Assembly (NCBI RefSeq): GCF_988242995.1 | Contig: NZ_OZ547043.1 | Length of the DNA stretch: 64,000 nucleotides | Direction: 5' to 3' (one strand) | Shown: in pieces, positions 1 to 64,000 of the stretch | How positions within the stretch are numbered: position 1 is the stretch's first letter | Layout of the letters: each line of letters begins with the position of its first letter | Notes under the pieces: model-generated | Told to the model about the DNA's origin: nothing | The model's input: only the letters and a program-made list of their open reading frames with translations | The model's database searches: none | Position numbers and translations under genes: made by a program

Positions 1-2238
1 ATAATTTGCGGAATTTTTCCGTTGCTGGTTTTGCCACAATTGCCTGGGACATTACCCCTTGCGTCTCTGACCGTCTTCGCCTGCGTACTGGTATTTATCC
101 CTTTTAAAACTGTCCGTTATATCGCGCTGACGTTGCTGTTTTTCGTTTGGGGCATATTAGCAGCAAAGCAAATTTTGTGGGCAGGAGAAACCTTAACTGG
201 CGCGACGCAGGATGCAATTGTTGAGATCACTGCTACTGGCGGTATGACCACTCATTACGGTCAAATTACTCATCTACAAGGTCGACGTATATTCCCTGCG
301 CCAGGCCTCGTGCTGTATGGCGAATATCTTCCGCAAGCGGTTTGTGCTGGACAACTGTGGTCAATGAAACTCAAAGTTCGTGCAGTTCATGGCCAATTTA
401 ATGATGGCGGCTTTGATAGCCAGCGTTATGCCATTGCCCAGCATCAGCCGCTGACCGGCCGCTTTCTGCAGGCAAGTGTCATTGAACCGAATTGTAGCCT
501 GCGTGCACAGTATCTGGCGTCATTACAAACAACGCTGCAACCCTATCCGTGGAATGCGGTTATTCTTGGTTTAGGTATGGGGGAACGGTTATCCGTTCCC
601 AAAGAAATCAAAAATATCATGCGCGATACTGGAACGGCGCATTTAATGGCGATATCGGGATTGCATATCGCTTTTGCGGCGTTGCTGGCTGCCGGACTCA
701 TTCGCAGTGGACAAATTTTTCTGCCTGGGCGCTGGATCCACTGGCAAATGCCATTAATTGGCGGAATCTGCTGTGCTGCTTTTTATGCCTGGCTGACGGG
801 AATGCAACCTCCTGCATTTCGTACCGTGGTGGCGCTTGCTACGTGGGGAATGCTTAAGTTAAGTGGGCGACAGTGGAGTGGCTGGGATGTATGGATATGT
901 TGTCTGGCGGCAATTTTGCTGATGGATCCTGTTGCCATTCTCTCGCAAAGTTTATGGCTCTCTGCCGCTGCGGTCGCGGCACTGATTTTTTGGTATCAGT
1001 GGTTTCCCTGTCCGGAGTGGCAACTGCCGCCGGTATTGCGCGCGGTTGTTTCCCTCATCCATCTGCAGCTGGGAATCACCCTCCTGCTTATGCCCGTGCA
1101 AATCGTCATATTTCATGGCATTAGTCTGACCTCGTTTATTGCGAATCTTTTTGCAATTCCCCTGGTGACATTTATCACGGTTCCGTTGATCCTCGCCGCG
1201 ATGGTTGCGCATTTAAGCGGGCCGTTAATTCTGGAGCAAGGGTTATGGTTTCTTGCCGACCGGTCTTTGGCTTTACTTTTCTGGGGGTTAAAGAGTTTGC
1301 CGGAAGGGTGGATCAACATTGCTGAACGTTGGCAATGGCTAACATTTTCCCCATGGTTCTTACTGGTGGTATGGCGATTAAACGCCTGGCGAACGTTGCC
1401 AGCAATGTGTGTGGCTGTAGGCTTGCTGATGTGCTGGCCGCTGTGGCAAAAACCTCGACCTGACGAGTGGCAAGTGTACATGCTTGATGTCGGGCAAGGG
1501 CTGGCAATGGTCATTGCGCGAAACGGCAAAGCGATTCTCTATGACACGGGGCTGGCCTGGCCCGAAGGGGATAGTGGGCAACAACTGATTATCCCCTGGC
1601 TCCACTGGCATAATCTTGAACCGGAAGGCGTTATTCTGAGTCATGAACATCTGGATCACCGGGGAGGGCTGGACTCAATATTGCATACATGGCCGATGTT
1701 ATGGATAAGAAGTCCGTTAAACTGGGAACATCATCAGCCCTGTGTGCGTGGCGAAGCGTGGCAATGGCAAGGATTGCGTTTCAGCGCGCACTGGCCTTTA
1801 CAAGGTAGCAACGATAAAGGAAATAACCATTCCTGTGTGGTTAAGATTGATGACGGGACGAATAGCATTCTTCTAACCGGTGATATTGAAGCCCCCGCTG
1901 AACAAAAGATGCTAAGCCGTTACTGGCAGCAAATGCAGGCAACATTACTTCAGGTACCTCACCATGGCAGTAATACCTCATCATCGTTGCCATTAATTCA
2001 GCGAGTGAATGGAAAAGTGGCACTCGCATCGGCATCGCGCTATAACGCATGGCGACTGCCCTCAAGCAAAGTTAAACATCGCTATCAACAACAGGGTTAT
2101 AAGTGGCTTGATACTCCTCATCAGGGGCAAATAACGGTCAATTTTTCAGCGCAAGGATGGCGGATTAGCAGCCTCAGGGAGCAAATTTTACCTCGTTGGT
2201 ATCATCAGTGGTTTGGCGTGCCAGTGGATAACGGGTAG
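1..2238 (+). CDS. ycaI: ComEC/Rec2-family inner-membrane protein YcaI, 5' end cut by window edge
   Basis: Open frame from base 1 to stop at 2236-2238; polytopic hydrophobic N-terminal part then metallo-beta-lactamase-like motif SHEHLDHRGG; lies directly upstream of msbA. Confidence 0.9.
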   Translation: MICGIFPLLVLPQLPGTLPLASLTVFACVLVFIPFKTVRYIALTLLFFVWGILAAKQILWAGETLTGATQDAIVEITATGGMTTHYGQITHLQGRRIFPAPGLVLYGEYLPQAVCAGQLWSMKLKVRAVHGQFNDGGFDSQRYAIAQHQPLTGRFLQASVIEPNCSLRAQYLASLQTTLQPYPWNAVILGLGMGERLSVPKEIKNIMRDTGTAHLMAISGLHIAFAALLAAGLIRSGQIFLPGRWIHWQMPLIGGICCAAFYAWLTGMQPPAFRTVVALATWGMLKLSGRQWSGWDVWICCLAAILLMDPVAILSQSLWLSAAAVAALIFWYQWFPCPEWQLPPVLRAVVSLIHLQLGITLLLMPVQIVIFHGISLTSFIANLFAIPLVTFITVPLILAAMVAHLSGPLILEQGLWFLADRSLALLFWGLKSLPEGWINIAERWQWLTFSPWFLLVVWRLNAWRTLPAMCVAVGLLMCWPLWQKPRPDEWQVYMLDVGQGLAMVIARNGKAILYDTGLAWPEGDSGQQLIIPWLHWHNLEPEGVILSHEHLDHRGGLDSILHTWPMLWIRSPLNWEHHQPCVRGEAWQWQGLRFSAHWPLQGSNDKGNNHSCVVKIDDGTNSILLTGDIEAPAEQKMLSRYWQQMQATLLQVPHHGSNTSSSLPLIQRVNGKVALASASRYNAWRLPSSKVKHRYQQQGYKWLDTPHQGQITVNFSAQGWRISSLREQILPRWYHQWFGVPVDNG

Positions 2239-2274
2239 AATATGCGGCTATTTCAACAAATGCTGGTTTTTTGA

Positions 2275-4023
2275 ATGCATAACGACAAAGATCTCTCTAC
2301 GTGGCAGACGTTCCGCCGACTGTGGCCAACCATTGCGCCTTTTAAAGCGGGTCTGATCGTGGCGGGCGTAGCGTTAATCCTCAACGCAGCCAGCGATACC
2401 TTCATGTTATCGCTCCTTAAGCCACTTCTTGATGATGGCTTTGGTAAAACAGATCGCTCCGTGCTGGTGTGGATGCCGCTGGTGGTGATCGGGCTAATGA
2501 TTTTACGTGGTATCACCAGCTATGTCTCCAGCTACTGTATCTCCTGGGTATCAGGAAAGGTGGTAATGACCATGCGTCGCCGCCTGTTTGGTCACATGAT
2601 GGGAATGCCAGTTTCATTCTTTGACAAACAGTCAACGGGTACGCTGTTGTCACGTATCACCTACGATTCCGAACAGGTTGCTTCTTCTTCTTCCGGCGCA
2701 CTGATTACTGTTGTGCGTGAAGGTGCGTCGATCATCGGCCTGTTCATCATGATGTTCTATTACAGCTGGCAACTGTCGATCATTTTGATTGTGCTGGCAC
2801 CGATTGTTTCGATTGCGATTCGCGTTGTATCGAAGCGTTTTCGTAACATCAGTAAAAACATGCAGAACACCATGGGGCAGGTGACCACCAGCGCAGAACA
2901 AATGCTGAAGGGCCACAAAGAAGTATTGATTTTCGGTGGTCAGGAAGTGGAAACGAAACGCTTCGATAAAGTCAGTAACCGAATGCGTCTTCAGGGGATG
3001 AAAATGGTTTCAGCCTCTTCCATCTCTGATCCGATCATTCAGCTGATCGCCTCTTTGGCGCTGGCGTTTGTTCTGTATGCGGCGAGCTTCCCAAGTGTCA
3101 TGGATAGCCTGACTGCCGGTACGATTACCGTTGTTTTCTCTTCAATGATTGCACTGATGCGTCCGCTGAAATCGCTGACCAACGTTAACGCCCAGTTCCA
3201 GCGCGGTATGGCGGCTTGTCAGACGCTGTTTACCATTCTGGACAGTGAGCAGGAGAAAGACGAAGGTAAGCGCGTGATCGAGCGTGCGACTGGCGACGTG
3301 GAATTCCGCAATGTCACCTTTACTTATCCGGGACGTGACGTGCCCGCATTGCGTAACATCAACCTGAAAATTCCGGCAGGGAAGACGGTTGCTCTGGTTG
3401 GACGCTCTGGTTCAGGTAAATCAACCATCGCCAGCCTAATCACACGTTTTTACGATATTGATGAAGGCGAAATCCTGATGGATGGTCACGATCTGCGCGA
3501 GTATACCCTGGCGTCGTTACGTAACCAGGTTGCTCTGGTGTCGCAGAATGTCCATCTGTTTAACGATACGGTTGCCAACAACATTGCTTACGCACGGACT
3601 GAACAGTACAGCCGTGAGCAAATTGAAGAAGCGGCGCGTATGGCCTACGCCATGGACTTCATCAATAAGATGGATAACGGTCTCGATACAGTGATTGGTG
3701 AAAACGGCGTGCTGCTCTCTGGCGGTCAGCGTCAGCGTATTGCCATCGCTCGAGCCTTGTTGCGTGATAGCCCGATTCTGATTCTGGACGAAGCTACCTC
3801 GGCGCTGGATACCGAATCTGAACGTGCGATTCAGGCTGCACTGGATGAGTTGCAGAAAAACCGTACCTCTCTGGTGATTGCCCACCGCTTGTCTACCATT
3901 GAAAAGGCAGACGAAATCGTGGTCGTCGAGGATGGTGTCATTGTGGAACGCGGTACGCATAACGATTTGCTTGAGCACCGTGGCGTTTACGCGCAACTTC
4001 ACAAAATGCAGTTTGGCCAATGA
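2275..4023 (+). CDS. msbA: Lipid A/LPS flippase, ABC exporter MsbA
   Basis: 582 aa; N-terminal TM domain; Walker [13 protein letters not shown] signature [15 protein letters not shown], Walker [13 protein letters not shown]; stop overlaps lpxK start (ATGA). Confidence 0.97.
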
Positions 4024-5006
4024 TCGAAAAAATCTGGTCTGGTGAATCCCCTTTGTGGCGGCTATTGCTGCCACTCTCCTGGTTGTATGGCCTGGTGAGT
4101 GGCGCGATCCGTCTTTGCTATAAACTAAAACTGAAGCGCGCCTGGCGTGCCCCCGTACCGGTTGTCGTGGTTGGTAATCTCACCGCAGGCGGCAACGGAA
4201 AAACCCCGGTCGTTGTCTGGCTGGTGGAACAGTTGCAACAGCGCGGTATTCGCGTGGGGGTCGTATCGCGGGGATATGGTGGTAAGGCTGAATCTTATCC
4301 GCTGTTATTGTCGGCAGATACCACCACAGCACAGGCGGGTGATGAACCTGTGTTGATTTATCAACGCACTGGCGCGCCCGTTGCGGTTTCTCCCGTGCGT
4401 TCTGATGCGGTAAAAGCCATTCTGGCGCAACGCCCTGATGTGCAGATCATCGTAACCGACGACGGTTTACAGCATTACCGTCTGGCGCGTGATGTGGAAA
4501 TTGTCGTTATTGATGGTGTGCGTCGCTTTGGCAATGGCTGGTGGTTGCCGGCGGGGCCAATGCGTGAGCGAGCGGGGCGCTTAAAGTCGGTTGATGCGGT
4601 AATCGTCAACGGCGGTGTCCCCCGCAGCGGTGAAATCCCCATGCATCTGCTGCCGGGTCAGGCGGTGAATTTACGTACCGGTACGCGTTGTGACGTTGCT
4701 CAGCTTGAACATGTAGTGGCGATGGCGGGGATTGGACATCCGCCGCGCTTTTTTGCCACGCTGAAGATGTGCGGCGTACAACCGGAAAAATGTGTACCGC
4801 TGGCCGATCATCAGTCTTTGAACCATGCGGATGTCAGCGCGTTGGTAAACGCCGGGCAAACGCTGGTAATGACTGAAAAAGATGCGGTGAAATGCCGGGC
4901 CTTTGCAGAAGAAAATTGGTGGTATTTGCCTGTAGACGCACAGCTTTCAGGTGATGAACCAGCGAAACTGCTTGCGCAACTAACCTCGCTGGCTTCTGGC
5001 AACTAG
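4020..5006 (+). CDS. lpxK: Tetraacyldisaccharide 4'-kinase LpxK
   Basis: 328 aa; P-loop [15 protein letters not shown]; translationally coupled to msbA. Confidence 0.96.
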
Positions 5007-5042
5007 TTACGCCGCGGCAGCGTTCGATTGATGGAGTCATGA

Positions 5043-6275
5043 ATGTCGCTGCCGCACCTCTCTCTTGCTGATGCGCGTAATCTTCACCTCGCCGCGCAAG
5101 GCCTGTTAAACAAACCCCGCCGTCGAGCATCGTTGGAGGATATTCCGGCAACGATCTCCCGCATGTCCTTGCTGCAAATCGATACCATTAATATTGTTGC
5201 CCGTAGTCCATATCTGGTGCTTTTCAGTCGTCTGGGAAATTATCCTGCCCAGTGGCTGGATGAGTCTCTGGCGCGTGGCGAATTAATGGAATACTGGGCG
5301 CATGAAGCCTGCTTTATGCCGCGTAGCGACTTTCGTCTTATTCGCCACCGCATGCTGGCACCTGAAAAAATGGGCTGGAAATACAAAGACGCCTGGATGC
5401 AGGAACATGAGGCGGAAATTGCACAGTTAATTCAGCATATTCATGATAAGGGGCCGGTACGTTCAGCCGATTTTGAGCATCCTCGTAAAGGTGCAAGCGG
5501 CTGGTGGGAGTGGAAGCCGCATAAACGGCATCTGGAAGGTTTATTTACAGCCGGGAAAGTGATGGTGATTGAACGGCGCAACTTCCAGCGCGTTTATGAT
5601 TTAACCTACCGTGTCATGCCTGACTGGGATGATGAGCGCGATCTCGTTTCGCAAACAGAAGCAGAAATCATCATGCTGGATAACAGTGCGCGTAGCCTGG
5701 GAATATTCCGCGAACAGTGGCTGGCAGATTACTATCGGCTGAAACGTCCGGCACTGGCAGCGTGGCGCGAAGCGAGGGCTGAACAGCGGCAAATCATTGC
5801 TGTGCATGTTGAAAAATTGGGCAATCTTTGGCTGCATGCTGATTTGCTGCCGCTACTCGAGCGTGCGCTGGCCGGAAAGCTCACTGCAACGCACAGCGCG
5901 GTACTTTCGCCTTTTGATCCTGTTGTCTGGGATCGCAAACGCGCAGAGCAGCTTTTTGATTTTAGCTACCGGCTGGAGTGCTATACCCCAGCGCCGAAAC
6001 GCCAGTATGGCTATTTTGTTCTGCCGTTATTACATCGTGGGCAATTAGTTGGGCGAATGGATGCCAAAATGCATCGCCAGACAGGCATCCTTGAAGTTAT
6101 CTCTCTGTGGTTACAGGAAGGCATTAAACCAACGACAATGCTGCAAAAAGGGTTACGTCAGGCGATTACTGATTTCGCGAGCTGGCAGCAGGCAACGCGG
6201 GTGACATTAGGACGCTGCCCGCAAGGTCTCTTTACTGATTGCCGCACTGGCTGGGAAATAGACCCCGTCGCATAA
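5043..6275 (+). CDS. ycaQ: Winged-helix DNA glycosylase YcaQ
   Basis: 410 aa ORF; translation recognised as E. coli YcaQ; conserved position after lpxK. Confidence 0.9.
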   Translation: MSLPHLSLADARNLHLAAQGLLNKPRRRASLEDIPATISRMSLLQIDTINIVARSPYLVLFSRLGNYPAQWLDESLARGELMEYWAHEACFMPRSDFRLIRHRMLAPEKMGWKYKDAWMQEHEAEIAQLIQHIHDKGPVRSADFEHPRKGASGWWEWKPHKRHLEGLFTAGKVMVIERRNFQRVYDLTYRVMPDWDDERDLVSQTEAEIIMLDNSARSLGIFREQWLADYYRLKRPALAAWREARAEQRQIIAVHVEKLGNLWLHADLLPLLERALAGKLTATHSAVLSPFDPVVWDRKRAEQLFDFSYRLECYTPAPKRQYGYFVLPLLHRGQLVGRMDAKMHRQTGILEVISLWLQEGIKPTTMLQKGLRQAITDFASWQQATRVTLGRCPQGLFTDCRTGWEIDPVA

Positions 6276-6326
6276 ATGATTATGATAAGATTTATGCATT
6301 CATAACCCGATCCATCTGGAGGAACT

Positions 6327-7252
<926 letters not shown>

Positions 7253-7405
7253 TTTCACTTCACGACACTCCAGCCAATTTTGGGAGGAGTGTCGTACCGT
7301 TACGATTTTCCTCAATTTTTCTTTTCAACAATTGATCTCATTCAGGTGACATCTTTTATATTGGCGCTCATTATGAAAGCAGTAGCTTTTATGAGGGTAA
7401 TCTGA

Positions 7406-8299
7406 ATGGAACAGCTGCGTGCCGAATTAAGCCATTTACTGGGCGAAAAACTCAGTCGTATTGAGTGCGTCAATGAAAAAGCGGATACGGCGTTGTGGGC
7501 TTTGTATGACAGCCAGGGAAACCCAATGCCGTTAATGGCAAGAAGCTTTAGTACGCCCGGAAAAGCCCGACAACTGGCATGGAAAACCACCATGCTGGCA
7601 AGAAGTGGAACTGTCCGTATGCCGACTATTTATGGTGTGATGACGCATGAAGAACACCCCGGCCCCGATGTCCTGCTACTGGAGCGGATGCGTGGTGTTT
7701 CGGTGGAGGCACCAGCCCGAACACCAGAACGCTGGGAACAGCTCAAAGATCAAATCGTTGAAGCCTTACTGGCCTGGCACCGTCAGGACAGTCGCGGTTG
7801 CGTCGGCGCGGTCGACAATACTCAGGAAAATTTCTGGCCCTCATGGTACCGGCAACATGTTGAAGTGCTATGGACCACGCTCAATCAGTTCAATAACACC
7901 GGTCTAACGATGCAGGATAAGCGGATCCTGTTTCGTACTCGCGAATGTCTCCCGGCATTATTTGAAGGCTTTAACGACAATTGTGTGCTGATTCACGGTA
8001 ACTTCTGTTTACGCAGCATGCTGAAAGATTCGCGCAGCGATCAGTTACTGGCGATGGTCGGGCCGGGACTAATGCTTTGGGCACCGCGAGAATACGAACT
8101 GTTCCGACTAATGGATAATTCTCTGGCGGAAGATTTGCTCTGGAGTTACCTGCAACGCGCGCCAGTGGCGGAGTCGTTCATCTGGCGGCGTTGGTTGTAT
8201 GTGTTATGGGATGAAGTTGCGCAACTGGTTAATACCGGACGATTTAGTCGGCGCAACTTCGATCTGGCATCAAAATCACTCTTGCCGTGGCTCGCCTGA
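7406..8299 (+). CDS. ycbJ: Putative phosphotransferase/kinase-like protein YcbJ
   Basis: 297 aa ORF; recognised as YcbJ; 3' end overlaps convergent elyC by 24 bp. Confidence 0.88.
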   Translation: MEQLRAELSHLLGEKLSRIECVNEKADTALWALYDSQGNPMPLMARSFSTPGKARQLAWKTTMLARSGTVRMPTIYGVMTHEEHPGPDVLLLERMRGVSVEAPARTPERWEQLKDQIVEALLAWHRQDSRGCVGAVDNTQENFWPSWYRQHVEVLWTTLNQFNNTGLTMQDKRILFRTRECLPALFEGFNDNCVLIHGNFCLRSMLKDSRSDQLLAMVGPGLMLWAPREYELFRLMDNSLAEDLLWSYLQRAPVAESFIWRRWLYVLWDEVAQLVNTGRFSRRNFDLASKSLLPWLA

Positions 8300-9055
8300 C
8301 GAACTTTTTAGCCACTGCCAGATGCGGCCAAGCGTTTCATAGCCAACACGATCGCTATGCATCAACCAGACTGGAGAAGGGATTGCCCGTTCCCACGGGT
8401 TAAGCGGCGAGTCGATGGCCAACTGATTCGCCGGGGCTGGCAGCGGATTTAACCCTTCCTGCTGAAAAAAGATCATCGCCCGCGGCAAATGAGACGCGGA
8501 TGTCACCAGCAGGAAAGGGGCGTCACCAATTGCCTGTTTCACTGCCGCAGCTTCTTCTTCGGTATCTTTTGGCAAATCCAGAGTGATAATTTGCTCGCGC
8601 GGCACGCCCAGCGATTGCGCAACTCGGGCACCTACTTCGGCTGTACTCACCGTATTGGTTTTTGCTACGCCTCCCGTGAAGATCAGTTTTGATCCCGGAT
8701 TTTCGCGCCATAAGCGAATACCTTCATTCAGGCGGGGCAGACTGTTATTGATTAAATTCGAGCTTGGTGCCCACTGCGGGTTCCAGGTATAACCACCTCC
8801 GAGCACCACGATATAGTCCACTTTTTGCGAATTATTCCATGTCGGATAGGTGCTTTCGATGGGACGCAGCAGGCGGTCGGCTACCGGTTGCAAACTCAAT
8901 AACAAGAGCGCCAGCCACCCAATGCTAATAAAAATCTTCCCGGTTTTTTGAAAACGGCTAAACCACAGCAGCGCCAGGCCAGCGCCAATAATCAACAACA
9001 TTAGCGGAAGTGGCAGCAACATATTGCCAATCACTTTTTTCAGTGTAAAAAGCAT
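8276..9055 (-). CDS. elyC: Envelope biogenesis factor ElyC (DUF218 family)
   Basis: 259 aa; N-terminal TM helices then DUF218-type domain; ATG (minus strand) at 9055-9053. Confidence 0.92.
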   Translation of the reverse strand: MLFTLKKVIGNMLLPLPLMLLIIGAGLALLWFSRFQKTGKIFISIGWLALLLLSLQPVADRLLRPIESTYPTWNNSQKVDYIVVLGGGYTWNPQWAPSSNLINNSLPRLNEGIRLWRENPGSKLIFTGGVAKTNTVSTAEVGARVAQSLGVPREQIITLDLPKDTEEEAAAVKQAIGDAPFLLVTSASHLPRAMIFFQQEGLNPLPAPANQLAIDSPLNPWERAIPSPVWLMHSDRVGYETLGRIWQWLKSSSGEPRQE

Positions 9056-9065
9056 CCTTTCTGGT
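9055..9065. repeat. Target-site duplication (left copy) of IS4, tcctttctggt
   Basis: Identical 11-mer directly abuts both IS4 ends (9055-9065 and 10492-10502); an extra flanking a makes it arguably 12 bp. Confidence 0.85.
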
Positions 9066-9083
9066 TAATGCCGATCAGTTAAG
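9066..9083. repeat. IS4 left terminal inverted repeat
   Basis: taatgccgatcagttaag; reverse complement of right end with 2 mismatches. Confidence 0.85.
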
Positions 9084-9149
9084 GATCAGTTGACCGATCC
9101 AGTGGCTGTGTAAGAATCCGGAAACGCTCACTTGTTTCCGGATTTTTTT

Positions 9150-10478
9150 ATGCACATTGGACAGGCTCTTGATCTGGTATCCCGTTACGATTCTCTGCGT
9201 AACCCACTGACTTCTCTGGGGGATTACCTCGACCCCGAACTCATCTCTCGTTGCCTTGCCGAATCAGGTACTGTAACGCTACGCAAGCGCCGTCTTCCCC
9301 TCGAAATGATGGTCTGGTGTATTGTTGGCATGGCGCTTGAGCGTAAAGAACCTCTTCACCAGATTGTGAATCGCCTGGACATCATGCTGCCGGGCAATCG
9401 CCCCTTCGTTGCCCCCAGTGCCGTTATTCAGGCCCGCCAGCGCCTGGGAAGTGAGGCTGTCCGCCGCGTGTTCACGAAAACAGCGCAGCTCTGGCATAAC
9501 GCCACGCCGCATCCGCACTGGTGCGGCCTGACCCTGCTGGCCATCGATGGTGTGTTCTGGCGCACACCGGATACACCAGAGAACGATGCAGCCTTCCCCC
9601 GCCAGACACATGCCGGGAACCCGGCGCTCTACCCGCAGGTCAAAATGGTCTGCCAGATGGAACTGACCAGCCATCTGCTGACGGCTGCAGCCTTCGGCAC
9701 GATGAAGAACAGCGAAAATGAGCTTGCTGAGCAACTTATAGAACAAACCGGCGATAACACTCTGACGTTAATGGATAAAGGTTATTACTCACTGGGACTG
9801 TTAAATGCCTGGAGCCTGGCGGGAGAACACCGCCACTGGATGATACCTCTCAGAAAGGGAGCGCAATATGAAGAGATCAGAAAACTGGGTAAAGGCGATC
9901 ATCTGGTGAAGCTGAAAACCAGCCCGCAGGCACGAAAAAAGTGGCCGGGACTGGGAAATGAAGTGACTGCCCGCCTGCTGACCGTGACGCGCAAAGGAAA
10001 AGTCTGCCATCTGCTGACGTCGATGACGGACGCCATGCGCTTCCCCGGAGGAGAAATGGGGGATCTGTACAGTCATCGCTGGGAAATCGAACTGGGATAC
10101 AGGGAGATAAAACAGACGATGCAACGGAGCAGGCTGACGCTGAGAAGTAAAAAGCCGGAGCTTGTGGAGCAAGAGCTGTGGGGTGTCTTACTGGCTTATA
10201 ATCTGGTGAGATATCAGATGATTAAAATGGCGGAACATCTGAAAGGTTACTGGCCGAATCAACTGAGTTTCTCAGAATCATGCGGAATGGTGATGAGAAT
10301 GCTGATGACATTGCAGGGCGCTTCACCGGGACGTATACCGGAGCTGATGCGCGATCTTGCAAGTATGGGACAACTTGTGAAATTACCGACAAGAAGGGAA
10401 AGGGCCTTCCCGAGAGTGGTAAAGGAGAGGCCCTGGAAATACCCCACAGCCCCGAAAAAGAGCCAGTCAGTTGCTTAA
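9150..10478 (+). CDS. insG: IS4 transposase (InsG-like, DDE family)
   Basis: 442 aa from ATG at 9150 (track ORF starts 6 codons earlier at an alternative TTG); translation matches IS4 transposase; stop lies inside right IR. Confidence 0.93.
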
Positions 10479-10491
10479 CTGACTGGCATTA
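10474..10491. repeat. IS4 right terminal inverted repeat
   Basis: cttaactgactggcatta. Confidence 0.85.
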
Positions 10492-10502
10492 TCCTTTCTG
10501 GT
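10492..10502. repeat. Target-site duplication (right copy) of IS4, tcctttctggt
   Basis: Exact repeat of 9055-9065. Confidence 0.85.
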
Positions 10503-10627
10503 TCCTTTTTTAACCATATAGCAAGGGATCGCCAGCGATATTACACCAGACGGGTTCATTCTCGCCGTGGCTGTGACAAAATAGCGTCTTTATCAGAAAA
10601 CGTCTTAGCCAACCGGTGGAGAAAGCA

Positions 10628-11413
10628 ATGCAGGATCGCAATTTTGATGATATTGCGGAAAAGTTTTCCCGTAACATTTACGGCACCACCAAAGGGCAGC
10701 TTCGACAGGCTATTCTGTGGCAGGATCTCGATCGCGTGCTGGCGGAAATGGGCCCGCAAAAACTGCGTGTGCTGGATGCTGGCGGTGGAGAAGGGCAGAC
10801 CGCAATCAAAATGGCTGAGCGCGGGCATCAGGTCATTTTATGCGATCTTTCTGCGCAGATGATCGACCGCGCAAAACAGGCGGCAGAAGCAAAAGGTGTG
10901 AGCGACAACATGCAATTTATACATTGCGCCGCTCAGGATGTTGCTTCGCATTTGGAAACGCCCGTTGATCTGATATTGTTCCATGCGGTGCTCGAGTGGG
11001 TGGCCGATCCCCGCAGCGTATTACAGACCCTGTGGTCAGTGTTGCGTCCAGGCGGTGTGTTGTCGTTAATGTTCTACAATGCGCACGGCTTGCTGATGCA
11101 TAACATGGTCGCCGGGAATTTTGATTACGTGCAGGCGGGAATGCCGAAAAAGAAAAAACGGACGCTTTCGCCAGATTATCCACGCGACCCGGCGCAGGTT
11201 TATCTGTGGCTGGAAGAAGCTGGTTGGCAAATTATGGGTAAGACAGGCGTTCGCGTGTTTCATGATTATCTGCGCGAGAAGCACCAGCAGCGCGACTGCT
11301 ATGAAGCATTACTTGAATTAGAAACGCGTTATTGCCGTCAGGAACCGTATATTACCCTGGGGCGTTATATTCATGTCACCGCGCGCAAACCGCAGAGCAA
11401 GGATAAAGTATGA
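10628..11413 (+). CDS. cmoM: SAM-dependent methyltransferase CmoM (formerly SmtA)
   Basis: 261 aa from MQDRNFDD; methyltransferase motif VLDAGGGEG; stop overlaps mukF start. Confidence 0.93.
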
Positions 11414-12732
11414 GTGAATTTTCCCAGACAGTCCCCGAACTGGTTGCCTGGGCCAGAAAAAATGACTTCTCCATCTCGCTGCCGGTAGACCGACTCTCTT
11501 TTCTGCTGGCGGTTGCCACGCTGAACGGCGAGCGTCTGGATGGTGAGATGAGTGAAGGCGAGCTGGTGGATGCATTCCGCCATGTGAGTGATGCGTTTGA
11601 GCAAACCAGCGAAACCATCGGCGTGCGCGCCAACAACGCGATCAACGACATGGTGCGTCAACGTCTGCTGAACCGCTTTACCAGCGAGCAGACGGAAGGG
11701 AACGCAATTTACCGTCTGACGCCGCTCGGCATTGGCATCACTGACTATTACATTCGTCAGCGCGAGTTTTCTACGCTGCGCCTTTCTATGCAATTGTCGA
11801 TTGTGGCGGGTGAGCTCAAACGCGCAGCAGATGCCGCCGAAGAGGGCGGTGATGAATTTCACTGGCACCGTAATGTTTATGCGCCACTGAAATATTCGGT
11901 AGCAGAAATTTTCGACAGTATCGACCTGACGCAACGTCTGATGGATGAACAGCAGCAGCAGGTGAAGGATGATATCGCCCAGTTGTTGAACAAAGACTGG
12001 CGGGCGGCGATTTCCAGCTGTGAATTGTTGCTTTCAGAAACTTCCGGCACGCTGCGTGAATTGCAGGATACGCTGGAAGCGGCAGGCGATAAATTGCAGG
12101 CCAACCTGTTACGCATTCAGGATGCGACGATGACCCATGACGATCTGCATTTTGTCGATCGTCTGGTATTCGATCTGCAGAGCAAACTTGACCGTATTAT
12201 CAGCTGGGGCCAGCAATCCATCGATTTGTGGATTGGCTACGACCGCCACGTACACAAATTTATTCGTACTGCGATCGATATGGATAAAAACCGCGTCTTT
12301 GCTCAGCGGTTACGTCAGTCGGTACAAACCTATTTTGATGAGCCGTGGGCGCTAACTTATGCCAATGCCGATCGTCTGTTGGATATGCGTGACGAAGAGA
12401 TGGCTCTGCGCGATGAAGAAGTGACAGGAGAACTTCCTGAGGATCTGGAGTACGAAGAGTTTAACGAGATCCGCGAACAGTTGGCGGCGATCATCGAAGA
12501 ACAACTCGCCGTGTACAAAACCAGACAAGTGCCGCTGGATCTTGGTCTGGTGGTACGCGAATATCTGTCACAGTATCCGCGTGCACGTCACTTTGACGTT
12601 GCGCGCATTGTTATTGATCAGGCGGTACGTCTTGGCGTAGCGCAAGCAGATTTCACCGGACTGCCAGCGAAATGGCAGCCGATTAATGATTACGGAGCCA
12701 AGGTACAGGCGCATGTCATCGACAAATATTGA
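11410..12732 (+). CDS. mukF: Chromosome partition protein MukF (kleisin)
   Basis: 440 aa; first gene of the mukFEB cluster. Confidence 0.96.
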
Positions 12733-13417
12733 ACAAGTGATGCCGGTTAAGCTGGCGCAGGCGCTGGCGAATCCGTTATTTCCGGCGCTGGATAGCGCCT
12801 TACGTTCAGGCCGCCATATTGGCCTCGACGAACTGGATAATCATGCATTCCTGATGGATTTTCAGGAATATCTGGAAGAGTTTTACGCGCGTTATAACGT
12901 TGAGCTTATTCGTGCACCGGAAGGGTTCTTCTATTTACGCCCACGTTCCACCACGCTGATCCCTCGTTCCGTCTTGTCGGAACTGGATATGATGGTCGGG
13001 AAAATCCTCTGTTATCTCTATCTCAGCCCGGAACGGCTGGCGAACGAGGGGATTTTCACCCAGCAGGAACTGTACGACGAACTGCTCACCCTGGCCGATG
13101 AAGCGAAACTGCTGAAACTGGTGAACAACCGTTCAACCGGTTCAGACGTTGACCGCCAGAAGTTGCAGGAAAAAGTACGTTCTTCGCTCAACCGTCTGCG
13201 TCGTTTGGGTATGGTGTGGTTTATGGGCCACGACAGCAGCAAGTTCCGCATTACCGAATCGGTGTTCCGCTTCGGAGCCGATGTGCGTGCTGGCGACGAT
13301 CCCCGTGAAGCACAGCGTCGCCTGATTCGTGATGGCGAAGCAATGCCGATTGAAAATCATCTGCAACTCAACGATGAAACCGAAGAGAGTCAGCCAGATA
13401 GCGGAGAGGAAGAATAA
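12713..13417 (+). CDS. mukE: Chromosome partition protein MukE
   Basis: 234 aa from MSSTNIEQ (track ORF begins 9 codons upstream); acidic C-terminus; overlaps mukF end. Confidence 0.93.
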
Positions 13418-16400
13418 TGATTGAACGCGGTAAATTTCGCTCACTGACGCTGATTAACTGGAACGGCTTTTTTGCCCGAACTTTTGACCTCGATGAGCTG
13501 GTTACGACGCTCTCCGGCGGTAACGGGGCGGGTAAATCCACCACCATGGCGGCGTTCGTTACGGCGCTGATCCCCGACCTGACCCTGCTGCATTTCCGTA
13601 ACACCACGGAAGCCGGGGCCACCAGCGGTTCGCGCGATAAAGGTCTGCACGGTAAGCTGAAAGCGGGTGTCTGTTATTCGATGCTCGACACCATTAACTC
13701 GCGCCACCAGCGTGTGGTGGTCGGTGTGCGTTTGCAACAGGTTGCCGGACGCGATCGTAAAGTCGATATCAAACCGTTTGCCATTCAGGGCCTGCCGATG
13801 TCGGTGCTGCCGACGCAGCTGGTGACCGAAACCCTCAACGAACGCCAGGCGCGTGTACTGCCGCTGAACGAGCTGAAAGACAAGCTCGAGGCGATGGAAG
13901 GCGTGCAGTTTAAGCAGTTCAACTCCATTACCGATTACCACTCGCTGATGTTCGATCTGGGCATCATCGCGCGTCGTCTGCGCTCAGCGTCTGACCGTAG
14001 CAAATTCTATCGTCTGATCGAAGCTTCGCTGTACGGCGGGATCTCCAGCGCCATTACGCGCTCTCTGCGCGACTACCTGTTGCCGGAAAACAGCGGCGTG
14101 CGGAAAGCGTTCCAGGACATGGAAGCGGCGCTGCGCGAAAACCGCATGACGCTGGAAGCGATTCGTGTCACCCAGTCGGACCGTGACCTGTTTAAGCATC
14201 TGATCAGCGAAGCCACCAACTACGTGGCGGCGGACTACATGCGTCACGCCAACGAGCGCCGTGTCCATCTCGACAAAGCCCTGGAATTTCGTCGCGAGCT
14301 ACACACTTCGCGTCAGCAACTGGCGGCTGAGCAGTACAAACACGTCGATATGGCGCGTGAGCTGGCAGAGCACAACGGTGCCGAAGGCGATCTGGAAGCA
14401 GATTATCAGGCGGCCAGCGATCACCTGAACCTGGTGCAAACCGCACTGCGTCAGCAGGAGAAGATCGAACGTTACGAAGCGGATCTCGATGAGCTGCAGA
14501 TCCGTCTGGAAGAGCAAAACGAAGTGGTGGCAGAAGCCATCGAACGCCAGGAAGAGAACGAGGCTCGTGCGGAAGCTGCCGAACTGGAAGTGGACGAGCT
14601 GAAAAGCCAGCTTGCTGACTATCAGCAGGCGCTGGACGTCCAGCAAACGCGCGCGATCCAGTATAACCAGGCGGTTGCTGCGCTTAATCGTGCCAAAGAA
14701 CTGTGCCATCTGCCGGACTTAACCGCCGACAGCGCCGCCGAATGGCTGGAAACCTTCCAGGCGAAAGAGCTGGAAGCGACTGAAAAAATGCTCTCTCTTG
14801 AGCAGAAAATGAGCATGGCGCAAACCGCGCACAGCCAGTTTGAGCAGGCTTATCAGCTGGTGGTGGCAATTAATGGCCCGCTGGCGCGTAACGAGGCGTG
14901 GGATGTCGCTCGCGAACTATTGCGCGAAGGGGTCGATCAGCGTCACCTGGCAGAGCAGGTTCAACCGTTGCGGATGCGCTTAAGCGAACTGGAACAGCGT
15001 CTGCGCGAGCAGCAAGAAGCCGAACGCCTGCTGGCAGATTTCTGCAAACGTCAGGGCAAGAATTTTGATATTGATGAACTGGAAGCTCTGCATCAGGAGC
15101 TGGAAGCACGCATTGCCTCTCTTTCCGATAGCGTGTCTAACGCCCGTGAAGAGCGCATGGCTCTGCGCCAGGAACAGGAACAGCTGCAGTCTCGCATTCA
15201 GAGTTTGATGCAGCGTGCGCCGGTTTGGCTGGCTGCGCAAAACAGCCTCAACCAGTTGAGCGAACAGTGCGGCGAAGAGTTCTCCTCTAGCCAGGATGTC
15301 ACCGAATATCTGCAACAGTTGCTGGAGCGTGAGCGCGAAGCCATTGTTGAACGCGATGAAGTAGGCGCGCGCAAAAACGCCGTCGATGAAGAGATCGAAC
15401 GTTTAAGCCAGCCAGGTGGTTCTGAAGACCAGCGTTTGAATGCGCTGGCGGAGCGTTTTGGCGGCGTGCTGCTGTCCGAAATTTATGACGACGTGAGTCT
15501 GGAAGATGCGCCGTACTTCTCGGCACTGTATGGCCCGTCACGCCACGCCATCGTGGTGCCAGATCTGTCACAGGTAACCGAGCACCTGGAAGGCTTGACC
15601 GATTGCCCGGAAGATCTCTATCTGATCGAAGGGGATCCGCAGTCATTCGATGACAGCGTGTTCAGCGTTGATGAGCTGGAAAAAGCGGTAGTGGTGAAAA
15701 TCGCCGATCGTCAGTGGCGTTATTCACGTTTCCCGGAAGTGCCGCTGTTTGGTCGTGCTGCGCGTGAAAGCCGTATTGAAAGCCTCCATGCCGAGCGTGA
15801 AGTGCTTTCCGAACGCTTCGCCACGCTCTCCTTTGATGTACAGAAAACCCAGCGTCTGCATCAGGCGTTCAGCCGCTTTATCGGCAGCCATCTGGCGGTG
15901 GCGTTTGAGTCTGATCCGGAAGCCGAAATCCGTCAACTGAACAGCCGTCGCGTCGAACTGGAGCGGGCGTTGAGTAATCATGAAAATGATAACCAGCAGC
16001 AACGCATTCAGTTTGAGCAGGCGAAAGAAGGCGTTACGGCGCTGAACCGCATTCTGCCGCGTCTCAACCTGTTGGCTGATGACAGCCTGGCAGATCGCGT
16101 CGATGAAATCCGCGAACGTCTGGATGAAGCCCAGGAAGCCGCGCGTTTTGTTCAGCAGTTCGGTAATCAACTGGCGAAACTGGAACCGATCGTTTCGGTA
16201 TTGCAGAGTGACCCGGAACAGTTCGAACAGTTAAAAGAAGATTACGCGTACTCTCAGCAGATGCAGCGCGATGCCCGTCAGCAGGCGTTTGCCCTGACGG
16301 AAGTGGTGCAGCGTCGTGCGCACTTTAGCTACTCTGACTCGGCAGAAATGCTGAGCGGTAACAGCGATCTCAACGAAAAACTGCGTGAACGTCTGGAACA

Positions 16401-17877
16401 GGCGGAAGCGGAGCGTACCCGCGCGCGTGAAGCGTTGCGCGGACACGCAGCGCAGTTGAGTCAGTACAACCAGGTGCTGGCTTCGCTGAAAAGTTCTTAC
16501 GACACCAAAAAAGAGCTACTTAACGATCTGCAACGTGAATTGCAGGATATAGGCGTGCGTGCTGATAGCGGGGCAGAAGAGCGGGCACGTATTCGCCGTG
16601 ACGAGCTGCATGCGCAACTGAGCAATAACCGTTCACGCCGCAATCAACTGGAAAAAGCGCTCACCTTCTGCGAAGCGGAGATGGACAACCTGACCCGCAA
16701 ACTGCGCAAGCTGGAGCGTGATTACTTTGAGATGCGCGAGCAGGTAGTGACCGCGAAAGCGGGCTGGTGTGCAGTCATGCGCATGGTGAAAGATAACGGC
16801 GTTGAGCGTCGCTTACACCGTCGTGAGCTGGCTTATCTCTCCGCTGATGATTTGCGCTCTATGTCGGATAAGGCGTTAGGTGCGCTGCGTCTGGCGGTGG
16901 CGGATAACGAACATCTGCGCGACGTGCTGCGCATGTCGGAAGATCCGAAACGTCCGGAGCGTAAAATTCAGTTCTTCGTGGCGGTTTATCAGCATCTGCG
17001 TGAACGTATTCGTCAGGATATTATTCGTACCGATGATCCGGTGGAAGCTATCGAACAGATGGAGATCGAACTTAGCCGTCTGACCGAAGAATTAACCTCC
17101 CGCGAACAGAAACTGGCGATCAGTTCCCGCAGCGTGGCGAACATCATTCGCAAAACCATTCAGCGCGAGCAGAACCGTATCCGTATGCTCAACCAGGGGT
17201 TGCAGAACGTATCGTTTGGTCAGGTGAACAGCGTGCGCCTCAACGTGAACGTGCGTGAAACGCACGCCATGCTGCTGGATGTGCTCTCTGAACAGCATGA
17301 GCAGCATCAGGATCTGTTTAACAGCAACCGTCTGACCTTCTCGGAAGCGCTGGCGAAATTGTATCAGCGTCTTAATCCGCAGATTGATATGGGGCAGCGC
17401 ACGCCGCAGACCATTGGCGAAGAACTGCTGGATTACCGCAACTATCTGGAAATGGAAGTTGAGGTTAACCGTGGTTCTGATGGCTGGTTGCGCGCAGAGT
17501 CTGGTGCATTGTCGACCGGTGAGGCGATTGGTACCGGTATGTCGATTCTGGTGATGGTGGTACAAAGCTGGGAAGATGAATCTCGCCGCCTGCGCGGTAA
17601 AGATATCTCTCCTTGCCGCCTGCTGTTCCTCGATGAAGCAGCGCGACTGGATGCTCGTTCTATTGCCACGCTGTTTGAATTGTGTGAACGTTTGCAAATG
17701 CAGCTCATCATCGCAGCGCCGGAAAATATCAGCCCGGAGAAAGGCACCACCTATAAACTGGTGCGTAAAGTCTTCCAGAATACCGAACACGTTCACGTCG
17801 TCGGCCTGCGTGGCTTTGCGCCGCAACTCCCTGAAACGCTTCCAGGAAGTGACGAAGCGCCTTCTCAGGCGAGTTAA
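13417..17877 (+). CDS. mukB: Chromosome partition protein MukB (SMC-like condensin)
   Basis: 1486 aa; N-terminal Walker [10 protein letters not shown], long coiled-coil arms, C-terminal [11 protein letters not shown] Walker B. Confidence 0.97.
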
Positions 17878-17883
17878 AATTAA

Positions 17884-17910
17884 GGCGGCAGCAATGCCGC
17901 CTTTTCTTTT
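17884..17910 (+). terminator. Rho-independent terminator after mukB
   Basis: GC hairpin ggcggca-gcaa-tgccgcc followed by T-run. Confidence 0.8.
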
Positions 17911-18137
17911 TCCGAAAACTCCGTTTCTGCACTAAAAAAGTGGCACATTACGGCGCGCTTTTCTTTAAACTTCTTTACATTAGGTTATGTAAAAACGTAT
18001 CGGCGTTTATATACTGAAGATAAGCCTGATGAGTAACAGGCTTGCTCGTCATACTTTCGTGAGTATTGGCGTTGTACAGGCAAGTCGTAAAATAACAGCC
18101 TGGCTATTCAGAGTATGATAAAAACAGGGGGCAAGGG

Positions 18138-19985
18138 ATGTTGCTTAATATGATGTGTGGTCGTCGGCTGTCGGCAATCAGTTTGTGCCTGGCCGTAACA
18201 TTCGCTCCACTGTTCAATGCGCAGGCCGATGAGCCTGAAGTAATCCCTGGCGACAGCCCGGTGGCTGTCAGTGAACAGGGCGAGGCACTGCCGCAGGCGC
18301 AAGCCACGGCAATAATGGCGGGGATCCAGCCATTGCCTGAAGGTGCGGCAGAAAAAGCCCGCACGCAAATCGAATCTCAATTACCCGCAGGTTACAAGCC
18401 GGTTTATCTTAACCAGCTTCAACTGTTGTATGCCGCACGCGATATGCAACCCATGTGGGAAAACCGTGATGCTGTTAAAGCCTTCCAGCAACAGCTGGCA
18501 GAGGTGGCGATTGCCGGTTTCCAGCCGCAGTTTAATAAATGGGTAGAGTTACTGACCGATCCTGGTGTTAACGGGATGGCACGCGACGTCGTGCTCACTG
18601 ATGCGATGATGGGCTATCTCCATTTCATTGCAAATATTCCGGTCAAAGGCACTCGCTGGCTATATAGCAGTAAACCTTATGCGCTTGCAACGCCGCCGCT
18701 TTCGGTGATTAACCAATGGCAGCTGGCGCTGGATAAAGGTCAATTGCCGACGTTTGTTGCAGGACTGGCGCCGCAGCATCCGCAATATGCGGCGATGCAT
18801 GAATCGTTACTGGCCTTACTCAGTGACACCAAACCGTGGCCTCAACTGACCGGTAAAGCAACGTTGCGCCCAGGGCAGTGGAGTAACGACGTACCGGCGT
18901 TGCGCGAAATATTGCAACGCACAGGCATGTTGGACGGGGGGCCAAAAATTACTCTCCCTGGCGATGACACGCCAACTGACGCAGTAGTCAGCCCATCCGC
19001 TGTTACTGTTGAAACAGCAGAAACTAAGCCGATGGACAAGCAAACGACGTCTCGTAGTAAACCTGCGCCTGCCGTTCGTGCCGCCTACGATAATGAACTG
19101 GTGGAGGCCGTTAAACGTTTTCAGGCATGGCAAGGATTGGGGGCAGATGGCGCTATTGGCCCGGCAACGCGTGACTGGTTAAACGTAACGCCCGCCCAGC
19201 GTGCTGGCGTGTTGGCACTCAACATCCAGCGATTGCGCTTGCTGCCAACAGAGCTTTCTACCGGGATCATGGTTAACATTCCAGCCTATTCGCTGGTCTA
19301 CTATCAGAACGGCAATCAGGTACTGGATTCGCGAGTCATTGTCGGTCGCCCCGATCGCAAAACGCCGATGATGAGCAGTGCACTTAACAACGTAGTGGTA
19401 AACCCGCCGTGGAACGTACCACCAACTCTGGCACGCAAAGATATTCTGCCGAAAGTGCGCAACGATCCGGGATACCTCGAAAGCCATGGCTATACGGTGA
19501 TGCGCGGCTGGAACAGCAGAGAAGCGATTGACCCATGGCAGGTTGACTGGTCTACAATCACGGCCTCGAATTTACCGTTTCGCTTCCAGCAGGCTCCAGG
19601 CCCACGGAACTCGCTGGGGCGCTATAAATTCAATATGCCGAGTTCAGAGGCCATTTATTTGCATGACACGCCGAACCACAATCTGTTCAAGCGTGATACA
19701 CGCGCATTGAGCTCAGGCTGTGTACGAGTGAATAAAGCTTCCGATCTGGCGAATATGCTGTTGCAGGATGCAGGATGGAATGACAAACGTATTTCTGATG
19801 CGCTGAAGCAGGGCGATACGCGTTACGTCAATATTCGGCAGTCGATTCCGGTGAATCTCTACTACCTGACGGCCTTTGTTGGTGCAGATGGTCGTACCCA
19901 GTATCGTACAGATATTTACAATTATGATCTGCCTGCGCGATCCAGCTCGCAAATCGTATCGAAAGCGGAACAATTAATCAGGTAA
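18138..19985 (+). CDS. ldtD: L,D-transpeptidase LdtD (YcbB)
   Basis: 615 aa; signal peptide; C-terminal YkuD-type catalytic region with SSGCVR. Confidence 0.94.
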
Positions 19986-20165
19986 ATGAAGCAGTTCGGG
20001 GAAATCCGTTGTCGTAATAATTAGCATGATCGGGGGCGATTCTCTGCAGCCCCCGTCACTGCTGGGGTTGAGTCATCTTGACGTCTGCTTTACGGGCGGT
20101 TAAGGTGCCTCTTGTGCGCCAGAAGTGCATATAAACGATAACATTGACCTGTAGACTTGATTATC

Positions 20166-20714
20166 ATGGACAAATTCGACGCTAATCGCCGCAAACTGCT
20201 GGCGCTTGGTGGCGTTGCACTCGGTGCCGCCATCCTGCCGACTCCTGCGTTTGCAACACTCTCTACCCCACGCCCGCGCATTTTGACACTCAATAATCTT
20301 CATACCGGAGAGTCAATCAAAGCGGAGTTTTTCGATGGCAGAGGCTATATTCAGGAAGAATTGGCAAAACTTAACCATTTTTTCCGCGATTACCGCGCGA
20401 ACAAAATAAAGTCCATCGACCCAGGATTATTCGATCAGTTGTATCGCCTGCAAGGGTTATTAGGTACCCGCAAACCGGTGCAACTCATTTCCGGTTATCG
20501 TTCCATTGATACCAACAATGAACTACGCGCCCGCAGCCGTGGAGTAGCGAAGAAAAGCTATCACACGAAAGGGCAGGCGATGGATTTCCATATTGAAGGT
20601 ATCGCGTTAAGCAATATTCGCAAAGCCGCGTTATCTATGCGCGCAGGTGGTGTAGGATATTACCCACGTAGTAACTTTGTGCATATTGATACCGGGCCAG
20701 CACGGCACTGGTAG
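20166..20714 (+). CDS. mepK: Peptidoglycan L,D-endopeptidase MepK (YcbK), M15 family
   Basis: 182 aa from MDKFDANRRKLLALGG (Tat-type RRKLL signal); zinc peptidase-like residues. Confidence 0.9.
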   Translation: MDKFDANRRKLLALGGVALGAAILPTPAFATLSTPRPRILTLNNLHTGESIKAEFFDGRGYIQEELAKLNHFFRDYRANKIKSIDPGLFDQLYRLQGLLGTRKPVQLISGYRSIDTNNELRARSRGVAKKSYHTKGQAMDFHIEGIALSNIRKAALSMRAGGVGYYPRSNFVHIDTGPARHW

Positions 20715-20740
20715 CAATTGCTTAACGAAACAGGGGCAGT

Positions 20741-21388
20741 ATGAACTATCGTATTATTCCGGTCACCGCATTCTCCCAGAACTGTTCATTGATCTGGTGT
20801 GAACAAACCCGCTTGGCCGCACTGGTCGATCCTGGCGGCGATGCGGAAAAAATCAAACAGGAAGTTGACGCCAGCGGCCTGACACTGATGCAGATCCTGC
20901 TGACGCATGGTCATCTGGACCACGTTGGTGCAGCGGCGGAACTGGCGCAACATTACGGCGTGCCGGTTTTTGGCCCGGAAAAAGAAGATGAGTTCTGGCT
21001 GCAAGGCTTGCCTGCGCAAAGTCGTATGTTTGGTCTGGAAGAGTGCCAGCCGCTGACGCCGGATCGTTGGCTGAACGAAGGCGATACCATCAGCATAGGG
21101 AATGTGGCTTTACAGGTGTTACATTGCCCTGGGCATACGCCGGGTCATGTCGTGTTTTTTGATGATCGGGCAAAGCTGCTGATTTCTGGCGACGTTATTT
21201 TCAAAGGCGGAGTAGGGCGCAGTGACTTCCCGCGTGGCGATCATAATCAACTGATTTCTTCAATCAAAGATAAGTTGCTGCCACTGGGGGATGACGTGAC
21301 ATTTATTCCGGGTCACGGACCATTATCCACACTTGGTTATGAGCGTCTGCATAATCCCTTCCTGCAAGACGAAATGCCCGTCTGGTAA
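20741..21388 (+). CDS. gloC: Hydroxyacylglutathione hydrolase GloC (YcbL), metallo-beta-lactamase fold
   Basis: 215 aa; THGHLDH metal-binding motif. Confidence 0.92.
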
Positions 21389-21396
21389 AGGCGCAT

Positions 21397-21433
21397 AAAA
21401 AAGCCCGCTTTTTAAGCGGGCTTCATTGTTTTT
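21397..21433. terminator. Bidirectional intrinsic terminator between gloC and aspC
   Basis: aaaaaagcccgc-ttttta-gcgggctt hairpin flanked by A-run and T-rich tract. Confidence 0.8.
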
Positions 21434-21438
21434 AACGC

Positions 21439-22629
21439 TTACAGCACTGCCACAATCGCTTCGCACAGCGGAGCCATGTTATCTGGTGTCATCCCGGCTA
21501 CGTTCACACGACCAGAAGCAACAGCATACACGCCAAACTCTTCGCGCAGACGCAGCACTTGTTCTTTTGTCAGACCACTGAAGGAGAACATGCCGTTCTG
21601 TTTGATGATAAAGCTGAAGTCGCGGTTTGCGCCTTTTTCCTGCAGCGTATTGACGAACAACTGACGCATACGCTGAATACGCTGGCGCATATCAGTCAGC
21701 TCTTGTTCCCAAATCGCACGTAACGCATCGTTGCTCAGGATGGTGGCAACAACAGAAGCGCCGTGTGCTGGTGGGTTAGAGTAGTTAGCGCGAATCGCCG
21801 CTTTCATTTGGCTGAATGCGCGATCAACGGTTTCACTGTCAGCAGCAACCAGAGTACAAGCGCCAACACGCTCGTTGTACAGGCCAAAGTTTTTAGAGTA
21901 GGAACTGGCAACAATCAGCTCTTTATGCATAGCCGCGAAAGCGCGCAGTCCTTCAGCATCTTCTTCCAGACCACGGGCAAACCCCTGGTAAGCGAAGTCA
22001 AACAGCGGTAACCAGCCTTTCTCAACGGAAAGTTGTGCCAGTGTCTGCCATTGTTCCAGCGTAGGGTCGATACCGGTTGGGTTATGGCAGCAGCCATGGA
22101 ACAGCACTACGTCGCCAGCCTGAGCTTCGTTCAGGCTGTTAATCAGTGCATCGAAGTCAAGGGTGTGATTTTCCGCATCATAATAAGCGTATTCACGAAC
22201 TTCCAGACCTGCAGAGTTAAAGACGCTCTTATGGTTCGGCCAGCTTGGGTTGCTCACCCACACACGCTTAACGCTGGTATTTTTTGCCAGGAAATCGGCA
22301 GCCACGCGTAGTGCGCCAGTGCCACCCGGAGTCTGTGCCGTGCGAGCACGTTTGTCATTGATCAGGGCGCTACCTTTACCAAACAGCAGTTCCTGAGTGC
22401 AGCGACCAAATTCAGGGATGCCGTCAATGCCGAGGTAATTTTTGGTGGTTTCATTTTCGAGCAGATACTGTTCAGCTTTTTTCACGCTGGTCAGTACCGG
22501 GGTTTTGCCCGTCTCATCTTTATAGACACCAATCCCGAGGTTAATTTTGCCGGGACGTTCATCGGCACGAAACAGATCGGCCAGGCCCAGAATCGGGTCG
22601 GCAGGAGCGGCGGTAATGTTCTCAAACAT
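21439..22629 (-). CDS. aspC: Aspartate aminotransferase AspC
   Basis: 396 aa; PLP-lysine region [14 protein letters not shown]. Confidence 0.97.
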
Positions 22630-22757
22630 GACGAGGTTCCATTATGGTTACAGAAGGGAAGTCCGCTATCAGGGTAACGGGAGATTTACAAAATTCCAAC
22701 TATTACTGATGAAAACGCAGGCTGTTTTTGCAAGACGTGAGATTGCTCTGGAAGGCA

Positions 22758-22788
22758 TAAAAAAAACAGGACCAAAGTCCTGTTTTTT
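22758..22788 (-). terminator. Rho-independent terminator of ompF
   Basis: acaggac-caaa-gtcctgt hairpin with flanking A/T runs, 25 bp past the ompF stop. Confidence 0.8.
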
Positions 22789-22813
22789 CGGCATTTAACA
22801 AAGAGGTGTGCTA

Positions 22814-23887
22814 TTAGAACTGGTAAACGATACCCACAGCTACGGTGTCGTCAGAACCTACGCCCAGTTTGTTGTCAGAATCGATCTGGTTGATGATGTA
22901 GTCAACATAGGTGGACATGTTTTTGTTGAAGTAGTAGGTTGCGCCCACTTCAAAGTAGTTCACCAGATCAACATCACCGATACCTTCTACGTCTTTCGCT
23001 TTAGATTTGGTGTAAGCGATGGACGGACGCAGACCGAAATCGAACTGGTATTGCGCAACTAACAGAACGTCTTGCGTTTTGTTGGCGAAGCCGCCTTCAA
23101 TTGGCGTAGCGTTACGGGTTTCACCGTAGTTCGCTGCCAGGTAGATGTTGTTCGCGTCATACTTCAGACCAGTTGCCCACTGTTCAGCTTTTTTACCCTG
23201 ACCGCGGAATTCGGCTTCCTGGGCGTCGGTACGGTCTGCTGCACCGTAAGCACCTACGATACCAAAGCCTTCGAATTCGTAGCTGATAGAGCCACCGACG
23301 CCGTCGCCGTTGGAACGCTCAGGAATACCAGCACGTTCGTTTTTGCCCAGGTACTGAACGGCAAAGTTCAGGCCGTCAACCAGACCGAAGAAGTTGGAGT
23401 TACGATAGGTAGCAACGCCGCCTACACGACCAACGAAGAAGTCATCGCTGTATGCCGTGTCACCGCCAAACTCAGGCAGCATATCGGTGTAACCCAGTGC
23501 GTCGTAAACCACACCGTAGTTACGACCGTAGTCGATAGAACCCGCATCAGCGAATTTCAGACCTGCGAATGCCAGACGAGTTTTGTTACCTTTCTGGGCA
23601 TCAGCGCCTTCAGAGTTGTTACCCTGGAAGTTATATTCCCACTGACCGTAGCCGGTCAGATCGGAATTGATTTGTGTTTCCCCTTTAAAACCAAGACGGG
23701 CATAAGTTTTGTCGCCGTTTCCGCCGTAACTGTTTACACCATTGTCTTTAGAAAAATAATGCAGACCGACAGCTTTACCGTACAGATCTACTTTGTTGCC
23801 ATCTTTGTTATAGATTTCTGCAGCGTTTGCAGTACCTGCTACTAACAGAGCAGGGACGATCACTGCCAGAATATTGCGCTTCATCAT
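22814..23887 (-). CDS. ompF: Outer membrane porin OmpF (loop-variant allele)
   Basis: 357 aa; signal peptide [23 protein letters not shown]-terminal ...VAVGIVYQF; barrel core matches OmpF, loop segments differ from K-12 as recalled. Confidence 0.95.
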
Positions 23888-24034
23888 TATTTATTACCCT
23901 CATGGTTTTTTTTATGACACCTGCCACTGCCGTCAATAAGTTCTGTCAATAAAAATTTACGGAACTATTGATGAGAGTTTGGTGTCTTTATGTGTCTGCA
24001 GGCATCTTTCCATTCAAACTAACGTTTCGCTACC

Positions 24035-24100
24035 GTGAAAGTGCTACAAAGATAAAGATTTGGTTTCAAAAAGAAAAAATATGTAACCAAAAGTAAAATT
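24035..24100 (-). promoter_or_regulatory. ompF promoter-proximal OmpR binding sites F1-F3
   Basis: Minus strand reads TTTACTTTTGGTTACATATTT / TTTTCTTTTTGAAACCAAATC / TTTATCTTTGTAGCACTTTCAC, the classical OmpR boxes about -100 to -40 from the ompF start. Confidence 0.8.
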
Positions 24101-24448
24101 TAAGGAACTTTGTGAACACCGTCATATTTCCATAGAAGCGTGATGATATTTACAGCAATATTTATCTATTTATATGATTTCATTATATTTAAATTAACTA
24201 AACGGAAATTTTGTTTCTGATGGAAACTTTATCGACCTGGCACTAAATCCTCGTTCAGACATCCAGAACGCCAAAAAATAGTATGAAAATTGTGCTATCA
24301 GCTAAGAAAAAACTAATCCGCAATAAGAATGCGGATTATTTTTTGTGCGCAAATGTTGCAGTGTAATATTCCGTAACAGGATGATCGTTATGGTGGGGTT
24401 GCAAATAGATTGCTTGACTTAACAAACAGATAACTTGACAGAAAGGAT

Positions 24449-24476
24449 AAAAAAAGAGCCAGCGGGCGCTGGCTCT
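24449..24476 (-). terminator. Rho-independent terminator of asnS
   Basis: agagccagc-gggc-gctggctct hairpin followed on minus strand by T7. Confidence 0.8.
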
Positions 24477-24489
24477 TGAAGACGCTAAA

Positions 24490-25890
24490 TTAGAAGCTGG
24501 CGTTACGTGGAGTACGTGGGAACGGAATCACATCACGCACGTTTTGCACGCCTGTTACGTAAGCAATCAGGCGTTCAAAACCAAGACCGAAACCGGAATG
24601 CGGAACAGTACCGTAGCGACGCAGATCGCGATACCACCAGTAATCTTCTTTGTTCAGGCCCATTTCCAGCATACGCTCGTCCAGCACGTCCAGACGCTCT
24701 TCACGCTGGGAGCCACCAATGATCTCACCGATGCCCGGAGCCAGAACGTCCATAGCCGCAACGGTTTTACCGTCTTCGTTAAGGCGCATATAGAACGCTT
24801 TAATATCTTTCGGATAGTTTTTAACCACTACCGGTGCTTTAAAGTGTTCTTCCGCCAGATAACGCTCATGCTCAGAAGAGAGATCGACGCCCCAGTAAAC
24901 CGGGTTTTCAAACTTCCTGCCGCAGTTTTCGAGAATGGTCACTGCGTCGGTGTAATCCACCTGCGCGAAATCGGCCTCAATAAAGCGTTCCAGACGTGAA
25001 ACGGCATCTTTATCTACGCGTTCAGCGAAGAATTTCATGTCGTCAGCGCGTTCTTCGAGAACCGCTTTGAAGACATATTTCAGCATGGCTTCAGCCAGAC
25101 CCGCAATATCGTTCAGGTTAGCAAACGCCACTTCCGGCTCCAGCATCCAGAATTCCGCCAGGTGACGGCTGGTGTTGGAGTTTTCAGCACGGAAAGTCGG
25201 GCCGAAGGTATAAATTTTGGACAATGCGCAAGCGTAGGTTTCGCCGTTCAACTGGCCAGATACGGTCAGGAAAGACTCTTTACCAAAGAAGTCTTTGTCG
25301 AAATCCACTTTGCCCTGATCGTTACGCGGCAGGTTTTCCAGATCCAGCGTAGAAACGCGGAACATTTCGCCAGCCCCTTCGGTATCAGACGCAGTAATCA
25401 GTGGCGTTGAAACCCAGAAGAATCCCTGCTCGTTAAAGAAGCGATGCAGCGCCTGCGCCAGCGTATGGCGAACGCGCGCGACGGCACCAATCAGGTTTGT
25501 GCGCGGACGCAGGTGAGCGACTTCACGCAGATACTCAATGCTGTGGCGTTTTGCCGCCATCGGGTAAGTGTCTGGATCTTCAACCCAACCAGCAACTTCA
25601 ACCTTGCTGGCCTGAATTTCAAATTGTTGCCCCTGGCCCGGCGATGCCACGACTTTACCCGTCACAATGACCGAGCAACCGGTGGTCAGACGCAGGACGT
25701 CTTCATTGTAATTGGGCAGAGAATTATTGATGACAGCCTGTACAGGATCAAAGCAGGAACCGTCATAAACGGCGAGGAAGGAGATGCCAGCTTTTGAATC
25801 TCGGCGGGTACGTACCCATCCGCGCACGGTGACTTCGCTGTCAACGGCTACGCGGCCCTGGAGTACGTCGGCTACAGGCACAACGCTCAT
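24490..25890 (-). CDS. asnS: Asparaginyl-tRNA synthetase AsnS
   Basis: 466 aa from MSVVPVADV (track ORF has 15-codon upstream extension); class II aaRS motifs. Confidence 0.96.
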
Positions 25891-26024
25891 AATATTCTCT
25901 CTGTTAATAGTCGGAAAAAATAAACACTTGTCCACCCGTAAATGGGGGGATACCTATGTTACCTGGCATCTGCAATCAGACAAGCAGAATTCGCAAATGC
26001 AGCGAAAGATTTCGGAATTAAAGG

Positions 26025-26050
26025 TAAAAAAAGGGAGCCGATTAGCTCCC
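26025..26050 (-). terminator. Rho-independent terminator of pncB
   Basis: gggagc-cgatta-gctccc hairpin followed on minus strand by T8. Confidence 0.8.
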
Positions 26051-26058
26051 TGATGATA

Positions 26059-27261
26059 TTAACTGGCTTTTTTAATATGCGGAAGGTCGAACGCTTTGCG
26101 CAGCGCCCGAACAAACGCTTTATCGTGGCAGATAGTTTTGCCAGGGCTGTCAGAAAGTTTCGCCACCGGTTTACCGTTACACTCTACCAACTTAATGACA
26201 ATATTCAGGGGTTTTACCTGGGGGATATCGCAGGTCAGGCGAGTCCCAATACCAAAACTTAATTGCACGCGGGAAGAGAAATGGCGGTATAGCTCAACCG
26301 CTTTGCGTAAATCCAGATTGTCAGAGAAAACCAGCGTTTTACTCTGTGGATCAATTCCCAGCTTCTCATAATGTGCAATGGCTTTTTCACCCCATTCAAC
26401 CGGGTCGCCGGAGTCATGACGCAGGCCCTGATAGCGACTGGCGAACTCGACACCGAAATCACGCAGGAAAGCATCCATAGTGATGCAGTCGGTTAATGCA
26501 ATGCCAAGTTGGTCGGGATATTCTTCCAGCCAGGCAGCAAGTGCAGCTCGCTGGCTGTTGGCTAGATCCGGGCTGATTTGCTGATGCGCCTGGAACCATT
26601 CGTGTGCCTGTGTTCCCATCGGCGTGAGGGAAAGCCGACGCGCCAGATCGTAGTTGCTGGTGCCCACGAACCAGGATTCCTGTTGCAGACGTTTCACGAT
26701 GGTTTCTTGTACTTCACGAGAAAAACGTCGGCGGGTGCCAAAATCCATCAGATGGAAGCGCGACATATCAAGACCGGCGGTTAATGCCGAGAAGTCGGCT
26801 AATTTGCTTTCCAGCGTGTCGAGGGCTTGCGCAACGTCGGCCTGCGGTGAGCGATAGCGATGTACCATTTCACTGATAACCGCCAGCAAAGGAACTTCCC
26901 AGAGGATGACTTCACGCCACGGGCCGCTTAAACGAATATCCAGCTTGCCATTATCGTTGGACACGGTGACTTGTTCCGGGTTAAAGCGGAACTCGCGTAG
27001 CCAGTTAAGATAGTCGGCCTTAAAGAAAGGCAGGGCTGAGAGCCATTGATATTCATCATCCTGCAGGCGCAGGTGCTGCATCGCCTGAACCTGTTCACGA
27101 ATAGCATCGGCATAAATACCCAGCAGATCGTCACCTCGGCAACGAAACTCCGCCGCGACATGCACATCGTAATAGTGATGAAACACGGCTTGCTGCATAT
27201 GCAACTTATAAGCATCTGTATCCAGCAACGAGTGCAGAACAGGAGAAGCGAATTGTGTCAT
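26059..27261 (-). CDS. pncB: Nicotinate phosphoribosyltransferase PncB
   Basis: 400 aa from [19 protein letters not shown]; track start trimmed by 16 codons. Confidence 0.95.
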
Positions 27262-27290
27262 AGGTGCGCAGTAGCGTCCTCGTACAGGAG

Positions 27291-27308
27291 CGTTTAGTAC
27301 AATAAACA
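27291..27308. promoter_or_regulatory. Candidate NadR operator (NAD box) upstream of pncB
   Basis: cGTTTA-gtacaa-TAAACA fits TGTTTA-N6-TAAACA at 17/18; 30-47 bp upstream of pncB ATG. Confidence 0.5.
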
Positions 27309-27526
27309 TCTTCAGGAACTGCTGGAGTATACCTTGTTTCGCAATTTATTGAACCCCGATCACACCATATGCCACCTTTCTGGTCGATGGCATTACGCGG
27401 TGCATGTTATAAAAATGTAGCAATAAAGGCGTTTGTACCTGAAAAGATGAAGATTCTGCATAGCGCGATTTACGCAACAGGAATAGACTGAACACCAGAC
27501 TCTATAAAAGATGCTAAAGGTTATTT

Positions 27527-30139
27527 ATGACTCAACAGCCACAAGCCAAATACCGTCACGATTATCGTGCGCCGGATTACCAGATTACTGATATTGACTT
27601 GACCTTTGACCTGGACGCGCAAAAGACGGTCGTTACCGCGGTCAGCCAGGCTGTCCGTAATGGTGCATCAGATGCTCCGCTTCGTCTTGATGGCGAAGAT
27701 CTTAAACTGGTTTCTGTTCATATTAATGATGAGCCGTGGACCGCCTGGAAAGAAGAAGAGGGCGCACTGGTCATCAGTAATTTGCCGGAGCGTTTTACGC
27801 TTAAGATCGTTAATGAAATTAGCCCGGCGACGAATACCGCGCTGGAAGGGCTTTATCAGTCAGGCGATGCGCTTTGCACTCAGTGTGAAGCCGAAGGTTT
27901 CCGCCATATTACGTATTATCTTGACCGCCCGGACGTACTGGCGCGTTTTACCACCAAAATTATTGCCGATAAAACCAAATATCCCTTCCTGCTTTCCAAC
28001 GGTAACCGCGTTGCGCAAGGCGAACTGGAAAACGGACGTCATTGGGTACAGTGGCAGGACCCGTTCCCGAAACCGTGCTACCTGTTTGCGTTGGTGGCAG
28101 GCGACTTCGACGTGCTGCGCGACACCTTCACCACGCGTTCTGGTCGCGAAGTGGCGCTGGAGCTGTACGTCGATCGCGGCAACCTTGATCGTGCGCCGTG
28201 GGCGATGACCTCGCTGAAAAACTCCATGAAATGGGATGAAGAACGCTTCGGCCTGGAGTATGACCTCGACATCTATATGATCGTCGCGGTGGATTTCTTC
28301 AATATGGGCGCAATGGAGAATAAAGGTCTGAATATCTTTAACTCCAAATATGTGCTGGCCCGTACCGACACCGCCACCGATAAAGATTACCTCGATATTG
28401 AGCGTGTTATTGGTCACGAATATTTCCACAACTGGACCGGTAACCGTGTGACCTGCCGCGACTGGTTCCAGCTCAGCCTGAAAGAAGGTTTAACCGTGTT
28501 CCGCGATCAGGAGTTCAGCTCTGACCTTGGTTCCCGCGCGGTAAACCGTATCAACAACGTGCGCACCATGCGCGGATTGCAGTTTGCGGAAGACGCCAGC
28601 CCGATGGCGCACCCGATCCGCCCGGATATGGTCATTGAGATGAACAACTTCTACACCCTGACCGTTTACGAGAAGGGCGCGGAAGTGATTCGCATGATCC
28701 ACACCCTGCTGGGCGAAGAAAACTTCCAGAAAGGGATGCAGCTTTATTTCGAGCGTCATGATGGTAGTGCAGCGACCTGTGACGACTTTGTGCAGGCGAT
28801 GGAAGATGCATCGAATGTCGATCTCTCTCATTTCCGCCGTTGGTACAGCCAGTCCGGTACGCCGGTTGTGACCGTCAAAGACGACTACAATCCAGAAACC
28901 GAGCAGTACACCCTGACCATCAGCCAGCGCACGCCAGCTACGCCGGATCAGGCAGAAAAACAGCCGCTGCATATTCCGTTTGCCATCGAACTGTATGATA
29001 ACGAAGGCAAAGTGATCCCGTTGCAGAAAGGCGGTCATCCGGTCAATTCGGTGCTGAACGTCACCCAGGCGGAACAGACCTTTGTCTTTGATAATGTCTA
29101 CTTCCAGCCGGTGCCTGCGCTGCTGTGCGAATTCTCTGCGCCAGTGAAACTGGAATATAAGTGGAGCGATCAGCAACTGACCTTCCTGATGCGTCATGCG
29201 CGTAATGATTTCTCCCGCTGGGATGCGGCGCAAAGCCTGCTGGCAACCTACATCAAGCTGAACGTCGCGCGTCATCAGCAAGGGCAGCCGCTGTCTCTGC
29301 CGGTGCATGTGGCTGACGCTTTCCGCGCGGTGCTGCTTGATGAGAAGATTGATCCGGCACTGGCGGCAGAAATCCTGACGCTGCCTTCCGTCAATGAAAT
29401 GGCAGAACTGTTCGATATCATCGACCCGATTGCTATTGCTGAAGTACGCGAAGCACTCACTCGTACTCTGGCGACTGAACTGGCGGATGAGCTACTGGCT
29501 ATTTACAACGCGAATTACCAGAGCGAGTACCGTGTTGAGCATGAAGATATTGCAAAACGCACTCTGCGTAATGCCTGCCTGCGCTTCCTTGCTTTTGGTG
29601 AAACGCATCTGGCTGACGTGCTGGTGAGCAAGCAATACCATGAAGCAAACAATATGACCGATGCGCTGGCAGCGCTTTCTGCGGCGGTTGCTGCACAGCT
29701 GCCTTGCCGTGACGCGCTGATGCAGGAGTACGACGACAAGTGGCATCAGGATGGTCTGGTGATGGATAAATGGTTTATCCTGCAAGCCACCAGCCCGGCG
29801 GCGAATGTGCTGGAGACGGTGCGTGGCCTGTTGCAGCATCGCTCATTTACCATGAGCAACCCGAACCGTATTCGTTCGTTGATTGGTGCGTTTGCGGGCA
29901 GCAACCCGGCAGCGTTCCATGCCGAAGATGGCAGCGGTTACCAGTTCCTGGTGGAAATGCTAACCGATCTCAACAGCCGTAACCCGCAGGTGGCTTCACG
30001 CCTGATTGAGCCGCTGATTCGCCTGAAACGTTACGATGCCAAACGTCAGGAGAAAATGCGCGCGGCGCTGGAGCAGTTGAAAGGGCTGGAAAATCTCTCT
30101 GGCGATCTGTACGAGAAGATAACTAAAGCACTGGCTTGA
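27527..30139 (+). CDS. pepN: Aminopeptidase N (M1 family)
   Basis: 870 aa; GAMEN motif and zinc site HEYFHNWTGN...E. Confidence 0.97.
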   Translation: MTQQPQAKYRHDYRAPDYQITDIDLTFDLDAQKTVVTAVSQAVRNGASDAPLRLDGEDLKLVSVHINDEPWTAWKEEEGALVISNLPERFTLKIVNEISPATNTALEGLYQSGDALCTQCEAEGFRHITYYLDRPDVLARFTTKIIADKTKYPFLLSNGNRVAQGELENGRHWVQWQDPFPKPCYLFALVAGDFDVLRDTFTTRSGREVALELYVDRGNLDRAPWAMTSLKNSMKWDEERFGLEYDLDIYMIVAVDFFNMGAMENKGLNIFNSKYVLARTDTATDKDYLDIERVIGHEYFHNWTGNRVTCRDWFQLSLKEGLTVFRDQEFSSDLGSRAVNRINNVRTMRGLQFAEDASPMAHPIRPDMVIEMNNFYTLTVYEKGAEVIRMIHTLLGEENFQKGMQLYFERHDGSAATCDDFVQAMEDASNVDLSHFRRWYSQSGTPVVTVKDDYNPETEQYTLTISQRTPATPDQAEKQPLHIPFAIELYDNEGKVIPLQKGGHPVNSVLNVTQAEQTFVFDNVYFQPVPALLCEFSAPVKLEYKWSDQQLTFLMRHARNDFSRWDAAQSLLATYIKLNVARHQQGQPLSLPVHVADAFRAVLLDEKIDPALAAEILTLPSVNEMAELFDIIDPIAIAEVREALTRTLATELADELLAIYNANYQSEYRVEHEDIAKRTLRNACLRFLAFGETHLADVLVSKQYHEANNMTDALAALSAAVAAQLPCRDALMQEYDDKWHQDGLVMDKWFILQATSPAANVLETVRGLLQHRSFTMSNPNRIRSLIGAFAGSNPAAFHAEDGSGYQFLVEMLTDLNSRNPQVASRLIEPLIRLKRYDAKRQEKMRAALEQLKGLENLSGDLYEKITKALA

Positions 30140-30147
30140 TAAATAAC

Positions 30148-30175
30148 CGAATGGCGGCAATAGCGCCGCCATTCG
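30148..30175. terminator. Hairpin between convergent pepN and ssuB, probable terminator
   Basis: cgaatggcggc-aatagc-gccgccattcg perfect 11-bp stem; T-run weak. Confidence 0.5.
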
Positions 30176-30180
30176 GGAAT

Positions 30181-30948
30181 TTACCCCTGTTTTCTCAGGC
30201 GAGTTTCAGATTCACCACGCTGCATCACCCGTTGCAACACTTCCGCTTCCAGCTCCGCTAATCGCACCGACCCTAACCGGCGCGGACGGGGGATATCCAC
30301 CGTCAAATCCAGACCAATTTTTCCCTCTTCAATTAACAACACCCGGTCAGCCATTGCTACCGCTTCGCTCACATCATGCGTCACCAACAGTACGGTAAAG
30401 CCGTGCTCCTGCCAAAGTGACACAATCAAATCCTGCATCTCGAGCCGAGTCAGGGCGTCCAGCGCCCCGAGCGGTTCATCAAGCAATAATAAACCCGGTC
30501 GATGAATCAACGCTCTTGCCAGCGCCACTCGCTGTTTCTGCCCGCCTGAAAGTGCGGCAGGCCATTCCCCTGCGCGATTCTCCAGTCCTACTGCAGCCAA
30601 CGCCCGACGCGCGGCATCGCGCCACTGGCCTTTAAGGCCTAACCCAACGTTATCAATCACCGATTTCCACGGCAGCAGACGCGCATCCTGAAACATCATT
30701 CGCGTGTCTTCCTGAATCTCAGCCAGCGGTGTGGAACCCGCTAACACATCGCCAGCGGTTGGCGTTTCCAGACCTGCCAGCAGGCGCAGCAGGGTACTTT
30801 TGCCACCACCGCTGCGGCCCACCACCGCCACAAACTGACCAGCCGGAATATGTAAATCCAGTTGGTTCAGGACGATATTTTCCGCGTAATGTTTGCTTAC
30901 TGCATTGAGCAACAATGGTGTGCCCTGGTTCAGACGAGCAGTATTCAT
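30181..30948 (-). CDS. ssuB: Aliphatic sulfonate ABC transporter ATP-binding protein SsuB
   Basis: 255 aa; Walker [10 protein letters not shown], signature [15 protein letters not shown]. Confidence 0.95.
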
Positions 30949-31736
30949 ACCGTGGCCTCCTTCAAATGATAAGCCGGGTTCCAGCGCAACCAGAGGCGCT
31001 CTAACAGCTGCGCGCTGACGTCAGCCAGTTTGCCGAGCAGGGCGTAAAGAATAATGGCGACCACCACCACGTCCGTTTGCAAAAACTCCCGCGCATTCAT
31101 CGCCAGATAACCAATGCCGGAATTGGCAGAAATGGTTTCGGCAACAATCAACGTCAGCCACATCAGGCCCAATGCAAAACGCACGCCGACCATAATTGAG
31201 GGCAGGGCACCAGGCAGGATCACATGGATAAACAGCGGTATGCCGGATAATCCATAGCTACGCGCCATTTCCACCAGACCGCGATCGATATTACGGATGC
31301 CGTGCCAGGTGTTGATATAAATGGGGAATAGCGTGCCGAGCGCCACCAGAAAGATTTTTGCGGATTCATCAATGCCAAACCACAAAATCACCAGCGGGAT
31401 CAGCGCCAGATGCGGCACGTTACGCAACATCTGAATGGAGGTATCCAGCAGCCGTTCTCCCCAGCGAGATAGCCCGCTAATCAGTCCCAAAATCAACCCC
31501 AGCGATCCGCCAATTGAAAAGCCAATGAGCGCCCGCCAGGAGCTGATCGCCAGATGCTGCCACAATTCGCCGCTGGCGGAGAGCGTCCAGAACGCCATCA
31601 CCACTCCTTCCGGTGAGGGCAAAATACGCGTTGACAGCCAGCCAACTGAGGAGGCCAGTTGCCACACCGCCACGATGCCCACCGGTAAAAACCAGGGGGC
31701 AACGCGCAATAACCACTTTTTCACTGGCGTTGCCAT
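30945..31736 (-). CDS. ssuC: Aliphatic sulfonate ABC transporter permease SsuC
   Basis: 263 aa polytopic membrane protein; overlaps ssuB start. Confidence 0.94.
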
Positions 31737-31747
31737 TATCGTATTCC

Positions 31748-32893
31748 TTAGCTTTGCGCGACTTTACGGGGGATAAAATCATTTGCCACCGCTTCGCCTT
31801 GCAGATTCAGCGGTTGTGGCTGGGGTATTTCCGGGATGGCAACATCCAGATGCGGAAACAGCAACTCGCCAACCCGATACGCTTCTTCCAGATGCGGGTA
31901 GCCCGAAAGCACAAAACTGTCGATGCCAAGTGCAGCGTATTCGTTGATTCGCGCGGCGACCGTCGGACCATCGCCCACCAGCGCCGTCCCGGCACCGCCG
32001 CGCACTAAGCCAACGCCCGCCCATAAATTGGGGCTGATCTCCAGATTGTCGCGCTTGCCGTTATGTAACGCCGCCATCCGCTGTTGTCCTACGGAATCCG
32101 TCCGGGCGAATGCGGCCTGTGCTTTGGCGATAGTCTCATCATCAAGATGCGAGATTAACCGCTCGGCGGCCTGCCACGCTTCGTCGTTAGTTTCACGAAC
32201 AATCACATGCAGGCGAATACCGAAACGAATTTTGCGTCCATGCGCGGCAGCTTTCGCCCGCACTTGTTCGATTTTCTCTTTAACCAGTTCCGGCGGTTCG
32301 CCCCAGGTGAGGTAGAGATCAACTTGTTCTGCCGCCAGCTCCTGGGCGACATCTGACGATCCGCCAAAGTAAAGCGGAGGATACGGCTGTTGAATCGGCG
32401 GGAAGAGTAGTTTGGCTCCGCGCACATGAATATGTTTACCGTTGAAATCGACGGTTTCTCCCTGCAATAAACGTCGCCAGACCTGGGTAAATTCCGCCGA
32501 GGCTTCGTAGCGCTCGCTATGGTCGAGGAACACGCCGTCGCTTGCCAGCTCTTGTGGATCGCTGCCTGTGACCAGATTAAACAACGCACGACCATTCGAG
32601 AGACGGTCAAGCGTGGCGGCCTGGCGGGCGGCAACGGTAGGTGAGGTTACGCTGGGACGCAGGGCGACAAGAAACTTCAGCCGCTGCGTCACCGGGATCA
32701 TCGACGCCGCCACCAGCCACGCATCTTCACACGATCGTCCTGTTGGGATCAGTACACCGGTATAACCCAGACGATCCGCCGCTTGCGCAATTTGTTGCAG
32801 ATAACCGTGATCAACCGGACGTGAACCTTCTTCCGTTCCCAGATAGTGCCCGTCACCATGGGTCGGTAAAAACCAGAACATATTCAGACTCAT
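31748..32893 (-). CDS. ssuD: FMNH2-dependent alkanesulfonate monooxygenase SsuD
   Basis: 381 aa; luciferase-like monooxygenase; begins [19 protein letters not shown]. Confidence 0.95.
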
Positions 32894-33849
32894 AATTGTT
32901 TTCCTTCCAGTTGAGTGGGCTGCCAGATGCGCTGGCGAATATCGACTTTTTTAGGCACCAGACGATTTTCATAAAACAGATCTGCCGTTTGCTGCTGTAA
33001 GGCGGCAACTTCGGCGTTAACCGGTTTGATGGTGGTAGGGGGGCGATGATCTAAATAAGAGGCAATCACCGGGGCCGGTAAGCCCATCGTTTTTGCCAGT
33101 AAAGCGATGCTTTGCTCGCGCTGGCTGCGGGTTAACGCATCGGCCTCACTAAAGGTTGCCAATACGCCCTGAATAAAAGCACCGTTTTTTTCTGCATACG
33201 GACGGGCAGCCAGATAAAACGATCCGGTCTGATTGAGATCGGTGCCGTCTTTTAGCACCCGCACGCCGCCCTGTAATAATGCAGCGGAGTAGTAGGGATC
33301 CCAGATAGCCCAGGCGTCGACGTTACCTTGCTGGAACGCGGCGCGGGCATCGGCAGGTGTCAGGTAAGTGGGCTGGATATCCGTGAATTTAAGCCCGGCC
33401 TGGCGTAGTGCGCGTAGTAAAAGATTGTGCGAGCTGGAACCTTTCTGAAAGGCAACTTTGTGACCTTTAAGATCGGCTACGGTTTTGATCGGGCTGTTAT
33501 CTGCCACCAGAATCACTTCGGCTTTGGGCTTCGGCGGCTCGACGCCCACGTATACCAAATCAGCCCCGGCAGCCTGGGCAAAGATTGGCGGAATATCCCC
33601 GGTACTGCCGAGATCAATACTGCCAACGTTTAACGCCTCCAGCATCTGTGGGCCAGCCGGGAACTCCACCCAGGAGATTTTGGTTTGCAGATAGCGTTTT
33701 TCCAGTAACTGGTGGCTTTTTGCCAGCACCATACCAATACTGCCTTTCTGATAGCCTATACGTAACGCTTCAGGAGAGGATTCTGCAGCAACCGCAATCG
33801 TAGAGACGCTAAGTAAGCCCGCCAGCGCCAGTTGAATGATGTTACGCAT
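32890..33849 (-). CDS. ssuA: Aliphatic sulfonate periplasmic binding protein SsuA
   Basis: 319 aa from [15 protein letters not shown] (signal peptide); track ORF over-extended upstream into ssuE. Confidence 0.9.
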
Positions 33850-34417
33850 GGGCATTACCTCGCAGAGACAGAAGATCGGGAACCTGAACATCGCGGCGGT
33901 GCAGCGCCTGCCAGAAAGTTTCCAGCGCGGTATCAAGACGGGTTTGCAGATTTGGCGTGAACTGCGGCTTGTGGTGGTAATCAATCACCTGTGAGTCATC
34001 GGCAAACACGCCGTGCAGGATCTCCTGGGCTTTCAGCGCACTTAAAACTGGTTTAAGGGCGTAATCGACCGCCAGCAGATGAGCCACCGTGCCGCCCGTC
34101 GCCAGTGGCAGTACCACTTTGCCTTGCAAAGCGCGTTCTGGCAGCAGGTCGAGCAGGGTTTTCAGCGCGCCGGAATAGGCGGCTTTATACACAGGTGTAG
34201 CGATTATCAGTCCATCGGCCTGTTGCAGTTGTTCGGTGAAGGTCTTGAGTGCCGGACTATCGAAACGAGCATAAAGCAGATCTTCCGGGGCAAAGTTTTG
34301 CAGATTCCAGTGATAAACCTCTACATCCAGGCCATTCAGTTTTTCCCGCGCATATTCCAGCAAGGAGCTGGAGCGAGAAGGAAAGCGAGGACTACCCGCC
34401 AGGGTGATGACACGCAT
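33842..34417 (-). CDS. ssuE: NADPH-dependent FMN reductase SsuE
   Basis: 191 aa; first gene of ssuEADCB; overlaps ssuA start by 8 bp. Confidence 0.94.
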   Translation of the reverse strand: MRVITLAGSPRFPSRSSSLLEYAREKLNGLDVEVYHWNLQNFAPEDLLYARFDSPALKTFTEQLQQADGLIIATPVYKAAYSGALKTLLDLLPERALQGKVVLPLATGGTVAHLLAVDYALKPVLSALKAQEILHGVFADDSQVIDYHHKPQFTPNLQTRLDTALETFWQALHRRDVQVPDLLSLRGNAHA

Positions 34418-34553
34418 ACTCTCTCCTTATAACCAATTGTTCTTTTTTTGTTAACATTGATAGCAATTCGGTCAGTCTGACAGAGGTGGCCCGCGAGTCG
34501 AAATGATTTATCTGAGGAAGAAAAGCCAAAAAAAGCATAAAAAAAGCGCAATA

Positions 34554-34569
34554 AGAAAACGTTTGCTAT
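34554..34569. promoter_or_regulatory. Candidate PurR box in pyrD upstream region
   Basis: agaaAAACGTTTgcta contains the central AAACGTTT core of the PurR operator consensus; about 85 bp upstream of pyrD ATG. Confidence 0.4.
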
Positions 34570-34653
34570 TTATTGCCACAGGTCAATTCCCTTTTGGTCC
34601 GAACTCGCACATAATACGCCCCCGGTTTGCACACCGGGAATCCAGGAGAGTTC

Positions 34654-35664
34654 ATGTACTACCCCTTCGTTCGTAAAGCCCTTTTCCAGCTCGATCCAGA
34701 GCGCGCTCATGAGTTTACTTTTCAGCAATTACGCCGTATTACAGGAACGCCGTTTGAAGCACTGGTGCGGCAGAAAGTGCCTGCGAAACCTGTTAACTGC
34801 ATGGGCCTGACGTTTAAAAATCCGCTTGGTCTGGCAGCCGGTCTTGATAAAGACGGGGAGTGCATTGACGCGTTAGGCGCGATGGGATTTGGATCGATCG
34901 AGATCGGTACCGTCACGCCACGTCCACAGCCAGGTAATGACAAGCCGCGTCTCTTTCGTCTGGTAGATGCCGAAGGTTTGATCAACCGTATGGGCTTTAA
35001 TAATCTTGGCGTTGATAACCTCGTAGAGAACGTAAAAAAAGCCCATTATGATGGCGTCCTGGGTATTAACATCGGCAAAAATAAAGATACGCCGGTGGAG
35101 CAGGGTAAAGATGACTATCTGATTTGTATGGAAAAAATCTATGCTTATGCGGGATATATCGCCATCAATATTTCATCGCCGAATACACCGGGATTACGTA
35201 CTCTGCAATATGGCGAAGCGCTGGATGATCTCTTAACCGCGATTAAAAATAAGCAAAATGATTTGCAAGCGATGCACCATAAATATGTGCCGATCGCAGT
35301 GAAGATCGCGCCGGATCTTTCTGAAGAAGAATTGATCCAGGTTGCCGATAGTTTAGTTCGCCATAATATTGATGGCGTTATTGCAACCAATACCACACTC
35401 GATCGTTCTCTGGTTCAGGGAATGAAAAATTGTGATCAAACCGGTGGCTTAAGTGGTCGTCCGCTTCAGTTAAAAAGCACCGAAATTATTCGCCGTTTAT
35501 CACAGGAATTAAATGGTCGCTTACCGATCATCGGTGTTGGCGGCATCGACTCGGTTATCGCTGCGCGTGAAAAGATTGCTGCGGGGGCCTCACTGGTGCA
35601 AATCTATTCTGGTTTTATTTTTAAAGGTCCGCCGCTGATTAAAGAAATCGTTACCCATATCTAA
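34654..35664 (+). CDS. pyrD: Dihydroorotate dehydrogenase (quinone) PyrD
   Basis: 336 aa from [11 protein letters not shown]; track ORF starts 9 codons upstream. Confidence 0.96.
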
Positions 35665-35696
35665 TTATTTCTTCGAATTCCTCTTTATAAGATAAT

Positions 35697-35727
35697 CAGG
35701 GCTTTATTTTAAGCCCTGGTTGTTTTA
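35697..35727 (+). terminator. Rho-independent terminator after pyrD
   Basis: cagggctt-tatttta-agccctg hairpin followed by T-rich tract. Confidence 0.75.
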
Positions 35728-35837
35728 TATTCATCACTGTTGCTTATTTAGACATTTTGTACTTTTATTGTTGAGGTTATTAAGCGAAGCGACAATGGAT
35801 TGTGTTGCTGCGGTTTTATAGGGTAGGGGAGAGGCAA

Positions 35838-36380
35838 ATGCGAATTAAACCAGATGATAACTGGCGTTGGTATTACGATGAAGAGCACGATCGAATGATG
35901 CTCGATTTAGCCAATGGTATGCTATTTCGCTCACGTTTTGCGCGCAAAATGTTGACTCCAGATGCCTTTTCTCCCGCAGGCTTTTGCGTTGACGACGCCG
36001 CGCTCTATTTCTCATTTGAAGAAAAATGCCGCGATTTTAATTTATCTAAAGAACAAAAAGCCGAACTGGTGCTTAATGCGCTGGTAGCAATTCGTTATCT
36101 CAAACCGCAAATGCCGAAAAGCTGGCATTTTGTTTCCCATGGTGAAATGTGGGTGCCAATGCCGGGCGATGCGGCCTGCGTTTGGTTGAGCGACACTCAC
36201 GAGCAAGTCAATTTGCTGGTCGTTGAATCTGGCGAAAATGCCGCACTATGCCTGCTGGCACAACCCTGCGTTGTTATTGCGGGTCGCGCGATGCAGCTGG
36301 GCGACGCCATCAAAATCATGAACGACAGGCTGAAACCGCAGGTGAATGTTGACAGCTTCAGCCTCGAACAGGCAGTCTAA
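35838..36380 (+). CDS. zapC: Cell division protein ZapC (YcbW)
   Basis: 180 aa from [24 protein letters not shown]; 4-bp overlap with convergent ycbX. Confidence 0.92.
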
Positions 36381-37486
36381 CGCGTCAGCTTAAGCGCAGT
36401 CTTCGGTACACAGCTACAGCAAAGAATGGTGCCATCATCGCCCATTGCTGATTTTTTCAGCGGCGTGACTTCGCCTTCTAAAAGCTGAACACGGCAACTT
36501 CCACAAATGCCCACGCGGCAAGAATAAGGGATACGAATTCCCTGATTTTCTAATTGCTCCAGCAACACTTGTTGGTTATTTCCACGAAATGCCTGTCCCT
36601 GCCAGTCAATATCTACATTTGCGTCCGGTTGTTGCGTGATGTTGGCGGTATCATCAGCGGCAGCTGCGCCGTAAATTTTTGCCGGAGCCGTTGCCAGAAT
36701 TTCCACCTCATCGCCAACGCGAATCACGCCGCTATTACGGGCAATTAAATTCTGACCAAAATCGACATCGCCGTTATCCTGGGCAGTGCGGAAAGATTGC
36801 AATGTTTTTAATGGTTCGCCTGCCGGATGTTTTTGCCCTTTTTCTGGACTGACGGTGGTGAAAATACAGCGGCTACAAGGTTTAACCACATCAAACACCA
36901 CATCACCAATGCGAATCACTTTCCAGCTATCTTCTTCCCAGGCTGACGCGCCGGAAACCACCAGATTGGGGCGGAATTGCTCCATTTTTACACTGGCCGG
37001 ACAACGTTGTTGGAGATCACGTAACGAGGCTTCGTTAGCAAGAAGGTAAGGATAGCCATCAGCAAATGACAGGGGTACAGTGTTGTGGCGTTTCACGCGC
37101 CGCGTCATTTGTGGCCCCACCCAGCGCAACTGCACTTCGCGGGAGAAAAATCCACTTAGCCATTTGTTGATCGCGTCTGGTGCAATTCGCGCGGTAAAAT
37201 GTGTGCCCCAAACTTCGGTTGGTGCGTCTTGTGTGGCGAAATCAGCAAAACGAACATATGCGCTACTGCCATCTGGTGCGGTGAGATGCAAGCCATCATG
37301 CACAGGTGAAGGAGTAAACCGTACCATCTGGGGAAACTGGCGAGCGGTAATAAACGTACCGTCAGGTTCCGTGATCATATAGATGCGATCGAAGGCCAGA
37401 CCACTGACATCTGCCAGAGCATGTGTAAGACCAATGCCGCGCATCGATTTAACAGGATGAATATAAAGCCGGGTTAATGTCGCCAC
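36377..37486 (-). CDS. ycbX: MOSC-domain 2Fe-2S protein YcbX
   Basis: 369 aa; C-terminal ferredoxin-like cysteines CRVGICGSC...CC. Confidence 0.92.
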
Positions 37487-37729
37487 GGTGCGGTCCTCAA
37501 ATGAAAATAAGCCCTCAACTTTATGACATGACGCGCTTATTAGCTATAATGCGCAACAATTTTCTTAGCGCCTGTCCCATTAGGCTATTTTATTTGTCAG
37601 TTTGGCCCAGGGAAGTGCTCGAAATCCTCACGTACTTGTGTACGCTCCGGTTTCTCCGCGCTGTCCATGTCCAGACTGACTGCAACAATTACGCCTACTG
37701 CGGTAGGCTCTTAGAGTAAAAGTGACGAT

Positions 37730-39838
37730 ATGAATTCTCTGTTTGCCAGTACGGCCCGTGGGCTGGAAGAGCTGTTAAAAACTGAACTGGAAAACCTGGG
37801 GGCCGTTGAATGCCAGGTGGTTCAGGGTGGGGTCCATTTCAAGGGCGACACACGGCTTGTTTACCAGAGCCTGATGTGGAGCCGCCTGGCCTCGCGTATT
37901 ATGTTGCCGCTGGGCGAGTGTAAGGTTTACAGCGATTTAGACCTCTATCTCGGTGTTCAGGCGATCAACTGGACAGAGATGTTTAATCCTGGCGCGACCT
38001 TCGCTGTCCACTTCAGTGGTTTGAATGACACCATCCGCAACAGTCAGTACGGTGCGATGAAAGTGAAAGACGCGATTGTCGATGCTTTCACGCGGAAAAA
38101 TCTGCCGCGTCCAAATGTTGATCGCGATGCGCCGGATATTCGCGTTAACGTCTGGCTGCATAAAGAAACCGCCAGTATCGCCCTTGATCTCAGTGGTGAT
38201 GGTTTACATCTGCGTGGCTATCGCGATCGTGCTGGTATTGCGCCGATCAAAGAAACCCTGGCAGCCGCGATTGTTATGCGATCCGGCTGGCAGCCAGGAA
38301 CACCGCTGCTCGATCCGATGTGTGGTTCCGGTACGTTGCTGATTGAAGCGGCGATGCTGGCGACCGATCGCGCACCAGGCTTGCACCGTGGGCGTTGGGG
38401 CTTTAGCGGCTGGGCGCAGCATGATGAAGCTATCTGGCAGGAAGTGAAAGCGGAAGCGCAAACTCGCGCCCGTAAAGGTCTGGCTGAGTACAACTCTCAT
38501 TTCTACGGTTCCGACAGCGATGCGCGGGTGATTCAACGTGCGCGCACCAACGCCCGTCTTGCGGGGATTGGCGAACTGATCACTTTTGAAGTGAAAGATG
38601 TTGCGCAACTGACCAATCCGCTGCCGAAAGGGCCATACGGTACAGTGTTGAGCAACCCGCCTTACGGTGAACGTCTGGACAGCGAACCGGCGCTGATTGC
38701 GCTGCATAGTCTGCTGGGCCGAATCATGAAAAACCAGTTCGGTGGCTGGAATCTCTCTTTGTTTAGTGCCTCGCCGGATCTGCTCAGCTGCCTGCAGCTG
38801 CGTGCAGACAAACAGTACAAGGCGAAAAACGGCCCGCTGGACTGCGTACAGAAAAATTACCACGTTGCCGAAAGCACTCCAGACAGCAAACCGGCGATGG
38901 TAGCGGAAGACTACGCTAACCGCCTGCGTAAGAACCTCAAAAAATTCGAGAAGTGGGCTCGCCAGGAAGGGATTGAATGTTACCGCCTGTATGACGCCGA
39001 TCTGCCGGAATATAACGTTGCCGTTGATCGTTATGCCGACTGGGTGGTGGTGCAGGAGTATGCGCCGCCAAAAACTATTGATGCGCACAAAGCGCGTCAG
39101 CGTCTGTTCGATATTATCGCTGCAACCATTTCGGTACTGGGGATTGCGCCAAACAAACTGGTGCTGAAAACCCGTGAACGCCAGAAGGGCAAAAATCAGT
39201 ACCAGAAACTGGGCGAGAAGGGCGAGTTTCTGGAAGTTACCGAATATAACGCTCACTTGTGGGTGAATCTGACGGATTACCTCGATACCGGTCTGTTCCT
39301 CGATCACCGTATCGCCCGTCGTATGCTCGGCCAGATGAGCAAAGGCAAAGATTTCCTCAACCTGTTCTCTTATACCGGCAGCGCCACCGTGCATGCGGGA
39401 TTAGGCGGTGCACGCAGCACCACCACCGTGGATATGTCGCGTACTTATCTGGAGTGGGCAGAACGCAACCTGCGTCTGAATGGCCTAACCGGGCGTGCGC
39501 ATCGCCTGATTCAGGCCGATTGCCTGGCGTGGCTGCGTGATGCAAATGAACAGTTCGATCTGATCTTTATCGATCCGCCAACCTTCTCTAACTCAAAACG
39601 AATGGAAGATGCGTTTGATGTTCAGCGCGATCATCTGGCGCTGATGAAAGATTTGAAACGTCTGCTGCGTGCAGGCGGGACGATCATGTTCTCGAACAAC
39701 AAACGTGGCTTCCGTATGGATCTTGACGGACTGGCAAAACTAGGACTGAAAGCACAAGAAATTACGCAAAAAACGCTCTCCCAGGATTTCGCCCGTAACC
39801 GCCAGATCCACAACTGCTGGCTGATTACCGCAGCCTGA
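37730..39838 (+). CDS. rlmL: Bifunctional 23S rRNA methyltransferase RlmL/RlmK (YcbY)
   Basis: 702 aa; two SAM-MTase modules ([14 protein letters not shown]; NPPYGER). Confidence 0.95.
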
Positions 39839-39849
39839 AAGGAATAGTA

Positions 39850-41757
39850 ATGTCATTAATCAGTATGCATGGCGCATGGCTGTCGTTCAGCGACGCGCCG
39901 CTTCTCGATAACGCAGAACTGCATATCGAAGATAACGAACGTGTTTGTCTGGTAGGCCGTAACGGCGCAGGCAAATCGACGTTAATGAAAATCCTCAACC
40001 GTGAACAGGGGCTGGATGACGGTCGCATTATTTACGAGCAAGATTTGATTGTCGCTCGTCTGCAACAGGATCCGCCGCGTAACGTTGAGGGTAGCGTTTA
40101 TGATTTCGTTGCCGAAGGCATTGAAGAACAAGCGGAATACCTGAAACGCTATCACGATATTTCGCGCCTGGTGATGAACGACCCGAGCGAGAAAAATCTC
40201 AACGAACTGGCGAAGGTTCAGGAACAGTTGGATCACCACAACCTGTGGCAGCTGGAAAACCGCATTAACGAAGTGCTGGCGCAACTGGGGTTAGATCCTA
40301 ACGTTGCGCTGTCGTCGCTTTCCGGCGGCTGGTTGCGTAAAGCGGCATTAGGACGCGCGCTGGTGAGCAATCCGCGCGTATTGCTGCTCGACGAACCGAC
40401 TAACCACCTGGATATCGAAACCATCGACTGGCTGGAAGGATTCCTTAAAACCTTCAATGGGACGATAATTTTCATCTCCCACGACCGTTCGTTTATCCGC
40501 AATATGGCGACGCGCATTGTTGATCTCGATCGCGGCAAACTTGTGACCTATCCAGGGAATTACGACCAGTACCTGCTGGAAAAAGAAGAAGCTCTGCGTG
40601 TGGAAGAACTACAAAATGCCGAGTTCGATCGCAAACTGGCGCAGGAAGAGGTGTGGATCCGCCAGGGGATCAAAGCACGCCGTACCCGTAATGAAGGCCG
40701 CGTACGCGCCCTGAAAGCAATGCGTCGCGAGCGTGGCGAACGTCGCGAAGTGATGGGTACCGCAAAGATGCAGGTGGAAGAGGCCAGCCGCTCCGGTAAG
40801 ATCGTTTTCGAAATGGAAGACGTTTGCTACCAGGTCGACGGTAAGCAACTGGTGAAAGATTTTTCTGCCCAGGTTCTACGTGGCGACAAAATTGCCCTGA
40901 TTGGTCCGAATGGATGCGGCAAAACCACGCTGCTGAAACTGATGCTCGGTCAGCTTCAGGCGGACAGCGGGCGTATTCACGTTGGCACCAAACTGGAAGT
41001 GGCTTATTTCGATCAGCACCGTGCGGAACTGGATCCCGATAAAACGGTGATGGATAACCTTGCTGAAGGTAAGCAAGAGGTGATGGTTAACGGCAAGCCA
41101 CGCCATGTTTTGGGCTATTTGCAGGACTTCCTGTTCCATCCGAAACGGGCGATGACGCCGGTACGTGCGCTTTCTGGCGGTGAGCGTAACCGCTTGTTGT
41201 TGGCGCGTTTGTTCCTCAAACCAAGCAACTTATTGATTCTTGACGAACCGACCAACGATCTTGATGTTGAAACGCTGGAACTGCTGGAAGAACTGATCGA
41301 CAGCTACCAGGGCACGGTATTGCTGGTGAGCCACGATCGTCAGTTTGTCGATAACACCGTTACAGAATGCTGGATCTTCGAAGGCGGCGGTAAAATTGGT
41401 CGTTATGTCGGCGGTTATCATGATGCCCGTGGTCAGCAAGAACAGTATGTGGCGCTCAAACAGCCTGCGGTGAAAAAAATCGAAGAAGCCGCCGCGCCAA
41501 AAGCAGAAACTGTAAAACGCAGCAGTAGCAAACTAAGCTATAAATTGCAGCGCGAACTGGAGCAGCTACCGCAATTGCTCGAAGATCTGGAGGCGAAGCT
41601 GGAAGCCCTACAGACGCAGGTGGCGGATGCTTCCTTCTTCAGTCAGCCGCATGAGCAGACGCAAAAAGTGCTCGCCGATATGGCTGCTGCAGAGCAGGAG
41701 CTGGAGCAAGCCTTTGAACGCTGGGAGTATCTTGAAGCGTTAAAAAATGGTGGCTGA
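39850..41757 (+). CDS. uup: ABC-F family ATPase Uup
   Basis: 635 aa; tandem ABC cassettes (GRNGAGKST/LSGGWLRKAALGRAL and GPNGCGKTT/LSGGERNRLLLARLF), C-terminal coiled coil. Confidence 0.96.
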   Translation: MSLISMHGAWLSFSDAPLLDNAELHIEDNERVCLVGRNGAGKSTLMKILNREQGLDDGRIIYEQDLIVARLQQDPPRNVEGSVYDFVAEGIEEQAEYLKRYHDISRLVMNDPSEKNLNELAKVQEQLDHHNLWQLENRINEVLAQLGLDPNVALSSLSGGWLRKAALGRALVSNPRVLLLDEPTNHLDIETIDWLEGFLKTFNGTIIFISHDRSFIRNMATRIVDLDRGKLVTYPGNYDQYLLEKEEALRVEELQNAEFDRKLAQEEVWIRQGIKARRTRNEGRVRALKAMRRERGERREVMGTAKMQVEEASRSGKIVFEMEDVCYQVDGKQLVKDFSAQVLRGDKIALIGPNGCGKTTLLKLMLGQLQADSGRIHVGTKLEVAYFDQHRAELDPDKTVMDNLAEGKQEVMVNGKPRHVLGYLQDFLFHPKRAMTPVRALSGGERNRLLLARLFLKPSNLLILDEPTNDLDVETLELLEELIDSYQGTVLLVSHDRQFVDNTVTECWIFEGGGKIGRYVGGYHDARGQQEQYVALKQPAVKKIEEAAAPKAETVKRSSSKLSYKLQRELEQLPQLLEDLEAKLEALQTQVADASFFSQPHEQTQKVLADMAAAEQELEQAFERWEYLEALKNGG

Positions 41758-41886
41758 TCGCAAAATAGTCGATTTAAACAGAGACAGCTGACAACGGTAA
41801 AATTGCCTGATGAACTGGGTTTATCAGGCATGAAAACCAACACTTTGTTAGTCATCTGTAAAATAGCGCATCATTAAGGAGTACCA

Positions 41887-43140
41887 ATGTGCGAACATCA
41901 TCATGCCGCGAAGCACATCCTGTGCTCGCAGTGTGACATGCTGGTGGCGTTACCGCGCCTTGAGCATGGTCAGAAAGCGGCATGTCCCCGGTGTGGCACA
42001 ACGTTAACCGTGGCGTGGGATGCCCCTCGGCAGCGTCCCACCGCCTATGCGTTGGCTGCACTGTTCATGCTGTTGCTGTCCAACTTGTTTCCTTTTGTGA
42101 ATATGAACGTTGCAGGAGTTACCAGTGAAATTACATTACTGGAAATTCCCGGCGTGCTTTTTTCTGAGGACTACGCCAGCCTCGGCACCTTTTTCCTGTT
42201 GTTTGTGCAACTGGTTCCCGCGTTTTGTCTGATAACCATTCTGTTACTGGTGAATCGCGCGGAATTACCGGTCCGTTTAAAAGAGCAACTGGCACGGGTG
42301 CTTTTTCAACTCAAAACCTGGGGAATGGCGGAGATTTTCCTCGCGGGTGTGCTGGTCAGTTTCGTTAAACTGATGGCTTACGGCAGCATTGGTGTAGGCA
42401 GCAGCTTTCTCCCATGGTGTTTATTTTGTGTCCTGCAACTGCGCGCTTTTCAGTGCGTTGATCGTCGCTGGTTATGGGATGACATCGCCCCGATGCCAGA
42501 ACTGCGCCAGCCGCTAAAACCAGGCGTCACGGGGATACGTCAGGGGCTGCGTTCTTGCTCCTGTTGTACGGCAATCCTTCCTGCTGACGAACCCGTATGC
42601 CCGCGCTGTAGTACCAAAGGGTACGTTCGGCGTAGAAACAGCCTGCAATGGACACTCGCGCTGCTTGTTACGTCCATCATGCTGTATCTTCCGGCTAATA
42701 TTTTGCCCATCATGGTGACGGATTTATTAGGCTCGAAGATGCCGTCGACGATTCTCGCTGGGGTCATCCTGTTATGGAGCGAAGGATCTTATCCCGTCGC
42801 TGCGGTTATCTTTCTGGCCAGTATTATGGTGCCAACGTTAAAGATGATCGCCATAGCGTGGTTGTGTTGGGATGCCAAAGGGCATGGCAAGCGCGACAGT
42901 GAAAGAATGCATTTGATTTATGAAGTTGTTGAGTTTGTAGGCCGCTGGTCGATGATTGACGTTTTCGTTATCGCGGTGCTCTCGGCGCTGGTGCGTATGG
43001 GAGGTTTAATGAGTATTTATCCGGCAATGGGTGCATTAATGTTTGCTTTAGTCGTCATAATGACAATGTTTTCTGCTATGACGTTTGACCCACGTTTGTC
43101 GTGGGATCGTCAACCTGAATCAGAGCATGAGGAGTCCTGA
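41887..43140 (+). CDS. pqiA: Paraquat-inducible membrane protein PqiA
   Basis: 417 aa; duplicated CxxC...CPRC modules, multiple TM segments. Confidence 0.94.
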   Translation: MCEHHHAAKHILCSQCDMLVALPRLEHGQKAACPRCGTTLTVAWDAPRQRPTAYALAALFMLLLSNLFPFVNMNVAGVTSEITLLEIPGVLFSEDYASLGTFFLLFVQLVPAFCLITILLLVNRAELPVRLKEQLARVLFQLKTWGMAEIFLAGVLVSFVKLMAYGSIGVGSSFLPWCLFCVLQLRAFQCVDRRWLWDDIAPMPELRQPLKPGVTGIRQGLRSCSCCTAILPADEPVCPRCSTKGYVRRRNSLQWTLALLVTSIMLYLPANILPIMVTDLLGSKMPSTILAGVILLWSEGSYPVAAVIFLASIMVPTLKMIAIAWLCWDAKGHGKRDSERMHLIYEVVEFVGRWSMIDVFVIAVLSALVRMGGLMSIYPAMGALMFALVVIMTMFSAMTFDPRLSWDRQPESEHEES

Positions 43141-43144
43141 CAGT

Positions 43145-44785
43145 ATGGAATCTAATAATGGGGAAGCCAAAATCCAGAAAGTGAAGAACTGGTCTCCCGT
43201 GTGGATATTTCCTATCGTCACGGCGCTCATTGGGGCCTGGGTTCTTTTTTATCATTACAGCCATCAGGGGCCGGAAGTGACCCTGATCACCGCGAATGCG
43301 GAAGGAATAGAAGGTGGTAAAACCACCATTAAAAGCCGTAGCGTTGACGTCGGCGTGGTTGAAAGCGCCACACTGGCTGATGATTTGACGCACGTTGAAA
43401 TCAAAGCGCGGCTGAATTCCGGTATGGAAAAATTGCTGCATAAAGATACCGTCTTTTGGGTGGTTAAACCGCAGATTGGTCGAGAAGGGATTAGCGGCCT
43501 GGGAACGCTGCTGTCTGGTGTTTATATCGAACTGCAGCCAGGCGCGAAAGGCAGCAAAATGGATAAATACGATTTGCTGGACTCACCACCGTTGGCCCCG
43601 CCTGATGCGAAAGGTATCCGTGTGATTCTCGATAGCAAAAAAGCCGGGCAGCTCTCGCCAGGAGATCCCGTGCTGTTCCGTGGCTATCGGGTAGGTTCGG
43701 TTGAAACCAGCACCTTCGATACGCAAAAACGCAATATCAGCTATCAACTGTTCATCAATGCACCTTATGACCGACTGGTGACCAGCAATGTTCGCTTCTG
43801 GAAAGATAGTGGCATTGCGGTTGATCTGACGTCAGCGGGGATGCGTGTGGAGATGGGCTCATTGACAACGCTGCTTAGTGGCGGTGTCAGCTTTGATGTG
43901 CCGGAAGGTCTGGATTTAGGGCAGCCAGTGGCACCGAAAACAGCTTTCGTTTTGTATGATGATCAGAAGAGCATTCAGGATTCGTTGTACACCGATCACA
44001 TTGATTATCTGATGTTCTTTAAAGATTCGGTACGCGGTCTGCAACCGGGAGCTCCGGTAGAATTCCGGGGTATTCGCCTGGGTACCGTAAGCAAAGTGCC
44101 ATTCTTTGCGCCGAATATGCGTCAGACATTTAACGATGATTACCGTATTCCGGTACTGATTCGTATCGAGCCAGAGCGGCTGAAAATGCAGCTTGGCGAA
44201 AATGCGGATGTTGTTGAGCACCTTGGCGAATTGTTGAAACGTGGTTTACGCGGATCGCTGAAAACCGGAAACCTGGTCACTGGTGCACTGTATGTTGATC
44301 TCGATTTCTATCCAAATACGCCTGCAATAACCGGTATTCGTGAATTTAATGGTTATCAGATTATCCCGACCGTTAGCGGCGGTCTGGCGCAAATCCAGCA
44401 ACGACTGATGGAAGCGTTGGATAAGATCAACAAACTGCCATTGAATCCGATGATTGAACAGGCAACCAGTACGCTTTCTGAAAGTCAGCGCACAATGAAA
44501 AACCTGCAAACGACGCTGGATAGCATGAACAAGATCCTCGCCAGCCAGTCGATGCAGCAGTTACCGACGGATATGCAGTCAACGTTGCGTGAATTGAATC
44601 GCAGTATGCAGGGCTTCCAGCCTGGCTCCGCAGCCTACAACAAGATGGTGGCGGATATGCAGCGACTTGATCAGGTGTTGCGAGAACTGCAACCGGTGCT
44701 GAAAACGCTCAACGAGAAGAGTAACGCGCTGGTATTTGAAGCGAAGGACAAAAAAGATCCAGAGCCGAAGAGGGCGAAACAATGA
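43145..44785 (+). CDS. pqiB: MCE-domain intermembrane transport protein PqiB
   Basis: 546 aa from MESNNGEAKIQKVKNWSPVWIF; N-terminal TM anchor, three MCE repeats, C-terminal helical region. Confidence 0.94.
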   Translation: MESNNGEAKIQKVKNWSPVWIFPIVTALIGAWVLFYHYSHQGPEVTLITANAEGIEGGKTTIKSRSVDVGVVESATLADDLTHVEIKARLNSGMEKLLHKDTVFWVVKPQIGREGISGLGTLLSGVYIELQPGAKGSKMDKYDLLDSPPLAPPDAKGIRVILDSKKAGQLSPGDPVLFRGYRVGSVETSTFDTQKRNISYQLFINAPYDRLVTSNVRFWKDSGIAVDLTSAGMRVEMGSLTTLLSGGVSFDVPEGLDLGQPVAPKTAFVLYDDQKSIQDSLYTDHIDYLMFFKDSVRGLQPGAPVEFRGIRLGTVSKVPFFAPNMRQTFNDDYRIPVLIRIEPERLKMQLGENADVVEHLGELLKRGLRGSLKTGNLVTGALYVDLDFYPNTPAITGIREFNGYQIIPTVSGGLAQIQQRLMEALDKINKLPLNPMIEQATSTLSESQRTMKNLQTTLDSMNKILASQSMQQLPTDMQSTLRELNRSMQGFQPGSAAYNKMVADMQRLDQVLRELQPVLKTLNEKSNALVFEAKDKKDPEPKRAKQ

Positions 44786-45345
44786 AAAAGTGGCTAGTGA
44801 CGATTGCAGCACTGTGGCTGGCCGGATGCAGCTCCGGCGAAATTAATAAAAACTATTACCAGTTACCTGTGGTGCAGAGCGGTACACAAAGTACCGCCAG
44901 CCAGGGTAATCGCCTGTTATGGGTAGAGCAGGTCACTGTTCCTGACTATCTGGCGGGAAATGGTGTGGTTTATCAAACCAGTGATGTGAAGTATGTGATT
45001 GCCAACAACAACTTGTGGGCCAGCCCATTGGATCAACAGTTGCGCAACACCCTGGTTGCCAACCTGAGCACGCAACTGCCCGGCTGGGTGGTTGCCTCCC
45101 AGCCTCTGGGAAGCGCCCAGGACACGCTCAATGTTACCGTAACGGAGTTTAACGGTCGCTATGATGGCAAGGTCATTGTCAGTGGGGAGTGGCTGTTGAA
45201 CCACCAGGGACAACTGATCAAACGTCCGTTCCGTCTGGAAGGGGTGCAAACTCAGGATGGTTACGATGAAATGGTTAAAGTGCTGGCCAGTGTCTGGAGT
45301 CAGGAAGCCGCTTCTATTGCGCAAGAGATAAAGCGTCTACCTTAA
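44782..45345 (+). CDS. pqiC: Lipoprotein PqiC (YmbA)
   Basis: 187 aa; lipobox LAGCSS; overlaps pqiB stop. Confidence 0.92.
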   Translation: MKKWLVTIAALWLAGCSSGEINKNYYQLPVVQSGTQSTASQGNRLLWVEQVTVPDYLAGNGVVYQTSDVKYVIANNNLWASPLDQQLRNTLVANLSTQLPGWVVASQPLGSAQDTLNVTVTEFNGRYDGKVIVSGEWLLNHQGQLIKRPFRLEGVQTQDGYDEMVKVLASVWSQEAASIAQEIKRLP

Positions 45346-45366
45346 TTATAAAGATTTGTAAATATA

Positions 45367-45405
45367 ACCGCCTCCGGTATGTTGCCTGAGGCGGTTTTTT
45401 TGTTT
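45367..45405 (+). terminator. Rho-independent terminator after pqiC
   Basis: accgcctc...gaggcggt hairpin followed by T8. Confidence 0.8.
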
Positions 45406-45600
45406 CTAAGGTGCGGAAAAAGTTGTTCCTCTTCACATTTTTTGTACAACTGACATGCCCGTGTAGCTCACAAATATGACAGTGGCGTGAATTTTGCGCA
45501 TTGACGGCAGTTATGATTCGCGGTATTGCTTAACTGTGATTGCACATTTAGTAATCACTGTTTTCTTTTCCACCAGAAACCAGTATGAGGGAAACGAGGC

Positions 45601-45768
45601 ATGAAGAGACAAAAACGAGATCGCCTGGAACGGGCACATCAACGTGGTTATCAGGCCGGCATCGCCGGACGCTCAAAAGAAATGTGTCCCTATCAGACGC
45701 TGAATCAAAGGTCACAATGGCTGGGAGGCTGGCGAGAAGCCATGGCGGACAGGGTAGTAATGGCCTGA
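45601..45768 (+). CDS. rmf: Ribosome modulation factor RMF
   Basis: 55 aa: MKRQKRDRLERAHQRGYQAGIAGRSKEMCPYQTLNQRSQWLGGWREAMADRVVMA; below the 60-aa cutoff of the ORF track; the track's 45585..45782 ORF is a different frame. Confidence 0.95.
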   Translation: MKRQKRDRLERAHQRGYQAGIAGRSKEMCPYQTLNQRSQWLGGWREAMADRVVMA

Positions 45769-45780
45769 TTCTGTCTCTTT

Positions 45781-45817
45781 AAAAAGAAACCTCCGCATTG
45801 CGGAGGTTTCGCCTTTT
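45781..45817. terminator. Bidirectional intrinsic terminator shared by rmf and fabA
   Basis: aaacctccgc-att-gcggaggttt hairpin flanked by A-run and T-run. Confidence 0.85.
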
Positions 45818-45837
45818 GATACTATGTCTGATTATAA

Positions 45838-46356
45838 TCAGAAGGCAGACGTATCCTGGAACAGACCGACTTTCAGGTCGCTGGCGGTATAGATCAAACG
45901 ACCATCAACCAGCACTTCGCCATCCGCCAGGCCCATAATCAGACGACGGTTAACAATGCGTTTAAAGTGAATACGGTAGGTCACTTTTTTCGCTGTCGGC
46001 AGTACCTGACCAGTGAATTTCACTTCGCCAACGCCCAGCGCGCGGCCTTTACCTTCGCCGCCCAGCCAGCCGAGGTAGAACCCTACCAGCTGCCACATTG
46101 CGTCCAGGCCCAGGCATCCCGGCATAACCGGATCGCCAATAAAGTGGCATCCGAAGAACCACAGATCCGGATTGATATCCAGTTCTGCTTCAACATACCC
46201 TTTGTCGAAGTTACCACCCGTTTCGGTCATTTTGACCACACGGTCCATCATCAGCATGTTCGGTGCTGGCAATTGCGGGCCTTTAGCGCCAAACAGTTCA
46301 CCGCGACCAGAGGCAAGAAGGTCTTCTTTTGTATAGGATTCGCGTTTATCTACCAT
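45838..46356 (-). CDS. fabA: 3-hydroxydecanoyl-ACP dehydratase/isomerase FabA
   Basis: 172 aa from [14 protein letters not shown]; hotdog fold with active-site region [14 protein letters not shown]; track ORF over-extended upstream. Confidence 0.96.
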
Positions 46357-46394
46357 GTTCTCTGTAAGCCTTATTTTATTGAAGCACGCAGGAT

Positions 46395-46431
46395 AGCTAA
46401 CACGTGTACGCTGAACAAGTCCGATCAGTTC
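46395..46431 (-). promoter_or_regulatory. fabA promoter operators: FabR palindrome and FadR site
   Basis: Minus strand reads AACTGATCGGACTTGTTC (FadR-type site) then AGCGTACACGTGTTAGCT (FabR palindrome) 40-75 bp upstream of fabA ATG; overlaps 3' end of ycbZ. Confidence 0.6.
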
Positions 46432-48185
46432 GGAATAAACCAGTTCAGCCAACGTAATGGCCATGGAAAACGGTGACGTCCTTCCTGTTGCGATGCTTGC
46501 GCGATACGTTCCTGGATGGTTTGCATCAGCGTCGTTTGGCCTTCGCCATCCCACACCAGATTTAATAATAACGGCAGTGCGTCAGTCACATCGTCTACTG
46601 CCCAGATGGTGAATTTGCCTTCCTCTACCGCTTTCAACAGTTCACTGGGAAGACTTAAATGGCGAACGTTAGCAGTGGGGATAATGACACCTTGTTTCCC
46701 GGTTAACTCACGTTGCTGGCAAATAGCAAAGAAGCCTTCGATTTTCTCATTTAAACCACCGACCGGCTGGGCACGACCGAACTGATCGACTGAACCTGTG
46801 ATAGCGATACTCTGATTCACCGGCACATCGGCGAGGGCGCTTATCAGGGCGCAGAGTTCAGCCATCGAGGCACTATCGCCATCCACTTCACTGTATGACT
46901 GCTCAAATGTCAGCGATGCTGAGAAGGGGATCTGTTGCTCAAGCTGTAGTTCCGACATCAGGAACGCCTGCATGATCATCATCCCTTTCGCATGGATATT
47001 GCCGCCAAGCTCCGCTTTGCGTTCGATGTCGGTGAACTCACCATCGCCAATATGCACAACGCAGCTAATGCGAGAAGGTTCGCCAAAAGCGCGTGGATGA
47101 CCCGGAAATTCAATGACCGAAAGGGCGTTAATTTGCCCGATGCGTTCGCCTTCGGTTTCAATCAGGATTTGCTCCTGAAGAATCTCATCCTGCATGCGTT
47201 CAGCGAGGAAACCTTCGCGCCATTCACGCTGCTGTAGCATTAAGTTTAGCTGCTCGCCGGAGAAGGTGTCGCCATCGCACAGGGAGGCGACCTCTTTACA
47301 CTGGCGGAGGATCCACTGCGGGCTAAGCGGAAGTGTTTCTTGTTCACCGGTGTAGCGGGCTGCTTCGCGGATAAGTACCGGCCAGGCATCCGCTCCCGGT
47401 GCAGGTAAGTGATTATGTCTGGCGGTCAATGTTACCCAGCGACACCACTGGCTTACTGACTCCGCATCGACAATCTGCAGAGTATCTTCAAATTCGCTAT
47501 AAATAGCCTGCTCTGAAAGCTCTGGCTCCATCTCCTGGAAATCAGCCAATGATTCGCGTTCGCCTACCAGAATGACTTTCAGCTTCAATGGCATCGAAGG
47601 CACAGAGACGGGGAGAGGGCGCGACTCATCAAACGCAACCCAGTCAAAACGCTCGCGGTTAACGATATTTTTCAGCCGCATCCACAGCAGAGGTTGCGCC
47701 AGCAGTGTACGCAAAGAGATGATGAGAATACCGCCATTTGCCTGATGCACCAGACCTGGCTGCAGGGTAATGTCGCCATTAAACTGGCGCAGGCAGCCAA
47801 AGAGTTGTTCCGCTTCTACCCAGTCGGCAGCGACAACTTGCGTTAAAGTCGCAAAATTATCATCTGCACTCACTGCGTTACGTAAGCGGATGGTGTGCCC
47901 GGAAACCTCATAGTGACCGCCCACCAGTTGGCCTGCATCGCTTTGTAGCGCACGCGCGGCATCGGCAATAAGATTCAGATACTCAGACTCTTCCGGGGCC
48001 TTCGCCAGCATAAAAGAGGAGGATGCTCGCGTATGCAGCAACTGCTCCAGCGCAAATTGCAGTCGCGGTTGAGTATCACTGAATAAAGGATCGTTTTCGT
48101 CAATCAAATGTGGCTGAGCAAATATTTCCTGATAGCTATCGGTATCAGGAACCAGGTCACGCCATGCAAGTTTCGTAATGGTCAA
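46425..48185 (-). CDS. ycbZ: Lon-like ATP-independent protease homolog YcbZ
   Basis: 586 aa; C-terminal Lon protease-type Ser-Lys domain; N-terminal region lacks canonical AAA+ Walker motifs. Confidence 0.9.
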
Positions 48186-48370
48186 AGTTGATGTTTTTTA
48201 GTCTGTTGTCAAAGCCGCGATTATACCGTAACCGGCACTGCAGCACACGTAGAAAGCACCGACAATACTCCTGGCATGGGCGTTAAAGCTCACAGGATGG
48301 AGATTCTTTTCTTCACTGGCCCAAAAAGCTGATATTCTGTAAAGAGTTACACGGTAACATTGAGATCGCT

Positions 48371-48823
48371 ATGAAATATCAACAACTTGAAAATCTTGAA
48401 AGCGGTTGGAAATGGAAGTATCTGGTGAAGAAGCATCGCGAAGGGGAGTTAATCACCCGTTACATAGAAGCCAGTGCCGCCCAGGAAGCCGTCGATGTGT
48501 TGCTCTCGCTGGAAAATGAACCCGTGCTGGTAAATGGCTGGATTGACAAGCATATGAATCCGGAACTGGTCAATCGCATGAAGCAAACCATTCGGGCCAG
48601 ACGGAAGCGCCATTTTAATGCGGAACACCAGCATACGCGCAAAAAATCGATCGATCTGGAATTTATTGTCTGGCAACGTCTGGCTGGTCTTGCGCAGCGT
48701 CGCGGTAAAACGCTTTCTGAAACGATTGTTCAGCTGATTGAAGATGCGGAAAACAAAGAGAAATACGCGAATAAAATGTCTTCTTTGAAGCAGGATCTGC
48801 AGGCATTGCTGGGTAAGGAATAA
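48371..48823 (+). CDS. matP: Macrodomain Ter organiser MatP
   Basis: 150 aa; begins [26 protein letters not shown]. Confidence 0.94.
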
Positions 48824-48855
48824 CTGACGAAAGTCAGTTCAATTTTCTAAAGACG

Positions 48856-48886
48856 AAAAAAAACCCCGCAGCAGCGGGGTTTTTTA
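48856..48886. terminator. Bidirectional intrinsic terminator between matP and ompA
   Basis: A8-ccccgc-agca-gcgggg-T6. Confidence 0.88.
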
Positions 48887-48898
48887 CCAGACGAGAAC

Positions 48899-49951
48899 TT
48901 AAGCCTGCGGCTGAGTTACAACGTCTTTGATGCCTTTAACTTCGATCTCTACGCGACGATCCGGAGCCAGGCAGTCGATCAGTGCAGCACGCTGTTTCAC
49001 GTTGTCACAGGTGTTGCCAGTAACCGGGTTGGATTCGCCCATACCACGTGCGGAGATCTTGTCTGCCGGGATACCTTTAGAGATCAGGTAATCAACAACA
49101 GACTGAGCACGGCGCTCGGACAGACCCTGGTTGTAAGCGTCAGAACCGATGCGGTCAGTGTAACCCAGAACAACTACGGAACCGTCTTTCGGATCCAGGT
49201 TGCTCAGCTGGCTGTACAGCTGATCCAGAGCAGCCTGACCTTCCGGTTTCAGGGTTGCTTTGTTGAAGGTGAACAGAACGTCAGACTTCAGAGTGAAGTG
49301 CTTGGTCTGTACTTCCGGTGCCGGAGCTGGAGCCGGAGCAACTACTGGAGCTGCTTCGCCCTGACCGAAACGGTAGGAAACACCCAAGCTCAGCATGCCG
49401 TTGTCCGGACGAGTACCGATGGTGTGTGCGTCACCGATGTTGTTGGTCCACTGGTATTCCAGACGGGTAGCGATTTCAGGAGTGATCGCGTACTCAACAC
49501 CGCCAGCGAAGACCGGAGAAACGCCGGTATCGTGGTCTTTAGTGGATGCGCCACCAGGTACGTTAGACTTGGTGTCTGCACGCCATACCATACCACCCAG
49601 ACGAGTGTAAACGTCCAGATCGTCAGTGATTGGGTAACCCAGTTTAGCGGTCAGCTGAACGCCCTGAGCTTTGTATGCGCCGTTGATGTTGTCGCCTTTG
49701 TACGGCATACGACCTAACCAGTCGTAACCCATTTCAAAGCCAACATACGGGTTAACCTGGTAACCACCAAAAGCACCTGCACCCAGTTGGTTTTCGTGGG
49801 TCGGACCATTGTTGTCGATGAAACCAGTGTCATGGTACTGGGACCAGCCCAGTTTAGCACCAGTGTACCAGGTGTTATCTTTCGGAGCGGCCTGCGCTAC
49901 GGTAGCGAAACCAGCCAGTGCCACTGCAATCGCGATAGCTGTCTTTTTCAT
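48899..49951 (-). CDS. ompA: Outer membrane protein A (loop-variant allele)
   Basis: 350 aa from [21 protein letters not shown]; 8-strand barrel, APAPAPAPE hinge, C-terminal OmpA peptidoglycan-binding domain; loops 1-3 differ from K-12 as recalled. Confidence 0.96.
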
Positions 49952-50084
49952 TTTTTGCGCCTCGTTATCATCCAAAATACGCCATGAATATCTCCAACGA
50001 GATAACACGGTTAAATCCTTCACCGGGGGATCTGCTCAATATTAACTCTACCGATATCTTCGGCTTATGCCGAGCACCCCTGGC
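49952..50084 (-). promoter_or_regulatory. ompA long 5' UTR (sRNA/Hfq target region)
   Basis: About 133-nt leader upstream of ompA ATG corresponds to the known ompA 5' UTR; boundary taken from established knowledge, not measured. Confidence 0.6.
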
Positions 50085-50307
50085 GATGTAAAGTCTACAA
50101 CGTAGTTGAAAACTTACAAGTGTGAACTCCGTCAGGCATATGAAAAAAAAGTCTTGTATAAGGTACGTTTAATCTTTTTTGTCAGCGACAATTTACAGAA
50201 GAAAATCGCGGAAACCGCTTCAGACAAGCCTCTGCAAGGAAAATTAGTCACGACTGAAAGCATTGGCTGGGCGACAAAAAAAGTTCCAGGATTAATCCTA
50301 AATTTAC

Positions 50308-50817
50308 TTAATGATACAAATTAGAGTGAATTTTTAGCCCGGAAAGTTGTCTCGTTGCGTGAGAGGATGCGCTTACCGGACGCATAATAAACCCCATAGC
50401 GTTACCTTCATTTGCCGCATCAACAAGTTCAGCATGCTCTTCTTCAGTCAAATCATCTGCCAACCAACCGATCACCACACTGTAATTGCCCGTGCGTAAA
50501 GCGCGAACCATTGACTCCACGGTGTGGCAAGGGGAGAGCTGGCTAATCTGCATTACTTTCGTTAAGGGTAGCCCAGATGCCTGAACCCATTCCCGACTCA
50601 GTTTTTGTTGCGGTGTTAACCAGAGTTGCCAGCGCGATTGCTGACCGAGTTGCTGTAACAATGGCAACAGTAGAAGTTGCGTCATCATGGGCTGATCTTC
50701 GCGATAGACAACTTCACTGATAAGCCCGGCTGTAGTGTTTTCCGTAGAGACACGCGCAATTTTACTTGCTGCGGATGAGAACGACGAAGAACGATGTGCA
50801 TAGCCTGAAGTGTACAT
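50308..50817 (-). CDS. sulA: SOS cell-division inhibitor SulA
   Basis: 169 aa from [15 protein letters not shown]; LexA box just upstream. Confidence 0.96.
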
Positions 50818-50839
50818 AATCAATCCAGCCCCTGTGAGT

Positions 50840-50859
50840 TACTGTATGGATGTACAGTA
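50840..50859. promoter_or_regulatory. LexA operator (SOS box) of sulA
   Basis: tACTGTatggatgtACAGta = CTGT-N8-ACAG palindrome, 23 bp upstream of sulA ATG. Confidence 0.92.
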
Positions 50860-51035
50860 CATCCAGTGACGACAAAGATCAACCCTATTTTCGGAAAGAG
50901 CCTCGCAAATTTTGTCGTTGGTGACAGGAAAACATAAATTAATCTTGCCCCTTAAGAATAAGTTGCCTATTTTCGTAGTTAACGGATCCGTTAATGTGAA
51001 TCATTCTTTTATGTTATGATTTTAAAAGGAATTTT

Positions 51036-51665
51036 ATGAAAAGCCTCTCCTATAAGCGGATCTATAAATCACAAGAATACCTGGCAACGTTGGGCACAAT
51101 TGAATACCGATCATTGTTTGGCAGTTACAGCCTGACCGTTGACGACACGGTGTTTGCGATGGTTTCTGATGGTGAGTTGTATCTTCGGGCTTGTGAGCAA
51201 AGTGCACAGTACTGTGTAAAACATCCGCCTGTCTGGCTGACATATAAAAAGTGTGGCCGATCCGTTACCCTCAATTACTATCGGGTTGATGAAAGTCTAT
51301 GGCGAAATCAACTGAAGCTGGTGCGTCTGTCGAAATATTCTCTCGATGCAGCGCTGAAAGAGAAAAGCACGCGCAATACCCGGGAAAGACTGAAAGATTT
51401 GCCCAATATGTCTTTTCATCTGGAAGCGATTCTCGGGGAGGTGGGGATTAAGGATGTACGGGCGTTACGTATACTTGGGGCAAAAATGTGTTGGTTGCGA
51501 CTGCGGCAGCAAAACAGTCTGGTGACAGAAAAGATTCTGTTTATGCTTGAAGGGGCCATTATCGGCATTCATGAAGCTGCGCTCCCGGTGGCACGCCGCC
51601 AGGAGCTTGCAGAATGGGCTGACTCTCTTACGCCGAAACAGGAGTTTCCTGCGGAACTTGAGTAA
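51036..51665 (+). CDS. sxy: Competence regulator Sxy/TfoX
   Basis: 209 aa; two-domain TfoX-like protein; 3' end overlaps convergent yccS by 38 bp. Confidence 0.92.
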   Translation: MKSLSYKRIYKSQEYLATLGTIEYRSLFGSYSLTVDDTVFAMVSDGELYLRACEQSAQYCVKHPPVWLTYKKCGRSVTLNYYRVDESLWRNQLKLVRLSKYSLDAALKEKSTRNTRERLKDLPNMSFHLEAILGEVGIKDVRALRILGAKMCWLRLRQQNSLVTEKILFMLEGAIIGIHEAALPVARRQELAEWADSLTPKQEFPAELE

Positions 51666-53790
51666 TCTGGCGTTGCAGACGACCAATCTCTGGCAGTAAT
51701 GCAATCAATAACCCAACTTGTTGTACGACCAGAGGTTCTTTGCTGTCTGCCCGAGGTTCAAGTTGCTGCATCCGCTGTTTCAGGCCAGCTAATGCCTGAT
51801 TGACGCGTTCTTCATCAGCAGGTTGATGATGTAGCGCGTCATCAACATAGCAAACGGCGTCATCAAGAAACGCCAGAATTTCAGGATTAGTTAACTGCTC
51901 CCGGTGAGCACCGAGGGCTGAGATATAGCTGGTAAACGTATGGTTAAGGCACAGCAACCGAAACGCGGCTTCGCGAATTTGCGGGGTAACGTTCGGTTCG
52001 CTGGACATATTTGATACCACCGACGCCAGTTCAGCATCACGGTTGTGTGCATCGCGGCGGGCAATACGATACGCCAGACGGTTATCACGCCCCTGATGGT
52101 ATTGCTCCAGTATGGCATCGAGATAGCGACAGTTGGCCTCGGTGGCACGTTCGAGCATGCGCGGCAGATTGCGAAACTTCCAGTCAGGCCAGATGTAGCT
52201 CACCGCCGCCCACGCAATGGCACAACCAATCAGCGTATCGATTACGCGAGGTAACGCCACTTCAAAACCTTCACCCAGCAAGTTAAAACAAAGTAGCACC
52301 AAAAGTGTGATGAACATCGTTGCATGGGCGTATTGCACGTTACGGAAGGCAAAAAAGAGCACGCCGGTAATAACCAGTAGCACCAGTTGCCCTTCCAGTG
52401 ACGGTACAAACCACAGCACAGGAATGCCAATGGCGATACCTACCAGCGTACCAATAATCCTTAACTTCAGGCGGTGGCGCGTGGCGTTATAGTTTGGCTG
52501 GCAGACAAACAAACTTGTCAGCAAGATCCAATACCCGTGATGCATTCCGGTTATCTGAATGATGGCGTAGCCGAAGCACAACACCAGCGACATTCTTACC
52601 GCATGACGGAAGAGGGCGGATTCCGGCGTGAAGTGACGGCTAAGACGCAGCCAGATATCACTCAATCCGTGCGGGCTGTCATCAGCGAGCTCATTTTCGT
52701 CATTATTATGGGGCAGTGCCTGGGCCTGTTCTGATTCAATTGTTGCCAGTTGGGCATCAATGGCGCGTAAATTGTTCAGCAAAAATCCCAGTGTTTTGAG
52801 TAAATCGGCAGGTGCGCCGTTATCGCGCATCCGCTCTAGCGCAGCATCAATATGCGTAAAAGCGCGCTCGAAATGCGGATCATGTTGATAAGGCTGACGC
52901 AACAAAATACAGCGTGACAGTTGCTGGCACGCCTGGCCCTGCATCGACATCAGCCGCTGAAAACGGAACAGCACGTCGCTGTGGCGAAAATGTTCACGCA
53001 ATGTTTGATACTGAATATGAGAAGAGCTGGCACGCTCGTGAATATCCTGCGCGACGAAGTAATAATGCAGCGTGCGACGCGTTCCCCGTTGACCACGATC
53101 GCCACGTAAGCGGGTCAGCAGCGAGAGTTTCGTCTGATTCAATGTCGCCATCAGCTGACCGTTGGCGAGAGCCAAATCGTACAGCGGTGCCTGGCTTTCA
53201 TCTTCAATATCAGGATCAAACATGCGCGACTTGAGCTCAAGGTAACGCGCCAGTTGTTCATAGCAACGCGCCAGGTTGTCCTGCAGCGGGCGGACCGGGA
53301 ACAGTAGATGACCAATAAGTGTCAGGACGTTGTACCAGACGGCACCGGCCAGCAGATACATCGGCTGCTGATACCAGTGCTCATACAGTGACGTCCCCAA
53401 CATAGTGTAAATGGCGATCAGTAACGCACCGAAGGCAATTGTTGCATAGCGTTGACCCAGACCGCCGAGCAAAATGAAGCCGCTGGTTGAGAGCGTTAAG
53501 CCAATCGCAAATAGCCAGGGCCAGGGAAACAGCAGTTCTACTGAGGCCGAGGCGATAAAAAAGCAGAACAGCGTAATGATGAGGTTACGCAAACGTCCCG
53601 CCAGTCGGTCATCGAGATCGGTCAGCGCCGCTGCCACCATCCCCAGCGTCAGCGGAATCGTCAGTTTTACATCACCCAGCCACCACGGAAACGCTGTGGT
53701 TCCACAAAGCGCAATAAAAATACGCGCGTAATACAGCCAGGCGCTGTTCCAGGTATAGCGTTTGAGCAAAGGACTTAGCATAAAGGCCAT
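51628..53790 (-). CDS. yccS: Inner membrane protein YccS (YccS/YhfK family)
   Basis: About 717-720 aa; two blocks of TM helices separated by a soluble region; start ambiguous between MAFM and MLSP. Confidence 0.9.
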   Translation of the reverse strand: MAFMLSPLLKRYTWNSAWLYYARIFIALCGTTAFPWWLGDVKLTIPLTLGMVAAALTDLDDRLAGRLRNLIITLFCFFIASASVELLFPWPWLFAIGLTLSTSGFILLGGLGQRYATIAFGALLIAIYTMLGTSLYEHWYQQPMYLLAGAVWYNVLTLIGHLLFPVRPLQDNLARCYEQLARYLELKSRMFDPDIEDESQAPLYDLALANGQLMATLNQTKLSLLTRLRGDRGQRGTRRTLHYYFVAQDIHERASSSHIQYQTLREHFRHSDVLFRFQRLMSMQGQACQQLSRCILLRQPYQHDPHFERAFTHIDAALERMRDNGAPADLLKTLGFLLNNLRAIDAQLATIESEQAQALPHNNDENELADDSPHGLSDIWLRLSRHFTPESALFRHAVRMSLVLCFGYAIIQITGMHHGYWILLTSLFVCQPNYNATRHRLKLRIIGTLVGIAIGIPVLWFVPSLEGQLVLLVITGVLFFAFRNVQYAHATMFITLLVLLCFNLLGEGFEVALPRVIDTLIGCAIAWAAVSYIWPDWKFRNLPRMLERATEANCRYLDAILEQYHQGRDNRLAYRIARRDAHNRDAELASVVSNMSSEPNVTPQIREAAFRLLCLNHTFTSYISALGAHREQLTNPEILAFLDDAVCYVDDALHHQPADEERVNQALAGLKQRMQQLEPRADSKEPLVVQQVGLLIALLPEIGRLQRQITQVPQETPVSA

Positions 53791-53799
53791 ATTAGTGGA

Positions 53800-54246
53800 T
53801 TATTCAAAACGACGACGTGCATTGGCTTCACGCGCAGCTTGCGCTGTTTCTACCGATACCACGCGACGACCGACCGGCCATAGTGCAATAGCGGCAATTT
53901 TAAAGTTCGCAATGCCGACAGGAATGCCAATGATGGAAATACATTGTGCGATGCCCGTTGCAATGTGCATCAGGCATAACCACCAGCCAAAGAAAATCAG
54001 CCAGAAAATATTCAATACCGTACCGCCAGTATTCAGCAGCACATTTTTGCCAGCCGGGTTCAGTTCATCGACATGAATAGCTTCATTGCCATAAGGCACC
54101 AGAGACAGTTTAGTGATCTCCCAGCAGGATCGTGTCAGCGGTAAGGTAAAAATCAGCACAATACTGACCAGAGTCGCCAACAGCCAGCCCAGAGTGGTGG
54201 CAAATCCGCCAAGCACAAAGTTCAGAATGTTCAAAACGGTACGCAT
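53800..54246 (-). CDS. yccF: Inner membrane protein YccF (DUF307)
   Basis: 148 aa, four predicted TM segments. Confidence 0.9.
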   Translation of the reverse strand: MRTVLNILNFVLGGFATTLGWLLATLVSIVLIFTLPLTRSCWEITKLSLVPYGNEAIHVDELNPAGKNVLLNTGGTVLNIFWLIFFGWWLCLMHIATGIAQCISIIGIPVGIANFKIAAIALWPVGRRVVSVETAQAAREANARRRFE

Positions 54247-54368
54247 AAAACCTCGCTTTACTGTGGTTTTCAGTAATGGGCGGCAATTGTAACGTTTTTT
54301 TGGGCTGGAGCACGTTTTCTCTGACGGTTACACTGATAAGAAATCATTTCGTGTGGATCTACAGAGTC

Positions 54369-56423
54369 ATGGAACTGAAAGCGACAACGCTTGGAAAACG
54401 TCTGGCACAGCACCCTTACGATCGGGCGGTGATCCTCAATGCCGGGATTAAAGTCTCCGGCGATCGCCACGAATACCTTATTCCTTTCAATCAATTACTG
54501 GCGATTCACTGTAAGCGCGGTCTGGTATGGGGCGAGCTGGAATTTGTACTGCCGGGCGAAAAAGTGGTGCGTCTGCACGGTACCGAATGGGGCGAGACGC
54601 AGCGTTTTTACCATCATCTTGATGCTCACTGGCGGCGGTGGAGTGGCGAGATGAGCGAAATTGCGTCTGGTGTTTTACGCCAGCAACTGGATTTGATTGC
54701 CACGCGCACTGGAGAAAATAAATGGCTGACGCGTGAGCAAACCTCTGGCGTTCAGCAACAAATCCGCCAGGCTTTGTCGGCGTTGCCGTTGCCGGTTAAC
54801 CGACTGGAAGAATTCGATAACTGCCGTGAGGCGTGGCGTAAATGTCAGGCCTGGTTGAAAGATATTGAAAGCGCTCGGTTGCAGCATAACCAGGCGTATA
54901 CCGAAGCCATGCTTACCGAGTATGCGGATTTTTTCCGCCAGGTCGAGTCTTCACCGCTGAATCCGGCGCAGGCCCGGGCAGTCGTTAATGGCGAGCATTC
55001 TCTGTTAGTGCTGGCAGGTGCAGGAAGCGGAAAAACGTCGGTGCTGGTGGCCCGTGCAGGCTGGTTGCTGGTGCGTGGTGAAGCGTCCCCTGAGCAAATT
55101 TTATTGCTGGCGTTTGGTCGCAAAGCCGCTGAAGAGATGGACGAGCGTATTCGCGAACGGCTACATACCGAAGACATTACCGCACGCACGTTTCATGCGC
55201 TGGCGCTGCATATTATTCAGCAGGGCAGCAAAAAAGTTCCGATAGTCAGCAAACTGGAAAATGATACCGCTGCCCGTCATGAACTCTTTATTGCTGAGTG
55301 GCGCAAGCAATGCAGCGAAAAGAAAGCGCAGGCGAAGGGCTGGCGGCAATGGCTGACGGAAGAAATGCAGTGGTCAGTGCCAGAAGGTAACTTCTGGGAT
55401 GATGAAAAATTACAGCGTCGTCTTGCCTCACGCCTCGATCGTTGGGTAAGTCTGATGCGGATGCACGGTGGCGCACAGGCAGAAATGATTGCCAGTGCAC
55501 CCGAAGAGATTCGCGATCTGTTCAGTAAACGTATCAAGTTGATGGCCCCGTTATTAAAAGCCTGGAAAGGTGCGCTGAAGGCAGAAAACGCTGTCGATTT
55601 TTCGGGCCTTATTCACCAGGCGATTGTGATTCTGGAGAAAGGTCGCTTTATCAGCCCGTGGAAGCATATTCTGGTTGATGAATTTCAGGATATCTCGCCG
55701 CAGCGCGCAGCGTTGTTAGCGGCATTACGCAAGCAAAACAGTCAGACGACGTTGTTCGCCGTTGGTGATGACTGGCAGGCGATTTATCGCTTCAGCGGTG
55801 CGCAAATGTCGCTCACCACCGCTTTCCATGAAAACTTTGGTGAAGGTGATCGCTGCGATTTAGACACGACTTACCGTTTTAACAGTCGTATCGGTGAGGT
55901 GGCAAACCGGTTTATTCAGCAGAACCCAGGCCAGCTGAAAAAGCCGCTAAACAGCTTAACCAATGGAGACAAAAAAGCCGTCACGTTATTGGATGAGAGC
56001 CATCTTGACGCTTTGCTGGATAAGCTCTCTGGTTATGCCAAACCGGAAGAGCGCATTCTGATCCTGGCGCGTTACCATCACATGAGGCCTGCCAGCCTGG
56101 AAAAAGCGGCAACACGCTGGCCGAAGTTGCAAATCGACTTTATGACCATTCATGCCAGCAAAGGGCAACAGGCGGATTACGTCATCATCGTTGGCTTGCA
56201 GGAGGGGAGTGATGGTTTTCCGGCTGCGGCGCGGGAGTCGATTATGGAAGAGGCGCTACTGCCACCGGTTGAGGATTTCCCGGACGCTGAAGAACGGCGG
56301 TTAATGTACGTGGCGCTGACCCGGGCACGCCATCGGGTATGGGCACTGTTTAACAAAGAGAATCCCTCTCCATTTGTCGAAATACTGAAAAATCTGGATG
56401 TGCCGGTGGCGAGAAAACCGTAA
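54369..56423 (+). CDS. helD: DNA helicase IV HelD (UvrD/Rep superfamily I)
   Basis: 684 aa from MELKATTLGKRLAQ; Walker A AGAGSGKTS, DEFQD motif II; track ORF over-extended by 31 codons. Confidence 0.95.
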   Translation: MELKATTLGKRLAQHPYDRAVILNAGIKVSGDRHEYLIPFNQLLAIHCKRGLVWGELEFVLPGEKVVRLHGTEWGETQRFYHHLDAHWRRWSGEMSEIASGVLRQQLDLIATRTGENKWLTREQTSGVQQQIRQALSALPLPVNRLEEFDNCREAWRKCQAWLKDIESARLQHNQAYTEAMLTEYADFFRQVESSPLNPAQARAVVNGEHSLLVLAGAGSGKTSVLVARAGWLLVRGEASPEQILLLAFGRKAAEEMDERIRERLHTEDITARTFHALALHIIQQGSKKVPIVSKLENDTAARHELFIAEWRKQCSEKKAQAKGWRQWLTEEMQWSVPEGNFWDDEKLQRRLASRLDRWVSLMRMHGGAQAEMIASAPEEIRDLFSKRIKLMAPLLKAWKGALKAENAVDFSGLIHQAIVILEKGRFISPWKHILVDEFQDISPQRAALLAALRKQNSQTTLFAVGDDWQAIYRFSGAQMSLTTAFHENFGEGDRCDLDTTYRFNSRIGEVANRFIQQNPGQLKKPLNSLTNGDKKAVTLLDESHLDALLDKLSGYAKPEERILILARYHHMRPASLEKAATRWPKLQIDFMTIHASKGQQADYVIIVGLQEGSDGFPAAARESIMEEALLPPVEDFPDAEERRLMYVALTRARHRVWALFNKENPSPFVEILKNLDVPVARKP

Positions 56424-56454
56424 GAAACAGGTGGCGTTTGCCACCTGTGCAATA

Positions 56455-56913
56455 TTACTTCAGACGGTCCGCGAGATAACGCTGATAATCGGGGATCAGA
56501 ATATCGACCGCGTCGTTGAAATGCGGCGACTGGATAATGAAGTCTGCCGTTGCCACGTTGGTGGCGACCGGAATGTTCCATACCGTCGCCAGACGCAGCA
56601 AGGCTTTCACGTCAGGGTCGTGCGGCACGGCGTTCAGTGGGTCCCAGAAGAAAATCAATACATCAATTTTCCCTTCTGAGATCAATGCGCCAACCTGCTG
56701 GTCACCCCCCATTGGGCCACTCAACATCGCGTTGACGTTCATGCCGGTTGCACGGGAAATCAAGTTACCGGTAGTGCCTGTTGCATACAGTACGTGTTGT
56801 TCCAGTAACGGTTGATGTCGTTCCACCCAGCTCATCAGCATTTGTTTGCAGTGATCGTGTGCCACCAGCGCAATATGTTTCCGCGCAGGTAAAGTGCGTG
56901 TCGTCAGTTCCAT
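56455..56913 (-). CDS. mgsA: Methylglyoxal synthase MgsA
   Basis: 152 aa from [23 protein letters not shown]. Confidence 0.95.
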
Positions 56914-57009
56914 AATGTTACATCCGTAGTTAACTTTCCTACAGATTACTGTAAGCACTTATCGCTGCAAGATAAAGACCGAAAAAGCCTGCGCACAGGC
57001 ACAAAAATC

Positions 57010-57672
57010 TCAGGAAGATGGTTGTTTTTCCGCCCATTGCAGGAAAGTATTTCGCGTTTGTGGGTCAGCCAGTTTAAACCAATACTTCAGCCGTTGTTCT
57101 GTGAGCACCTGAGACTGCGGTGGAATAGCATCTAGCTCGGAAACACCCGAAAGCAGCGTACTGTCATCTGCCATCATCGTGGCAAATTGCGGTAGTGAAG
57201 CGCGTTTCGCGGATTTGTTATAGCGTTCAACCTCGACCTCATAATCAATCGTTTTTGCCGTTGAGGTAATGGCGAGAATATCCAGCTTTACCGGAATCGG
57301 CGTCGCATCGCCATCCAACAATTCAAGGCGCGGCGCGGCATCAAAATGGTTAGCTTCCCGCTCATTCTCCAGGCGAGGCAGGCGAAAATTGACCTGGTTG
57401 ATGAGCTGGGTATTAAAACTGACCACCAGCGGTGGGGAGATATACAGCCGTTCTTCACTATTGGAAAGATGAATCGTCTTCTCAACGCGAAACACTAACT
57501 GATGCGGTCCGTTATCCAGTTCAATGCTGTCCGCACCGCGCAGCAGAGAGCTGGAAACCTTCTTGCCGTCGAGTACCAGAAGATCGACATCGGTTGAAAG
57601 CCGCAGCGTGGTGGCAAAAACGGATACCGGCAAACATAATGCAATCAAGGTGGTCACGATGCCGGTTTTCAT
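57010..57672 (-). CDS. yccT: Periplasmic DUF2057 protein YccT
   Basis: 220 aa with signal peptide [20 protein letters not shown]. Confidence 0.9.
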
Positions 57673-57844
57673 AGGTAGCTCCTGTCAAAAGACCGCCCGA
57701 ATAATAATGTGTCAAAATTTTTCTTTAATCATACTTACTAACATATAGACATATTTCCCGCTTTTGCTCTCATTCATTCGTATTAGCTGCATGGTTGGCA
57801 TGTCGGCTTTGTCGTACACTTTGTTAAACCGTCTGGAGGAAATA

Positions 57845-58258
57845 ATGAAAGAAACCGATATTGCAGGCATTTTAACGTCCACTCACACCATTGCGCTGGT
57901 GGGGGCAAGCGACAAACCCGATCGTCCCAGCTATCGCGTGATGAAATATCTACTCGACCAGGGGTATCACGTCATTCCGGTTTCGCCAAAAGTTGCTGGC
58001 AAAACACTGCTGGGCCAGCAGGGGTATGGCACGCTGGCAGAAGTTCCGGAAAAAGTCGATATGGTCGATGTTTTCCGGAATTCAGAAGCGGCGTGGGGCG
58101 TAGCGCAGGAAGCGATCGCCATCGGCGCGAAAACCCTCTGGATGCAACTGGGGGTGATTAATGAGCAAGCGGCAGTACTGGCTCGGGATGCCGGATTAAA
58201 TGTAGTGATGGATCGCTGCCCGGCTATTGAGATCCCTCGCCTGGGCCTGGCCAAATAA
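57845..58258 (+). CDS. yccU: CoA-binding protein YccU
   Basis: 137 aa from [10 protein letters not shown]; Rossmann-like [11 protein letters not shown]. Confidence 0.9.
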
Positions 58259-58295
58259 AAAATCCCCGGAAGGCAAAAACCTTCCGGGGATTTGT
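58257..58295. terminator. Bidirectional intrinsic terminator between yccU and hspQ
   Basis: atccccggaagg-caaaaa-ccttccggggat 12-bp stem with flanking A/T runs. Confidence 0.88.
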
Positions 58296-58302
58296 TCAGG
58301 GA

Positions 58303-58677
<375 letters not shown>

Positions 58678-59868
58678 TTACATGACGCGACAGGCAAACC
58701 CTTTCAGATATAGCCCTTCCGGATAGGTAGCGATCACCGGATGATCGGCTGCCTGACGGAACTGCTCTATAAATTGTACATCACGACCGGCATCAATTGC
58801 GGCATCCGCGATGATTTTCTGAAATAAATCGCTGGTCATCAGACCGGAACAGGAGAAAGTCAGGAGAATACCGCCTTCATTCAGCAACTGAATCGCCAGC
58901 ATGTTGATATCTTTATAGCCACGACACGCGCCCATCAACTGGCTTTTATTCTCAACAAACTTCGGCGGGTCCATCACGATAACGTCAAATTTTTCACCGC
59001 GATCGCGATAGGTACGCAGCAATTTAAAGACATCATCACGGACAAACTCAGCCTTGCTCAGATCCAGTTTGTTCAGCTCAACGTTCTGCCGTGCAATATC
59101 CAGGGCTTCCTGGGAGGTATCAACGCTGACAACCTGGCTGCAACCGCCCATCAGTGCCGATACGGCGAAACCACCGGTATAGGAGAAACAGTTCAGTACG
59201 CGTTTATTTTCAACGTAGCGGCGGGTAGCCAGGCGGCTATCACGCTGATCCAGGTAGTAGCCCGTTTTGTGTCCGTGCTGAATATCCACCAGCAGCTTCA
59301 TGCCGTGTTCTTCAATCGGCAGCAGGGCAGGCGGCAACTCGCCGGTGACGGGGCCCTGGGTCAGCTCCATCCCTTCTTTTTTACGTACCGCAACATCGCT
59401 GCGATCGTAAATCGCACATTCCGGGTACAGCGTTTGCAGGGCGCTAATTAATGCCGCGCGCTGATATTCTGCGCCAGCACTCAGTAGTTGCAGCACCAGA
59501 AAATTACCGAAACGATCGATAGTAATACCCGGCAGGCCATCAGATTCTCCGGCGATTAAACGATAGCTGTCGAGGCCATCTTTTTGCGCCAGCCAGTCAC
59601 GCCATTTTTGCGCTTGTTGCAAACGGCGGGTAAAAAAAGCAATGTCGATAGATTCATTCGGGTCAAACGTCCAGACGCGCGCCCGGATTTGCGAAGCTGG
59701 CGAATAAGCGCCGCGTGCTAACCATTTTCCCTGATGATCAACAATATCGATGGTTTCCCCGAGGCTGGCTTTACCTTCCATGCGGGCAACGGCCCCGGAA
59801 AAGATCCACGGATGGCGACGAAGTAATGATTTTTCGCGCCCTTTGGCTAACACTAAACGTACACTCAT
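58678..59868 (-). CDS. rlmI: 23S rRNA m5C1962 methyltransferase RlmI (YccW)
   Basis: 396 aa; PUA-like N-terminus plus SAM-MTase (DPPKF motif). Confidence 0.94.
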
Positions 59869-59962
59869 AATTTACTTTTCTGTCGATGCAAAGAAATGGG
59901 CGTCATTGTCCGGAGTTTTCCATGGATTTGCAACGCGTCCATTAAGGATAAGGAGAGCAGCA

Positions 59963-60241
59963 ATGTCGAAAGTCTGCATAATTGCCTGGGTTTACGGGCG
60001 AGTTCAGGGCGTTGGATTTCGCTATACCACTCAGTACGAAGCGAAAAAACTGGGATTAGCCGGGTACGCCAAAAATCTTGACGATGGCAGCGTGGAAGTG
60101 GTTGCCTGCGGTGAAGAAGGGCAGGTAGAAAAATTAATGCAGTGGTTAAAGAGTGGCGGCCCGCGTTCTGCGCGTGTAGAACGGGTGCTCAGCGAGCCGC
60201 ATCATCCCTCGGGGGAATTAACCGATTTTCGTATCCGTTAA
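59963..60241 (+). CDS. yccX: Acylphosphatase YccX
   Basis: 92 aa from [20 protein letters not shown] (acylphosphatase signature); track ORF is a long upstream extension. Confidence 0.92.
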
Positions 60242-60567
60242 ATACATTTTACCGGTTTTGGCAGGCCAGCAATTTTGGTGGCTTGCTTAGCCGGACCTTT
60301 CGGAAACAGTCGGTATAAATAGCGGCTGTTACCTTTTTCTTCGCCAAATTTATTCGCCATCGCTTTTACCAGCATACGAATCGCCGGAGAAGTATTGAAT
60401 TCCAGATAGAAATCACGCACAAAACGCACCACTTCCCAGTGTTCTGGCGACAGCGAAATCCCTTCGTTCTCTGCAATCACCACTGCCAGCGGCTCACTCC
60501 ACTGGCTGCTTTCTTTGAGATAGCCTTCGGTATCCGTTTCTATCTCTTTACCTTCGAAGATCAGCAT
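60238..60567 (-). CDS. tusE: Sulfur relay protein TusE (YccK), DsrC-like
   Basis: 109 aa from [12 protein letters not shown]; C-terminal ...PKPVKCI. Confidence 0.93.
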
Positions 60568-60657
60568 AATTATTACTACCTTAATCAGACTGGCGGCAGT
60601 GTAACAAAAAACAAAGCCCCGCATAAAGCGAGGCTATGAAAGTGTTAGCGGGTAAGA

Positions 60658-61317
60658 TTAATCGCGGCTGGCGAAGCCCAGAATGCTCAGCAGGCTGACG
60701 AAGATGTTGTACAGCGAAACATACAGGCTAACCGTGGCACGAATATAGTTCGTTTCACCGCCATGAATGATGTTGCTGGTTTCAAACAAAATAGCGCCAG
60801 AGGAGATCAGAATGAAGACCGCGCTGATCGCCAGATGCAGAGCAGGCAGTTGCAGGAAGATATTAGCAACCATACCAATCAGCACCACCACAATACCCGC
60901 CATCAGCATACCGCCGAGGAACGACATATCTTTGCGGGTGGTCAGCACATATGCAGAGCAGCAGAAGAACACTAACGCCGTTCCGCCCAGTGCCATAGCG
61001 ATTACGTCACCCATTCCGGCAGACAGATAGGTATTCAGAATTGGTCCGAGGATATAACCCAGAAAACCGGTAAAGGCGAATGCGGAGATAATCCCGGTCG
61101 GCTTATTCGCCGTTTTATAGGTCAGGAACATCAAACCATACATACCCACCAGCGTCAGAATCAGACCCGGAGATGGCAGCATCAGCACCGTACTGGCAGT
61201 TGCGGTAATCGCCGAAAAGGCCAGCGTCAGGCTCAGCAGAAAATAGGTATTACGCAGCACATTATGGGTGCTAAGCAGCGATGTACGGTCATGTGAAGAA
61301 CTAACAATACGATTCAT
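60658..61317 (-). CDS. yccA: FtsH modulator YccA (Bax inhibitor-1 family)
   Basis: 219 aa, seven predicted TM helices. Confidence 0.94.
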
Positions 61318-61523
61318 TGAGTCACTCTCTATGACAGATGTAATTAATTAAGCAGCATAATGATAATGCGTAAGGGCACCCAGAAGTTTTACCCATCTTT
61401 ACGCATTTGATCTGGAACAGGTTTAACAACGGATTATCAGGTCATTAAGCAAATATAACGCCCTGAGAATTTCGACAGGCAAAAGAAAAAGGGGTTAGCA
61501 GTTAGCTAACCCCTTATCTTATT

Positions 61524-61611
61524 TGGCGGAAGCGCAGAGATTCGAACTCTGGAACCCTTTCGGGTCGCCGGTTTTCAAGACCGGTGCCTTCAACCGCTCG
61601 GCCACACTTCC
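61524..61611 (-). tRNA. serT: tRNA-Ser (anticodon UGA)
   Basis: Minus strand reads GGAAGTGTGGCCGAGCGGTTGAAGGCACCGGTCTTGAAAACCGG...CGCTTCCGCCA: 88 nt, long variable arm, encoded CCA, anticodon loop CUUGAAA. Confidence 0.97.
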
Positions 61612-62036
61612 GGAATGACGCGCACTATAAACATCCCGATGCGGCGTGTAAACCCCTAATTTGTTTGTTTGCCTGAAAAACAGCCAAAAGCGCATTGATA
61701 GCGTGAAATAACAGCAGATTGATCATTTCATCACCATGAATTCCTTCTCTTTTACTCGTTTAGCAACCGGCTAAACATCCCCACCGCCCGGCCAAAGAAA
61801 AATAGGTCCATTTTTATCGCTAAAAGATAAATCCACACAGTTTGTATTGTTTTGTGCAAAAGTTTCACTACGCTTTATTAACAATACTTTCTGGCGACGT
61901 GCGCCAGTGCAGAAGGATGAGCTTTCGTTTTCAGCATCTCACGTGAAGCGATGGTTTGCCTTGCTACAGGGACGTCGCTTGCCGACCATAAGCGCCCGGT
62001 GTCCTGCCGGTGTCGCAAGGAGAAGAGACGTGCGAT

Positions 62037-63155
62037 ATGAATAACGAGGAAACATTTTACCAGGCCATGCGGCGTCAGGGCGTTACCCGGCGCAGCTTTC
62101 TCAAATATTGTAGTCTGGCTGCCACGTCGCTGGGATTAGGCGCGGGAATGGCACCAAAGATTGCCTGGGCGCTGGAGAACAAACCGCGCATTCCGGTGGT
62201 ATGGATCCACGGTCTGGAATGCACCTGCTGTACCGAATCTTTTATCCGCTCCGCTCACCCGCTGGCAAAGGACGTCATCCTTTCCCTGATTTCCCTCGAT
62301 TACGACGATACTTTGATGGCTGCCGCCGGAACCCAGGCGGAAGAAGTCTTTGAAGACATCATCACGCAATACAATGGCAAATATATCCTCGCAGTAGAAG
62401 GTAATCCGCCGCTGGGCGAGCAGGGGATGTTCTGTATCAGCAGCGGTCGACCGTTTATTGAGAAACTCAAACGTGCCGCTGCCGGAGCCAGCGCGATTAT
62501 CGCCTGGGGAACCTGCGCGTCCTGGGGCTGCGTGCAGGCCGCGCGACCCAATCCGACGCAGGCAACGCCTATCGACAAAGTCATCACCGACAAACCTATT
62601 ATCAAAGTACCTGGCTGCCCGCCGATCCCGGATGTGATGAGCGCCATCATTACTTACATGGTGACCTTTGATCGCTTGCCAGATGTCGACAGAATGGGCC
62701 GTCCACTGATGTTTTATGGTCAGCGTATCCACGATAAATGTTATCGCCGCGCTCACTTCGACGCCGGAGAGTTCGTCCAGAGTTGGGATGATGACGCTGC
62801 CCGCAAAGGTTACTGCCTGTACAAAATGGGTTGCAAAGGACCTACCACCTATAACGCCTGTTCCTCCACACGCTGGAATGATGGCGTTTCTTTCCCAATC
62901 CAGTCTGGTCACGGCTGCCTGGGCTGTGCGGAAAATGGTTTCTGGGATCGCGGTTCGTTCTACAGCCGCGTGGTCGATATTCCGCAAATGGGAACTCATT
63001 CCACCGCCGACACCGTCGGTTTAACCGCGCTTGGCGTGGTGGCAGCGGCTGTTGGTGTGCACGCAGTCGCCAGCGCCGTTGACCAGCGCAGACGTCATAA
63101 CCAGCAACCTACAGAAACCGAACATCAGCCAGGCAATGAGGATAAACAGGCATGA
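62037..63155 (+). CDS. hyaA: [NiFe] hydrogenase-1 small subunit HyaA
   Basis: 372 aa from [23 protein letters not shown] (Tat signal); FeS cysteine clusters; C-terminal TM anchor. Confidence 0.96.
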
Positions 63156-64000
63156 GCACTCAGTACGAAACTCAGGGATACACCATCAATAATGCCGGAC
63201 GCCGCCTGGTGGTCGACCCGATTACGCGCATTGAAGGCCACATGCGCTGCGAAGTGAATATTAACGATCAGAATGTGATCACCAATGCCGTCTCCTGCGG
63301 CACCATGTTTCGCGGGCTGGAGATCATCCTGCAAGGGCGCGACCCGCGCGATGCGTGGGCGTTCGTTGAACGTATCTGCGGCGTCTGTACCGGCGTACAC
63401 GCTCTGGCTTCGGTTTACGCCATCGAAGATGCCATTGGTATTAAAGTGCCGGACAACGCTAATATCATCCGCAACATTATGCTGGCGACGCTCTGGTGCC
63501 ATGACCATCTGGTGCACTTTTATCAGCTTGCCGGGATGGACTGGATCGATGTGTTAGATGCGCTGAAAGCCGATCCGCGGAAAACCTCCGAACTGGCGCA
63601 AAGTCTCTCCTCATGGCCGAAATCATCCCCTGGCTATTTCTTCGACGTACAAAACCGCCTGAAGAAATTCGTTGAAGGCGGGCAGTTGGGGATCTTCCGC
63701 AATGGCTACTGGGGGCACCCGCAGTACAAACTGCCGCCAGAAGCCAACCTGATGGGCTTTGCCCACTATCTCGAAGCTCTCGATTTCCAGCGTGAAATTG
63801 TCAAAATCCACGCTGTCTTTGGCGGTAAAAACCCGCATCCAAACTGGATTGTCGGCGGGATGCCTTGCGCCATTAACATTGACGAAAGCGGCGCGGTCGG
63901 GGCGGTCAATCTGGAACGCCTGAACCTGGTGCAGTCGATTATCACCCGCACGGCGGATTTCATTAACAACGTGATGATCCCCGACGCCTTAGCCATTGGT
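63152..64000 (+). CDS. hyaB: [NiFe] hydrogenase-1 large subunit HyaB, 3' end cut by window edge
   Basis: ATG at 63152 overlapping hyaA stop; N-terminus [30 protein letters not shown] and Ni-binding [12 protein letters not shown]; open to end of window. Confidence 0.93.

Follow-up and report, generated by a model that had tools for sequence, protein, structure and literature searches.

In the 64,000-nucleotide stretch of contig NZ_OZ547043.1 (NCBI RefSeq assembly GCF_988242995.1) that we analysed, hereafter the window, a complete IS4 element sits between the start codon of elyC and the signals for expression of this gene, at an IS4-type target. We consider it very likely that this arrangement results from a recent transposition, private to the strain, which has spared cmoM-mukFEB on the other side of the element and has left elyC as a probable knock-down or null allele, as judged from the sequence signals that were displaced.

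The element is flanked by a perfect 11-bp direct repeat (TCCTTTCTGGT), whose left copy reaches into the elyC start codon: its first base, at 9055, is the complement of the A of the ATG, and it is followed by the 10 native bases that precede the ATG (9056-9065) and then by the end of IS4. When placed on the uninterrupted sequences of K-12 and 042, the two flanks share exactly 11 bp, and removal of IS4 and of one repeat copy yields a 135-bp elyC-cmoM intergenic region that is identical to that of both strains. A longer, 13-nt repeat (9054-9066 and 10491-10503) was rejected as a 13-bp duplication, its outer base on each side being coincidental and belonging to the IS4 termini. Target duplications of IS4 are 11-13 bp long. 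The duplication is given as about one helix turn in PMC2266710. On the far side of the element, the native sequence holds the displaced elyC Shine-Dalgarno, any elyC promoter and the cmoM promoter, and cmoM keeps 125 native nt 5' of its ATG, or 136 when the repeat copy is included.

These results are in agreement with a preliminary description of the sequence, which had proposed an intact 1426-bp IS4 between elyC and cmoM (now supported by its ends, its complete identity to the K-12 copy and its open reading frame), a perfect 11-bp direct repeat, a compact intergenic region of about 135 bp after removal of the element, an IS4 end 10 bp from the elyC ATG and about 125 bp of native upstream sequence on the cmoM-mukFEB side. 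The alignment to K-12 that it had suggested gave both the exact junction and the empty site. As to the coordinates it had assigned, 9054-10502, the end is right and the start is one base off, 9055 being correct. Since insertion sequence copies are classic sources of misassembly, the element could also have been misplaced by the assembler, but a misplaced copy would not yield a perfect 11-bp duplication whose copies overlap exactly on the K-12 empty site; both junctions, moreover, fall exactly at the canonical IS4 termini and the site fits the IS4 target pattern (see below), so that an assembly artefact is extremely improbable. The features of the region are collected in Table 1.

Table 1. Features of the elyC-cmoM region and of the inserted IS4 (positions in the window).
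Feature	Position	Strand	Basis
elyC (ycbC), 259 aa, intact, DUF218 envelope biogenesis factor	8276..9055	-	ORF list; same ATG in RefSeq K-12, 042, AF39
Target-site duplication, left copy, 11 bp TCCTTTCTGGT	9055..9065	.	Repeat search and empty-site alignment
IS4, complete, 1426 bp	9066..10491	+	100% identity to K-12 IS4/insG and terminal inverted repeats
IS4 left-end control region	9090..9147	+	Promoter scan and folding
IS4 transposase (InsG) ORF, 442 aa from ATG	9150-10478	+	ORF list, Pfam; RefSeq/PGAP-style start is TTG 9132 (448 aa)
Terminator-like element, inside IS4 right end, elyC strand	10454..10487	-	Terminator scan and folding
Target-site duplication, right copy, 11 bp TCCTTTCTGGT	10492..10502	.	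Repeat search and empty-site alignment
Native elyC-cmoM intergenic sequence, far side of IS4	10503..10627	.	Identical to K-12
cmoM promoter	-35 TTCATT 10555-10560; extended -10 TGaCAAAAT ending 10582; TSS about 10588/9	+	PWM scan and published TSS
cmoM (smtA), first gene of cmoM-mukFEB	10628..11413	+	ORF list

The element is the known IS4 (IS4 family, IS4 subgroup) at a new site, and not a new kind of element. Its 1426 bp are 100% identical to the copies of K-12 MG1655, C600 and many other E. coli. Its terminal inverted repeats (9066-9083 and 10474-10491; IRL, TAATGCCGATCAGTTAAGG) match at 16 of 18 positions when TAATGCCGATCAGTTAAG is compared with TAATGCCAGTCAGTTAAG, a pattern for which 0 matches are expected by chance in shuffled sequence. 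The transposase reading frame is uninterrupted and contains the Nterm_IS4 (PF13006, E 7.6e-33) and DDE_Tnp_1 (PF01609, E 3.7e-31) domains. Sequence, inverted repeats and transposase are the same as those of K-12 IS4 (insG, b4278), the founder of the IS4 family, and the target duplications belong to one length class, at 11 bp for the present copy and 12 bp for that of K-12; the sole difference is the location, the K-12 copy lying elsewhere in the chromosome and the present one between elyC and cmoM. IS4 is active in K-12 but seldom transposes, as it gave 8 of the 758 insertions that arose in mutation-accumulation lines (PMC5009759), and the elyC-side copy, being identical to the one that gave rise to these 8 insertions, would be expected to be competent for transposition.

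The position of the insertion is explained by the target preference of IS4, a point that, like the restriction of the allele to this strain, goes beyond the preliminary description. Ten independent IS4 sites have a common shape, in which an A-run, about 3 nt, a duplication of 11-14 bp, about 3 nt and a T-run follow each other. AAA or TTT is located 8-10.5 nt from the centre of the duplication at all 10 sites, and both runs are found at 6 of them, the background in the window being 10.3% for either run and 0.34% for both. This pattern was computed from genomes; an AAA-N~20-TTT target was reportedly described for IS4 by Mayaux and colleagues in 1984. The elyC-side site has both runs, together with the recurrent central CCnTT/nCTGG motif. 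The A-run is complementary to codons 2-3 of elyC and the T-run to the A-rich ribosome-binding region. Other natural E. coli sites (typA-yihL, mdh-degS, bamD-raiA, adhE-tdk, yhjB-treF, in yicI and in prophage genes) share the element and the A-run/T-run shape described above for the target, the central motif being frequent among them. Most of them, however, are terminator-like palindromes located 3' of genes, where an insertion does little harm, whereas the elyC site lies where a gene begins and takes its runs from codons 2-3 and the ribosome-binding region, with the consequence that the gene is uncoupled from its expression signals. The site is thus a clean example of start-proximal codons and an A-rich ribosome-binding region imitating the terminator-type A-run/T-run targets of IS4.

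The insertion is a recent, strain-private IS4 transposition, that is, an ordinary insertion mutation. Of 5426 complete E. coli genomes, a collection that does not include Shigella and in which roughly one genome in two has IS4, 5424 hold the elyC-cmoM site uninterrupted and 0 hold the IS4 junction (GCATCCTTTCTGGTTAATGCCGATCAG). No exact match to the junction was detected in metagenome contigs or in species-representative genomes, and all 10 places that encode an identical ElyC have cmoM directly next to elyC, as at the empty site. The nearest complete genomes are those of NY1601, AF39 and Z1323HEC0462. That the event is recent is indicated by AF39, a close relative which has the empty site, only 3 mismatches over the 9066-nt left flank and an identical ElyC. 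A K-12 strain with an additional, laboratory-acquired IS4 was considered and rejected, the identity to MG1655 being only 96.6-98.1%. No literature joining elyC and IS4 was found.

The insertion might instead have been selected, if less ElyC were advantageous in this lineage, for instance via the allocation of precursors to enterobacterial common antigen (ECA) or peptidoglycan. Loss of ElyC in K-12 does lead to higher ECA-PG and altered envelope properties (PMC8609368), and elyC is dispensable at 37 C (PMC3879167), as would suit an adaptive inactivation. The counts given above nevertheless provide no parallel events, the allele is a singleton that is missing even in AF39, and the target preference fully accounts for the position. 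An advantage of reduced ElyC is thus a very unlikely origin for this allele.

On the elyC side, the coding sequence itself is unaffected: the encoded ElyC is identical to that of AF39 and differs from that of K-12 by one residue (G251S). The intact coding sequence, without decay, would fit either a very recent insertion or a kept function. The expression signals, in contrast, are displaced. The candidate Shine-Dalgarno AAGGA, which the preliminary description had placed at about -16 to -11 and had rightly considered removed, is located at -15..-11 (complement of 10503-10507) and is replaced in the IS4 allele, the best anti-Shine-Dalgarno pairing in the -25..-10 region changing from -5.6 to -1.7 kcal/mol. 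The sole AAGGA left to elyC overlaps the AUG; an alternative start making use of it was rejected, as no in-frame AUG, GUG or UUG is suitably spaced from it, and Met12 was not retained either, as initiation there would lose the N-terminal KK segment that precedes TM1. With 10 native nt left, any upstream promoter is necessarily displaced, as had also been proposed at the outset for the native elyC promoter.

Neither a simple scan nor a position-weight scan detected an outward sigma-70-like promoter in the terminal ~130 nt at the left end of IS4, and a hybrid promoter made with the flank has no room for a -10 within 10 nt. This is weak evidence, because the same scans reveal no convincing sigma-70 elyC promoter in the native intergenic region either, the best candidates of the position-weight scan being weak, with -10 elements that end 85-90 nt 5' of the ATG. 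No published elyC transcription start was found in the + strand part of the Cappable-seq supplement, in the 3'-end mapping paper, in the Shigella M90T TSS paper or in the Conway 2014 supplements, and the portion of the SMRT-Cappable-seq operon list that was covered has no b0920 entry. As far as promoter terms go, the two ElyC papers (PMC3879167; bioRxiv 10.1101/2024.04.10.588480) do not describe an elyC promoter. No Rfam RNA family was detected in the region.

Both ends of IS4 contain elements that could affect transcription across it. At the right end, a terminator-like element on the elyC strand has a stem of 11 bp (10487-10462) with TCTTTTTC behind it; it folds at -22.5 kcal/mol (z -3.3), the tail after this stable hairpin being UCUUUUUC. 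At the left end, a promoter-like TTGACC-16-AAGAAT with a TG (9090-9117, promoter scan) is overlapped by a strong hairpin (9112-9147; fold -29.7 kcal/mol, z -6.4), which is followed by a T-run and the transposase ATG, and which may act as a barrier against transcription entering IS4 from outside.

Taken together, these features make it probable that expression of elyC is abolished or much lowered. The lack of a recognisable outward promoter in the left end and the right-end hairpin strengthen the idea of a natural hypomorph, which the preliminary description had raised as a possibility. IS4 would part the gene from its promoter and from a properly spaced Shine-Dalgarno, leaving 10 native nt; transcripts from the displaced native promoter would enter the right end of IS4, where the hairpin and U-run are predicted to terminate them; and the left end has no recognisable outward promoter. 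Because promoter and Shine-Dalgarno are lost, a terminator-like hairpin lies at the right end and an outward promoter is missing, ElyC would probably be made at a very low level, and the allele would be a knock-down or null at the regulatory level, in a gene that is not required at 37 C.

IS4 could alternatively maintain or rewire elyC expression. In this case, a promoter hidden within the element, outward or antisense, would read out via the left end, and translation would start from the native AUG by means of the purine-rich AGAAAGG, or from Met12. Weak promoter-like sites are indeed present on the elyC strand 214-284 nt inside IS4 (PWM scan), the left-end hairpin has on this strand a tail, UCUUACAC, without a U-run and would be a poor terminator allowing some read-out, the coding sequence is still intact, and outward promoters are known in the IS4-family elements ISAba1 and IS1999 (PMC9330008). 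However, 0 sites on the outward strand of IS4 pass simple sigma-70 criteria, and the candidates from the PWM scan, whose spacers or hexamers are poor, do not stand out from the background (99.6-99.95th percentile). The properly spaced Shine-Dalgarno is lost whatever the promoter, the leftover AAGGA overlapping the AUG, and IS4 itself is absent from the elements with outward promoters listed in the review (PMC9330008). We therefore regard such a rewiring as unlikely. In the neighbour-activating elements ISAba1, IS1999 and ISEcp1, the first two of which belong to the same superfamily, an insertion sequence end likewise lies directly next to the start of a gene; in IS4, by contrast, no -35/-10 pair was found within ~130 nt of the left end, and the expected effect is silencing and not activation.

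On the other side, cmoM-mukFEB should be unaffected, as the mapped start site and the core promoter are kept. The transcription start, published for cmoM at U00096.2 972721 / U00096.3 973497 (Cappable-seq / SMRT-Cappable-seq data), lies 86-87 nt past the right repeat. It could be argued that the main effect falls on these genes, through loss of upstream regulatory DNA or read-through from the transposase gene, since IS4 and cmoM-mukFEB have the same orientation and since the right-end hairpin is followed, on the + strand, by a merely moderately U-rich tail (ATTATCCTTT). Transcription of the IS4 transposase is weak, though, and the start site, -35 and extended -10 of cmoM are located 50-90 nt beyond IS4, in sequence identical to K-12, all of which makes a major effect on cmoM-mukFEB very improbable.

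If elyC expression is lost, the phenotype would be expected to be that of the engineered K-12 elyC deletion (Keio; Paradis-Bleau et al. 2014), which grows normally at 37 C. Loss of elyC in K-12 causes lysis and a defect in peptidoglycan synthesis at ~21-22 C (PMC3879167; bioRxiv 10.1101/2024.04.10.588480). The present allele differs from the deletion in that it lacks the upstream signals alone and retains the whole coding sequence, so that some expression might persist and precise excision could bring about reversion, and in that the background is not K-12 (97-98% identity).

One unlikely possibility is that the near-ideal IS4 target at the elyC 5' end has been kept empty in the 5426 genomes by purifying selection, and not by low IS4 activity, in which case the strain would carry a rare viable natural knock-down of elyC. 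If this were true, compensatory changes might exist, for example in ECA synthesis or in the expression of murA, uppS or mrcB, and the strain would offer a natural suppressor background for the study of the poorly understood DUF218 protein ElyC. Under the preferred reading of an ordinary insertion mutation, current knowledge on IS4 and ElyC is unchallenged and the value of the finding lies mainly in the characterisation of the strain and in its annotation, in which elyC would be called intact although its promoter and ribosome-binding site are probably lost. The strain may act as an elyC mutant, with cold-sensitive lysis, an altered peptidoglycan/ECA balance and beta-lactam sensitivity.

The element lying between elyC and cmoM is IS4 itself, as it shows every testable defining feature. 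It is 100% identical over its full length to IS4/insG of K-12 MG1655, C600 and many wild strains; its left terminus, TAATGCCGATCAGTTAAGG, recurs as an inverted copy at the other end, with 16 of the first 18 positions matching (zero matches of this kind in shuffles of the window), and its 442-aa ORF (9150-10478) carries the Pfam domains Nterm_IS4 and DDE_Tnp_1. The preliminary description, which had reported an intact element within perfect 11-bp direct repeats, is thus borne out. The repeat finder returned 13 nt at the flanks, but this count takes in one terminal IS base at either end (T...A); the duplication is therefore 11 bp, and a 13-bp duplication was rejected.

Layout of the elyC-cmoM locus (window coordinates)
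Feature	Coordinates	Strand	Description	Basis
elyC	8276-9055	minus	259 aa, ATG 9055-9053	sequence reading and ORF list
Target duplication, left copy	9055-9065		11 bp, TCCTTTCTGGT	
IS4	9066-10491		1426 bp	
Target duplication, right copy	10492-10502		identical 11 bp, TCCTTTCTGGT	
Native intergenic DNA between right duplication copy and cmoM			125 nt	
cmoM	ATG at 10628		followed by mukF, mukE, mukB	

When both IS4 flanks are aligned to K-12 and 042, they overlap by exactly these 11 bp. Removal of the element and one repeat copy, which had been estimated to restore a spacer of about 135 bp, gives exactly 135 bp, identical in K-12 and 042, with the insertion point between K-12 positions 973411 and 973412. 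Of 5426 complete E. coli genomes, 5424 contain the reconstructed empty site (500-nt query) at essentially full length, and none gives a full-length match to the left-junction query (500 nt). The exact 33-nt junction has no match in one-genome-per-species contigs or JGI metagenome contigs, and cmoM directly adjoins at all ten places read where an identical ElyC is encoded. The site is previously unrecorded for IS4.

The window is not K-12, a candidate rejected at an identity of only 96.6-98.1%, and just three complete genomes reach 99% identity or more to it over 25 kb. One of these, AF39 (human rectal swab, UK), has the empty site, 3 base differences in the 9066-nt left flank and an identical ElyC protein. 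Given the perfect repeats, the reference-identical IS and the undecayed elyC, we infer a recent insertion, confined to the strain or clone of the window.

Elsewhere in the window, the elf/ycb fimbrial operon (seven genes, elfADCG-ycbUVF) is missing at 34479-34555, where about 75 nt bridge the sides of what is, in K-12, a stretch of about 7 kb between ssuE and pyrD; this deletion is common to AF39, and the equally close NY1601 still has the operon. The alignment also breaks between gloC and aspC, where about 160 nt of K-12 (24321-24484 of its comparison locus) are absent at 21402-21412. At gathering level, Rfam gives only two matches in the window, a PyrD leader upstream of pyrD (34586-34659, +) and a tRNA (61527-61611, -), and none near the IS4 site.

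As had been described, only 10 native nt are left 5' of the elyC ATG, so that any upstream elyC promoter is now 1.4 kb away. In the native mRNA, AAGGA at -15..-11 pairs with the anti-Shine-Dalgarno sequence (-5.6 kcal/mol); a second AAGGA, at -4..+1, likewise pairs; it extends into the AUG and is unusable for that codon. The insertion exchanges the upstream AAGGA for sequence of the IS4 left end, in agreement with the earlier claim, and the best pairing in -25..-10 is then -1.7 kcal/mol. Transcripts from the displaced native promoter would enter the right end of IS4 and there meet, on the elyC strand, an 11-bp hairpin about 5 nt inside, followed by UCUUUUUC. On the elyC strand, neither the consensus scan nor the position-weight scan detects a promoter-like site within the terminal ~130 nt of the element; weak candidates appear only 214-284 nt inside (position-weight scan). 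The left-end hairpin at 9112-9147 has no U-run on the elyC strand and would therefore not stop outward transcripts. Stable hairpins are present at both IS4 ends (9090-9147; 10454-10487), so placed that a transcript coming from outside would meet hairpin and U-run. The left-end pair is read on the + strand and directly precedes the transposase ATG; the right-end pair is read on the - strand. Transcripts that begin at the promoter-like site of IS4 would not form the left hairpin, because this site coincides in part with its 5' arm.

The same scans give no convincing native elyC promoter in the intergenic region, the best candidates by position weight having -10 elements that end 85-90 nt upstream of the ATG, and no elyC start site turned up in the accessible parts of the transcription-start literature; predictions of this kind therefore carry little weight at this locus. 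The most likely predicted outcome is that ElyC is strongly reduced or lost. In K-12, ElyC loss is tolerated at 37 C, but at room temperature it leads to lysis and impairs peptidoglycan synthesis (PMC3879167); it also alters ECA-PG levels (PMC8609368).

On the other side, the 125 nt of native upstream DNA match what had been claimed and contain the mapped start and promoter in unaltered sequence. Published Cappable-seq gives a + strand start at U00096.2 972721 and SMRT-Cappable-seq starts the b0921-b0923 operon at U00096.3 973497. This cmoM start falls at ~10588/9 in the window, 39-40 nt upstream of the ATG and 86-87 nt past the duplication, and it agrees with the best position-weight candidate, TTCATT-16-TGaCAAAAT, whose -10 ends at 10582. 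Converted with an offset of 777 nt, which we take to be that between the two genome versions, the first position lies at most 1 nt from the second. As the promoter is in unchanged sequence, we expect cmoM-mukFEB to be unaffected by IS4.

In other genomes, the first BLAST matches continued beyond the IS4 end into flanking sequence, which prompted a target survey: IS4 copies from ten independent loci were taken and their empty sites rebuilt to derive a pattern. In the common architecture, a duplication of 11-14 bp is preceded by an A-run and followed by a T-run, each ~3 nt away, and CCnTT/nCTGG is frequent as a central motif. AAA and TTT both lie 8-10.5 nt from the duplication centre at 6 of the 10 sites, and at least one of them at all 10, against 0.34% (both) and 10.3% (either) of positions in the window. 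This agrees with the AAA-N20-TTT rule of the 1980s IS4 literature. Most sites are terminator-like palindromes directly 3' of genes (typA-yihL, mdh-degS, bamD-raiA, adhE-tdk, aroA-ycaL). Natural insertions (comparison loci L006, L007, L010, L012, L015 and others) cluster in such bidirectional-terminator-like palindromes at gene 3' ends, in the order A-run, stem, loop, stem, T-run. IS4 duplications are typically 11-13 bp; those of L006 and L012 are longer, at 14 bp. The elyC site, gtAAAAAgca-TCCTTTCTGGT-tccTTTTTTaa, fits the architecture fully, its A-run being the complement of elyC codons 2-3 (CTT TTT) and its T-run that of the A-rich ribosome-binding region. The position of IS4 upstream of elyC requires no selective explanation.

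Many complete E. coli genomes, such as AST215 (L001, 1001-2525), carry a 1525-bp IS4-like variant ~13 kb upstream of elyC. It occupies a terminator-like palindrome in the aroA-ycaL interval and has a 13-bp duplication, CGGCACATTGCCG. Because of it, these genomes rank at the top of the 25-kb search despite their empty elyC site.

The element and the kind of event are already known. IS4 in the window would work in the same way as IS-caused regulatory insertion mutations generally, and does not resemble the outward-promoter activation by some IS4-family relatives. IS4 is not among the elements with outward promoters listed in a published review, whereas ISAba1 and IS1999 are. The original observation is confirmed, and its cautious interpretation as a possible natural hypomorph is supported within the reach of sequence analysis. 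IS4 is mobile, yet its transposition in K-12 is rare: it accounted for 8 of the 758 new insertions recorded in mutation-accumulation lines (PMC5009759). That a near-ideal IS4 target at the elyC 5' end is empty in thousands of genomes could reflect selection or merely low IS4 activity. In the strain of the window, elyC is a gene that is intact to annotation, yet probably off.

Follow-up and report, generated by a model that had tools for sequence, protein, structure and literature searches.

The element considered here lies in a 64-kb stretch of DNA (hereafter 'the window', meaning the whole of the stretch that was analysed), in the spacer between two divergently transcribed genes. To its left, on the minus strand, is elyC (8276–9055), which encodes an envelope biogenesis factor and whose reading frame is intact, with 10 nt of native upstream sequence remaining before the element. 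To its right, on the plus strand, is cmoM (also termed smtA; 10628–11413), the first gene of the cmoM-mukFEB cluster, recognized from its reading frame and from the annotation of the empty locus. Between the two, at positions 9066–10491 on the plus strand, is a complete copy of IS4, 1426 bp in length. IS4 is the element on which the IS4 family, a family with DDE transposases, was founded, and the copy in the window is complete and undecayed. The element is already known, being a textbook IS4 and an ordinary copy; what is new is its location, a verified and lineage-specific site.

A base-by-base comparison shows that 1426 of the 1426 bases agree with those of the Escherichia coli K-12 MG1655 copy (insG), and the same 100% match over 1426 bp is found with many other E. 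coli copies. The K-12 copy (the single one in MG1655, beside nanX) has, with every base of the 1426 bp, the same inverted repeats, the same transposase and the same hairpins at its ends. In the window, the left terminal inverted repeat (IRL, 9066–9083, plus strand, TAATGCCGATCAGTTAAG) was located by an exact pattern match, and the right terminal inverted repeat (IRR, 10474–10491, minus strand, TAATGCCAGTCAGTTAAG when read on the reverse strand) agrees with it at 16 of 18 positions, the figure already given in a first-pass annotation of the sequence; the other two are mismatches. A search of the 64-kb window that tolerated three mismatches returned these two repeats as its sole matches (0.01 expected by chance). 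The IS4 subgroup, as delineated by De Palmenaer et al. (2008; PMC2266710), is characterized by ends of the form -AATR--------WTW and by a duplication of 10–13 bp, and the window element fits this description, as it does in size; within IRL, positions 2–5 (AATG) and 14–16 (TTA) agree with the consensus for the ends. The structural hallmarks of IS4 (identity and length, 18-bp imperfect inverted repeats, a single DDE reading frame and the length of the target-site duplication) are found in the window element.

Two features define the IS4 family, a transposase gene free of frameshifts and a Y-(2)-R-(3)-E-(6)-K signature (PMC2266710). In the window copy that signature was located in the translation at residues 307–321 (10068–10112, plus strand), and the transposase gene, insG, runs on the plus strand from an ATG at 9150 to a stop codon at 10478 (9150–10478), an uninterrupted frame of 442 codons plus the stop, as the earlier reading had described it. 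An alternative TTG start at 9132, six codons earlier, gives a protein of 448 residues (RefSeq and the mechanical list of open reading frames). Pfam recognizes two domains in the transposase: Nterm_IS4 (E 3e-33) and DDE_Tnp_1 (E 2.8e-31), the latter model covered over its full length. The putative catalytic residues, all on the plus strand, are D133 (9546–9548), D209 (9774–9776) and E314 (10089–10091), the two aspartates having been assigned by reading the peptides LAIDGV and LMDKGY, without alignment to a solved structure. Because the element is identical to the K-12 MG1655 IS4 at 1426 of 1426 positions, the transposase carries no substitution relative to the reference. The initial claim that the copy shows no decay holds throughout its length, and the inactivating substitutions that would have counted against it are absent.

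Both ends of the element contain predicted secondary structure that may bear on the expression of this gene. At the left, a stem-loop (9112–9149, plus strand) directly precedes the insG ATG, with 14-bp arms at 9112–9125 and 9134–9147, followed by a run of T residues up to the ATG. The RNA of the first 100 nt (9066–9165) is predicted to fold with an energy of -38.3 kcal/mol (z = -5.0), a stability reached by 0 of 200 shuffled sequences, and in that fold the start codon is paired. It is proposed that the 9112–9149 hairpin either stops incoming read-through transcripts or masks their start codon. At the right, a perfect 11-bp stem with a 4-nt loop (10462–10487) overlaps IRR as well as the insG stop codon and resembles a terminator on either strand; read along the minus strand, the stem is followed by TCTTTTTC (terminator scan and list of inverted repeats). 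The transposase genes of IS10 and IS50 are known to be shielded from outside transcription, and by analogy the hairpins at both IS4 ends would look like an insulation of the transposase gene of the same kind. A promoter-like site (TTGACC-16-AAGAAT with a TG extension, 9090–9117, plus strand) is a candidate for the transposase promoter and a weak lead; the promoter scan of IS4 gave this one site against 1.1 expected in shuffled sequence, which is chance level, and for that reason no transposase promoter is claimed. Transcripts from this candidate, weak lead as it is, would begin within the 9112–9147 hairpin. The same scan of IS4 returned no outward promoter directed toward elyC and no promoter-like site of any kind on the minus strand.

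The competence of the copy to transpose is supported indirectly, through its identity to copies that have moved. Eight of eight fetched E. coli IS4 copies, from the K-12 locus and six other loci, are identical to the window copy at 1426 of 1426 positions, and since the same sequence is found at six loci besides that of K-12, this exact variant has moved repeatedly. In mutation-accumulation lines, the single IS4 of an MG1655 derivative produced 8 new insertions, out of 758 by all elements (Lee et al. 2016; PMC5009759), from which it follows that IS4 is active, albeit rarely. Because the sequences are identical, the window copy should equal the K-12 copy in this respect. The phrase 'potentially active' is best read as a statement of competence at the level of sequence; expression and host factors also matter. 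It is possible, though doubtful, that the copy is intact yet effectively silent, with its structure and position holding transposase at too low a level, so that even this phrase would overstate the case. Such a reading draws on the strong hairpin that crosses the start region, the promoter-like match at chance level, the rarity with which IS4 transposes (8 of 758 new insertions; PMC5009759) and a median copy number of 1. The same features, however, are present in every IS4 copy, including the K-12 one that moves (PMC5009759), and the identical sequence is established at six other loci; a copy as competent as that of K-12 is the preferred reading.

The element is flanked by two copies of an 11-bp sequence, TCCTTTCTGGT, at 9055–9065 on the left and 10492–10502 on the right, which match perfectly and correspond to a single copy at the empty site. 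The left copy opens with base 9055, at which the minus-strand start codon of elyC also begins. A repeat finder displays a visible repeat of 13 nt (9054–9066 and 10491–10503), because the terminal A and T of IS4 lengthen the match by chance; with the canonical ends the duplication is 11 bp. In the E. coli genome CFSAN018748 the empty elyC-cmoM spacer reads AAAAAGCATCCTTTCTGGTTCCTTTTTT, and the 11-mer is present in it once. When 1426 + 11 bp are removed from the window, this empty spacer is reproduced exactly, and removal of 8–10 or of 12–14 bp in place of the 11 fails to do so. In the window, the junction of this spacer with IS4 reads GCATCCTTTCTGGTTAATGCCGATCAG. As the 11-mer is single at empty sites, the direct repeat was created by the insertion; a pre-existing direct repeat, considered as an alternative, is ruled out, and the perfect duplication asserted at the outset is borne out with it.

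The best account is that IS4 entered the 135-bp spacer between the divergent elyC and cmoM genes by ordinary transposition, in which the transposase would make cuts staggered by 11 bp in the target, and the repair of these would yield the TCCTTTCTGGT duplication. Within the IS4 family, IS10 and IS50 are the members that have been studied mechanistically. By analogy, cut-and-paste chemistry may be supposed for IS4, although we know of no demonstration of hairpin-intermediate chemistry for IS4 itself. The elements of Tn10 and Tn5 (IS10 and IS50, respectively) resemble IS4 in having one reading frame without a frameshift, which encodes a DDE transposase bearing the YREK signature, in their short inverted repeats and in duplicating about one helical turn of target (PMC2266710). 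They differ from it in belonging to different subgroups, in their 9-bp duplications, in their CT/CW ends and in their target consensus (PMC2266710).

An artefact of assembly, in which a repeat was collapsed or misplaced into the elyC-cmoM spacer, is scarcely credible as the source of the IS4 found here. The insertion is seen in no other genome, as might be expected of an artefact, but it has exact IS termini, a perfect duplication of 11 bp that empty sites contain only once, and a position that fits the symmetry of IS4 targets (p ~0.003 or less). The candidate was rejected on the ground that a misassembly would create no target-site duplication.

The occupancy of the site across the species was surveyed with a query comprising IS4 and 1 kb on either side, against a database of 5,426 complete E. 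coli genomes. The query matched 5,425 of these, with at most 58% of it covered in each: the flanks are joined over 1,989 bp and there is no IS4. A filled elyC-cmoM site was thus found in 0 of 5,426 complete genomes, and the exact left junction in 0 metagenome contigs. An old ancestral copy, as a further candidate, is ruled out by the empty site in all of the other genomes. Over 24.5 kb the closest genome is that of E. coli NY1601, isolated from chicken faeces, in which the site is empty; aligned with positions 4212–34479 of the window, with IS4 removed, it differs by 2 SNPs in 28,831 bp. The NY1601 chromosome is without any IS4, since the IS4-containing query matched a single place there. The insertion postdates the ancestor that the two genomes share in this segment. 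If clock rates are assumed to lie between 1e-7 and 1e-6 per site and year, that ancestor is placed roughly 35–350 years back (Poisson limits of a few years and ~1,250), an age in years that depends on the 2 SNPs and on the assumed rates. The insertion is lineage-specific and recent, of the order of decades to centuries by this estimate, in keeping with the recent transposition first suggested from the intact ends and perfect duplication.

Two routes to the present arrangement were considered, transposition in this lineage and importation. The insertion might have arisen in another strain and come in with its flanking DNA by homologous recombination, since the identity of the window to NY1601 is mosaic and recombination tracts therefore cross the region. 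This is quite improbable, however: no donor is found among the 5,426 complete genomes or the metagenome contigs, and the mosaic boundaries (at ~4211 and ~34480) lie kilobases away from IS4. The event would be recent by either route, and transposition in the lineage of the window is the reading retained here.

The mosaic itself is composed of a segment with 79 SNPs relative to NY1601 (1–4211), the segment with 2 SNPs (4212–34479) and a segment with ~1% divergence that makes up the last 29 kb (34555–64000). At ~34480–34554 the window is without the ~7-kb elfADCG-ycbUVF fimbrial operon, which NY1601 and most of the genomes listed have between ssuE and pyrD. One of the genomes listed, NZ_OZ547136.1, matches the window without a break at ~34480–34554 and appears to be without the elfADCG-ycbUVF operon too.

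The statement that IS4 occurs in few copies per genome stands as a rule: it was found in 2,686 of the 5,426 E. coli genomes, the median being 1 place per genome and the highest number 32, with 184 of the places on plasmids. The site beside nanX in K-12 is common to many strains (it accounts for three of the eight E. coli copies fetched, and for 12 of all the loci collected), whereas the window site is unique among 5,426. The K-12 copy differs from that of the window in its location (beside nanX rather than in the elyC-cmoM spacer) and in its duplication, which is 12 bp (CAGAACCAAGAT) as compared with the 11 bp of TCCTTTCTGGT; the two targets are alike in that each has the pattern AAA-N20-TTT centred on the duplication. 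Other E. coli copies (at mdh/degS, at the 3' end of bamD, at adhE/tdk, at yhjB/treF, at a prophage capsid/FI locus and within yicI) are the same element, with target-site duplications of 11–14 bp, and their targets are symmetric with A/T-rich flanks, as at the window site.

The target of IS4, as reported by Mayaux et al. in 1984 and in ISfinder, is a pseudo-palindrome of the form AAA-N20-TTT with duplications of 11–13 bp, a consensus of the 1980s that reportedly rests on three sites. The AAA-N20-TTT consensus is not stated in the papers searched, and the preference was re-derived from data. The eight fetched E. coli copies, together with those of K-12 and of the window, gave 8 unique full sites, in all of which the elements are identical at 1426 of 1426 positions and the duplications are 11–14 bp long. 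AAA-N20-TTT is centred within 1.5 nt of the centre of the duplication in five of the eight, K-12 and the window included, and 2 of the remaining 3 have the same A- and T-runs at a slightly different spacing; a centred AAA-N20-TTT occurs at only 0.3% of the possible 11-bp targets in the window. At the site itself, the left arm outside the duplication (9047–9054) consists of the A-run AAAAA (9047–9051) and GCA, and the right arm (10503–10511) of TCC and the T-run TTTTTT (10506–10511). Of 13 positions placed symmetrically about the centre of the duplication, 9 are complementary, against a background mean of 3.3, and 9 or more are reached at 0.03% of random positions.

A second and larger set was assembled from left flanks only, with species-representative genomes and metagenomes added by scanning for the IS4 left end, and comprises 68 unique flanks from which the window was excluded. 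Its profile has A at position -18 in 88% of flanks, within an A-run from -20 to -16, a C-rich stretch between -14 and -9, and a preference for G at two positions, -4 (74%) and -1 (78%); for the other flank, mirror symmetry was assumed. The window flank retains the A-run (-19 to -16) and the C residues at -10 and -9, and has T rather than the preferred G at both -1 and -4. Its score against the profile is 1.7, as compared with a median of 10.6, and 6 of the 68 real sites score lower; set against background positions it still ranks in the top 2%, and the other flank ranks in the top 1.5%. The window target is a genuine but below-average IS4 site, without the G/C bases that adjoin the ends at most sites, and this agrees with a nearly universal E. 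coli sequence having been hit only here. The strong target preference attributed to IS4 is upheld in the sense of a symmetric arrangement of A-run, palindrome and T-run, and a comparison of the 11-bp target and its adjacent bases with other IS4 sites, advised at the same time, finds that the window site fits it, with AAA-N20-TTT in place, yet scores low.

Most of the IS4 sites examined are GC-rich hairpins with A- and T-runs at the 3' ends of genes, with predicted energies of -15 to -21 kcal/mol; examples are mdh/degS, the 3' end of bamD, adhE/tdk and the prophage capsid gene, as well as one locus on a metagenome contig. Such sites resemble intrinsic terminators, often between convergent genes, with the duplication over the loop and inner stem. 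The other E. coli targets named above are mostly strong GC-rich hairpins of this 3'-end type, whereas that of the window lies directly beside a start codon, in a divergent promoter region, and its predicted hairpin is weak (-6.3 kcal/mol). It might be that IS4 is targeted by structure and symmetry, to palindromes of A-run, GC-hairpin and T-run that are mostly terminators, and that the window copy is off-type and has persisted through severing elyC from its promoter, as a selected knock-down rather than as a neutral insertion. As a whole that reading is improbable; ordinary transposition into a below-average site remains the preferred account.

Several observations were made in passing on the sequences collected for the flank set. 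The scan of species-representative genomes for the IS4 left end gave no match in E. coli; it matched Kosakonia oryziphila, Photorhabdus khanii and a 265-bp Methylobacterium contig, which are usable as half-sites only. In Kosakonia oryziphila REICA_142, 16 contigs end in the IS4 left end, without a difference in the 30 nt that were searched for, and have flanks that are all different, most of them with an A-run ~16–20 nt from the IS4 end; this indicates an expansion of IS4 outside Escherichia that has fragmented the draft assembly. The 265-bp contig, from Methylobacterium mesophilicum NBRC 15688, contains at positions 1–175 the IS4 left end with the exact K-12 flank (ACACCAGAACCAAGAT), and is most likely a contamination of that assembly with E. 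coli K-12. Five metagenome contigs have unrelated sequences on either side of IS4, without a target duplication; the left flank of one is the K-12 site and the right flank of another is the yicI site. Such unmatched flanks may reflect either recombination between IS4 copies or chimeric assembly.

The position of the insertion relative to elyC is a point that the first-pass annotation did not raise. The elyC ATG is the complement of 9053–9055, and the duplication begins at its first base. The insertion begins one base from this ATG and would cut elyC off from its promoter, and the native leader that is left is ACCAGAAAGG (10 nt); the native sequence farther upstream, TTGCTATATGGTTAAAAAAGGA, is now displaced by 1,437 bp. 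The displaced region presumably carries the elyC promoter and a better-spaced AAGGA ribosome-binding site, and transcripts from it would run into the terminator-like hairpin of the minus strand before they had covered more than ~40 nt of IS4. Because that promoter would lie 1.4 kb away, beyond terminator-like hairpins, and IS4 has no promoter-like site on the minus strand, a reduced expression of elyC is likely: the gene has probably been severed from its promoter and its expression lowered. On the other side, the native 125 nt that separate the target from the cmoM start codon (10503–10627) are retained in full upstream of cmoM-mukFEB, with the right copy of the duplication before them.

The account as a whole, namely that the window contains a complete and undecayed IS4 which came by a recent and ordinary transposition into the elyC-cmoM spacer and which should be as competent as the K-12 copy, is very probably correct. 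As the copy is identical to the reference, it changes little in biology at large. Its value is more local: since none of the other complete genomes among 5,426 has the insertion, it can serve as a clean marker of the strain, and the few IS4 insertion sites on record are joined by a further verified target whose empty site is known. The 68 pooled flanks, in turn, define the IS4 target empirically, and more sharply than the three-site consensus of the 1980s. For the source strain itself, a lower expression of elyC could alter the envelope phenotype; mutants of elyC are reported to be affected in growth or lysis at ~21 °C.

Follow-up and report, generated by a model that had tools for sequence, protein, structure and literature searches.

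A natural Escherichia coli OmpF allele with a divergent central block and altered surface loops

The ompF gene in a 64,000-nucleotide stretch of DNA (hereafter the window, meaning this whole stretch) most probably encodes a functional general-diffusion porin OmpF that belongs to a natural allele class already established in Escherichia coli, a reading to which we assign a probability of roughly 0.8. On its sequence, the gene is best described as carrying a deeply divergent recombinant block, rather than as a K-12-like gene on which loop mutations have piled up. The allele is common and already catalogued, and loop-focused, recombination-driven porin diversity is textbook knowledge. The present analysis adds four periplasmic changes, a reversed polarity for loop L6, species-level synonymous divergence within a sharply bounded block, and identity of that block across chromosomal backgrounds.

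The locus was identified by its reading frame, its neighbours and protein family models. An intact open reading frame of 357 codons plus stop lies at 22814-23887 on the minus strand, flanked by asnS (24490-25890, minus) and aspC (21439-22629, minus), which is the canonical E. coli ompF site, and RefSeq names the identical gene ompF (protein WP_000977905.1). The translation scored 751.9 bits against the NCBIfam OmpF equivalog NF007446, above its cut-off of 583, whereas the PhoE and OmpC models gave 486 (cut-off 599) and 465 (cut-off 484), both under cut-off; the Pfam family PF00267 (Porin_1) matched with 456.9 bits. Residues 1-22 form the same signal peptide as in K-12, the mature chain begins with AEIYNK, and the C-terminus reads VYQF. 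The gene and its flanking elements are arranged as follows:

22814-23887, minus strand: ompF coding sequence (open reading frame list, NF007446, Porin_1 and the RefSeq annotation of the identical gene)
23822-23887, minus strand: signal peptide, codons 1-22, identical to K-12 (alignment to the K-12 precursor 3hw9 and the mature chain 1opf)
23888-24136, minus strand: 5'UTR, core promoter and proximal upstream region, with the 249 nt before the ATG identical to K-12
24137-24445, minus strand: distal part of the upstream region (-250 to -558, counted from the ATG), which differs from K-12 by 16 substitutions
22759-22788, minus strand: terminator-like GC-rich hairpin followed by a T run, just 3' of the ompF stop (by reading of the sequence, aaaaaacaggactttggtcctgtttttttt)

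We take the 249-nt identical stretch to hold the OmpR boxes F1-F3 and the micF pairing site, and the distal substitutions at -474, -463, -459 and -452 fall at about the place where we assume the OmpR site F4 (repression at high osmolarity) to be located. The charged pore-lining residues K38, R64, R104, D135, E139, and R154 (mature K16, R42, R82, D113, E117, and R132) and the PEFGGD motif are unchanged from K-12, and the same charged residues are invariant across an alignment of 46 OmpF sequences. Because the signal peptide, the 16-strand barrel, the constriction loop and the pore-lining residues are intact and the promoter and 5'UTR are those of K-12, basic channel function and osmoregulated expression would be expected to be kept. 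Loop L2, which latches onto the neighbouring subunit, carries T99K as its sole change.

End-to-end alignment with K-12 OmpF (362 aa; PDB 3hw9 and 1opf; locus L001) gave 336 identities and 20 substitutions, along with a 1-residue insertion (A186, in L4) and a gap in L6 where K-12 has six residues more (TNKFTN, mature positions 241-246). The first 47 residues and the whole C-terminal third are the same as in K-12 at the protein level. With its 20 substitutions and two indels, the allele is distinct from that of K-12, and the reading frame and alignment bear out the initial annotation, which had described an OmpF allele with a K-12-like barrel and signal peptide and 357 instead of 362 residues. 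All seven short blocks of differences that it quoted were recovered in the alignment, while Y205F (SYEFEGFG) had been overlooked. Strands and loops were mapped by DSSP on an AlphaFold2 model built from the 46-sequence alignment. The model has 16 strands and superimposed on OmpF crystal structures in Foldseek with TM values of 0.85-0.89 and an rmsd of 2.8 A; its confidence is moderate (mean pLDDT of 71, with L3 under 50), and its strand order is unambiguous and agrees with the crystal structures. The differences from K-12 map onto this framework as follows:

23717-23749, minus strand: loop L1, codons 47-57, with G48D and E51V (DSSP and alignment)
23585-23617, minus strand: loop L2, codons 91-101, with T99K (DSSP and alignment)
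23534-23554, minus strand: codons 112-118, with Y112F, V115A, and F118I, running from the periplasmic end of strand 4 through turn T2 to the start of strand 5 (DSSP)
23417-23524, minus strand: constriction loop L3, codons 122-157, including PEFGGD, with 0 amino-acid and 8 synonymous changes
23303-23350, minus strand: loop L4, codons 180-195, with 4 substitutions and the 1-residue insertion relative to K-12 NER-DTAR-RSNG
23273-23275, minus strand: codon 205, with Y205F, in strand 8 at its periplasmic end
23192-23233, minus strand: loop L5, codons 219-232, with 6 substitutions (K-12 counterpart DRTNLQEAQPLGNGKK)
23081-23113, minus strand: loop L6, codons 259-269, a short form with 2 substitutions and 6 residues fewer (K-12 counterpart PITNKFTNTSGFANKT)

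The outer loops L1, L2, L4, L5, and L6 take 15 of the 20 substitutions and both indels. Over codons 40-265, the scope of the enrichment test, substitutions affected 15 of 58 loop codons versus 5 of 167 codons elsewhere (Fisher OR 11.3, p = 1.7e-6). The proposed confinement to surface loops therefore holds for these 15 substitutions and both indels but fails for the remainder: M60K lies just past L1 on the outer rim of strand 2, and the conservative changes Y112F, V115A, F118I, and Y205F are located at periplasmic strand ends and turns. Y112F, V115A, and F118I are placed on the periplasmic side because they precede L3 in the strand order, where DSSP assigns a strand at 102-112, a turn at 113-115 and a strand at 116-121. 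In L1, the K47-G48-N49 motif becomes K-D-N. The absence of amino-acid changes in L3 upholds the conservation of PEFGGD that had been noted earlier. The window protein thus shares with K-12 OmpF (P02931; PDB 2OMF, 1OPF, and 3HW9) its locus, fold, promoter and leader, signal peptide, loops L3, L7, and L8, and pore-lining residues.

At the DNA level, the divergence from K-12, which the initial annotation had viewed in protein terms alone, is concentrated in a single segment of the gene:

23093-23770, minus strand: divergent central block, codons 40-265, about 680 bp, with 85 nucleotide differences from K-12

The whole gene shows 51 synonymous and 20 nonsynonymous codon differences from K-12, and the block holds 49 of the former and all 20 of the latter. 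Nucleotide differences amount to 0 of 117 at the gene start, 85 of 673 aligned positions in the central block, and 2 of 281 at the gene end, with flanks of ompF that are about 1% divergent; the identity of the block to K-12-type DNA is 87.5-87.6%. By the Nei-Gojobori method, the block differs from K-12 with dS of 0.51 and dN of 0.054, and dS outside it is 0 and 0.03 at the two gene ends. Over the same codons, dS was 0.53 between K-12 and E. albertii and 0.32 between K-12 and NZ_JAATUR010000002.1 (L074), a GTDB species representative labelled E. coli SCPM-O-B-8794. With 0.51 so close to the K-12/E. albertii value, the block has the age of a split between species. Its divergence has several peaks, reaching 13-22% near L1, L2/T2, L4, and L5 and falling to 4-7% in the valleys. 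Synonymous differences across all block codons were spread evenly between loops and the rest (p = 0.27), and a weak excess near loops was obtained by counting only same-amino-acid codons (OR 2.3, p = 0.04). As a signature of balancing selection, the synonymous excess at loops was set aside, being marginal at best.

Pairwise dN/dS (Nei-Gojobori) was 0.16 for the outer loops, where dS of about 1.15 is near saturation, and 0.04 for the rest of the block; for single loops it was at most 0.38. In this comparison of the window with K-12 no region had dN/dS above 1, and the ratio was dropped as evidence of positive selection. The barrel value of 0.04 indicates strong purifying selection, and the raised dN of the loops could arise from weak constraint alone. 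Selection through phage and colicin receptor use, to which the initial annotation had attributed the loop differences, is plausible, yet the pairwise ratios for loops and barrel do not speak for it.

The ancestral state at variable positions was judged with 40 non-Escherichia OmpFs as outgroups. At position 48, the window residue D occurs in 22/40 outgroups and the K-12 residue G in 2/40; at position 60, K occurs in 16/40 and M in 0/40; at position 112, F in 34/40 and Y in 4/40; at position 115, A in 31/40 and V in 0/40; at position 205, F in 23/40 and Y in 0/40; and at position 222, A in 33/40 and L in 0/40. For L6, the earlier description of a shortened loop is correct relative to K-12 but misleading as to direction. 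The short form is found in 24/46 aligned enterobacterial OmpFs, as well as in E. albertii and L074 (PIKGGF and PITGGF), and the 9-residue K-12 form in 7/46. Given this wide distribution, the apparent deletion more likely reflects extra residues gained, or another long loop taken up, on the K-12 side, whose long L6 is the minority state. The L1, L4, and L5 sequences of the window are absent from E. albertii and L074, both of which are K-12-like in those loops.

Genes at least 99% identical to the window ompF were found in 484 of 5,426 complete E. coli genomes (about 9%). The identity of the block alone is bimodal, with 486 E. coli records at 99% or more, 12 at 90-99%, and 4,924 at 80-90%, and the identical protein is the lead sequence of a database cluster with 544 members. 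WP_000977905.1 is identical in NY1601, 50579417, an O102:H6 strain, and Z226-7. Among the matches listed, the complete genomes closest to the window are 99.0-99.4% identical over 24 kb, and the window itself contains no marker for phylogroup or sequence-type typing. The block shows 0-1 differences per 676 nt among carriers, while their flanks differ from those of the window by 0.3-1% in 50579417, the O102:H6 strain, and E597 and by 1.2-2.2% in Z226-7, which is as far as the flanks of K-12. Strain 67-1 (WP_000977907.1) is a partial recombinant that has only the L1 block (D48, V51, and K60) on a K-12-type gene. An identical block on differing flanks, together with partial recombinants, indicates that the block moves between chromosomes, and evidently spreads, by homologous recombination.

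Comparison with natural ompF alleles, which had been suggested at the outset, yielded a match: the window allele is "OmpF Variant 10 (n=5)" of Camprubi-Font et al. (2019; Front Microbiol 10:1707, PMC6691688, Suppl. Table 5). All 30 tabulated positions agree, namely D48, V51, K60, K99, F112, A115, I118, A-G-I-P-E at 186-190, F205, D221, A222, E226, F227, R228, Q230, E/G, and the six residues deleted in L6, and there is no difference between Variant 10 and the window protein. The variant was found in 5 of 58 strains and, by phylogroup (Table 6), in 1/7 of A, 2/24 of B2, and 1/5 of D, and Variant 8 of the same study matches the strain 67-1 recombinant (PMC6691688). In that work, Variant 10 figured as a set of substitutions that were tested for a link to adhesion and invasion, without synonymous divergence, polarity, or recombination, which are considered here.

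These distributions bear on the suggestion that the allele is a sequencing or assembly artefact or a decaying pseudogene. Two carriers, elppa9 and E597, do have frameshifted copies, as such decay would predict, but the reading frame in the window is intact, the identical sequence recurs in hundreds of independent complete genomes, the barrel is under the strong purifying selection described above, and the allele was independently Sanger-sequenced in 2019 (PMC6691688). The suggestion is refuted on these grounds, and we regard its probability as negligible.

Apart from this question, the frameshifted ompF pseudogenes in elppa9 (L090) and E597 (L093) were recorded in two clinical or veterinary carriers. 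Loss of OmpF is known in drug-resistant isolates, and the two pseudogenes are consistent with it.

The source of the variant loops was considered next to the porin paralogs. Gene conversion from ompC, phoE, nmpC, or ompN would find a precedent in the porin chimeras present in the databases, and we assume that the RTDAQ motif and F at position 112 are found in K-12 OmpC too, which would count in its favour. However, secondary matches of the gene in E. coli genomes are limited to short stretches of conserved sequence (such as 52 bp in ompC), the E. coli paralog loci L063 and L065 (60% protein identity) lie outside the best 25 nucleotide matches to the block, the PhoE and OmpC scores are far under the OmpF score, and the synonymous differences run through OmpF-specific segments. 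Conversion from a paralog was therefore rejected as very improbable. As to the chimeras themselves, P0009 joins an OmpC N-terminus to window-type OmpF, whereas P0084 and P0097 have a PhoE/NmpC-like N-terminus on K-12-type OmpF; all three are either real inter-paralog recombinants or assembly artefacts.

A search for a donor listed at least 80 species-representative loci, of which K-12-type E. coli came nearest to the block (87.6%); a donor could exist in E. fergusonii, E. marmotae, E. ruysiae, or E. whittamii, which lie beyond these loci. Among the loci listed, the block of the window is 86.3% identical to L074 (dS 0.66) and 84.7% identical to E. albertii (dS 0.84), and a database of 5.8 billion proteins held no separate protein cluster with the L4 and L5 motifs. 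These results are relevant to a neutral introgression, by which the block would have been imported once from an unsampled divergent Escherichia-like lineage, the loop differences would reflect weak constraint, and no receptor advantage would be involved. Such an origin would agree with dN/dS below 1 everywhere, with block dS at about the between-species level, with a block that does not vary from carrier to carrier and so points to one recent source, and with D48, K60, F112, A115, F205, A222, and the short L6 being ancestral or family-consensus states. It is harder to reconcile with the failure of the locus and protein searches to reveal a donor, with the multi-peaked loop divergence, where a single imported tract would be uniform, and with the spread of the block to about 9% of genomes and to three phylogroups or more. 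Weighing both sides, we consider neutral introgression credible yet unlikely.

The loop-centred divergence peaks, the two deep classes with few intermediates, and the occurrence in several phylogroups are compatible with balancing or frequency-dependent selection and, equally, with introgression followed by neutral spread. We tentatively propose, with considerable doubt, that the two ompF classes might be a long-lived balanced polymorphism that either predates E. coli or was rescued from an Escherichia lineage now extinct or outside present sampling, and that they may be held at about 9:91 by negative frequency-dependent selection from OmpF-docking phages and bacteriocins. The K-12 type (long L6, M60, Y112, V115, and Y205) would then be an innovation, and the window type would be nearer to the ancestral surface.

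Several phages, colicins, and microcins, as well as beta-lactams, use OmpF as their receptor or route of entry. Resistance to phage K20 maps to its loops L5, L6, and L7, and T-even-like phages use OmpF via Gp38 adhesins, Bas47 being OmpF-dependent. Colicin N binds the extracellular surface of OmpF with its globular domain and the lumen with its N-terminus, and the colicin N paper gives no contacts at the level of loops. According to reviews, susceptibility to microcin PDI is linked to the L1 motif K47-G48-N49 (PMC7680869); the window has K47-D48-N49 at these positions. G48D alters this motif, and an effect on susceptibility itself is a testable hypothesis. CdiA-EC536 accepts the OmpF of K-12, strain 536, Salmonella, and Enterobacter (PMC5056734), a tolerance which implies that some OmpF ligands are indifferent to differences in the loops. 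Our search of the literature found no report in which the window allele was tried against phages, colicins, or microcins.

The divergent block would present an altered extracellular face to agents that dock on the loops, such as T-even-like and K20-type phages, the receptor domain of colicin N, and microcin PDI, and would probably make a strain more or less susceptible to certain of these agents. No effect is expected on agents whose binding is limited to the conserved lumen, for example the threading N-termini of group A colicins. The simplest explanation for two deep classes, one at about 9% and the other at about 91% with few intermediates, would be that such loop-docking agents favour the rarer surface type. 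The surface type of a strain's OmpF may help to predict phage-therapy host range and bacteriocin sensitivity, which is of modest practical value. About 1 in 11 complete E. coli genomes has a non-K-12 surface, and nearly all structural and receptor work has been done on the K-12 protein. Concrete and cheaply testable hypotheses follow from G48D, within the motif for microcin PDI, and from the strong differences in L4, L5, and L6.

The allele also fits what has been described for porin diversity in general. In the preprint by Chen et al. (bioRxiv 10.1101/2021.09.21.461324), ompF is described as mosaic, with hypervariable regions in the loops recombined into about five major protein groups, with HVR4 and HVR5 (L5 and L6) tied to phage K20 binding, and with gain or loss of residues near L6. 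The window allele agrees with this mosaic pattern in its loop-localised blocks, in the occurrence of the same block in unrelated backgrounds, and in the partial recombinants. That work is mainly at the protein level, whereas dS, the bimodality in 5,426 genomes, and the cross-background identity of the block come from the present analysis. OmpC offers a parallel, with modular loops in many combinations and alleles recombined between lineages (Beck et al., 2016, PMC5056734; Patino-Navarrete et al., 2020, PMC6970295). Its loop polymorphism was shown to affect CdiA recognition (PMC5056734), and contact-dependent inhibition (CDI), phages, and carbapenems form the context of selection (PMC5056734, PMC6970295). 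OmpC is far more polymorphic than OmpF, with more than 220 sequences, and effects of its alleles have been shown, whereas those of OmpF are inferred.

Several further observations were made in the window and among the genomes compared with it. The chaperone-usher fimbrial operon elfADCG-ycbUVF, which measures 7,093 bp in the closest relative NY1601, is missing between ssuE and pyrD, and about 75 bp are found in its place (window 34480-34554). Of the 25 matches listed, NZ_OZ547136.1 alone is colinear with the window at ssuE-pyrD. The identity to NY1601 is 99.99% to the left of this junction and 98.9% to the right, a drop that suggests a recombination boundary. The window also has an ompA allele with loop variants (48899-49951, minus strand; 350 aa), which makes it a second polymorphic outer-membrane phage receptor in the window; taking K-12 OmpA to be 346 aa, we judged this allele to be of a non-K-12 type. 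L074 has an ompF of 356 aa with 3-8% DNA divergence from K-12 and an overall dS of 0.27, and it probably belongs to a cryptic Escherichia clade. In the aspC-gloC intergenic region, at about 21391-21418, K-12 is longer by about 172 bp, the short form being common to NY1601 and other carriers, and the extra sequence in K-12 is probably a repetitive extragenic element.

Follow-up and report, generated by a model that had tools for sequence, protein, structure and literature searches.

A terminator-like hairpin in the ompF–asnS spacer of Escherichia coli and the sequence that surrounds it

Setting and anatomy of the hairpin

The window, which is the whole stretch of 64,000 nucleotides that was analyzed, originates from Escherichia coli, and its spacer between ompF and asnS is 100% identical to that of strain O169:H41 Res13-Lact-PER13-34. 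Relative to K-12 MG1655, the spacer shows 97.3% identity, with 16 differences and no indels; therefore, adding 963,095 to a window coordinate gives the NC_000913.3 coordinate. The RefSeq annotation of the spacer contained nothing in MG1655, in the strain with the identical spacer, or in any listed E. coli genome. Inspection of the plus strand confirmed that a real palindrome lies between asnS and ompF (Table 1). Given the ompF start at 23997, the hairpin occupies −317 to −341, and on the minus strand the asnS terminator precedes it by 116 bp. Strains 2014C-3307, KY179, CFSAN004176, and O111:H11 carried a second E. coli allele of the asnS terminator region (24454–24490), which differed by a loop change, an A-run that was shorter by one A, and an altered sequence between the stem and the stop codon.

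The hairpin is adjacent to F4, the distal OmpR site (CTGTTACGGAATATTACACTG...), which we take to cover approximately 24357–24381 on the minus strand from its distance in the literature and its footprint limits. The footprint of F4 reportedly extends from −380 to −350. F4 is directly distal to the hairpin, the arms and loop of which (24314–24338) fall outside of the footprint; the hairpin itself displays no clear tandem 10-bp OmpR half-sites of the kind expected of an F4 operator. The F4 site is situated about 260 bp upstream of F1–F3 (PMC3050692; PMC1489923). The sigma-E SELEX peak in the spacer, at approximately 24014, corresponds to the ompF promoter rather than to the hairpin. Three A/T tracts (A6 at 24273–24278, A6 at 24307–24312, and T6 at 24339–24344) are 32–34 bp apart, a spacing that would bring them roughly into phase at about three helical turns.

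Table 1. Positions of features in and around the ompF–asnS spacer, in window coordinates.
Feature	Position	Strand	Basis or remark
ompF	22814–23887	minus	
Plus-strand start	23996	plus	Cappable-seq 986,314, relative read score 22.9
ompF start	23997	minus	SMRT-Cappable-seq, K-12 987,092
Plus-strand start, weak	24027	plus	Cappable-seq, relative read score ~2
Plus-strand start, weak	24055	plus	Cappable-seq, relative read score ~2
Plus-strand start, weak, just before hairpin	24307	plus	Cappable-seq, relative read score 2.7
A-run, A6	24307–24312	plus-strand reading	Sequence; preceded by g24306
A6 read on the minus strand, GTTTTTTCTT	24307–24312	minus	Terminator scan; U-tract of minus-strand hairpin
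Unpaired c between A6 and stem	24313	plus-strand reading	Sequence
Proximal (5') arm, TAATCCGCA	24314–24322	plus-strand reading	Sequence
7-nt loop, ATAAGAA	24323–24329	plus-strand reading	Sequence
Distal (3') arm, TGCGGATTA	24330–24338	plus-strand reading	Sequence
T6, followed by GTG	24339–24344	plus	Sequence; U-tract of plus-strand hairpin
T6 + GT, TTTTTTGT	24339–24346		Also −37 to −30 of plus-strand start 24376
Plus-strand start, strongest of spacer	24376	plus	Cappable-seq U00096.2 986,694, relative read score 74.5
RNA without annotation, ~102 nt	24376–24477	plus	Cappable-seq start, TRS end 987,572
asnS intrinsic terminator stem	24454–24477	minus	Real asnS 3' end; scan, folding, mapped ends
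asnS	24490–25935	minus	

An earlier sequence-only reading of this DNA described a hairpin with a T-run on both strands, and this description was borne out by the sequence, by a terminator scan, and by folding. The arms, loop, and T-run were placed correctly, but the c at 24313 that had been counted into the stem is unpaired and the A-run begins at 24307. The stem is perfect over 9 bp with four G-C pairs, is closed at its base by four A-U pairs, carries a loop of seven bases, and was terminator-like on both strands in a consensus scan. It is directly followed by T6 on the plus strand and by G and T6 on the minus strand, whereas K-12 carries a G at 24339, which changes its plus-strand tail to G and T5. 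The hairpin thus has the G+C-containing stem-loop and immediate U-tract of an intrinsic terminator. A 51-nt RNA segment containing it folded at −16.3 kcal/mol (z −4.39) on the plus strand and −16.5 kcal/mol (z −4.87) on the minus strand, and none of 200 shuffles folded as well. The hairpin alone reached −10.7 kcal/mol (plus) and −11.6 kcal/mol (minus), and the asnS terminator was stronger (−17.8 kcal/mol). Its terminator discriminant, computed with a classical formula and modern energy parameters, was marginal or negative: +6 for the plus strand of this strain, −35 for the plus strand of K-12, and −20 for the minus strand, compared to +31 for the asnS terminator.

The window contained approximately 14 distinct perfect hairpins of at least 9 bp, as against an average of about two in its dinucleotide shuffles, and most of these appear to lie at gene ends, as judged from their positions rather than gene by gene. 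No hairpin with A-rich and T-rich flanks was encountered in 30 dinucleotide shuffles of the window. A perfect 9-bp stem flanked by A6 and T6 was far rarer in shuffles, and is very unlikely to be a chance product of random sequence. A dispersed palindromic repeat of the REP or BIME type was rejected because the hairpin is single-copy: its 30-nt core occurred at a median of one place per genome in the 1,950 E. coli genomes with that allele, and the surrounding 191-nt region also yielded one match per genome. A search of positions 23800–24600 against Rfam 15 at a permissive threshold returned chance-level matches only, the best overlapping ones being STnc240 (22.1 bits, threshold 55) and MicC (20.6 bits, threshold 90), both with E >1.

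RNA ends and transcription around the hairpin

The sequence-only reading suggested that the hairpin insulates the ompF upstream region from asnS read-through or marks the 3' end of a short transcript without annotation. Neither the available part of the Adams 2021 Term-seq lists nor the TRS lists called a 3' end at K-12 98739x–98744x on either strand, and SMRT-Cappable-seq showed neither a transcript end at the hairpin nor an asnS–ompF read-through unit. RNA 3' ends at the U-tract in vivo, as expected of an intrinsic terminator, were therefore called for neither strand in these three data sets, which are thresholded peak lists that would miss low-abundance ends and low-flux termination. The neighboring ompF and asnS terminators were both called in TRS and SMRT-Cappable-seq. 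In the available part of the Term-seq lists, the ends listed were 985,841 (minus), 986,970 (minus), and 987,644 (plus, antisense in asnS), and the ompF terminator was called among them.

The mapped 3' ends of asnS in TRS and SMRT-Cappable-seq together fell at K-12 987,541–987,544 on the minus strand, with 987,541–987,543 in TRS, and according to TRS the asnS terminator removes 98.5–100% of transcripts (drop 0.985–1.0). The next minus-strand end in TRS was the ompF terminator, and SMRT-Cappable-seq reported ompF and asnS as separate units, with ompF–aspC read-through present. On the plus strand, the only TRS end in the spacer was 987,572 (window 24477), at the back of the asnS terminator. The hairpin does not appear to close a transcription unit: on the minus strand it stands behind the asnS terminator, and on the plus strand the upstream starts are modest (23996) or weak, with 23996 as a possible main source of the transcripts that are able to reach it. 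Since the asnS terminator is 98.5–100% efficient and the upstream plus-strand starts are weak, very little transcription reaches the hairpin. On these data, insulation against asnS read-through was not borne out: no ends were called in the thresholded lists, the asnS terminator leaves at most 1.5% of transcripts, and the pairing is not kept among related genomes (see below). The starts at 23996 (plus) and 23997 (minus) are back to back, so that transcription diverges at the ompF core promoter and also enters the control region upstream of it.

It is possible, although doubtful, that the hairpin works as a two-way insulator terminator at low flux. On the plus strand, it would stop the divergent transcripts from 23996, 24027, and 24055, for which it is the first terminator-like site, and would protect F4, the 24376 promoter, and antisense asnS from them. 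On the minus strand, it would serve as a fail-safe behind asnS and spare the IHF and F1–F3 part of the ompF region; it could not shield F4, because the minus-strand hairpin is downstream of that site. Its terminator-like anatomy on both strands, which is much rarer in shuffles, argues for such a function, whereas the lack of called 3' ends on either strand (in thresholded lists, with Term-seq available in part) and an asnS read-through of at most 1.5% argue against it. In size, loop length, and total energy, the hairpin falls among real E. coli terminators, and a stem-loop with a T-run on both strands is shared with intrinsic terminators, including two-way ones. However, the hairpin differs from these in that it appears to end no transcription unit, has an A-U-rich base, obtains a marginal discriminant, and shows no conservation of its pairing. 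Two-way terminators are reportedly located mostly between convergent genes; the hairpin possesses both tracts, but the genes beside it, ompF and asnS, run in the same direction on the minus strand. In its position between the asnS terminator and the ompF promoter, the hairpin resembles a tandem or fail-safe terminator. In contrast to that class, however, its primary terminator is already 98.5–100% efficient, it is precisely the minus-strand hairpin that the commonest E. coli allele weakens, and the second hairpin is missing from most related genera.

A transcript named C0240 is reportedly present in the ompF–asnS spacer. C0240 has been described as a plus-strand transcript between ompF and asnS (Stead 2011). 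The start at 24376 and the plus-strand end at 24477 together define an RNA of approximately 102 nt, and this RNA is probably C0240. It shares the spacer with the hairpin and the strand with one of the two readings of the hairpin, but it begins 38 nt downstream of the hairpin, which lies upstream of the C0240 promoter and is neither part of this RNA nor its terminator. The earlier proposal of a short transcript thus held insofar as a plus-strand RNA without annotation exists in the spacer, but this RNA starts past the hairpin and no end was called at the latter. A literature search for a RIL-seq-style name, ompF.asnS.IGR, retrieved nothing. Past the end at 24477, the Term-seq end at 987,644 (window 24549) is a further 3' end on the plus strand.

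We regard it as highly improbable that the hairpin is the terminator, or a part, of a short plus-strand gene without annotation. The candidates for such a gene were an RNA from the promoter-like TTTACA-18-TATGAT upstream of the hairpin (24149–24178), an RNA from the weak Cappable-seq start at 24307 (relative read score 2.7), and an ORF from the ATG at 24283. The promoter-like site, the weak start, and the report of C0240 as a plus-strand spacer transcript are consistent with a gene of this kind, whereas the supported plus-strand RNA occupies 24376–24477, wholly downstream of the hairpin, and the best Rfam score is 22 bits against a threshold of 55. An RNA of about 160 nt that would run from the 24149–24178 site to the hairpin was rejected, as Cappable-seq had no start near 24185. 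A small ORF through the hairpin (24283–24366, plus strand) was likewise rejected, as its length varies and its start is lost in E. albertii. Translation from the ATG at 24283 would span 27 codons in this strain, 18 in K-12, where T24339G creates a TAG, and 14 in KY179, and E. albertii has ATA in place of the ATG; the conserved frame and start of a small protein are therefore lacking in ORF 24283–24366.

Variation within E. coli and across genera

Allele counts were obtained from 5,426 complete E. coli genomes. The perfect-stem allele, with the energies given above for this strain (−10.7 kcal/mol plus, −11.6 kcal/mol minus), was carried by 1,950 genomes (36%). The A24335G allele (2,038 genomes, 38%) forms a G·U wobble on the plus strand (−10.1 kcal/mol) and an A·C mismatch on the minus strand (−7.9 kcal/mol), and the G24333A allele (1,038 genomes, 19%) forms a C·A mismatch on the plus strand (−4.5 kcal/mol) and a G·U wobble on the minus strand (−9.4 kcal/mol). 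The exact perfect stem was thus absent from 64% of the genomes, with these two commonest alternatives totaling 57%; each of them introduces one uncompensated non-Watson-Crick pair on one strand, and no compensatory changes were seen among the E. coli alleles. All substitutions within Escherichia were in the distal arm (24331, 24332, 24333, 24335, and 24338). The proximal arm and loop were constant in ten E. coli strains, except for a 1-nt insertion in the proximal arm of KY179. E. albertii has the same proximal arm as E. coli and three changes, which give G·U pairs in the plus-strand hairpin but mismatches in the minus-strand one. The idea that wobble pairs conserve the stem on one strand in particular was considered and rejected: E. 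albertii favors the plus strand, but Citrobacter and the B2-type E. coli allele show the opposite, and the two strands scored alike overall.

These alleles bear on the low-flux terminator in both directions. All common E. coli alleles keep a stable hairpin on at least one strand, which is compatible with a working terminator. On the other hand, the minus-strand hairpin drops to −7.9 kcal/mol in the 38% allele and the plus-strand hairpin to −4.5 kcal/mol in the 19% allele; the function of neither strand is protected in the species. A stronger version of the idea, which we consider unlikely, is a selected two-way insulator within the upstream control region of ompF itself that stops both divergent and residual asnS transcription. 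Such an insulator would prevent polymerases from displacing OmpR, IHF, and the F4–F1 loop from the DNA and from occluding the 24376 promoter, and differences among the three common E. coli alleles would adjust how leaky it is on each strand. As an observation on the spacer as a whole, its promoter-proximal 240 bp (23888–24130) are almost invariant in E. coli and its distal half is unusually polymorphic, with 2,733 of 5,424 genomes only 90–95% identical to the window over 24230–24420.

The comparison across genera included the spacers of 25 genome species and of 49 distinct metagenome contigs that were anchored on the ompF promoter. In spacers of approximately 300 bp (Erwinia, Pantoea, Serratia, Yersinia, Pectobacterium, and others), the distal region is missing entirely, whereas spacers of approximately 600 bp (Escherichia, Citrobacter, Enterobacter, Kluyvera, and relatives) contain the orthologous segment. 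The TGTTAC of F4 is kept in the long-spacer genera. In short-spacer genera, the asnS terminator follows a conserved TTAAATATAAGAAATTCATATA motif about 150 bp from the ompF start. Long-spacer genera have an extra 300 bp or so upstream of this motif, in which a new asnS terminator is found together with F4 and the hairpin region; at the old position of the asnS terminator they carry unrelated sequence. In Superficieibacter electus, an additional insertion within the first ~190 nt behind the asnS stop contains two more terminator-like hairpins, AAAGCCAGCTTCGGCTGGCTTT and GAAGCCAGCTTTAGCTGGCTTT, as well as a G+C-rich stretch that looks REP-like by eye.

Within the orthologous segment, the perfect stem was found in E. 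coli only, and Citrobacter, Phytobacter, Kluyvera, Leclercia, and Superficieibacter had a hairpin of −4.7 kcal/mol or weaker, or none. None of the 46 non-Escherichia orthologues formed all nine pairs; the commonest count was seven, and about 68% of cells paired. In-register pairing amounted to 70.9% (plus) and 70.3% (minus), compared to about 67% with shuffled partners, and the difference between 70.9% and 67.6% (shuffled) is inside the stated false-positive range of the counting tool for related sequences. The fold z of 51 non-E. coli orthologues averaged about −0.55 on either strand, with only about 15% below −2, and RNAalifold returned no consensus structure (0 pairs, 0 kcal/mol). Maintained pairing, a property of intrinsic terminators, is therefore missing, and the idea of a stem conserved through compensatory changes failed: no sequence outside of Escherichia was fully paired, RNAalifold detected no structure, and the E. 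coli transitions were uncompensated. No called 3' ends and an unconserved, uncovaried stem are the two observations that had been named beforehand as contradicting both the insulator and the short-transcript-end readings; as far as the data go, both were made.

A good hairpin was kept at the same place in a few other lineages, namely L107 (−14.3 kcal/mol, z −4.9), L096, L123, and L126, which lends some weight to the low-flux terminator, whereas a hairpin is absent from most genera whose spacers are built in the same way. Changes on both sides of a pair affected two outer stem positions: columns 24–46 of alignment A2 are A-U in 31 sequences and U-A in five, and columns 26–44 contain several pair types. 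The covariation score was slightly above that of shuffles (6/500). The kept hairpins and the two-sided changes would fit either an ancestral hairpin that is decaying in most lineages or weak selection.

The best-conserved columns among the 46 non-Escherichia sequences were GTGCTA (24292–24297), AG (24305–24306), C.CAATAA (24319–24326), and TTATTTTTTGT (24336–24346). C.CAATAA spans the top of the stem and the first four loop bases, so that the start of the loop is more conserved than the stem, and conservation among genera reaches at least 90% at C24319, C24321, and A24322. The loop start and the flanks reach at least 90%, whereas the arm positions 24, 26, 41, and 44 of alignment A2 reach only 30–50%. 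Among the flanks, the T-run with its GT was the best conserved between genera, including those in which no hairpin is formed, and the A6 columns (16–21 of A2) were only moderately conserved outside Escherichia. Greater conservation of the loop and flanks than of the arms is the reverse of what is seen in a selected RNA hairpin, and points to a constraint on the DNA sequence.

The same asymmetry bears on the 25-bp palindrome TAATCCGCA-N7-TGCGGATTA as a candidate operator of a dimeric DNA-binding protein with ompF or the 24376 promoter as its target, which we judge to be quite improbable. The palindrome is centered at approximately −50 from the start at 24376 and −329 from the ompF start, its dyad is perfect in 36% of E. 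coli genomes, it is partly conserved as sequence, and the region is dense with regulator sites, all of which agree with an operator. However, its half-sites are asymmetric, with one arm and the loop kept and the other arm variable in E. coli as well as among genera. Conservation of both arms would be expected of a symmetric operator, and this pattern therefore counts against it, as does the lack of an assigned known factor or of a match in a by-eye comparison with known consensuses.

Candidate roles of the conserved motifs

We favor, with moderate confidence, an Escherichia-specific palindrome that overlies DNA-level regulatory sequence and that is a latent terminator look-alike not maintained by selection. 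The possibility raised in the sequence-only reading that the structure is incidental in AT-rich DNA is the one that gains from the 3'-end lists and from the unconserved pairing. The motifs C.CAATAA, T-run with GT, and GTGCTA most likely serve the DNA rather than complementarity, judging from the pattern of conservation. They may take part in protein binding or bending beside F4, or in the −35 region of the 24376 plus-strand promoter; the T-run is at −37 to −32 of that start, and F4 abuts its other side. Alternatively, they may provide a bend for the F4–F1 loop. With respect to F4 and the looped ompF upstream region, the hairpin region is found only in long-spacer, F4-containing genera, and what is kept in it is the sequence and not the structure. 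We know of no protein that binds 24292–24346, and a by-eye comparison of the motifs with the consensuses for CRP, IHF, Lrp, the MarA/SoxS/Rob box, PurR, and ArgR gave no convincing match. A polymerase that crosses the hairpin on either strand would probably be terminated in part. The hairpin would be at most a rarely used fail-safe terminator and a near-neutral structure rather than a dedicated RNA element.

By type, the element is a common intrinsic-terminator-like hairpin of little importance. If the favored explanation is true, a textbook-looking two-way terminator would stand unused and unselected in AT-rich regulatory DNA. In that case, terminator calls made upstream of promoters from sequence only would have to be backed by 3'-end data and by comparison between genomes. 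Should the insulator reading be true instead, it would be a small addition to the classic model of ompF osmoregulation, in which the F4–F1 loop is protected from transcription. The more useful by-products of the analysis are the conserved unpaired motifs without an assigned factor between F4 and the IHF region, and the coincidence of F4 with the start of an uncharacterized RNA of about 100 nt. This start at 24376 is inside F4, at −379 from the ompF start, and OmpR-P bound to F4 would overlap the −10 region and the start of the 24376 promoter. The 102-nt RNA itself contains a 13-codon ORF (MIVMVGLQIDCLT) after an AGGA.

Follow-up and report, generated by a model that had tools for sequence, protein, structure and literature searches.

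In the E. coli K-12 MG1655 record, the genes around ssuE and pyrD are ordered ssuE-elfA-elfD-elfC-elfG-ycbU-ycbV-ycbF-pyrD, the same order as that given in a sequence-only reading of the DNA described here. In the window (the whole stretch of DNA that was analysed, 64 kb in length), the same two genes are separated by 236 bp. Two explanations had been offered in that reading: either the elf fimbrial operon was cleanly lost from this strain or its lineage never carried it. The locus thus raises the question of which state of the ssuE-pyrD site is the older one, empty or occupied, and of how the source strain came to have the empty state.

The ssuE-pyrD locus and its K-12 counterpart

Both ssuE and pyrD are full length in the window based on NCBIfam equivalog models, and ssuA lies downstream of ssuE. 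The 236-bp gap between the ssuE start (34417) and the pyrD start (34654) contains no ORF and none of the genes for the usher ElfC, the chaperones ElfD and YcbF or the pilin/adhesin proteins ElfA, ElfG, YcbU and YcbV. A tblastn search of the entire 64-kb window with all seven K-12 Elf proteins found no homologs (best match E=0.18), in agreement with the absence first noticed from the letters. The spacer, described as AT-rich and promoter-like in the sequence-only reading, has a GC content of 42%, compared to 52% for the entire window, and both a PurR box and a PyrD leader are present (Table 1).

Table 1. Features of the ssuE-pyrD region (positions in the window)
Feature	Position	Strand	Description	Evidence
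ssuE	33842-34417	minus	NADPH-dependent FMN reductase, first gene of ssuEADCB	ATG ORF; NCBIfam NF007859, 359 bits; annotated ssuE in matching genomes
Complete ssuE-pyrD spacer	34418-34653		236 bp, between divergent genes; ancestral, elf site empty	Alignment with other spacers; contiguous in 1354/5426 E. coli genomes
ssuE-proximal 62 bp	34418-34479		ssuE ribosome-binding site and conserved TAACATTGATA(A/G)CAATT block	BLAST boundary against K-12; conservation
75-bp segment without K-12 BLAST match	34480-34554		Ancestral spacer DNA, including AAATGATTTAT (34501-34511)	19-spacer alignment
Haplotype seam interval	34480-35186		Left side NY1601-like, right side ~1% divergent	Mismatch profiles; SNP lists
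Three A-tracts, AAAAAAAGC-like	34518-34554		In phase at a spacing of 10-11 bp; promoters of ssuE and pyrD on either side	Direct repeat family D1
Predicted PurR operator of pyrD, AAGAAAACGTTTGCTA	34553-34568		12/14 specified consensus positions	Palindrome I4
PyrD leader	34586-34659	plus		Rfam RF02373, 97.9 bits against a gathering score of 47, E=1.6e-17
pyrD	34654-35664	plus	Quinone-dependent dihydroorotate dehydrogenase	NCBIfam NF003644, 656 bits; annotated pyrD in matching genomes

The K-12 elfADCG-ycbUVF (ycbQRSTUVF) locus has the same chromosomal position and the same flanking genes as the window, with flank identities of 95.7% on the ssu side and 98.1% on the pyrD side. The breakpoint alignment that had been proposed as a check places the boundaries at 34479 and 34555: following BLAST analysis, K-12 homology reaches 34479 (62 bp upstream of the ssuE start codon) and restarts at 34555 (11 bp past the ycbF stop codon in K-12). 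Between these breakpoints, K-12 has 7093 bp and the window has 75 bp (34480-34554). The seven genes and the 27% GC leader that make up the 7093 bp are without counterpart in the window, while the 75 bp of the window have only a weak and diverged counterpart in K-12. In K-12, the GC content is 46.5% for the elf island, 27% for the leader upstream of elfA and 54.9% for the ssu genes. The 75-bp segment shows no significant local alignment in the K-12 elf region. An origin of this segment from inside elf was considered and rejected, as the whole K-12 elf region gave only chance matches of 13-18 nt.

No IS remnant, flanking direct repeat, residual elf sequence or truncated neighbour gene was found at the junction. 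Repeats in the spacer are limited to the A-tract run (three tracts, in phase) and to the palindromes of the PurR box and the leader, consistent with the earlier statement that neither IS remnants nor direct repeats are present there.

Control elements in the spacer

Starting from ssuE, the spacer blocks are ordered as follows: ssuE ribosome-binding site, TAACATTGATA(A/G)CAATT, a CAGAG block, AAATGATTTAT, the A-tracts, the PurR box and the pyrD promoter and leader. Positions 34418-34479 show high identity with elf-positive alleles. The ssu side, which serves the ssuEADCB operon, is activator-dependent (Cbl, CysB), and from its position and conservation the AAATGATTTAT region is a candidate activator (Cbl/CysB)-binding region upstream of the ssuE promoter. 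The A-tracts (AAGAAAAGCC, AAAAAAAGCA and AAAAAAAGCG) are in helical phase, and the run that they form is probably intrinsically bent DNA; in an alignment of 19 spacers it is found only in those of Escherichia.

On the pyrD side, the ChIP-chip data of Cho et al. (2011) show PurR bound at pyrD in K-12, with CGGAAAACGTTTGCGT given as the motif (PMC3159470, Table 1). This K-12 box and the window box each agree with the consensus at 12 of its 14 specified positions and are equal in quality. The K-12 16-mer starts 2 nt on the elf side of the homology boundary, such that the right edge of elf lies 2 nt inside the box. The PyrD leader, a promoter-proximal transcript, is nearly invariant across genera in the 19-spacer alignment, and its hairpin (34621-34638) overlaps the ribosome-binding site. 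A sigma-70 consensus scan of 34300-34800 identified no promoter, a negative that carries no information because both promoters are known to be weak or activator-dependent. Two "terminator-like" minus-strand matches in this interval were discounted, one being the pyrD leader hairpin and the other a site inside ssuE.

Outgroup spacers and polarity

A scan for SsuE with one genome per species yielded 80 loci, in each of which the SsuE, SsuA, PyrD, ZapC and Elf proteins were mapped. Among these loci, ssuE and pyrD are divergently adjacent in approximately 70 species of at least 15 genera, including Citrobacter, Enterobacter, Klebsiella, Raoultella, Kosakonia, Leclercia, Lelliottia, Kluyvera, Buttiauxella, Cedecea, Yokenella, Pluralibacter and Franconibacter. 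Three non-coli-type Escherichia (E69, MOD1-EC7003 and SCPM-O-B-8794) show the same arrangement, with a spacer that is likewise 236 bp. Polarity within the genus rests on these three elf-less representatives and one elf-positive non-coli representative, together with the other genera; E. albertii, E. fergusonii and E. marmotae are absent from the 80 loci kept, which is a gap in the polarity argument.

The 18 outgroup spacers that were measured, from these three Escherichia and 15 other genera or species, are 227-255 bp in length, and the window has the form of such an empty site (ssuE and pyrD divergent and ~230-255 bp apart). The ssuE ribosome-binding site, TAACATTGATAACAATT, AAATGATTTAT, the PurR box, the pyrD promoter and the leader are present in the window in this order and are collinear with the other spacers. 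The spacers of Citrobacter, Enterobacter, Klebsiella, Kosakonia and related Enterobacteriaceae share gene order, orientation and conserved blocks with the window, while the sequence between the blocks has diverged and the A-tract run at 34518-34554 is specific to Escherichia. In the 19-spacer alignment, the 75-bp segment that K-12 lacks is homologous to the spacers of other Escherichia, Citrobacter, Enterobacter, Klebsiella, Kosakonia and Cedecea, and the AAATGATTTAT block (34501-34511) within it is conserved in Escherichia and as far out as Klebsiella and Cedecea.

Because the 75-bp segment aligns with outgroup spacers and deletion of elf cannot regenerate it, the empty site is ancestral. We consider it highly probable, taking this explanation as a whole, that the empty spacer is the ancestral allele and that elf is the derived, inserted state. 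With respect to the DNA allele, the suggestion that elf was never carried is therefore right, while that of a clean deletion is refuted; the history of the strain itself is less simple, as described below. A clean deletion would be an illegitimate or IS-mediated event that removed elf from a K-12-type allele and left a 236-bp scar. The bare absence of the operon is what such an event would produce, and nothing more speaks for it. It is extremely improbable for four reasons. First, the junction is free of IS remnants, of flanking direct repeats and of leftover elf sequence. Second, outgroup spacers contain homologs of the 75 bp that K-12 lacks, and no deletion can create these. Third, the same junction sequence occurs in 1352 genomes at 95-100% identity. 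Fourth, the ssuE-proximal spacer of the K-12-type allele is highly diverged and cannot yield that of the window.

Among the 80 loci kept, elf lies between ssuE and pyrD only in Escherichia sp. E1V33 and Pseudocitrobacter. The amino-acid identity of the Elf proteins to those of K-12 is 82-86% for most genes in E1V33 and 55-74% in Pseudocitrobacter. An elf-like seven-gene operon was observed in the ssuE-pyrD site of Pseudocitrobacter faecalis (L030, 2790-9529), a Pseudocitrobacter MAG (L038, 2-3417) and E1V33 (L003, 2872-9646), and the site is empty in all other genera sampled. An old insertion followed by many losses would also account for elf at one and the same site in Pseudocitrobacter and E1V33, although loss of the deletion type cannot remake the ancestral spacer. 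González-Alba et al. (2019) read the E. coli pattern as loss in the (F)G-B2 lineage (PMC6896753).

The elf-positive allele and the entry of elf

K-12 and E1V33 have both junction sequences in common, and Pseudocitrobacter shares the right junction. In all three, the ycbF stop is followed by ~10 bp and then GAAAACGTTTGCGTTTTTTTTG at this junction; in elf-less Escherichia and Citrobacter, it reads GAAAACG(T/A)TTGC-TATTTATTG. The GCGTTTTTTTTG tail common to K-12, E1V33 and Pseudocitrobacter differs from the GC-TATTTATTG of elf-less Escherichia. To the left of elf, the elf-positive alleles contain degenerate copies of the spacer blocks (GGAGAG, AAATATAAATT and CTGAAAATAAACTAA) in register after CAGTCTG. 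When scored with a profile from elf-less spacers, the in-register offset outscored every other offset in each intergenic region, and the observed score was reached by 5 of 5000 shuffles for K-12, 3 of 5000 for E1V33 and 0 of 5000 for Pseudocitrobacter; the in-register similarity of the K-12 copy is weak, at ~38% identity. From these comparisons, the elf-positive allele seems to carry its own, far more diverged copy of the ssuE-proximal spacer, and the original insertion point seems to lie between this copy and the PurR box. With an insertion point at this position, both promoters would keep their cis elements.

The K-12 insert contains no integrase, tRNA, att-type or flanking repeats, only the seven fimbrial genes. 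It does not have the features of a classical genomic island, and its junctions lie inside the promoter region. The diverged spacer copy in elf-positive alleles suggests homologous recombination via the ssuE and pyrD flanks, rather than site-specific or transposon entry. The elf operon is an insertion of ~7.1 kb into the ssuE-pyrD spacer, at a point immediately before the pyrD PurR operator. We propose that it was inserted once in some enterobacterial lineage and was afterwards spread or retained via homologous recombination through the conserved flanks. Both alleles persist in E. coli (~75% elf-positive, 25% empty). Ordinary homologous recombination moves them from lineage to lineage, and recombination tracts may stop at the heterology of 7 kb.

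This proposal can be extended to a cassette that moves across lineages and genera (E. coli, E1V33 and Pseudocitrobacter) purely by homologous recombination. The polymorphism would then be long-lived and possibly trans-species, with the 7-kb heterology acting as a hard stop for tracts and so giving rise both to haplotype seams and to unusually deep divergence in ssuA-ssuE; we regard this extension as quite possible, though short of probable. Between K-12 and E1V33, identity is 74-84% for elf and 86-92% for the flanks, a contrast that is compatible with both a vertical and a horizontal history and does not separate the two because fimbrial genes evolve fast.

Insertion at this point would have placed elf between the divergent promoters with neither control region destroyed. 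As a result, the DNA upstream of the ssuE promoter differs between elf-positive and elf-less strains, and this difference could affect sulfonate-sulfur regulation.

Distribution of the two alleles in E. coli

The survey of E. coli suggested in the sequence-only reading was carried out on 5426 complete genomes. ssuE and pyrD are contiguous in 1354 of these (25%), while 4073 have an elf match, including at least 80% of the cluster in 3998. As the two counts sum to 5427, the states are essentially mutually exclusive and a relocated elf is extremely rare at most. It follows that elf elsewhere in the source genome is very unlikely; although the window is a single stretch of 64 kb, the source genome is very likely elf-free outside it as well. 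The 75-bp segment occurs in 1352 of the 5426 genomes, once per genome, always in the chromosome and always at the ssuE-pyrD junction, at 95-100% identity.

Carriers of the empty allele include LF82 and Seattle 1946 (ATCC 25922), both of phylogroup B2, and 042 (group D). The empty-site allele of B2 and some group D strains, as seen in these three genomes, has the same 236-bp spacer as the window and the same 75-bp segment at 95-100% identity. The window allele is a minor subtype of the empty allele, in that only 39 genomes match it at 99% identity or higher over 34470-34565. It also differs from the B2/D allele in the left flank to which it is joined, exact matches to which are otherwise found in elf-positive strains only.

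According to Wurpel et al. (2013), Ycb is present in groups A, B1, D and E, and Auf, which is related to Ycb and mutually exclusive with it, in B2 (PMC3559732); González-Alba et al. (2019) placed ycb among the adhesins "lost" by the G-B2 or F-G-B2 lineage (PMC6896753). The presence/absence polymorphism of elf is thus common and already documented. Lack of Elf/Ycb is a normal allele of 25% of E. coli, the B2 and 042-like (group D) strains that were checked among them, and not a strain-specific lesion. The practical value of this result is limited. The additions made here are modest: a sequence-based polarity (gain of elf, not loss) and a recombination seam at the site. With the event polarized as a gain, and the ancestral spacer intact in elf-less strains, the published description of ycb as "lost" in the G-B2 lineage requires qualification.

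Haplotype seam at the elf site

The earlier reading held that the mechanism is not visible at the junction. This is correct insofar as there is no scar or repeat, but recombination is in part visible from the flanking haplotypes. The left flank, from ~4.5 kb to 34479, shows 2 mismatches in ~30 kb when compared to the elf-positive strain NY1601, an IS insertion aside. NY1601 and the window also share two rare alleles within 34418-34479, 34445T and 34463G, neither of which is carried by the elf-less strains O169:H41 and AF39. To the right of the junction, the first substitution relative to NY1601 past the junction-proximal indels is at 35187, after which divergence is ~1% to 64000; sliding mismatch profiles show that the right block is also ~1% divergent from AF39 up to 64000. 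Two haplotype blocks, each of at least 29 kb, thus meet in a seam at the elf site. This seam cannot be placed more finely than 34480-35186, as the window is identical there to three of the four comparators (NY1601 beyond 34565-34572, O169:H41 and AF39). The coincidence was noticed post hoc; with two breakpoints seen in 64 kb, the probability of one lying within this interval by chance is ~2%.

A chimeric or collapsed assembly that joined contigs of two strains at the ssuE-pyrD spacer would also produce an abrupt haplotype switch at the junction. Such an artefact is very improbable, as the junction is a natural allele, identical over 34470-34565 to those of AF39 and CFSAN018748 and over 34464-35603 to that of O169:H41. 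In addition, AF39 and NY1601 are mosaic to each other too, and mosaic flanks are normal in E. coli. Because the left flank matches elf-positive strains and the right flank belongs to another haplotype, we conclude from these alignments that homologous recombination acted at the elf site in the source strain.

Two histories fit these data: an elf-less genome may have imported the left block as far as the edge of homology, or an elf-positive genome may have received the right block along with the empty allele. In the second history, elf was lost secondarily by allelic replacement. An elf-positive ancestor similar to NY1601 and Z1323HEC0462 would have imported an elf-less block of at least 29 kb, with its left end only a few bases short of the junction, and the elf of this ancestor would have been overwritten by the ancestral empty allele. 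Consistent with this, the ssuA-ssuE haplotype beside the junction (including 34445T and 34463G) has exact matches in only two genomes, NY1601 and Z1323HEC0462, both of which are elf-positive, while the best elf-less match over 33000-34653 is 98.9% identical. The far-left 4.2 kb falls in the same group, and the right block is unlike that group. Nevertheless, the association rests on two elf-positive genomes that are possibly one clone, and the left-haplotype group is polymorphic, as it includes the elf-less AF39. The left crossover would also have to lie within ~16 bp (34464-34479) if the donor had the usual G and A alleles, and the reverse direction, import of the left block into an elf-less genome, accounts for the same data. 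We therefore consider allelic replacement possible but somewhat doubtful.

The best matches of the far-left and far-right sequences were used to seek the direction of transfer. The far-left 4.2 kb is 99.9% identical to both Z1323HEC0462 (elf-positive) and AF39 (elf-less), and the right block is without a close relative, its best matches being elf-less strains (such as A10, 042, ST2747 and O169:H41) at 99.0-99.3%. The right block is rare, with D-type strains nearest to it, and these matches fit either direction. Short-patch conversion in AF39 relative to NY1601 was also considered and was rejected, since a divergence of ~0.7% between the right flanks of the two strains extends across at least 23 kb, with no clean patch.

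Several further observations concern the sequences around the site. Variants at 35604, 35736, 35855, 36158, 36513 and 36569, and also at 37380 and 37464, are private to the window with respect to NY1601, AF39, O169:H41 and K-12 (K-12 up to 36886). These private variants (35604-37464) suggest that the right block derives from a lineage not represented among the 5426 complete genomes. Over the 5' half of ssuA and ssuE (33000-34479), approximately 5000 of the 5426 E. coli genomes are only 90-95% identical to the window, and divergence from K-12 is 6% in 33001-34000, far beyond the usual within-species level. This suggests old allelic lineages or introgression beside the elf site.

In the O169:H41 strain, whose pyrD region is the closest to that of the window, IS1397 (IS3-like) lies between pepN and ssuB (L002, 767-2115); the window does not carry it. 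The window has a 1424-bp IS4-family element between elyC and cmoM (9067-10490, with a transposase ORF at 9132-10478; NF033592, 299 bits), which is bordered by an exact 13-bp target-site duplication, ATCCTTTCTGGTT (9054-10503), and is absent at this position from NY1601 and AF39. Finally, positions 38001-39000 (rlmKL) show 40-48 mismatches/kb relative to NY1601, AF39 and O169:H41, compared to 4-20/kb in the neighbouring kilobases; a short segment of a divergent donor was probably imported here.

Follow-up and report, generated by a model that had tools for sequence, protein, structure and literature searches.

The ompA gene in the window (the whole 64-kb stretch of DNA that was analysed) encodes a porin whose surface loops are not those of E. 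coli K-12. This raises the question of what kind of allele it is: a defective or freshly mutated gene, a hallmark of extraintestinal lineages as an earlier note had suggested, or a natural variant with its own history, and what it may mean for the phages and other binders that recognise the protein. The gene lies between sulA and matP, in the same order as in K-12, and its features are the following:

48899..49951, minus strand: ompA coding sequence, 350 codons plus stop, intact, with the ATG at 49951 and the stop codon ending at 48899
49889..49951, minus strand: signal peptide, codons 1-21, the same as in K-12
49313..49339, minus strand: proline-rich hinge APAPAPAPE, unchanged relative to K-12
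48989..49276, minus strand: C-terminal periplasmic OmpA-like (peptidoglycan-binding) domain, PF00691, residues 226-321
49952..50165, minus strand: 5' UTR, Shine-Dalgarno sequence and proximal promoter region, 214 nt, all identical to K-12
48858..48885, minus strand: strong intrinsic terminator hairpin AAAAAACCCCGCTGCTGCGGGGTTTTTT followed by a T tract, downstream of the ompA stop codon

The automatic list of open reading frames runs the ompA frame on to a GTG at 50023; by homology, however, the true start is the ATG, which is preceded by GAGG. Pfam identifies both OmpA_membrane (PF01389, E 1.9e-80) and OmpA (PF00691, E 8.2e-24), and all the features of the family are present: an eight-stranded barrel, the hinge, the C-terminal domain, and a location at the sulA/matP locus with the K-12 5' UTR. 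The first upstream mismatch to K-12 occurs 215 nt before the ATG. Because the 214 nt upstream are identical to K-12 and the terminator is in place, there is no hint of a change in expression, and as far as can be judged from the DNA the gene appears intact, normal and normally regulated, with no sign of expression unlike that of K-12. A search of positions 48600-50400 against Rfam gave a single hit, a Leu_leader RNA on the terminator, which at 29 bits fell below the gathering threshold of 50 and was treated as chance.

An unusual protein could also be explained by a sequencing or assembly artefact, or by a pseudogene. We found nothing to favour this explanation and regard it as already refuted, with a negligible probability: the frame is intact, the length change relative to K-12 is an in-frame 12 nt, and ompA DNA identical to that of the window is present in two independent public assemblies, L007 and L012 (GCA_019697025.1), of which L012 matches the window at 99.991% over 21 kb.

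The protein was aligned to the K-12 reference, MG1655 OmpA from NC_000913. The differences fall at five places:

49814..49816, minus strand: loop 1, codon 46 (mature 25), Asp; Asn in K-12 and Pro in the OmpA-long reference
49685..49693, minus strand: loop 2, codons 87-89 (mature 66-68), DNI; SVE in K-12
49610..49612, minus strand: codon 114 (mature 93), Val; Ile in K-12; strand beta-5, near the periplasmic turn
49523..49567, minus strand: loop 3 segment, codons 129-143, 15 residues, with four extra residues compared to K-12
49268..49270, minus strand: codon 228 (mature 203), Thr; Asn in K-12; C-terminal domain

Loop 1 thus reads FIDNNG in the window and FINNNG in K-12 (N46D), while loop 2, which is KGSVENGAYK in K-12, differs by SVE87-89DNI. 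In loop 3, comparison with the K-12 sequence SNVYG----KNHDTG shows Y132P, four added residues and N139D; in the protein alignment the four residues lacking in K-12 are GAST (49541-49552), which corresponds to an in-frame length difference of 12 nt. The earlier note had described loops 1-3 as different from K-12, and every string that it quoted was reproduced by the alignment. It had also described the barrel, hinge and C-terminal domain as conserved. The hinge is indeed identical to that of K-12 OmpA (OmpA-short; PDB 1BXW, 1QJP and 9FZC; pattern (I,alpha) of Liao), as is the signal peptide; however, the barrel strands are the same only apart from I114V in beta-5, and the C-terminal domain only apart from N228T, and since both changes had been overlooked the description was slightly overstated. 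Mature position 93 is in a transmembrane strand near its periplasmic end, and position 203 is in the C-terminal dimerisation region (Liao 2017, PMC5413513).

The location of the altered residues was checked using AlphaFold. A prediction from a 10-sequence alignment had a pLDDT of 36 and was unusable; the model used was built from 82 homologues and has a pLDDT of 50-82 in the barrel, with a poor hinge and C-terminal domain. It consists of eight strands, and places D46, DNI87-89 and residues 130-136 within long connectors, while V114 sits 2-3 residues past a short turn. When the model barrel is superposed on 9FZD, 9FZC and 1BXW, the TM-scores are 0.86-0.87 (0.87 for 9FZD), and the published residue maps of OmpA agree with this placement of the loops (PMC5413513, PMC12259851). 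The model, the superposition and the residue maps concur that the loop differences from K-12 are located in extracellular loops 1-3, as had been proposed. In an alignment of 82 Enterobacteriaceae OmpAs, the altered loop positions rank from 2nd to 34th of 350 columns for variability.

The window protein is identical to WP_000750413.1 (strain GMF054), which carries the title 'MULTISPECIES: porin OmpA [Enterobacteriaceae]' in the public protein collection. Its best match among solved structures is 9FZD, 'OmpA-long in complex with nanobody Nb39' (398 bits, with 170 of 174 barrel residues identical), ahead of the OmpA-short structure 9FZC at 368 bits. Approximately 86,000 E. coli OmpAs have been shown to cluster as two isoforms, short and long, distinguished by the length of loop 3 (PMC12259851, Commun Biol 2025); the long isoform corresponds to patterns II and III of Liao 2017 (PMC5413513) and to what Power 2006 named the ompA2 allele. 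The window OmpA has a loop 3 four residues longer than that of K-12, the VPGGAS core, and DNI in loop 2, all of which characterise OmpA-long. With the OmpA-long reference (clinical strain #11, 9FZD) it shares DNI, the length of loop 3, the VPGGAS core, KD, the His in loop 4, and the barrel, and it differs from this reference by P25D in loop 1, I93V in strand beta-5, and A108S and F116T in loop 3. The subtype can therefore be written as D25 / DNI66-68 / V93 / S108...T116 / His in loop 4 / A175-T203-G251, where A175, T203 and G251 (A200, T228 and G276 of the precursor) constitute C-terminal pattern beta of Liao. We conclude that the window OmpA is a natural variant of the OmpA-long/ompA2 isoform, closest to Liao pattern III.

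The exact combination of loops is absent from the rows of Liao's Table 3A, which cover patterns I-VII in 78 isolates; those that come closest are D/DNI/SNVPGGVSTKD/H (isolate 249) and the row of isolate 256 (PMC5413513). The OmpA of E. coli 042 (WP_014639122.1) is only one residue away, having V135 in loop 3 where the window has A135; its C-terminal domain and other loops are the same, and its ompA DNA is 99.1% identical. We note a consequence for typing. According to the summary given by Liao 2017, the forward primer of the ompA2 PCR (Power et al. 2006) lies on the segment of loop 3 that encodes ANVPGGA. At nt 385 of ompA the window has T rather than G and encodes SNVPGGA, and amplification of this allele by the ompA2 PCR is therefore uncertain, a point also raised about the assay by Liao 2017 (PMC5413513). 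The allele is an already catalogued natural variant of a common isoform, and belongs to known biology.

In public assemblies the exact window protein is found on at least 1000 contigs, and the blocks that hold it number at least 971. The frequency of the allele was estimated by searching the 331-nt segment from loop 1 to loop 3 against 5,426 complete RefSeq E. coli genomes, giving the following bands, which are BLAST identity classes and not translated alleles:

100% identity to the window segment: 1/5,426 genomes (GMF054)
at least 99% identity: 5/5,426 genomes (GMF054, N96, N3, 042 and AST215), the same subtype or nearly so
95-99% identity: 1,881/5,426 genomes, other long alleles
90-95% identity: 377/5,426 genomes, probably hybrids
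80-90% identity: 3,163/5,426 genomes, short, K-12-like alleles

On these figures the long class makes up about 35% of complete E. coli genomes, consistent with the 41-43% given in PCR and sequencing reports (via Liao 2017, PMC5413513). The D25/S108/T116 subtype accounts for approximately 0.1% of complete genomes, yet is frequent among draft assemblies.

The differences from K-12 are not spread evenly along the gene, but are concentrated in one block:

49529..49822, minus strand: divergent mosaic block containing loops 1-3, codons 44-141, ompA nt 130-423, approximately 300 bp

This block holds 27 of the 33 nucleotide substitutions relative to K-12 in gap-free codons, as well as the 12-nt length difference. 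Nei-Gojobori distances between the window and K-12 ompA were calculated by segment:

codons 44-141: dS 0.30, dN 0.054; 15.5 synonymous differences at 63 sites
rest of ompA: dS 0.027, dN 0.002; 5 synonymous differences at 189 sites

The clustering of synonymous differences in the block (15.5/63 compared to 5/189; Fisher's exact p = 1e-6) is therefore not due to chance. Although block dS values rest on only 63-67 synonymous sites, the value between the window and K-12 is level with that between E. coli and Salmonella for ompA outside the block (approximately 0.29-0.30). It is clear that the block has a far older history than the rest of ompA, and that the differences are not fresh mutations.

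This result bears on the suggestion that the loops have acquired recent point mutations under positive selection, as a means of escape from phage or immune recognition in the source strain. The positions would suit such an explanation: the changed mature residues 25, 66-68 and 108-116 coincide with the loop regions of phage-resistant K-12 mutants, which Morona et al. reportedly mapped to the loop regions of OmpA in 1984/85, and the changed positions are among the most variable columns in the 82 Enterobacteriaceae OmpAs. However, the block has 15.5 synonymous beside 11.5 non-synonymous differences from K-12, and this dN/dS of 0.18, together with the high synonymous divergence, indicates that these are not recent escape mutations. 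Moreover, at least 971 blocks of the public assemblies hold the identical protein, which is found there on divergent flanks, and the same loops are found in other species. We therefore treat recent escape as already refuted and extremely improbable.

The occurrence of the loops in other species was examined in a scan of one genome per species, covering at least 80 species representatives. Among the matches listed, long-type loops (DNI + x-N-V/T-P-G-G-x-S-x-K-D) are present in E. albertii, Leclercia, Citrobacter amalonaticus, C. freundii, Salmonella arizonae and diarizonae, and two divergent lineages labelled E. coli; E. fergusonii, E. marmotae and short-allele E. coli are not among the matches listed. 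The synonymous distances within the block (again from 63-67 sites) are:

window and SCPM-O-B-8794: 0.03
window and E. albertii: 0.06
window and strain E69: 0.095
window and C. amalonaticus: 0.17
K-12 and every Escherichia long block compared: 0.25-0.35
K-12 and Salmonella, Citrobacter or Yokenella: 0.40-0.52

The similarity extends to Salmonella enterica OmpA (among others in P0013 and in the type strains of arizonae and diarizonae), which has the long S-N-x-P-G-G-x-S-T/Y-K loop 3, DNI and V93, as in the window. The block contains only three non-synonymous differences between the two, whereas elsewhere there are 19 amino-acid differences and a dS of approximately 0.29-0.30. Because the long block is common to E. 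albertii, cryptic Escherichia lineages, Citrobacter and Salmonella, it is K-12 that is the odd one out, and the long block is likely to be the resident form of the genus, with the short block of K-12 as the outlier. The earlier note called loop 3 four residues longer; the difference of four residues stands, but its polarity is probably reversed, in that the long form is common to the relatives and K-12 is better described as four residues shorter. No donor of the short block was found among the 80 species representatives listed.

These distances lead us to a broader proposal, to which we would give slightly less than an even chance: the OmpA isoforms of E. coli may represent an ancient balanced polymorphism of a block of approximately 300 bp, possibly trans-species or introgressed. 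If this were true, the textbook surface of K-12 OmpA would be foreign or a relict, the native form in Escherichia, Citrobacter and Salmonella would be the long one, and phages, presumably through frequency-dependent selection, would have kept the short block in approximately 58% of E. coli. That the loops of ompA evolve as a mosaic driven by recombination has been reported before, in qualitative terms (bioRxiv 10.1101/2021.09.21.461324; later AEM 2022). Our results are only mildly new, in providing a figure for the divergence of the block (equal to the E. coli-Salmonella dS) and in identifying K-12 as the atypical carrier.

The background on which the allele is found was analysed by comparing 7 kb, consisting of ompA and its flanks, with reference strains:

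K-12: 98.35% identity to the window
O157:H7 FRIK804: 98.39%
SMS-3-5: 98.6%
CU532-9 (O4:H5): 97.8%
042: 98.97%
631: 99.48%

We take these strains to belong to phylogroups A (K-12), E (FRIK804), F (SMS-3-5) and D (042), with CU532-9 presumably in B2. The divergence of 1.65% from K-12, compared to the closer 042 and 631, bears out the view that the strain lies outside the K-12 lineage. So too does OmpF, which had been noted as a variant: the window protein matches that of 042 at every residue, and K-12 OmpF at 93% of residues. Between ssuE and pyrD, neither the window nor 042 has the elf/ycb fimbrial operon. Overall, the window looks nearest to phylogroup D, an assignment based on similarity to reference strains, with the typing marker genes lying outside the window. 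When 14-25 kb pieces of the window are compared with complete RefSeq E. coli genomes, identity nowhere exceeds 99.4%.

The lack of a close complete E. coli genome, together with the 'MULTISPECIES' label, raised the possibility of a Shigella origin. This seems unlikely: the window has H155 where S. flexneri has N155, the tested S. boydii and S. sonnei strains have the short isoform, and there is only one IS element in 64 kb. An open reading frame near the end of the window (62010-63155), considered as a candidate for an integrase or island at tRNA-Ser, proved to be hyaA.

Evidence for recombination at ompA is provided by its closest relatives. Strain 631 and similar genomes match the window at 99.9% identity downstream of the gene (44000-48850), while upstream of ompA strain 631 is approximately 0.75% diverged, and its ompA differs by 15 nt, encoding P25, I93 and ANVPGGASFKD. 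Conversely, seven assemblies with an identical OmpA are 0.5-1.0% different from the window over 21 kb, with the exception of L012, which by its near-identity to the window is of the same lineage. In L007 there is an identical tract of 4.2 kb around ompA (47037-51233), beyond which the sequence is divergent. Since the allele is found on many backgrounds, and since the closest relative by flanking sequence, 631, has another ompA, we conclude that ompA is a recombining mosaic and that the allele alone is no marker of lineage.

It could be argued that E. coli acquired the S108/T116 subtype of the long block from a cryptic clade or another Escherichia species through recombination, so that the subtype would not be an old allele of E. 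coli. The GTDB species representative SCPM-O-B-8794 has the loop SNVPGGVSTKD, and its dS from the window is 0.03 in the block compared to 0.095 in the rest of the gene; in addition, few complete E. coli genomes carry the subtype. However, this contrast corresponds to approximately 2/67 compared to 17/189 synonymous changes, which is statistically not convincing, the direction of transfer cannot be told, and the allele is present on many E. coli backgrounds. We therefore consider such an origin unlikely; it is in any case compatible with our main explanation rather than opposed to it. That explanation, which we regard as very probably correct, is that the window encodes an intact natural variant of OmpA-long, whose old loop 1-3 block has been spread by recombination. 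The block would be an old and independently evolving allele class of approximately 300 bp, which has been moved between E. coli backgrounds by homologous recombination. The eight-stranded barrel, hinge and peptidoglycan-binding domain would function as they do in K-12, and only the exposed tip of loops 1-3 would be altered, this being the surface read by OmpA-dependent phages, colicins, antibodies and nanobodies. The outcome would be a shifted spectrum of sensitivity, together with recognition by binders specific for OmpA-long.

A further possibility, proposed in the earlier note as a resemblance to an allele of extraintestinal lineages, is that the allele is a signature of, or an adaptation to, extraintestinal pathogenic E. 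coli (ExPEC). Two observations are consistent with this. The account of Gophna 2004 given in PMC5413513 traces the first record of long-loop alleles (pattern III) to septicaemic O78 and CFT073, and clinical strain #17, a urine isolate, has the same loop 3 as the window. However, the motif PGGAST occurs in 0/399 ExPEC OmpA sequences of the Nielsen 2020 set, and none of the 25 ExPEC patterns in that study matches the window OmpA. The dominant pattern of ExPEC and NMEC, A1, has K-12 loops (Nielsen 2020), and the ExPEC-enriched pattern (I,delta) of Liao, which is equivalent to A1, likewise has K-12 loops and differs from K-12 only at positions 203 and 251. The window OmpA does not correspond to this ExPEC-enriched allele: its loops are not of the K-12 type, and it has G251, whereas the enriched allele requires T203 together with A251. 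The long isoform makes up approximately 35-43% of all E. coli, of any pathotype and including environmental isolates, and both the Liao and Nielsen groups found the distribution of ompA alleles to follow mainly phylogroup. The link to ExPEC is weak, and the proposed resemblance is not supported: the window allele is no marker of extraintestinal pathogens, and we consider it very unlikely to be a signature or adaptation of ExPEC. More generally, ompA alleles are unsafe as markers of pathotype or lineage, and K-12 is unsafe as the ancestral state.

With the allele identified as a natural OmpA-long variant, its interactions can be considered by analogy with published variants. Eight natural OmpA variants from ECOR strains have been expressed in MG1655 delta-ompA: phages with type-1 Gp38 infect all eight, whereas phages with type-2 Gp38 are restricted to variants 1, 3 and 4, whose loops 2 and 3 have particular forms in common (PMC12032242). 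In that paper, 'variant 7' is given T137 in loop 3. Because T137 fits only a loop of SNVPGG(A/V)ST type, variant 7 probably belongs to the same class as the window OmpA, which by this analogy would be refractory to type-2 phages. The nanobodies Nb01 and Nb39, which make contact with all four loops, each recognise strictly one isoform; clinical strain #17, which has P25, V93 and a window-like loop 3, is positive for Nb39 (78%) and negative for Nb01 (PMC12259851). Phage Sf6 uses the OmpA of Shigella flexneri as a secondary receptor (Porcek & Parent 2015). In loop 4, position 155 is Asn in that protein (N155) and His in the window OmpA (H155); the residues relevant to Sf6, D66, N67 and P111, are all present in the window OmpA. 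These three residues are needed for the efficiency of Sf6 infection, with the affinity of binding hardly altered (bioRxiv 10.1101/509141), and Liao assigns pattern (II,alpha) to one S. flexneri strain.

The view that the loops give the strain a different phage-interaction surface is consistent with these reports, in which natural loop variants alter recognition by phages and nanobodies (PMC12032242, PMC12259851). By the same analogy we expect the window OmpA to have an altered surface for recognition by phages and antibodies and an unchanged core function, and phages that need K-12-type loops 2 and 3 would meet resistance or plate poorly. For work on phages and diagnostics, the allele indicates which isoform is displayed: phages specific for the K-12 loops, and Nb01, are expected to miss the strain, and binders specific for OmpA-long should probably see it. 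The alleles of OmpA also affect surface charge, hydrophobicity and attachment, and residue 203, which is Thr in the window, tracks hydrophobicity and biofilm formation (Liao 2017 and 2022).

No complete RefSeq E. coli genome exceeded about 99.4% identity across any 14–25 kb piece of the window, while the draft assembly GCA_019697025.1 (ABCAGT010000001.1), which encodes the same OmpA, differs from the window by only 2 mismatches in 21 kb. On this sequence comparison, finished genomes represent the lineage of the window poorly.

The features of the window considered here, other than ompA, are as follows.

Features of the window discussed in the text
9066–10491: insertion sequence of the IS4 family, approximately 1.43 kb long, between elyC and cmoM
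9132–10478: transposase ORF of this element, with Pfam matches to Nterm_IS4 and DDE_Tnp_1
22814–23887, minus strand: ompF, encoding a 357-residue porin
61524–61611: tRNA-Ser with anticodon TGA
62010–63155: hyaA, directly after the tRNA-Ser

The earlier note had mentioned a variant OmpF, and this was confirmed: the protein is 93% identical to the 362-residue OmpF of K-12, and the same as that of E. coli 042 (WP_000977905.1). The differences from K-12 are confined mostly to four short clusters, one of which contains a six-residue deletion (TNKFTN).

Related ompA genes occur in two GTDB species representatives labelled as E. coli, SCPM-O-B-8794 and E69, at 301–1350 in each. Outside the divergent loop block (codons 44–141), their synonymous divergence (dS) from E. 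coli is approximately 0.1, equal to the distance of E. albertii, and these strains therefore probably represent cryptic Escherichia lineages. The loop 3 subtype S...ST (SNVPGGVSTKD in SCPM-O-B-8794) is common to this strain, the window and 042.

Features of the K-12 loops are also found in other genera. Among the species representatives listed, the Buttiauxella OmpAs (L080, L081 and L088) carry the K-12 loop 2 motif SVE, and the OmpA of Enterobacter sp. ENT03 has a loop 3 of K-12 length (SNANFRGKEHDTG) and a loop 1 containing FINNDG. Both are distant from K-12 at synonymous sites (for ENT03, block dS = 0.90), which rules out each of them as a donor of the short block, the K-12 version of these codons.

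The ssuE-pyrD junction (34417–34627) lacks the elf/ycb chaperone-usher fimbrial operon, as it does in 042 and the O4:H5 strain CU532-9; in contrast, the operon is present at this junction in O157:H7 FRIK804 and SMS-3-5. There is no inserted island or prophage at the tRNA-Ser, where hyaA comes next, unlike FRIK804, in which a prophage integrase adjoins yccA. The IS4-family element is also found in strain AST215, at another site and with 99.6–99.8% identity to the copy in the window.
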